Shown in pieces: positions 1 through 18,954 of a stretch of DNA of 18,954 nucleotides. Below the pieces are notes generated by a model. It saw only the letters and a program-made list of their open reading frames with translations. It made no database searches and was not told the origin of the DNA. Numbering within the stretch: position 1 is the stretch's first letter; each line of letters opens with the position of its first letter. The DNA comes from a virus. The translations under genes were made by a program, and so were the position numbers. The stretch lies in the IMG/VR virus record IMGVR_UViG_3300045988_028099. One strand, written 5' to 3'.

Positions 1-113
1 TGTTGGGAGGGGTGTGGGTTTGTGTGAAGATTTTCCCTTGTGGTTTTTTTTATTTGTGTATTATTTTTTTTTGTTCTGTGACCCCGTTGTCACTTTGTTG
101 TGTTTACTCCTCT

Positions 114-142
114 ATTATATTTTTTTTACGCCGTCCTGTCAA
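114..142 (-). promoter_or_regulatory. Outward-facing consensus sigma-70-type promoter in the left ITR (TTGACA-17 nt-TATAAT on the minus strand)
   Basis: tgtcaa at 137-142 and attata at 114-119 read TTGACA and TATAAT on the minus strand, with an exact 17-nt spacer. The predicted start near 107 runs toward base 1. Confidence 0.6.
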
Positions 143-355
143 ATTTTTTTACGGCGTGTCGCATATTTTTTTTATTGACACTGTGTCAATGGTTGTATGT
201 GCAACAATTCATATAGTCATTGATTAACTGGGTTAACTCATGTTGTCTAATTATCGCTAAGTTACGGTTACGTAACCGTAGCTTACCGACCGGTTGGTAG
301 TTGTCTTTTATTTTTTTGCTTCGTTTTGTTTTCGGGCGTGTCGTCTGTTTGTTTG

Positions 356-364
356 TGTTATTAT
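356..364 (+). promoter_or_regulatory. Candidate extended -10 promoter (TGtTATTAT) for the left terminal gene
   Basis: TG at 356-357 and TATTAT at 359-364, about 35 nt upstream of ATG 398 and upstream of the SD aaggaaagg. There is no good -35. A mirror copy lies at 18591-18599 on the minus strand. Confidence 0.4.
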
Positions 365-397
365 ATAACTATCAACTTCAAGGAAAGGAAAAATAAA

Positions 398-640
398 ATG
401 ATGATTTCAAACATGACCCCAAATAAAAAAAACGAACTTCTCACTACGCTGTGGAATGACCCGTCTGTAACGCTTCATGGCGTCAAGGATGGTGTTACGA
501 GTCCGATTGATCGTGACCAAGTTGTTGATGATTACGGCGTGGCTCTGTATGATTTGTATCAGTTTATACTGCCTTATGAGACAGAAGATGTGCTTCTGTT
601 TTCTGCTGAGGATATTGAAGCGTTCGCTCGTACGTGGTAA
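398..640 (+). CDS. Small acidic early protein (80 aa), unknown function
   Basis: ATG 398 is preceded by aaggaaagg. The track ORF start at 326 lies inside ITR regulatory sequence and has no SD. I counted 14 D/E versus 5 K/R. A hairpin follows the gene. Confidence 0.75.
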   Translation: MMISNMTPNKKNELLTTLWNDPSVTLHGVKDGVTSPIDRDQVVDDYGVALYDLYQFILPYETEDVLLFSAEDIEAFARTW

Positions 641-643
641 TAA

Positions 644-677
644 ATAAGCCCCCTAGGGCGTAAGCCTAGGGGCTTAT
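644..677 (+). terminator. Stem-loop after the first gene (13-bp stem with one bulged C, 7-nt loop)
   Basis: ataagcccc(c)tagg - gcgtaag - cctaggggcttat. The stem sequence is the same as in the hairpin at 18314-18346. The U-tract is weak (atagtt). Confidence 0.5.
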
Positions 678-701
678 AGTTCAAGGGAAAGGAAAAATAA
701 A

Positions 702-1082
702 ATGAATATCATTCTGAATCACAAGCATGACGTGGAAATTCAGTCTCAGCTTGATAAAGCTAATCATCTCGCCCGCACTCGCACTATCAATATTGATGAT
801 GTGTACAGTGCGGTTGCGACTCTTGAACGGAAGTTCGAAGATTGCACTGAGAAGAGCAAGGAGGGCTTGACTGTTCACGTTGATTTGAACTCTCAGGACT
901 TCCCGAACGCTTATCGTGGTGTCCCTATGAGTACTCAGTTTGTGCTTGTATATGAAAAGCGTTCGTGGCGTTTTGTTTATGCGGAACGAATGCGTTGTGG
1001 CGAGTCTAAGCGTTATGACGTAACGTTGACCGATGCAATGCGTGAGGAATTGTTGAAGCAGTTTGAGTCGTTTGACCGCTGA
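702..1082 (+). CDS. Hypothetical early protein (126 aa)
   Basis: ATG 702 is preceded by a near-exact copy of the ITR-internal SD cassette (ttcaagggaaaggaaaaataaaatg). The composition is protein-like and I recognise no motif. Confidence 0.8.
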   Translation: MNIILNHKHDVEIQSQLDKANHLARTRTINIDDVYSAVATLERKFEDCTEKSKEGLTVHVDLNSQDFPNAYRGVPMSTQFVLVYEKRSWRFVYAERMRCGESKRYDVTLTDAMREELLKQFESFDR

Positions 1083-1095
1083 TTGGAGGTGGGCA

Positions 1096-1326
1096 ATGTG
1101 GTATTTCATTATCGCTAATGACAGTTTTCAAGTGTTTGAGATTTTGCCTGACTGTGTGAAGCCTAGTGGCGTGTTTCGTGCAACATCGTTGAAATCTTCG
1201 TTGGATGGTGTTTTGTCTCACATCCGTCGTGCGTATGCTGGTATGGATGTGAGCGTGGATATTGATAATGCAACGTTTGATCTCGATAATACTATGGTTG
1301 GCGTGGTGAAGGTGGTGTTGGTATGA
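1096..1326 (+). CDS. Hypothetical early protein (76 aa)
   Basis: In-frame ATG 1096 lies 6 nt after GGAGG (1085-1089). The track start at 1063 overlaps the previous gene and has no SD. Confidence 0.65.
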   Translation: MWYFIIANDSFQVFEILPDCVKPSGVFRATSLKSSLDGVLSHIRRAYAGMDVSVDIDNATFDLDNTMVGVVKVVLV

Positions 1327-1493
1327 TGACGTGTATGAGTATTGTTGTTATCCTGTTTGCGATTCTGTTGATTGCGGTGAGTGCTGAAGCGTTTTGTGAA
1401 GCGCCGCGTGACATGCGTGATGTAATGTGTTTTTTAGTCATGCTTGTTGTGGCCGTGATTCTCGTTTTGGTTTTTGTGGTGAAAGGTTTTTGA
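1323..1493 (+). CDS. Small membrane protein (56 aa, two hydrophobic helices); below the 60-aa ORF-track cutoff
   Basis: There is an ATGA start/stop overlap with the upstream gene. My translation is MMTCMSIVVILFAILLIAVSAEAFCEAPRDMRDVMCFLVMLVVAVILVLVFVVKGF. The stop TGA at 1491-1493 is 1 nt before the next ATG (1495). Confidence 0.55.
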   Translation: MMTCMSIVVILFAILLIAVSAEAFCEAPRDMRDVMCFLVMLVVAVILVLVFVVKGF

Positions 1494-1494
1494 A

Positions 1495-1743
1495 ATGGTG
1501 AAGAATGATATGAAGGTTGCCACGTTTGATTCTCCGTTTGTGGGGGGGTGTGTGGGATTGTGGTATTGTCCTCACGGCCAACGATATGAGCTTCGATATG
1601 CTGTCCAGTTCCGCACTCCGTGCGGTGGTGTGTGTGGGGGTTCGGCGTTGTGTGCGTATGATGCGGGTGATGGATCTCAGGTGGTTGATTTGATGCTGGA
1701 TGCTATCGACATTGCCCACACCCCCTTACTGGATAGGGATTGA
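1495..1743 (+). CDS. Hypothetical early protein (82 aa, Cys/Gly-rich)
   Basis: Tightly coupled to its flanking genes. The antisense ORFs here (1438..1719, 1677..1979) translate to low-complexity R/T/H/P sequence. Confidence 0.6.
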   Translation: MVKNDMKVATFDSPFVGGCVGLWYCPHGQRYELRYAVQFRTPCGGVCGGSALCAYDAGDGSQVVDLMLDAIDIAHTPLLDRD

Positions 1744-1745
1744 TC

Positions 1746-1949
1746 ATGTATTTTCGTGGCTGGTTGCATTCGTGGACATGCGGGGATTGTACTTATGCCG
1801 ACTATTATTGGCGTTTGAGGGCGTTTTGGGCGGGCGCGAAGCGTAAGGGTGATGCTTTCACTCCGCCGAAACGGTGCCCGAGTGCCGACCTGTGGTTTGA
1901 TATGTGGTGGTGTGGTGCCGAGTCCGGTAATGAGGAATTGGAGTTTTAA
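1746..1949 (+). CDS. Hypothetical early protein (67 aa, Trp/Cys-rich, CxxC plus two distal Cys)
   Basis: ATG 1746 lies 7 nt after aggga. The track uses TTG 1740. The cysteine pattern is WTCGDC...C...C, possibly a zinc ribbon. Confidence 0.55.
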   Translation: MYFRGWLHSWTCGDCTYADYYWRLRAFWAGAKRKGDAFTPPKRCPSADLWFDMWWCGAESGNEELEF

Positions 1950-1951
1950 TC

Positions 1952-2128
1952 GTGTATGAAACTTTTGTCGCACTTGCATACCTGAGACATGGCGATAAAC
2001 CGCCTATCGAAGTGGGATACGCCACCTCATATGACAAGGCGGCTGATCTGGTGCGCAAGTGGGCGGCAGTGCCTTCGCGCACAAGGAATATTGCTTATTT
2101 CAGAGTGGAGAAGCGTTATTATGTTTAA
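1952..2128 (+). CDS. Hypothetical protein (58 aa, GTG start); below the ORF-track cutoff
   Basis: GTG 1952 lies 8 nt after ggag. My translation is VYETFVALAYLRHGDKPPIEVGYATSYDKAADLVRKWAAVPSRTRNIAYFRVEKRYYV. It looks more protein-like than the overlapping N-terminal extension of track ORF 1989..2639. It ends in an 8-nt overlap (ATGTTTAA) with the next start. Confidence 0.5.
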   Translation: MYETFVALAYLRHGDKPPIEVGYATSYDKAADLVRKWAAVPSRTRNIAYFRVEKRYYV

Positions 2129-2639
2129 CCGTGGTAATGATCGTACGCCGATTTATCGATTGCGCCGGTTTGATGATGCGATCATGGAGTCACCTCGTAT
2201 TGTCAAGGCCACGCGGGGTCGAAAACGTGAGCTGAATCTAAGACGTTACGATATGGGATACGGCGATTACGAGACATGCTGTAGGGCGGTCGACATGTTG
2301 TGTGAGCTGTGGCGTGAAGCTCCTAGCAAGTGGTTTACGGAAGCGGTGATCATGGTGTCTCAGATTTGCGGGAGTATGTGTATTGGCGATGGACTCGCCG
2401 CCGCTCTCTCCCGCACGTATGATGTGGAATATTTGGACGGCACTGTGAATCCGCCGAACCTGATTGCATGGTGTGCGGTCTGCGCCGTCAAGGGGGCTAC
2501 GTCGTATGACTGTTGCACGATTTTTGATAATCCTCAAGCTCAAAATCTGATTATCGCCGTGTTTAAAAATTTTGACAGACTCGACACGACTTGCTATAAT
2601 GACAGTGAGTTAGAAAAAATCTTACTGCAAGGGAGGTAA
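2121..2639 (+). CDS. Hypothetical early protein (172 aa, Cys-rich)
   Basis: Internal ATG 2121 of track ORF 1989..2639 (MFNRGNDRTPIY...). I recognise no motif. Confidence 0.7.
   Translation: MFNRGNDRTPIYRLRRFDDAIMESPRIVKATRGRKRELNLRRYDMGYGDYETCCRAVDMLCELWREAPSKWFTEAVIMVSQICGSMCIGDGLAAALSRTYDVEYLDGTVNPPNLIAWCAVCAVKGATSYDCCTIFDNPQAQNLIIAVFKNFDRLDTTCYNDSELEKILLQGR
2592..2600 (+). promoter_or_regulatory. Extended -10 promoter TGcTATAAT (motif ACTTGCTATAAT)
   Basis: ttgctataat at 2591-2600, about 43 nt upstream of TTG 2643. The same 12-mer recurs at 3464-3475. Confidence 0.5.
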
Positions 2640-2642
2640 AAG

Positions 2643-2960
2643 TTGGCTAGAACTAAAACCGACATTTTCCGTACAAGAGTATATGCCGTGCTGAAGGGTA
2701 TGGAATTGGTTGACGGCGATTTTTTGGAAGCGGAGCATGTTATCGACGGGCGTTTGAAGGATGCTCGTGCGTATTCGATTCGTGCGAAGAAACTGTTTCC
2801 TAATTTCATTCCACGTTCTATCAATATTTTTTCGCAAAAAGTAGCCATGAATGAGGAAACTTTTTACAAGTATGCGACTTTTGAGGAACCGCAAGAATGG
2901 AACCCCGAAGAGCATACAAACAAACGACACGCCGACATTGAAAATAATGACGGTATGTGA
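2643..2960 (+). CDS. Tentative phi29 p6-like double-stranded DNA-binding protein (105 aa)
   Basis: TTG start 7 nt after GGGAGG. The size, the position directly upstream of the SSB gene and the acidic C-terminal tail parallel phi29 gene 6. There is loose by-eye similarity (MELVDGDF..., ...RAKKLF...). This call is from memory only. Confidence 0.35.
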   Translation: MARTKTDIFRTRVYAVLKGMELVDGDFLEAEHVIDGRLKDARAYSIRAKKLFPNFIPRSINIFSQKVAMNEETFYKYATFEEPQEWNPEEHTNKRHADIENNDGM

Positions 2961-2969
2961 TATAAAAGA

Positions 2970-2989
2970 TTTTAGGCATAAGCCTAAAA
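2970..2989 (+). other. 8-bp stem-loop (ttttaggc-ataa-gcctaaaa) in the intergenic region
   Basis: Seen directly. It has no downstream T-tract on the + strand, so its terminator function is uncertain. Confidence 0.3.
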
Positions 2990-3025
2990 ACAAAATAACA
3001 ACAATATATAAGGGAAGGTAATATC

Positions 3026-3460
3026 ATGGAAAACACCAACACCGCACTTGTCGCATTCAACACCGAGTCCACCGAATTGGGAACCGTCCAGCATTTTATC
3101 GACACGTCCACCCGCGAAGGCAAGATCAAGCTCTACTCGGCATTGCAGAACGCCGAAAAGCTTGACGAACATCTCAACGAGACCCTGAACATGGTGAACG
3201 CTGTCGCGCAGGCCGTGCAGGTGACGGACGATCAGACGGGCGAAATCTCCAACACCGTGCGCGTCATCATCGTAACCGATGACAACAAGGCATACGCGGC
3301 CACCTCCCCTACGTTGGCAGCCGGATTGAACACTATGTTCGGGATCTTCGGAACCCCGAACACTTGGGAAGCACCATTGGCTATCAAGGTGGTGGAACGT
3401 CGCTCCCGTCGCGGCTTTAAGTTTTTCAGCATCGAGCCGGTGGACGAAGAGAACAAGTGA
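3026..3460 (+). CDS. Single-stranded DNA-binding protein, phi29 p5-like (144 aa)
   Basis: It shares the MENTN N-terminus and has blocks that align by eye with phi29 p5 (VNAVAQAVQVTDD..., ...IKVVERRSRRGFKFFSIE versus FKVKVVQGTSSKGNVFFSLQ). It is in the syntenic position upstream of the terminal protein and polymerase. SD aagggaagg. Confidence 0.7.
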   Translation: MENTNTALVAFNTESTELGTVQHFIDTSTREGKIKLYSALQNAEKLDEHLNETLNMVNAVAQAVQVTDDQTGEISNTVRVIIVTDDNKAYAATSPTLAAGLNTMFGIFGTPNTWEAPLAIKVVERRSRRGFKFFSIEPVDEENK

Positions 3461-3466
3461 TGAACT

Positions 3467-3475
3467 TGCTATAAT
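3467..3475 (+). promoter_or_regulatory. Extended -10 promoter TGcTATAAT upstream of the terminal-protein gene
   Basis: acttgctataat at 3464-3475, immediately after the SSB stop codons. Confidence 0.5.
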
Positions 3476-3497
3476 CTGTAAGTAATGTTCGTTCATT

Positions 3498-3523
3498 GAG
3501 AGCACCCGACTTTGGGTGCTCTC
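3498..3523 (+). promoter_or_regulatory. 10-bp GC-rich stem-loop in the leader of the terminal protein/polymerase genes
   Basis: gagagcaccc-gacttt-gggtgctctc. There is no U-tract. It lies between the 3470 -10 box and the SD (aagga 3531-3535). Confidence 0.45.
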
Positions 3524-3545
3524 GCCATCTTAAGGACTGTGCCAT

Positions 3546-4505
3546 ATGTCTCGTAAGCAAAAACATGTCAAGGCACGTCAGGCCGCGCAAGCACGCGCCG
3601 CCCGTAATATTAAACAGCTCGGCACCTATTCCCACTCGAATCTCGCCAAAACCGCAGACCAACAGTTAGTCAACATCGCGAAAACCTTGAGTAAGGAGTG
3701 GGAGCGGCAGAAACGACAGGCCATTGCGGAAGCGAAAGCAACCCCTTACCATGCCGTCGCCGTGGAGAAGCCGACGAAAAAAGACGTCATGTTCGCTAGC
3801 CGCACGCCAATAAGCGACGCGCAGATTGAAGCGGAACCGGTGGCGAAACGGCGCAAACTCTTGCGGCAGCAGCAGCGGAAAATCAATGCGGCACGACGTA
3901 AGATTAACGAATGGAACAAGTCACAGTCCATGCCACAACGAAGCGTGTATGATCAGCGCGTGTCGGAACTTGAAGGCACTACCGGTGAGGGTTTTGGGCG
4001 CACTCAGATCATCCCGTCGAAACTCACCGATTTTCTGCAAATGGCTAATGTCCTCAGTGATGAAGCTTTTGTACGAAGTCAATTGGAGAGCGGACGTCGT
4101 AACGAACTGCGTGAACAGATGCATGATGTGGCAGAAATATTGGGGCTACGTACGGAACAGAAACACAAGACGCCTAAAAAGCGGAAGATGGATACTCGCC
4201 CCGAACTGTATGACGATCATAATTGGCCGTCGTACATGTCGCGCGGGCGGTACGAAATTTTCGAAAAAATCTTAGGTACCACGCTCGGCTCGAAACGGTT
4301 GAAACGGTTCCGTCAACTGTCAGCCGCACAAAAGCGCGCGTTTATTGAACAGACCGACGCCCCCCGTGTAGTGTTCGATTGGACGGTGTATGACCCAGTC
4401 CGACACGGTTTCGCGTCAGTGTTCCGAGACAACAGTGAGGGTTATCAGCGATCACGGCGGCAGTTCGACCGGTGGATGACGGAAGCGGGTGCACTGGAAA
4501 AGTAG
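3546..4505 (+). CDS. Putative terminal protein (319 aa, very basic)
   Basis: It lies immediately upstream of the protein-primed DNA polymerase, as in phi29 and Cp-1. It has a K/R-rich N-terminus, and the genome has ITRs. I cannot see clear sequence similarity to phi29 p3. Confidence 0.6.
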   Translation: MSRKQKHVKARQAAQARAARNIKQLGTYSHSNLAKTADQQLVNIAKTLSKEWERQKRQAIAEAKATPYHAVAVEKPTKKDVMFASRTPISDAQIEAEPVAKRRKLLRQQQRKINAARRKINEWNKSQSMPQRSVYDQRVSELEGTTGEGFGRTQIIPSKLTDFLQMANVLSDEAFVRSQLESGRRNELREQMHDVAEILGLRTEQKHKTPKKRKMDTRPELYDDHNWPSYMSRGRYEIFEKILGTTLGSKRLKRFRQLSAAQKRAFIEQTDAPRVVFDWTVYDPVRHGFASVFRDNSEGYQRSRRQFDRWMTEAGALEK

Positions 4506-4533
4506 CGGTCAATAGCAAGGGAAGTTATATACT

Positions 4534-5985
4534 ATGACAGTGCATGGCGATAGAGTTGGATTATGGTGCGCGGATAATGTCGTGCGATGTACGGACGGCA
4601 CCGTGCTACGTGACGTCATCCAACCCAATCGCCTTTTGGCGTCCATCATGTCAGGCGGCAAACTCACCGTCTACATGACCAACCCCGAACTGCTTGACCC
4701 GTTTATCGCGCACGTCGTACATTCACTCCCCCATAACGAACACAACGCTAACTTGAGCTGGGACGCTATCATCTCGAAAAAGGGGAAGTTTTTCAGTTTC
4801 ACGGTACGTATCGACCGCGAGAACTCGGCTCGTTTTTTCGACATATCGAATCTTTTGCGCGAAAACTGCCATCTCACTATGACCGACACGCAATTGCTCA
4901 ATATTTTGCGTGAGTACGATCAGTACGGCTTGTGCAAGATCACGGCGGGCGGTGCGAGTATGGAAGCGTTCGCCGCGGGAGAGTGGAAATGGTATTACGA
5001 CAAATTCCCCCAGCTCGAATCGGATACGAAAAAATCATTGCATGATGCTTACATCGGCGGATTCATGCTAGCCAAAGAGGGGGTGTACGATAAGGCTATC
5101 GACGTTGATTGCAATTCCATGTATCCGTCCATACTGCGTGATGAGTGGCTTCCATGGGGAGAACCTGAACCATATGAAGGCAAATATGTAGAAGACGGCG
5201 ACATGCCATTGCATTGTGATGAACTCACGTTTCGTGCGGAACTCAAACCGGACGGATACCCCTTTCTGTTGGATAATCGAAGCGTGTATAGCCTGAACCG
5301 TCTCACCTCAACCCGTGGATATGTCACGCGCGTGCTTACCGACGTCGATCAAGAACTGCTCCGCGAAAACTATGACGTGAGCATATATCGGCACGTGCGA
5401 GGGTGGAAATTCAGGCGCTCCAAGGGCTTTTTTCGTTCGTTCGTCGACGAATGGGGGGACTTGAAACAGCGGGCGACGGGCGAGAAAAGGCAGATGGCGA
5501 AACTGATCATGAACGCTCTCGTGGGCAAAATGGCGAGTCTGCCAAAAGGCTCCGTCATGCTCCCCGCCTCACAAGATGGTGTCACGTTGGACTGGACTAT
5601 CGGACAGCGCGAGGAGTCGAATTTGAAAACCGATTTTCTCCCCGTGCCCGTATGGGTCAACGCCTACGCTCGTCGCAAGCTTATGACCGTCTGCCATGCG
5701 AACGCCGACCGGCTCCTGTATGCGAACACGGACGGATGCATATTGTCCGGCTGGGAGCCGGTACGATCATGCGAGATTCACCCGACCGAGCTAGGTAAGT
5801 GGAAGATCGCCGCACGATACGACAAGCTTACGATTTTAGGAATGAACCGCTATCAGGGCTGGAGGGATGACGGTGAGGTTGATATCTGTATGGCCGGAAG
5901 CCAATTTACGCAACCGATATCGTATGAGCAATTCCGACATGGCGTACAAGTGTTGGATGATTGTGGAACAATGATTATGCTATAA
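4534..5985 (+). CDS. Family-B protein-primed DNA polymerase (483 aa)
   Basis: Motif A DCNSMYPS (D192), motif B KLIMNALVGK (K323) and motif C YANTDG (396-401) are present. Long blocks align by eye with phi29 DNAP (LPWGEPEPYEGKYVEDGDMPLH versus LPYGEPIVFEGKYVWDEDYPLH; ITAGGASMEAF versus MTAGSDSLKGF). Confidence 0.95.
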   Translation: MTVHGDRVGLWCADNVVRCTDGTVLRDVIQPNRLLASIMSGGKLTVYMTNPELLDPFIAHVVHSLPHNEHNANLSWDAIISKKGKFFSFTVRIDRENSARFFDISNLLRENCHLTMTDTQLLNILREYDQYGLCKITAGGASMEAFAAGEWKWYYDKFPQLESDTKKSLHDAYIGGFMLAKEGVYDKAIDVDCNSMYPSILRDEWLPWGEPEPYEGKYVEDGDMPLHCDELTFRAELKPDGYPFLLDNRSVYSLNRLTSTRGYVTRVLTDVDQELLRENYDVSIYRHVRGWKFRRSKGFFRSFVDEWGDLKQRATGEKRQMAKLIMNALVGKMASLPKGSVMLPASQDGVTLDWTIGQREESNLKTDFLPVPVWVNAYARRKLMTVCHANADRLLYANTDGCILSGWEPVRSCEIHPTELGKWKIAARYDKLTILGMNRYQGWRDDGEVDICMAGSQFTQPISYEQFRHGVQVLDDCGTMIML

Positions 5986-5986
5986 T
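5978..5986 (+). promoter_or_regulatory. Extended -10 promoter TGcTATAAT overlapping the polymerase stop codon
   Basis: atgctataat at 5977-5986. There is no -35, which is the same architecture as the other TGnTATAAT boxes. Confidence 0.5.
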
Positions 5987-5992
5987 ATGCTC

Positions 5993-6161
5993 TGTCTTTC
6001 GAGCGTTGACTTTCGACTGGGATAGACATAGGTTGGACTGCCACGGCTGAGAATGCCGCCAACCATGATTTTGCTACTATGGTGGTAGTGCCCTACGATT
6101 ATCACATTTGCGCTCACATAAGACGATTCAGACCCTCCGTGATTGGAGGGTCATTTTATTT
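5993..6161 (+). ncRNA. Candidate structured non-coding RNA of about 170 nt (possible pRNA analogue); hypothetical
   Basis: The interval is ORF-free and bounded by the 5978 promoter and the 6131 terminator. Visible helices are 5994-5998/6120-6124, 6001-6005/6111-6115, 6031-6036/6059-6064 stacked on 6044-6047/6055-6058, and 6074-6079/6083-6088. Confidence 0.35.
6131..6161 (+). terminator. Intrinsic terminator
   Basis: gaccctcc-gtgatt-ggagggtc (8-bp GC-rich stem) followed by attttattt. Confidence 0.75.
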
Positions 6162-6172
6162 CCCCTGTCGCA

Positions 6173-6181
6173 TGATATAAT
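6173..6181 (+). promoter_or_regulatory. Extended -10 promoter TGaTATAAT, likely the late (structural gene) promoter
   Basis: catgatataat lies about 36 nt upstream of the scaffold ATG and downstream of the 6131 terminator. Confidence 0.55.
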
Positions 6182-6216
6182 TTTGGTGGAAACATTGTCG
6201 ATAGATAGGAGCTTGC

Positions 6217-6492
6217 ATGGCAGACCCAAACAATGAGAGCGACGAAAACACCACTCCGCCGCCAACCGAGGAAGAGAAGCAGACCGAAACCGTCGATGAC
6301 GAAATCAAGCCAAAAGAGCCTGAACCGGAACCCGATCAGCCGGACGTGAGCGCCCGACTTGATAGCATTGAAAAGGAATTGGCCGCATTGAAGGCCATGA
6401 TGGACACGCTCGGCTACACTGACCCCATACCGTCCAATAATGACGATGACGGTGGTGAAATGCAAGAGTCCATCGAAGATCTGTTCGACTAA
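6217..6492 (+). CDS. Scaffolding protein, phi29 gp7-like (91 aa, acidic, coiled-coil)
   Basis: It lies directly upstream of the capsid gene. It has an E/D/P-rich N-terminal part and a helical middle. The C-terminal SIEDLFD resembles the gp7 C-terminus TIEDLEAK. SD aggag. Confidence 0.7.
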   Translation: MADPNNESDENTTPPPTEEEKQTETVDDEIKPKEPEPEPDQPDVSARLDSIEKELAALKAMMDTLGYTDPIPSNNDDDGGEMQESIEDLFD

Positions 6493-6512
6493 AACAGTTA
6501 GGAGAAAATATA

Positions 6513-8237
6513 ATGTCTAATATTCGACCCCTCGCGGGTAAGGGTGACGTTGAAATCTTCAACGCCGTCCGCAACGCCACCAGCCCACAGTTCCAGACTC
6601 GAATCCCGTCTGCGACACAGGGTAATATCCGTAATGCGGTGGATACTATGCGCAATTTCCCGTACCTTCGCGATGAATTTACGGGGGTATTGATTCAGCG
6701 ACTTATCGGCCTCTACGTTCAGCACGCGGACTGGGACGACCCGCTCAAGCTGATCGGCTCCCCCCGCGCTCTGAAGCGTTACGGCTCCACTTATGAACAG
6801 GCTGCAGTCGGCCTAGTCAAGGCACGTACCCGCAATTTTAATAAGGAGTACTTGGGCGATGATGTGTACGGGCGTTATTCACTTCCGACCGCAAGCGTAT
6901 TCCACCCGCTGACTTTCGATCATTATTACCCCGTCACCATTCCAGAAGACGCGCTTCTGACTGCATTCGACGGTGAAAGCGGCATGTCGGATTACATTGC
7001 GGAGATCATGAACGCTCCGATTTTGTCTGACCGCAATGATATGTATCTCATGAAGACGCAGACGTTCGCAGAATATGCGCGCAAGGGCGGTTTCTACCGT
7101 GTACACACCCCCGACGTTGGCGCCGCCAATTCGACCGAAGCGGACGCAAAGGGGTTGCTGCGCCTTATCCAGCAGATGGCGAACGAACTGAAGGCGTCGC
7201 CAATGTCGGCCATGCCCCGCTATAATGCTATGAGCTGGGTTACTCCATGGCGTGATTCGGAGGCTATTTTGTTCGCCACGCCGCAGGTGATCGCCGCACT
7301 CAACGTCGAAGCATTGGCCGCGGCCTTTAACATTGACAAGGTTAATGTTCCGTACCGTATCATTCCGATTCCTGAGGATATGTTCGGCATCGGCGGCGCG
7401 GCTGGTAAGGTGCAGGCCGTGCTGACCACGGAAGACTTCTTCTTCTGCTGGGATGAAATGCTCGAAACGACGAACTCCCCCGTGAACCCGATTGACGGAA
7501 CACGCAACATCTTCTACAAGCACCGTGGCTCCATCACCCCTAACCCTTTCGCTAACGCTGTCCTGTTTTGGACGGGCGAAGGCTCCAGCGAGTCCGTAAC
7601 CCTGCCGGATACGCTCACCACTTCCACTCCGGAATTTACCTTGCGCGTAATGAAGTACGGTCAGCCTTCCATCACTCCCGAAAACGTGTCGCGTGGCGAC
7701 TTGGTGCAGGTGGAGTCTGAAATTTCGAGCGCAAATAAGGCTGAGGCGTCGTTCCAGCCGGTCGGCATCGAATACAAGGTTGAGGGCGCCACCTCGCAGT
7801 TCACTTCGATTGACAACGACGGAATTTTGCGCTGTGGTTTGGATGAAACAGCCGAAGTGCTGAAAGTCACCGCTCAGGCCACCTATATTGACCCAGCTCA
7901 CCCTGAAATCGACCAGACGGTTTCCGCAGCACTGTCCGTACCGGTGGTTGGCACATGGCTCGGCGGCTTGAAAGCGGGCCTCATCGAATCTATCGAAATC
8001 CAAGGCCCAGAAAAGGTTATCCTCCATAAAGCCACTTCATACAAGGCCATTGTCCACAAAATTGACGGCAACACAGTAGAAGTAACCAATCTCGCGCTGT
8101 GGTCGGTCGATGCGAACGCGAGCATCACCCCGAACGGCGTACTGACCGGCACAACAGGGGGAGGCAACATCGCCACTATTACCGCGAAGTTCGCGGGGGT
8201 CACCGGAACGTTGCGAGTCAGTGTCAACACTCAATGA
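6513..8237 (+). CDS. Major capsid protein, phi29 gp8-like, with C-terminal Ig-like (Big_2-type) domains (574 aa)
   Basis: N-terminal blocks align by eye with gp8 ([23 protein letters not shown] versus [37 protein letters not shown] versus LDVDVLAKAFNMNR). The C-terminal roughly 170 aa (nt about 7700-8234) has a Big_2-like pattern ([34 protein letters not shown]). Confidence 0.92.
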   Translation: [574 protein letters not shown]

Positions 8238-8254
8238 TAGATGATAACCGGTAA

Positions 8255-8294
8255 AATAGGTGTGGATAGACTTTATCCACACCTATTATTTTTT
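8255..8294 (+). terminator. Strong intrinsic terminator after the capsid gene
   Basis: 14-bp stem aataggtgtggata / tatccacacctatt, 5-nt loop, then atttttt. It is followed by SD aggagg and ATG 8306. Confidence 0.85.
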
Positions 8295-8305
8295 AGGAGG
8301 ACTTT

Positions 8306-10540
8306 ATGAGTGCCAACGATCTGTCCATCAATTTCAGTTACGCGAAATGGACGCCAAACACACGATTTAAGCTCTGCAACGTGCCATGGGATATGGGATA
8401 TAGAGATATCGTCAAATGGGATAGACAGGCTCAAAAAGAGTATTTTAACCAGCTGGACGGTATCGAGTTCACGAATTGCACCATGGCAAAATACGGGCTG
8501 CCGGTACGCTTGCCGGTGCCTTTTGCGCAAGCGTGCCAATATAATTATTTAATCGCGACGAACGACTACGACTTCGACACACCACGTAGTTGGTATTATT
8601 TCGTCCAGACATGCGACTACGTGAACGCCAACACCACACAACTCAACATCCAATTGGACGTGTGGCAGAGTTTCCAACACAATATCCAGCTCGGCAACGC
8701 CTACGTAGAAAGGGGGCACGTGGGCGTTGCCAACGAAAACGCGTGGAAAGACTGGGGCAAAACCTATCTCGACCTACCCGAAGGACTCGACACAGGAAAA
8801 TGCACCGTACTCACGAATGAGTCATGGCACCCATTGATGGGGGCTAAATCAAATTCGGAGTACTCGTATGGAATTATCATCGCCACCACCGTAAAGCTGG
8901 AAGCCGACGCCGGAACCAAAGACAACCCTACTATTCAGAGCGCTACCGGAAGCACGTTCGAAAACCAGATGAACGGAACGGAACTCTACTATCTCGACAA
9001 TACGTCCGACATTTTCAGGTTTTTCGGAGCGGGCTCGACGAAACCGTGGGCGACACAGGGGATTTGCGGGATTTACATGGTGCCGACCATCCCAACGAAA
9101 ATGCTTGAAAATCATGCCGCCAAAAACCCGAAACTATTCGGGCAGGATGTGCAATGGACGGGGTCATGCTGGCTGCTTACAGGTAATGTCGCAAATTCTT
9201 CCAGCAGATACGATGATATTATTAACATTAAAAATTTTCGCAACGCTTTTAATCTACCGGAACGCTATAAGTATCTCAAGAAATTCTTAACTGCCCCCTA
9301 TGCGTATATTGAATGCTCGTGTTTGAACGGCACCGTGATTACATATGAACCGGAGCAGATTCCGAGCGCTGATCTGATCATCCGCGAGGCATGGAATTAT
9401 GCGCCCCCGTCTCCCCGCCTGAACTTTTACGCAAGGGGTTATCATGCGGGCAGTATTGGCGAACGTCAACCATTACCGAACGGGCTCGGTTTGCCTATCG
9501 ATACGGGCGACATGCTCAACGCGTCCTTTGGGATCACGAATTTCCCAACCTTTATGGCCGTGAATAACGGTTCGGCGTTGGCATTGGCCAACAGTGCGTA
9601 CACTAGGCAATACGCCCAGCAATCCGCCGATTGGGGGTATCAGAAAACCCAAATGGGTATCAACAATGCGTACGCTCAAGCCCAGCTCGGCACCCAATAC
9701 GCAAGTGCGCAAAACAGGCTCGGCACGTCGAACCGGAACGCTATGAACGCGATCAGCAACCAGAGTGCGCAAATGGGCACCGATTTGACGCTGAAGAATC
9801 TCGGATTCAACAATCAAATGGCGCAATTAAATACGATTGGGTCGGGTGTGGCGAACGCGGTCGGCTCGGCCGTCACCGGGAATGTTGGCGGAGTGGCCGG
9901 TGCTATAGCAGGAACCGCAATAGGCGCATGGACAAACCAACAAACCTACAATAACAACGTGTCAACCGCAAACCAGCAACTTGCGAACACACAAACCACA
10001 AACAACGCCAGCACCTCTCAAGCCAACGCTTTTTCGCTCGCGCAAACCAACCTCAGCAACCAGCAGACCATGCAGCTAGCCGATATGAACAGACAGCTGG
10101 CGCAAGCGACGGCGCAAGGCGATTACGAAAACACGATCGCCGGCATCAACGCCCAAGTACAACAGACCCAGACCGTACCCCCTACCACATCAGGCGCGTT
10201 AGGTGGAGACGCTTTCAACCTAGCCAACGGCCTGATTGGTGTAATGGTACGCTTCCGACAGATACCACCCGCAGCCATGCAAGCTATCGGCGAGGTGTGG
10301 TTAAGGTATGGATACTATGTGCAAAGGTTTATGCGCTTGCCGGAAAATCTTATGGCAATGTCCAATTTTACTTACTGGAAACTGCATGAACTGTATGTAC
10401 GCAGCTCGACATGCCCCGAAGAATACCGTCTGACCGTCAAGGGCATTTTCGAATCCGGCGTGACCGTATGGACTGACCCCGATAAGATCGGTGTGACCGA
10501 TTATGCGGACAATGCGCCGCTAGCTGGTATCGCATATTAA
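8306..10540 (+). CDS. Tail knob / distal tail tube protein, phi29 gp9-like (744 aa)
   Basis: It is collinear by eye with gp9: N-terminus (NVPWDMGYRDIVKW versus DVPFSNDYKNTRWF), YVERGHV versus IVREHV, a central Gly/Ala hydrophobic loop, and the C-terminus (WLRYGYYVQR...GIFESGVTVWTDPDKIG versus FHKYGYKINR...IFDNGITLWHTDNIG). Confidence 0.88.
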   Translation: MSANDLSINFSYAKWTPNTRFKLCNVPWDMGYRDIVKWDRQAQKEYFNQLDGIEFTNCTMAKYGLPVRLPVPFAQACQYNYLIATNDYDFDTPRSWYYFVQTCDYVNANTTQLNIQLDVWQSFQHNIQLGNAYVERGHVGVANENAWKDWGKTYLDLPEGLDTGKCTVLTNESWHPLMGAKSNSEYSYGIIIATTVKLEADAGTKDNPTIQSATGSTFENQMNGTELYYLDNTSDIFRFFGAGSTKPWATQGICGIYMVPTIPTKMLENHAAKNPKLFGQDVQWTGSCWLLTGNVANSSSRYDDIINIKNFRNAFNLPERYKYLKKFLTAPYAYIECSCLNGTVITYEPEQIPSADLIIREAWNYAPPSPRLNFYARGYHAGSIGERQPLPNGLGLPIDTGDMLNASFGITNFPTFMAVNNGSALALANSAYTRQYAQQSADWGYQKTQMGINNAYAQAQLGTQYASAQNRLGTSNRNAMNAISNQSAQMGTDLTLKNLGFNNQMAQLNTIGSGVANAVGSAVTGNVGGVAGAIAGTAIGAWTNQQTYNNNVSTANQQLANTQTTNNASTSQANAFSLAQTNLSNQQTMQLADMNRQLAQATAQGDYENTIAGINAQVQQTQTVPPTTSGALGGDAFNLANGLIGVMVRFRQIPPAAMQAIGEVWLRYGYYVQRFMRLPENLMAMSNFTYWKLHELYVRSSTCPEEYRLTVKGIFESGVTVWTDPDKIGVTDYADNAPLAGIAY

Positions 10541-10551
10541 AAGGTATAATG

Positions 10552-10580
10552 GGAGAGTTATATAGCTCTCTCCATTATTT
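10552..10580 (+). terminator. Weak terminator-like hairpin after the tail knob gene
   Basis: ggagag / ctctcc 6-bp stem with a 10-nt loop, then attattt. A TATAAT box (10545-10550, no TG, poor -35) lies just upstream. Confidence 0.35.
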
Positions 10581-10591
10581 ATATAAGGACG

Positions 10592-11536
10592 GTGATTGTG
10601 GGTAAACGCAATAACGCACGCAAGGCGTCCCATTGGGATAATCAGAGCGTACTTGGTTCGATGTGGGGCAATTTAAATCTGCCCGAAATGAGGCAGTCAT
10701 TGCGCATTAATCAGTACATGAAATTGATTGAAATGTTGGCGGTATCACGTTTCAAATGGGTTAATTTGCCTCCGTACATCGATGAAAGATATTTGGAACT
10801 GACCCTTTTTGAGAACGGCCTAGCCCTCTTTTTCCCGGATAAAAGGCCGGGCGTCAACCGTTTTATGATCACTTCCGGCAATATCAGCGGTGTGAACAAT
10901 TATAATAACCCAACCAGTTTCCAGCCAGTGGCAACCAATTATTCACACCCGCAGATCGGGTCGAAGGAATGCGTGCCCATTTGGGATAATCAGCTTAGGT
11001 GCACAATGATTGATGTCATGTGGAATTACGCCACGCGACTAGCCATTGCAGATCGAGCATTGGACGTGAATCTCGATAACATTTCGGTACCACTGATCAT
11101 TGCCACGTCCGAAACCAACAAACTCACCGCCCAAAACCTCATGAAAGCACGCGAAGACGGCGACCCGTACATTTACACGTATGACAGCGCGGATATTACC
11201 GGAATGTTCCAGACCTTCCCCAACGTCACCCCGTTTTTGGCGGATAAGATCATCACCACGAAAACGCAAATATGGAACGAACTTGTAAACTACCTAGGCA
11301 TTGACAACAGCACGACGGAAAAGAAGGAGCGGCTGCTTGAATCGGAAGTCACGGCAGGCAACTCGCGTACCAACGTTTTCCGCTTGAGCTATCTCAAAAC
11401 GAGACAGCAGGCGTGCGATACGATTAACCGATTGTGGCCGCAAATGGCCGACTCGGGGTACCCAATCGGCATCGAGTGGAACGACACCACTTCGGGTGGA
11501 CTCTTGGACGTTGACGGAAACAAGGAGGAGGAATAA
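10592..11536 (+). CDS. Portal / head-tail connector (upper collar), phi29 gp10-like (314 aa)
   Basis: [23 protein letters not shown] matches [50 protein letters not shown] matches [27 protein letters not shown]. The start is GTG 10592 as in the track. GTG 10598 (8 nt after agga) is an equally good alternative. Confidence 0.92.
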   Translation: [314 protein letters not shown]

Positions 11537-12348
11537 TGGTGCAGGACTTGAGCATGTATGCTATCAAAGACAGCATGGCGGATTACACGCTGACTTTAGG
11601 TAATCTTATCGACCGTGGTTTCAATACGGACGAAAAACTCCATTTATCTTCACAATATTATCCGATTTTCGATGAAAACTATAGGGCGAAATTGAACGAA
11701 AAAATCGTAGCACACTACGCACTACGCGAAATCGGAAGCGAAACCCCGCAAATGTTCGTGTTCTATTTAGGGCGTACCATGCGAGAGCAGATGGATTATT
11801 ATAATCAGCTGTATTTATCCGCGCAACGCAAGTTCGACCCTTTTATCACGTCCGACATCAAACAGTCCATGGACTCTACGAGCGTTAACGAATCCAGTGG
11901 CAAATCTTCAGGCGAACAATCCAACAAGTCCGCGGCAACCAGCACGTCCGATACGACGGCGGACAATTCGTCAATGACGTTCAATTCGGAATTCCCACAA
12001 ACCCGCATTGACGACTTCCGCCAATACGCAACCAGCGCAAGCCAAACGGACTCCACCGGTAACACGCACACCACCACGCAGCAGGATAGCACCGCCACTG
12101 CGACTAGCACTAGCAATACGGATTACGCGCATTCCTCCGACAAGGGCAATAGCGTGTCGCATACGATCGGAACCAGCGGCTCGCAATCCCAGCTTTTGCT
12201 TAACTGGCGCGACACTATGCTCAATATCGACCTCATGGTTATCAACTCGCTGGAGGATTTGTTTATGGGTATGTGGGGCAGTGGCGACAATATGACCAAC
12301 GTTCCGCAGCTTTATAGCACGTCACTTGCCTATAATCTCGGCCATTAG
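11536..12348 (+). CDS. Lower collar protein, gp11-like (270 aa) with a Ser/Thr-rich central segment
   Basis: TAATG overlap with the connector gene and SD aggaggagg. The position and size match gp11. The N-terminal roughly 110 aa is globular, followed by a low-complexity S/T/N/Q region. Confidence 0.7.
   Translation: MVQDLSMYAIKDSMADYTLTLGNLIDRGFNTDEKLHLSSQYYPIFDENYRAKLNEKIVAHYALREIGSETPQMFVFYLGRTMREQMDYYNQLYLSAQRKFDPFITSDIKQSMDSTSVNESSGKSSGEQSNKSAATSTSDTTADNSSMTFNSEFPQTRIDDFRQYATSASQTDSTGNTHTTTQQDSTATATSTSNTDYAHSSDKGNSVSHTIGTSGSQSQLLLNWRDTMLNIDLMVINSLEDLFMGMWGSGDNMTNVPQLYSTSLAYNLGH
12324..12336 (+). promoter_or_regulatory. Possible internal promoter (ACTTGCCTATAAT)
   Basis: It matches the 3464-3477 motif (acttgc-tataatct) at 15 of 16 positions, with one inserted C that displaces the TG. 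Confidence 0.3.
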
Positions 12349-12380
12349 AGTATACTTAGAAAATACAGATTGGAGGATTT

Positions 12381-12893
12381 ATGGACGGAATTAACACTTG
12401 CGCCGCCCCCTTGGACATCGACCCACGACAACGCTATTTCACCACCGTGCAGCCGTTCTCGTATCGCGACACGTTAACGGTGCTCGGCTATGTGCAGGAA
12501 CTCTCAGATCATTTGGACGAGTTGCGCGAACAATTGGATAATCTCGCCAAAGACGAGATTATGGACGTGGACACGCTCACTAATCTCATCAAAAATGTGG
12601 ACTCACAGCTGAAACTGCTTGCCGATCGAGTTGAAGATTTGGCTGCACAAGTCGGCACTCCGCATGACATGCAGTCTTATAATCCCACCGCCGGACGATA
12701 CGAAACCAGTCAGCCGACAAACCGCGATCTGTTCCGAGAACTTGCAGTGTACGGAGCTCGTGTAGAAGATCTTGCAACCATCAGTACAGCGGAAGCGGCT
12801 AATCATTCGTGCCTGGAAACCGCGGTAATCGGAAACCATACTATCTTCGGAGCTACCGAACCAAGGGTTACTCCAGTCAACGAGGAGGCTTAA
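12381..12893 (+). CDS. Hypothetical structural protein (170 aa, central coiled coil)
   Basis: SD ggagg 5-6 nt upstream. It lies between the collar and appendage genes. Heptad-like segment LDELREQLDNLAKDE...LKLLADRVEDLAAQV. I recognise no homologue. Confidence 0.75.
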   Translation: MDGINTCAAPLDIDPRQRYFTTVQPFSYRDTLTVLGYVQELSDHLDELREQLDNLAKDEIMDVDTLTNLIKNVDSQLKLLADRVEDLAAQVGTPHDMQSYNPTAGRYETSQPTNRDLFRELAVYGARVEDLATISTAEAANHSCLETAVIGNHTIFGATEPRVTPVNEEA

Positions 12894-12894
12894 C

Positions 12895-13065
12895 GTGGAC
12901 GACAAAACCTACAAGCACACACCATATTATGAACTGCCGCTATATCAAGACGCGACACCACAAGATTTACGTGATGGATATAATGAAGCTATGCGGCTTA
13001 TTGATAAAAAACTACATCAAATAGACATTTGGCAGTTCGACCACTCCACAGTGGACGATAAGTAA
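12895..13065 (+). CDS. Small protein (56 aa, GTG start) carrying a tail-fibre N-terminal anchor-like motif; below the ORF-track cutoff
   Basis: GTG 12895 lies 5 nt after GAGGAGG. My translation is VDDKTYKHTPYYELPLYQDATPQDLRDGYNEAMRLIDKKLHQIDIWQFDHSTVDDK. The motif Y-L-LY-D-TP-D-RDG-N--M--ID is shared with the N-terminus of the next gene. Confidence 0.55.
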   Translation: MDDKTYKHTPYYELPLYQDATPQDLRDGYNEAMRLIDKKLHQIDIWQFDHSTVDDK

Positions 13066-13074
13066 GGATTTAAA

Positions 13075-14778
13075 ATGGCAAACGATTACACCACCACCGA
13101 CAACTACAACCTCAATTTATACGGGGATAAAACGCCCGCCGATTTCCGCGACGGACACAATCAAAACATGCGGATACTCGACGGTGCAATACACACTGTC
13201 TCCGAAAATGCGAAAAATGCAGTAAAAACCGCCAATGCGGCAAAAGCCATAGCCGACAGTAACACGGAAAAACTCGAATCAATGGGCGTAACCGACACTA
13301 CTACTGGCGCGGCTTTTTTAAACCGTGTCGGCACTATCGAATCGCACGTAACTCATGACAACGAAGTGCTGGGAGCACTCTTGACGTCAAACAACGTAGA
13401 CAATGCTAATAGGGCAAGAAATGCTTTAGAACGAGTCAATGTCGCTTACGCGCTGAATCTTGACACGACGGGCGCGACTGATATTTCCCCATCACTACAA
13501 CTGGCAGCCGCAAATTCTTCGACATATTATTGGTATTTCCCGGCGGGCGTGTATCGTATCGATTCGGAAGTTGTCTTAAAGCGAGACACGACTTTGCCGT
13601 GGCGCATCGAATGCGCTTCGGGGGCATACTTTATCACAAAGAGTACGACGCCGTTCAACGCATTTTTCACATTCAGTGAAACTGATTCAAAGAATGAAAC
13701 CGGTTTAATGCCGTTTGAGGGGGAAGAATACTTTACCGGTGGCACGTTCGATTGCAACGGTATCGTGAACAGCGCGGTAAGGTTGGAACGTTATCATTCC
13801 ACCGCGCGAAACATACTCGTTTACAACGCTCGAAAAGTTGGATTGTTCGGCAGTTTCATTAACAATTTTATCGACTGCACCATTCTCGAAAGAAATATGA
13901 AGACGGAAGATGTAACCGGCATTGAATGCTCTTACGACTCTTACGTTTCCGGCTGTAAGATTTTTTGGTGCAAGACTGGCATCAACTGTGGCGGCAATAC
14001 TCGCATCATCGGAAACAACATTTGGTCAGGAATGCGAGAAGACCAAACAACAGGCGTTTTTTTAAAACGGAATGCGAACCATGTTACTATCCTCAACAAT
14101 TATTTCGACACACTTAACCTTGCGGTTGACGCAAGAACTACCACCAACTGCAACGGACATATCGACGATAATCTCATGTTCTATTCCGGCACCCCGGGTT
14201 ACAACGAACTTGATTATGTTGGAGTGAAGATCGAAGCATGGAGCCATATTGTCACTAGCAACTCGTATAGCAATTACAAAAATGGTCGAATCGTTTTCGG
14301 TACAGTCCCAGCTTACGTTGACACGTCCATTGATCTCAACAACGTATGCAACGATCAGTACGAAATGCAACGAATGCCGCTAAACCCCCGCTGTCTCAGT
14401 GGAATGAAAGAAGAAGAAGTAATCATCTACCCGAAAACCGAGCGAACAAACGGAACCGTCTACACGTTTGGGTGGGTACTCGCAGCACAAAGTTACACGT
14501 CAGAGTACGAACTGTACAACAATCAAAATCAAGCAAGGCGATTTACTGTTTCCTCGCAAGGCATCCAATGGGCTGACGCGAACGGGGAATCACCTTACGG
14601 GGTTGGTACGCTATCATTGGGGTCAGAGCTGGTAAAAGATCCGTCGACTGGTTTGGGATGGTTCCCGTTGCAATTCACCAGCACTATCGACGCTACCACA
14701 GATTCGACTGGCACTCTCTGGTGCAGGCGGATTCATGGAATGAAGATCGCCTTACAGCCAATCAACAGAAAGGAATAA
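13075..14778 (+). CDS. Tailspike / pre-neck appendage-like protein with predicted right-handed beta-helix (567 aa)
   Basis: It occupies the gp12 position. It has an N-terminal anchor motif plus a short coiled coil, then a pectate-lyase-type signature (GATDISPSLQLAAANSSTYYWYFPAGVYRI) and repeated hydrophobic/Asn-Gly rungs. Confidence 0.7.
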   Translation: MANDYTTTDNYNLNLYGDKTPADFRDGHNQNMRILDGAIHTVSENAKNAVKTANAAKAIADSNTEKLESMGVTDTTTGAAFLNRVGTIESHVTHDNEVLGALLTSNNVDNANRARNALERVNVAYALNLDTTGATDISPSLQLAAANSSTYYWYFPAGVYRIDSEVVLKRDTTLPWRIECASGAYFITKSTTPFNAFFTFSETDSKNETGLMPFEGEEYFTGGTFDCNGIVNSAVRLERYHSTARNILVYNARKVGLFGSFINNFIDCTILERNMKTEDVTGIECSYDSYVSGCKIFWCKTGINCGGNTRIIGNNIWSGMREDQTTGVFLKRNANHVTILNNYFDTLNLAVDARTTTNCNGHIDDNLMFYSGTPGYNELDYVGVKIEAWSHIVTSNSYSNYKNGRIVFGTVPAYVDTSIDLNNVCNDQYEMQRMPLNPRCLSGMKEEEVIIYPKTERTNGTVYTFGWVLAAQSYTSEYELYNNQNQARRFTVSSQGIQWADANGESPYGVGTLSLGSELVKDPSTGLGWFPLQFTSTIDATTDSTGTLWCRRIHGMKIALQPINRKE

Positions 14779-14809
14779 TGAACAACCAAAACATGCGCGA
14801 CATCTAATA

Positions 14810-14841
14810 ATAGCCATATCCTACAATAAGGATATGGCTAT
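14810..14841 (+). promoter_or_regulatory. 12-bp stem-loop that encloses the SD and start codon of the tail lysin gene
   Basis: atagccatatcc-tacaataa-ggatatggctat. The SD aagga spans the last two loop bases (14828-14829) and the first three bases of the 3' arm (14830-14832). ATG 14834-14836 is in the 3' arm. Confidence 0.5.
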
Positions 14842-16048
14842 TACTTTTACACAATGGATAGATCAGACGAAAAACCGCTACTGGGACATGGACGGCGCAT
14901 ACGGCGCGCAATGCTGGGACTTATGGGCAAAATACAGTATGGACATGTACGCTATGTCAATACAGGATTGCATTACCCCCACCGGCTATGCAGGTGGATT
15001 GTATACGTCATACCCGGTATCCGCAAGGTGCGAGCAAGTGTACGAGCGCATTCCCGCAAGCGGATACTCTCCCGTGGCAGGGGATGTGGCAATATGGGGG
15101 TATAGCACTTATACTCCCTATACCCATGTTGCGATAGTCGCCGGGAATGAGGGTGTGAAAAACAACAGCATTTACATTATCACCCAAAACCCTGACGCAA
15201 GCGCACTCAAATGGTTTCCAACTGCCGGACTGTTAGGCTATCTACATCCCCGTACCATGCCAAAACCGGATTCGAGCAATCCCACCGGCAGTAACAATCA
15301 AGGACAGCTTGACGCAAAACGGGGCGGGGGGTGGATACACTGGCAAGGCGACAATCTCTACCTACATGAGACAGACAACAGCGGCGCAAAAACCCGTGTC
15401 TTCTACAAGACTACTGCCAATAATTTTTTCGAAAAGACGTCGCAATCGCAGCCGTCCGATAGTAGCGGCCAAGGGCACCCGTCAAGCTCAACGAGCGCGG
15501 AAAACTCGTATGCTCTGTATGTGGTCGGAACGGTGGAAGCCGGTTTGCGATGGGACGCGGTAGAAGCGGCGAACCTCCAAGGTATTGGCATAGCGCAATG
15601 GAGTTTCGGACGCCGCTTGCAAGTACTCAACGCAATGAAAGCTGCTGACCCGAACGGCTATAATATTTTCAAAACGGCGGCTCCCGAGATCTCGGCACTC
15701 ATGGAATCAGGCGGAACGTTCACGCGGAACCTTACCGCCGTAGAGGCGGCGGCATTCCGAACATGGGCGGCACGCAATGAATCTCATGAGGGGCAGCGCA
15801 AGCAGTTTGCGGAAGACTATGCGGGATATCCAAAGGAATACGAAGATAATAAAATGCAGATCTTGTGGGTCACGGCATATCATCAATCCCCCGCTAACGC
15901 CTTGAAAGTACCGAAAGCTTCTAATCTAGCGCAGCTCAAAAACAATATTTTGAGCACGTATCCGTTTCAACCTTACGTGAGCCGATACAATCAGGCGTAT
16001 TCGCTGCTGTCTGTGTGGGATGGAAAGTCGAATCCGCCAGCATTTTAA
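14834..16048 (+). CDS. Tail-associated peptidoglycan hydrolase: N-terminal CHAP domain plus C-terminal lysozyme-like (gp13 N-domain-like) region (404 aa)
   Basis: CHAP signature DGAYGAQCWDLW ... THVAIV. A low-complexity S/P/G linker follows. The C-terminal VEAGLRWDAVEAANLQGIGIAQWSFGRR resembles the phi29 gp13 lysozyme-like block (QSES...GFGLVQWT). It occupies the gp13 position. Confidence 0.75.
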   Translation: MAITFTQWIDQTKNRYWDMDGAYGAQCWDLWAKYSMDMYAMSIQDCITPTGYAGGLYTSYPVSARCEQVYERIPASGYSPVAGDVAIWGYSTYTPYTHVAIVAGNEGVKNNSIYIITQNPDASALKWFPTAGLLGYLHPRTMPKPDSSNPTGSNNQGQLDAKRGGGWIHWQGDNLYLHETDNSGAKTRVFYKTTANNFFEKTSQSQPSDSSGQGHPSSSTSAENSYALYVVGTVEAGLRWDAVEAANLQGIGIAQWSFGRRLQVLNAMKAADPNGYNIFKTAAPEISALMESGGTFTRNLTAVEAAAFRTWAARNESHEGQRKQFAEDYAGYPKEYEDNKMQILWVTAYHQSPANALKVPKASNLAQLKNNILSTYPFQPYVSRYNQAYSLLSVWDGKSNPPAF

Positions 16049-16052
16049 AGTG

Positions 16053-16061
16053 TGATATAAT
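16053..16061 (+). promoter_or_regulatory. Extended -10 promoter TGaTATAAT
   Basis: gtgatataat at 16052-16061, directly after the tail lysin stop codon. Confidence 0.5.
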
Positions 16062-16110
16062 GGGCAATGTCGGCATATGATGCTTTCCCTTGAGCCGACC
16101 GTAACTACAC

Positions 16111-16155
16111 GGGGAGCGTAACGGTGGTCATGACGTTACGCTCCCCATTATTCTT
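16111..16155 (+). terminator. Strong intrinsic terminator
   Basis: 13-bp stem ggggagcgtaacg / cgttacgctcccc, 10-nt loop, then attattctt. It lies 15 nt before the ATPase SD gggagg. Confidence 0.8.
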
Positions 16156-16169
16156 AGGGAGGTGAGCAC

Positions 16170-17237
16170 ATGACGCTACAGACATTGGCCGAAGACGATT
16201 ACTACGACTTGCACAATCTGCTCACCCGAAACGCGCCATGGAATTTCATTATCGGAGCACGAGGACTAGGCAAAACCTTCGCCGCAAAACGATACGGCAT
16301 CAAGGAATATATTAAACACGGTCACGAGTTCATCTATCTTCGTCGCACGGACGTGGAACAGCACCGGAAGGAAACCTTTTTCAAAGATATCCAAGAGTTT
16401 TTCCCCTCGTATGAGTTTCGCGTGAATGGTGAAAAAGGACAGATTCATAAGACGTCATGGGATGAAAAGGACTGGAGGACATGCTGTTATTTCGTCGCCC
16501 TCTCGCAGGCGGGCGGATTGAAGTCAGTGGCCTATCCAAAAGTGCATCTCATTATTTTTGACGAGATTTTCCCAGACAACCTACGGTTCCTCAGCAACGA
16601 AGTAAATTCGTTCAGCGAGTTCTACAATACGGTAGACAGGTGGCAGGATAGGACAAAAGTTCTATTCCTGAGCAATGCCGTGCAGAAAGCAAATCCATAT
16701 TTTGCGAAATATAGGCTCGACATTGGCGCACAGCAAGCGAACCAGCAGCAATACAAGTTGTATTGCGGTGGTTTCGTATGTCTGGAATTGGCTGATTACG
16801 GCGGATTCAGTGCGAAAGTCGCCAAGTCAAAGTTCGGACGGTTCCTTGAGCAGTACGACGGAGACTATGCGGATTATGCAATACGCAATAAATTCCGTGA
16901 CGAATCGGACACGCTGCTAGCCCCCATCCCTACAGACAGCGAACTGTCCTACATTTTGGACACCACCGACTATGCGCGTTTCGGCATATGGGTTTCCGTG
17001 TCCGAACGCGATGGCCACGTTTCACAATATGTTTCACGGCGCATACCCAAAGACAACACCAGACCCGTATACACGTTAGACCCCAATCATGTAGACGAAA
17101 AAACATGGTACGTCAAAAAATCAGACGACATCATACGACGACTCACCACCGGTTACCGGCTAGGTAAAATAAGATTCGATGATTCACAAGTAAAAGCCGA
17201 TTTTGGCTTGATCATAGGAGAATTACTAGGAAAGTAA
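16170..17237 (+). CDS. DNA encapsidation (packaging) ATPase, phi29 gp16-like (355 aa)
   Basis: NFIIGARGLGKTFAAKRYGIKEYIKHGHEFIYLRR matches NFVIGARGIGKSYAMKVYPINRFIKYGEQFIYVRR (Walker A). Walker B is HLIIFDE. LSNAV is conserved. Confidence 0.93.
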   Translation: MTLQTLAEDDYYDLHNLLTRNAPWNFIIGARGLGKTFAAKRYGIKEYIKHGHEFIYLRRTDVEQHRKETFFKDIQEFFPSYEFRVNGEKGQIHKTSWDEKDWRTCCYFVALSQAGGLKSVAYPKVHLIIFDEIFPDNLRFLSNEVNSFSEFYNTVDRWQDRTKVLFLSNAVQKANPYFAKYRLDIGAQQANQQQYKLYCGGFVCLELADYGGFSAKVAKSKFGRFLEQYDGDYADYAIRNKFRDESDTLLAPIPTDSELSYILDTTDYARFGIWVSVSERDGHVSQYVSRRIPKDNTRPVYTLDPNHVDEKTWYVKKSDDIIRRLTTGYRLGKIRFDDSQVKADFGLIIGELLGK

Positions 17238-17248
17238 GGAGACAATTA

Positions 17249-17620
17249 ATGACAATGACGGCAACGGACGTGTGGTGTGTGTTCGCAGTAGTCTTTTTTA
17301 TCATTGTGGACTATGTGACAGGCATTGCAAAAGCCATCTTACAAGATACGCTCAGCTCCCAGAAAATGCGACAAGGATTATGGCACAAGTTCGCCTATCT
17401 CATGTTAACCTTGGTAGCCTATTTTATCGACATGATCAATTTACACGTAGATCTCGGATTGCCGGTCAGCGTATTTGTGTGTACCGTAGGTGGTATTAGT
17501 CTCATCGAGCTTACCTCAATTCTAGAAAACATTACCGCAATCAATCCCGAGCTGGCGGACGCCCCATTTATGAGTGTGTTCGCACAAAACAGCACCCCAA
17601 AACACAGGAAGGAAAACTAA
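17249..17620 (+). CDS. Holin (123 aa, Phage_holin_4-like)
   Basis: SD aaggag 7 nt upstream. It has three hydrophobic helices, the VDYVTGIAKA motif typical of this holin family, and a charged C-terminal tail. It lies immediately upstream of the endolysin. Confidence 0.8.
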   Translation: MTMTATDVWCVFAVVFFIIVDYVTGIAKAILQDTLSSQKMRQGLWHKFAYLMLTLVAYFIDMINLHVDLGLPVSVFVCTVGGISLIELTSILENITAINPELADAPFMSVFAQNSTPKHRKEN

Positions 17621-17621
17621 C

Positions 17622-18299
17622 ATGAATATTCAGGAATGGATGAACAGCGTTGACGGCAAAGTAATAGACATGGACGGCGCATACGGTGGGCAATGCTGGG
17701 ATTTATGGAGTTCCTATGCCCGAAACGTCTACGGCATCCCAGCAGCCGACACCAACACCGTAGACGGATACGCCGCAAGCGTCTACACCGCACGATACGA
17801 CCGCTCACAAGTATTGCAAAACACGTTCAGCCGCGAGGGTGCCGACTACGCACCAACTTACGGTGACGTGGCATTTTGGAACGGCGCGGGCATGAATCAT
17901 GTCGCCATCGTAGTTGAAGACAATGGTAACGGCACTTTGTCCACCATGTCACAGAATCCAAACAAGACCGGATACGTGACGATCAGCAAGAACGGCATTA
18001 TCGGTTACTTCCATCCACGCACGGCAAACACGCCCACACCGACACCGGCACAAGGTAACGTGACCATCATCCCGCGCACGTACAAGGTCAACGTTGACGT
18101 ACTCAACGTACGCTCGGCACCGTCAACCTCAGCACAAGTAGTAGCACAATACCATTACGGACAAACCGTCAATCTCGCCGAAGGCGGCGTGGTCACAGAC
18201 GGATACATTTGGGCACACTACATAGGCGGCTCAGGAGCCACTAGGTACGTAGCACTCGCACCCGCCGACAAATCAGCATGGTACCTCGTATTTGCCTAA
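17622..18299 (+). CDS. Endolysin: CHAP domain, Thr/Pro linker, SH3b-type cell-wall-binding domain (225 aa)
   Basis: ATG 17622 follows aggaagga and lies 1 nt after the holin stop. The track start at 17574 overlaps the holin. Signatures are DGAYGGQCWDLW ... NHVAIV, linker TANTPTPTPAQG, and an SH3b pattern YKVNVDVLNVRSAPSTSAQVV...GYIWAHY. Confidence 0.9.
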   Translation: MNIQEWMNSVDGKVIDMDGAYGGQCWDLWSSYARNVYGIPAADTNTVDGYAASVYTARYDRSQVLQNTFSREGADYAPTYGDVAFWNGAGMNHVAIVVEDNGNGTLSTMSQNPNKTGYVTISKNGIIGYFHPRTANTPTPTPAQGNVTIIPRTYKVNVDVLNVRSAPSTSAQVVAQYHYGQTVNLAEGGVVTDGYIWAHYIGGSGATRYVALAPADKSAWYLVFA

Positions 18300-18313
18300 C
18301 ATGACAGCATAAA

Positions 18314-18346
18314 ATAAGCCCCTAGGTTACTTACCTAGGGGCTTAT
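18314..18346. terminator. Bidirectional terminator hairpin between the convergent endolysin and right-terminal genes
   Basis: Perfect 13-bp stem ataagcccctagg / cctaggggcttat with a 7-nt loop. On the minus strand it is followed by tttat. Confidence 0.7.
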
Positions 18347-18355
18347 CCTTACCTA

Positions 18356-18556
18356 TCACGCCTCCTCGAACGCTTCAATAAAATCATCATTCGGAAACGA
18401 ATCACAATCGTTATAATCCTCGATAGTCATACCATTAACCACCGCCACATGATGCAGATTCTCAACAATTGCGTCGATATCAAAATCGGAGAGCTGCTGA
18501 CCACTGTTCAGAATATAATCCTCGGCGTAGTCCTTGATGATGCTATTGTTAATCAT
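18356..18556 (-). CDS. Small, very acidic protein (66 aa); the only leftward gene, expressed from the right ITR
   Basis: The ATG is preceded by the ITR copy of the SD cassette. I counted 16 D/E, 1 K and 0 R. A hairpin follows the gene. Confidence 0.75.
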   Translation of the reverse strand: MINNSIIKDYAEDYILNSGQQLSDFDIDAIVENLHHVAVVNGMTIEDYNDCDSFPNDDFIEAFEEA

Positions 18557-18590
18557 TTTATTTTTTCCTTTCCTTGAAGTTGATAGTTAT

Positions 18591-18599
18591 ATAATAACA
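18591..18599 (-). promoter_or_regulatory. Candidate extended -10 promoter for the right terminal gene (mirror of 356-364)
   Basis: The reverse complement of ataataaca is TGTTATTAT. It is part of the ITR. Confidence 0.4.
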
Positions 18600-18812
18600 C
18601 AAACAAACAGACGACACGCCCGAAAACAAAACGAAGCAAAAAAATAAAAGACAACTACCAACCGGTCGGTAAGCTACGGTTACGTAACCGTAACTTAGCG
18701 ATAATTAGACAACATGAGTTAACCCAGTTAATCAATGACTATATGAATTGTTGCACATACAACCATTGACACAGTGTCAATAAAAAAAATATGCGACACG
18801 CCGTAAAAAAAT

Positions 18813-18841
18813 TTGACAGGACGGCGTAAAAAAAATATAAT
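18813..18841 (+). promoter_or_regulatory. Outward-facing consensus promoter in the right ITR (mirror copy)
   Basis: TTGACA at 18813-18818, 17-nt spacer ggacggcgtaaaaaaaa, TATAAT at 18836-18841. The predicted start near 18848 runs to the genome end (about 107 nt). Confidence 0.6.
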
Positions 18842-18954
18842 AGAGGAGTAAACACAACAAAGTGACAACGGGGTCACAGAACAAAAAAAAATAATACACA
18901 AATAAAAAAAACCACAAGGGAAAATCTTCACACAAACCCACACCCCTCCCAACA

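Follow-up and report, generated by a model that had tools for sequence, protein, structure and literature searches.

Reviews up to 2024-2025 present the packaging RNA (pRNA) as confined to phi29 and its relatives among the Bacillus phages (PMC5066667, PMC11476376), and the latest search for new pRNAs yielded examples from Bacillus and Cytobacillus phages only (PMC12670572). An earlier sequence-only reading of the genome considered here likewise took pRNAs to be established mainly for the Bacillus phi29 group. A putative pRNA outside the Bacillus phages is that of Streptococcus phage Cp-1, a phi29-like podovirus with a gp16-type ATPase and a Firmicutes host; PMC6266182 gives its reference 61 for it and states that it escapes covariance models built from Bacillus pRNAs. 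As far as the literature consulted shows, the Cp-1 RNA is a single-sequence prediction, whereas the RNA described below draws on covariation from more than 80 sequences. No prior report of the latter RNA was found in the searchable literature.

The window analysed here, 18,954 nucleotides in its entirety, comes from a phage of the actinobacterium Bifidobacterium and contains a predicted non-coding RNA of ~168 nt (5993-6161, + strand), whose features we compared with those of the phi29-group pRNAs (B103/M2/Nf, SF5 and GA-1; Bacillus Salasmaviridae; PMC5066667). The phi29 pRNA, at 174 nt, is close to it in length and has the same two-domain layout, a core of ~120-133 nt followed by a short linker and a 3' hairpin; in the Bifidobacterium phage these parts correspond to positions 5993-6125, a 5-nt linker (6126-6130) and a hairpin domain (6131-6161). 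Written in dot-bracket layout, the pRNAs of phi29, B103 and GA-1 match its topology element for element. The likeness does not extend to sequence, where no similarity to the phi29-group pRNAs is detectable, nor to the host, which is Bacillus for that group. Genome arrangement differs as well: all genes of the Bifidobacterium phage lie on one strand, with the RNA gene mid-genome between polymerase and scaffold, whereas in phi29 it is found near the left end.

The sequence-only reading had raised the possibility of a pRNA analogue. Topology, covariation, synteny and recurrence in distant actinobacterial phages support this proposal, and we consider it likely that the unit is the prohead (packaging) RNA gene of an actinobacterial phi29-like phage, its packaging function being inferred without experimental evidence.

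Locus and transcription signals

Positions 5978-6161 consist of an extended -10 box, an ORF-free unit of ~168-170 nt and a strong terminator. The preceding gene, which is the final one of the replication module, encodes a protein-primed type B DNA polymerase (4534-5985, + strand; PF03175 DNA_pol_B_2, phrog_1907; DNA polymerase in the annotation of the relatives BP1 and BD811P1-3), and its stop codon (5983-5985) falls inside the RNA promoter. This promoter, P1, is recognised by sequence as the extended -10 box TGCTATAAT (5978-5986, + strand), is without a clear -35 element and has a predicted transcription start at ~5992-5994. The consensus TGnTA(T/C)(A/G)AT is present in all aligned relatives, and where these carry the variant TATGAT the polymerase stop changes from TAA to TGA. 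The motif TGNTATAAT occurs five times against an expectation of 0.71, each time on the + strand and each time at a gene boundary, with the P1 box among the five.

At its other end the unit is closed by the 3' hairpin domain, which is at the same time an intrinsic terminator (6131-6161, + strand) composed of GACCCUCC, GUGAUU and GGAGGGUC (stem 6131-6152) with AUUUUAUUU behind it; domain II of the phi29 pRNA, too, folds into a hairpin at the 3' end with a terminal U run. Beyond the terminator, promoter P2 of the late (structural) operon is an extended -10 box TGATATAAT (6173-6181, + strand), and its motif ATGATATAAT is nearly invariant among relatives. The first late gene is a small ORF of 91 aa (6217-6492, + strand; AGGAG ribosome-binding site at 6208-6212) in the scaffold-gene position before the capsid gene, a position equal to that of phi29 gene 7 before gene 8. 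Its counterpart in phage Ayka is annotated as scaffolding protein; Pfam/PHROG-type profile searches returned no family match of its own. The -10 box overlapping the polymerase stop codon, the terminator at the end of the unit and the separate -10 box for the late genes had all been predicted beforehand and are present, the terminator ranking first among the terminator-like sites of the window.

The absence of any ORF preceded by a Shine-Dalgarno sequence, also claimed earlier, withstands inspection, no ORF inside the unit being longer than 45 codons and none having a ribosome-binding site. A coding reading of the locus was rejected on the grounds that it offers only short ORFs without ribosome-binding sites and that alignment gaps are not multiples of three. 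The intergenic gap itself is real, and only its description as by far the largest non-coding interval outside the inverted terminal repeats (ITRs) was overstated, as the interval 1744-1988 is equally long unless the TTG ORF at 1740-1949 is a real gene. The genome ends are ITRs of 398 bp. A pRNA at the genome ends, as in phi29, was rejected: the ITR promoters point outward and the run-off transcript is unstructured (z -0.7).

The order of elements follows that of phi29, where the terminal protein (TP) gene, the polymerase gene, the gene 1 cluster, promoter A1 and the pRNA succeed one another in the direction of transcription. In the Bifidobacterium phage the series runs from a putative TP gene (identified by position only) through the polymerase gene and P1 to the RNA, with no gene-1-type ORFs between polymerase gene and RNA, unlike phi29. 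The annotated pRNA of GA-1 has the same promoter-RNA-terminator-promoter layout. The expectation of a small separate transcription unit (120-174 nt), with promoter and terminator of its own, at the end of the early or replication operon is borne out in silico only, and the transcript itself is unobserved.

Since no terminator stands between the polymerase gene and the unit, early transcripts run into it and stop at 6131-6161, so that this terminator also serves to end transcription reading through the polymerase gene. Entry of early transcripts gives some footing to a cis-acting role, in which the region would serve the early operon as 3' end or as insulator, either a stabilising or processing fold with its terminator or a put-like element, with no function as a free RNA. 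The conservation of P1 does little to counter such a role, being partly forced by the polymerase C-terminus because the promoter overlaps coding sequence. A terminator, however, needs 30 nt, and here a further 133 nt carry 43 pairs arranged around a three-way junction, besides a tertiary contact that covaries, while a read-through function is hard to square with the conserved P2 right after the terminator. The put RNAs of HK022, a pair of simple stem-loops, act upon the very polymerase that transcribes them and permit read-through. With these and other antitermination leaders the locus shares a structured phage RNA placed after a promoter and before a terminator at an operon boundary; unlike put, it closes with a strong terminator, after which comes a conserved promoter of its own, and it has a three-way junction with a loop-loop pair. 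Placement at the end of the early operon is in itself no argument against a pRNA, because the pRNA of phi29 is placed likewise. We regard the cis-acting role as improbable and retain the packaging RNA as the preferred interpretation. A riboswitch or attenuation leader of the late operon was also rejected, the conserved TGATATAAT promoter (6173-6181) separating the terminator from the first late gene; no Rfam riboswitch family matched at the locus.

Predicted fold and covariation

The minimum-free-energy fold of the unit (-57.2 kcal/mol, z -3.9) agrees with the consensus fold of its homologues, and in the predicted topology a closing helix opens into a three-way junction from which a bulged C/E arm and a D hairpin branch, the 3' hairpin coming last. 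The sequence-only reading had picked out several of these elements from the letters alone: the closing pairings 5994-5998/6120-6124 and 6001-6005/6111-6115, the helix 6031-6036/6059-6064 stacked on 6044-6047/6055-6058, and the hairpin 6074-6079/6083-6088. All of them recur in the minimum-free-energy fold, the stacked helix with a bulge at 6037-6043 and the loop UGAGAAU. In a genome-wide scan of 170-nt windows the RNA locus ranked ninth of 442 (z -4.5) and was not the top outlier. By itself, the folding energy of the locus does not stand out; the weight of evidence is comparative rather than thermodynamic.

The comparison drew on 97 related phage genomes and contigs with 82 distinct sequences, the covariance model matching the RNA over its full length at 96 further loci. 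Across this set the paired fraction of base-pair cells is 98.2%; shuffles give 93.0%, and sliding the partners gives 32-48%. Compensatory changes occur in 32 of the 52 pairs, and none of 500 shuffles reached the observed values. These comparisons of aligned sequences show that selection has maintained the predicted fold in over 80 distinct relatives. The check for covariation among homologues suggested by the earlier reading came out in its favour, in that every helix covaries and the intergenic region is as conserved as the neighbouring genes, sequence identity of the RNA among relatives being similar to that of the flanking genes.

The 'A' helix, which joins the 5' and 3' ends of the core (5' strand 5993-6021, + strand; helices 1-5), is interrupted by internal loops into the pairings 5993-5998/6120-6125, 6001-6006/6110-6115, 6008-6009/6102-6103, 6013-6015/6096-6098 and 6019-6021/6091-6093. 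These are 97.5-100% paired, with both sides changed in 11 of 20 pairs. An interrupted A helix and a three-way junction are also found in the phi29 group; the internal loops are larger in the Bifidobacterium phage, and the CCA bulge required in phi29 is without an obvious counterpart. The 'C' helix (helices 6-7) has the 5' strand CAU.GGUUGG (6027-6036, + strand), partnered by CCAACCAUG at 6059-6067, and shows compensatory changes in six of its nine pairs. It leads into a 7-nt bulge, ACUGCCA (6037-6043, + strand), which exists on the 5' side only and corresponds to the CE or right-hand loop of pRNA. A 5'-only bulge occupies the same position in phi29 (9 nt), B103 (~8 nt) and GA-1 (6 nt).

Above the bulge stands the 'E' stem-loop (6044-6058, + strand; helix 10), whose 4-bp stem CGGC/GCCG is 99.7% paired, with three of the four pairs compensatory. 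Its loop, UGAGAAU (6048-6054), is nearly invariant, reading UGAGAAU or UGAAAAC across the 97 sequences; phi29 and B103 have UUGAGU on a 4-bp stem, a loop of 6-7 nt with UGAG in it being common to both sides. The 'D' hairpin (6072-6090, + strand; helix 11) follows the C helix by 3-5 nt, as it does in the phi29 group, with a stem at 6072-6077/6085-6090 that is fully paired (100%) and compensatory in five of six pairs, and with the loop UAUGGUG (6078-6084). Compensatory changes affect six of nine pairs in the 3' hairpin (helix 12), and its loop GUGAUUG is invariant, phage L078 included.

The folded strand is the + strand, because G·U pairs are frequent in the homologue alignment. A minus-strand RNA was rejected, as its fold is weaker and the G·U pairs would turn into A·C. 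Could the structure nevertheless act in DNA, for instance folded in the strand that protein-primed replication displaces, or as an array of protein-binding sites? Strand-displacement replication does expose single-stranded DNA, and DNA folds tolerate G·T pairs. Against this, promoter and terminator signals flank the element on the strand that folds, the many G·U pairs would read A·C on its complement, and a three-way junction with loop-loop covariation is without a known counterpart in phi29-type replication, where origins are at the genome ends. A DNA-level element appears very improbable to us, and we continue with the packaging RNA.

Complementarity of the bulge and the D loop

At its 3' end the bulge carries GCCA (6040-6043), which is complementary to U6080-U6083 of the D loop (UGGU, or UGGC in most relatives). 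In phi29 the 3' end of the bulge is AACC, and the complementarity to the D loop extends over 4 nt in both RNAs. Among the homologues the pair G6040-U6083 is G-C in 66, G·U in 10 and A-U in five, is never A·C and is unpaired in none; three independent double changes from G-C to A-U and one change from G·U to A-U have occurred at it. C6041-G6082 is CG in all 81, and C6042-G6081 is CG in 77 and UG in four. A6043-U6080 is AU in 74 of 81 sequences; the remaining seven lack this one of the four proposed kissing pairs. Covariation of bulge and D loop is thereby shown at the level of aligned sequences, which cannot distinguish an intermolecular contact from an intramolecular pseudoknot.

Other clades carry bulge and D-loop sequences that differ (GCAA/UUGC, UUGCA/UGCAA, CAGCU/AGCUG, UGUU/AACA) while the complementarity stays. 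It is unclear in L078 and in RNAs of the BadAztec type, and amounts to only 3 bp in several clades. This cross-clade complementarity was curated by hand and its significance is only modest: a shuffle test on hand-assigned loops gave single p values of 0.02-0.7, phi29 itself scoring 0.12, and a combined p of ~0.012. Applied to 25 RNAs, automated module extraction recovered the C/bulge/E arm in 21 and mis-assigned D loops, those of phi29 included, which makes it unfit for testing loop complementarity.

Distant relatives and the packaging motor

Is the RNA related by descent to the Bacillus pRNAs? A search of the window with all 4227 Rfam families gave nothing at gathering thresholds, and the pRNA model RF00044, the scan proposed by the earlier reading, found no match in the region 5850-6300 even at E up to 10, against 145.4 bits for the phi29 positive control (gathering threshold 100 bits). 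The consensus of RF00044 is essentially phi29's own sequence, and the null result therefore says little on distant relatives. Our own covariance model, R1, did not find the phi29 pRNA. As both models miss across groups, common descent with the Bacillus pRNAs has not been shown, and the likeness may still be one of convergence or of analogy alone. A Rfam scan of BadAztec1, Pize and Anjali gave nothing, and a scan for tRNA and tmRNA found none. A mir-223 match to the terminator was dismissed as chance (E 0.2).

The same module in the same gap before the scaffold gene is present in phages of Curtobacterium, Arthrobacter, Glutamicibacter and honeybee Bifidobacterium, and it precedes the scaffold gene also in 'Rhizobium' RHph_N3_8, BadAztec and metagenomic phages. 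In L078 the RNA of this gap scores 63.5 bits with R1, and in distant genomes all 10 long weak R1 matches lie in the gap before the scaffold gene, on the coding strand. The E stem has 3-4 bp in distant relatives. For 17 distant soil-phage RNAs, MAFFT and RNAalifold recovered covariation only for the closing helix and the E stem, the alignment being too poor for the C and D helices. Two attempts to find L078-like RNAs did not extend the set: its capsid protein, queried against viral and metagenome contigs, matched only the L078 phage itself, and a loose gapped DNA pattern gave 120 chance matches and no true one in viral contigs.

The module occurs only in genomes encoding gp10/gp16 motors. The Bifidobacterium phage was described earlier as having gp10- and gp16-like proteins, and profile searches agree, assigning a gp10-type connector (portal) to 10592-11536 (+ strand; PF05352 Phage_connector, E 2.4e-39) and a gp16-type packaging ATPase to 16170-17237 (+ strand; PF05894 Podovirus_Gp16, E 7.9e-46, profile positions 6-319 of 331). 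The connector has a basic N-terminus, (M/V)IVGKRNNARKAS; the ATPase gene has its own TGATATAAT box at 16053; and a phi29-type capsid protein is encoded as well (PF25622 Phi29_MCP). The composition expected of such a motor, a gp10 connector with a gp16 ATPase that is without nuclease or portal-binding large-terminase C-terminus, is fulfilled.

Structure, conservation and a separate transcription unit leave the binding partner of the RNA unspecified, and they would also accommodate a structured RNA with another job, a trans-acting regulator or decoy at the early-to-late transition that binds a host or phage protein, for instance RNA polymerase, an RNase or a defence factor, and resembles a pRNA three-way junction by coincidence. 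The invariant loops UGAGAAU and GUGAUUG would also suit protein-binding sites of other sorts, and a sequence-level tie to the Bacillus pRNAs is lacking. It would require, however, that chance had copied the pRNA layout in each element, a bulge on the 5' side alone, a complementarity that covaries and a 3' domain among them, and that the syntenic position were coincidental too. Confinement to gp10/gp16 genomes across very divergent hosts points to virion assembly and not to a host-specific function. We consider another job unlikely, and the packaging RNA remains the reading that we follow.

How might a packaging RNA work in this phage? By analogy with phi29, copies of the RNA would form a ring through pairing of the bulge (GCCA) of one molecule with the D loop (UGGC/U) of its neighbour, and the ring would occupy the unique portal vertex of the prohead while this is still empty. 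Contact with the gp10-type connector and the capsid may be made by the E loop and the region around the junction, the basic N-terminus of the connector being a possible RNA-binding element, and the protruding closing helices would dock the gp16-type ATPase, which itself lacks a portal-binding domain. The motor so assembled is presumed to package the genome capped with terminal protein, and the RNA to depart before tail attachment.

We are inclined to go further, with moderate confidence, and to view the RNA ring not as a speciality of the Bacillus phi29 group but as an ancestral and general component of the gp16-type motor, retained across actinobacterial phi29-like phages (those of human-gut and honeybee Bifidobacterium, Curtobacterium, Arthrobacter and Glutamicibacter), its fold kept and its sequence diverged beyond recognition. 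The window would then contain the first well-supported member of a large, unrecognised family of actinophage pRNAs. If true, a family of more than 100 sequences sharing this fold would make RNA-dependent packaging widespread in small protein-primed podoviruses, abundant human-gut Bifidobacterium phages among them, and would help to judge whether pRNA belonged to the motor from early on or was invented late. Its deep independent alignment would likewise allow one to ask which features of pRNA are essential, the candidates being the bulge-loop pairing, the E loop of the UGA type and the invariant 3' hairpin loop, and new self-assembling three-way-junction scaffolds would become available for RNA nanotechnology. 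Genome annotation would also be corrected, because the gap holding the RNA is unannotated in every GenBank relative examined.

Genome setting and transcription signals

A complete linear phage genome of 18,954 bp makes up the window; it has 398-bp inverted terminal repeats and carries nearly all of its genes on the + strand. At the DNA level it is related to Bifidobacterium phage BP1 (81% identical across 75% of the genome), to BD811P1-3 and to a human-faecal contig. Among its products are a protein-primed type B DNA polymerase (4534-5985) and a phi29-type major capsid protein (6513-8237), together with a tail knob protein like gp9, a connector of the gp10 type (10592-11536) and a packaging ATPase of the gp16 type (16170-17237). 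On sequence grounds, this set places it among the phi29-like podoviruses of actinobacterial hosts. Each terminal repeat (1-398 and 18557-18954) contains a perfect TTGACA-17-TATAAT promoter aimed outward at the genome end (142->114 on the - strand, 18813-18841 on the + strand), with an A-rich, unstructured run-off transcript of ~110 nt (z -0.7). This transcript might be connected with origin opening aided by transcription, or be a mere by-product.

The motif TGNTATAAT occurs at five sites (2592, 3467, 5978, 6173 and 16053), all on the + strand and all at gene boundaries, against 0.71 expected, and these are very probably promoters of the phage. The site at 16053 directly precedes the gp16 ATPase gene and suggests a promoter of that gene's own. 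Two others frame the RNA unit at 5993-6161 (+), for which every coordinate in the sequence-only reading proved correct: TGCTATAAT (5978-5986) shares bases with the stop codon of the polymerase gene, no terminator-like site in the genome ranks above the hairpin GACCCUCC-GUGAUU-GGAGGGUC (6131-6152) followed by AUUUUAUUU, and a separate late box, TGATATAAT (6173-6181), is followed by AGGAG and an ATG at 6217. No plausible ORF was found inside the 169 nt, as had been claimed, and a tRNA scan of the unit found none. The gap had also been described as by far the largest, which overstates the case: it is one of the two largest.

Fold and compensatory change

The 169 nt fold into exactly the helices proposed from sequence alone (-57.2 kcal/mol, z -3.9); the locus is only 9th of 442 windows in the genome by folding z-score, which tempers the folding claim. 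An interrupted closing ‘A’ helix (5993-5998/6120-6125, 6001-6006/6110-6115, 6008-6009/6102-6103, 6013-6015/6096-6098 and 6019-6021/6091-6093) pairs the 5' end of the core to its 3' end and leads into a three-way junction. The first arm is a ‘C’ helix (6027-6029/6065-6067 and 6031-6036/6059-6064) with a 7-nt bulge on the 5' side only, ACUGCCA (6037-6043), and an ‘E’ stem-loop of 4 bp (6044-6047/6055-6058) with the nearly invariant loop UGAGAAU. Five U-rich nucleotides later stands the ‘D’ hairpin (6072-6077/6085-6090, loop UAUGGUG), and a linker (6126-6130) joins the core to the 3' hairpin, which doubles as the terminator. The genome's strongest folding outliers, both exceeding the RNA locus, lie at 2848-3017 (z -9.5 on the - strand, -4.9 on the +), where the hairpin TTTTAGGCTTATGCCTAAAA is found at 2970-2989, and at 18233-18402 (-, z -6.1), adjoining the only minus-strand ORF (18356-18556).

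Each of the five GenBank relatives has an unannotated gap of ~230 nt between the polymerase gene and a small pre-capsid ORF. Searches of IMG/VR contigs, one by DNA word and one by capsid protein, enlarged the set to 97 loci with 82 distinct sequences, and R1, a covariance model of the window RNA built from 26 sequences, recovers the unit at full length at every locus except for a single copy truncated where its contig ends. It matches even the unit of phage L078 (63.5 bits, E 9e-12), where capsid-protein identity is only 57%. To distant relatives the RNA is 83.5%, 70.7% and 59% identical in nucleotides, no more and no less than the polymerase and capsid genes on either side; the spacer after the terminator falls to 65%. 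Standard pairs fill 98.2% of pair cells; column shuffles give 93.0 ± 0.2%, and sliding the partners by 1-3 columns gives 32-48%. Both sides change in 32 of 52 pairs, and none of 500 shuffles attains any observed measure. The R1 alignment was fitted to the model and is thereby biased toward pairing; an earlier, independent MAFFT/RNAalifold run gave 12 compensatory pairs of 41. Every helix, the closing one included, shows compensatory changes; poor conservation without covarying helices, which by the sequence-only reading would refute the proposal, is not what the relatives show.

The frequent G·U pairs indicate that the + strand is the folded one. Set against this pairing, a purely DNA-level element is scarcely credible. 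That a structured, separately transcribed and strongly selected RNA lies here is, in silico, as good as established. Nearly all 97 homologues keep the 3' hairpin loop GUGAUUG (6139-6145) unchanged, as does even L078 (~9505-9515, -), 59% identical overall, while the stem beneath covaries freely. Because a plain terminator loop should be unconstrained, this suggests a putative binding site in the 3' domain.

Likeness to the prohead RNAs of Bacillus phages

The last four bulge bases, GCCA, complement UGGU of the D loop, where most relatives have UGGC. When this pairing is entered as a pseudoknot and counted on the R1 alignment, 66 sequences have G-C at the variable pair, 10 have G·U, 5 have A-U and none is unpaired; the two central pairs stay C-G or vary only between C-G and U·G, and the fourth, A-U, is broken in 7. 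The five A-U sequences are spread over four lineages, in three of which the nearest relatives have G-C, hence independent double substitutions; the fourth arose from a G·U background.

When the prohead RNAs (pRNAs) of phi29, B103 and GA-1 were folded in the same way, they matched the window RNA element by element. Each has the A helix and three-way junction, a C helix bulged on the 5' side only (9, ~8 and 6 nt, respectively, against 7 here), a 4-bp E stem capped by six loop nucleotides (UUGAGU, UUGAGU and GUAAAA), and a D hairpin directly after this arm, followed by the 3' domain; the interlocking AACC of phi29 is formed by the last four bulge bases, the place of GCCA here. Followed along early transcription, phi29 has its terminal-protein gene, then the polymerase gene, four small ORFs, promoter A1 and pRNA; here a 319-aa ORF without assignment takes the place of the terminal-protein gene, ahead of the polymerase gene, the box at 5978-5986 and the RNA, which lies mid-genome only because the replication module shares its strand with the late genes. 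The basic N-terminus of phi29 gp10 binds pRNA, and that of the connector here is likewise basic (GKRNNARKAS), a soft point resting on analogy. The annotated GA-1 pRNA has its own promoter and terminator with another promoter at once after, as does our unit. Set beside the covarying bulge/D-loop pair, a cis-acting 3'-end or insulator element appears quite improbable.

The Rfam pRNA model RF00044, whose consensus is almost phi29's own sequence, recognises phi29 as positive control (145 bits) and recognises neither the window nor other actinophage genomes, and Rfam 15 has no family for this RNA. Bacillus pRNAs themselves keep their fold at only ~12% shared sequence identity (PMC5066667). Another trans-acting function, compatible with the covariation and with the failure of the Rfam model, is unlikely when set against the matching topology. 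We consider the prohead RNA of this phage lineage the best explanation, and a probable one, because the topology, the covarying loop-loop pair, the synteny with phi29 and the co-occurrence with gp10 and gp16 across very different hosts all support the pRNA analogue first suggested by the sequence-only reading; the packaging function is inferred. By inference from phi29, copies of the RNA would form a ring, bind the portal and dock the ATPase (PMC5066667). In the searchable papers, such RNAs are described as exclusive to phi29 and its Bacillus-phage relatives (PMC5066667; PMC11476376, 2024), and a 2025 survey contributed 12 more, every one from a Bacillus or Cytobacillus phage (PMC12670572); one old proposal, cited in PMC6266182, concerns Cp-1. 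The searchable literature on pRNA with Bifidobacterium, actinobacteriophage, Curtobacterium, Arthrobacter or Av-1 reports no such RNA.

The module in other actinobacterial phages

A capsid-protein search of GenBank phages returned phi29-like phages of Bifidobacterium asteroides, Curtobacterium, Arthrobacter, Microbacterium, Glutamicibacter, Actinomyces and ‘Rhizobium’. With two exceptions, the phages examined have a 155-300-nt unannotated gap directly before the scaffold-position ORF, and these gaps fold in the layout of the window RNA, with closing helix, three-way junction, bulged C/E arm, D hairpin and strong terminator hairpin, as do metagenomic relatives. The exceptions are Microbacterium phage PineapplePizza (662-1077), with only a 52-nt gap and an annotated 321-nt gp06 in the space expected for the RNA, and Actinomyces phage Av-1 (472-612), whose 141-nt gap has an annotated promoter and could be assigned no clear fold; in these lineages the RNA is either absent or hidden by annotation.

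An automated scan recovered the C-helix/5'-bulge/E-stem-loop arm in 21 of 25 such RNAs, with E loops UUGAAU, CUGAAA, GUGAAG, UUGAUU, GUGAUA, UUGGGU and similar. Free covariation marks the E stem of the soil clade (GGG/CCC, CCC/GGG, CUC/GAG) and its closing helix. Without filters, R1 scores only weakly in the other actinophage genomes (10-20 bits, E 0.01-1.5); its long matches (>150 nt) fall in the pre-scaffold gap on the coding strand in 10 of 10 cases. Bulge/D-loop complementarity, assigned by hand, involves different bases in different clades: GCAA/UUGC in Pize, UUGCA/UGCAA in Ayka, CAGCU/AGCUG in Anjali, UGUU/AACA in RHph_N3_8 and ACGC/GCGU at locus L369. It amounts to only 3 bp in several clades and is unclear in L078 and the BadAztec type, and the shuffle test of the hand-assigned pairs is modest (combined p ~0.012).

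RNAs of the BadAztec type and related gut phages (L207 12690-12856, -; L221 570-731, -; L366/L368 1236-1401) have the bulge GAAACC, whose AACC equals the right-hand loop bases of phi29; their D region offers only GGU(G), and no loop-loop partner was resolved. Rhizobium phage RHph_N3_8 carries an actinophage-type module (1090-1244, E loop GUGAAAA), which fits with an actinobacterial relationship; its Rhizobium host has been called questionable in a 2024 review. The RNAs of soil actinophages (L208 ~4040-4052, L212 ~815-826, L345, L347 and others) start immediately behind a conserved GCGUGA containing the upstream ORF's stop codon, and share the single-stranded linker UCCGAAAUAGAAA between closing helix and terminator hairpin (columns 143-155 of alignment A7).
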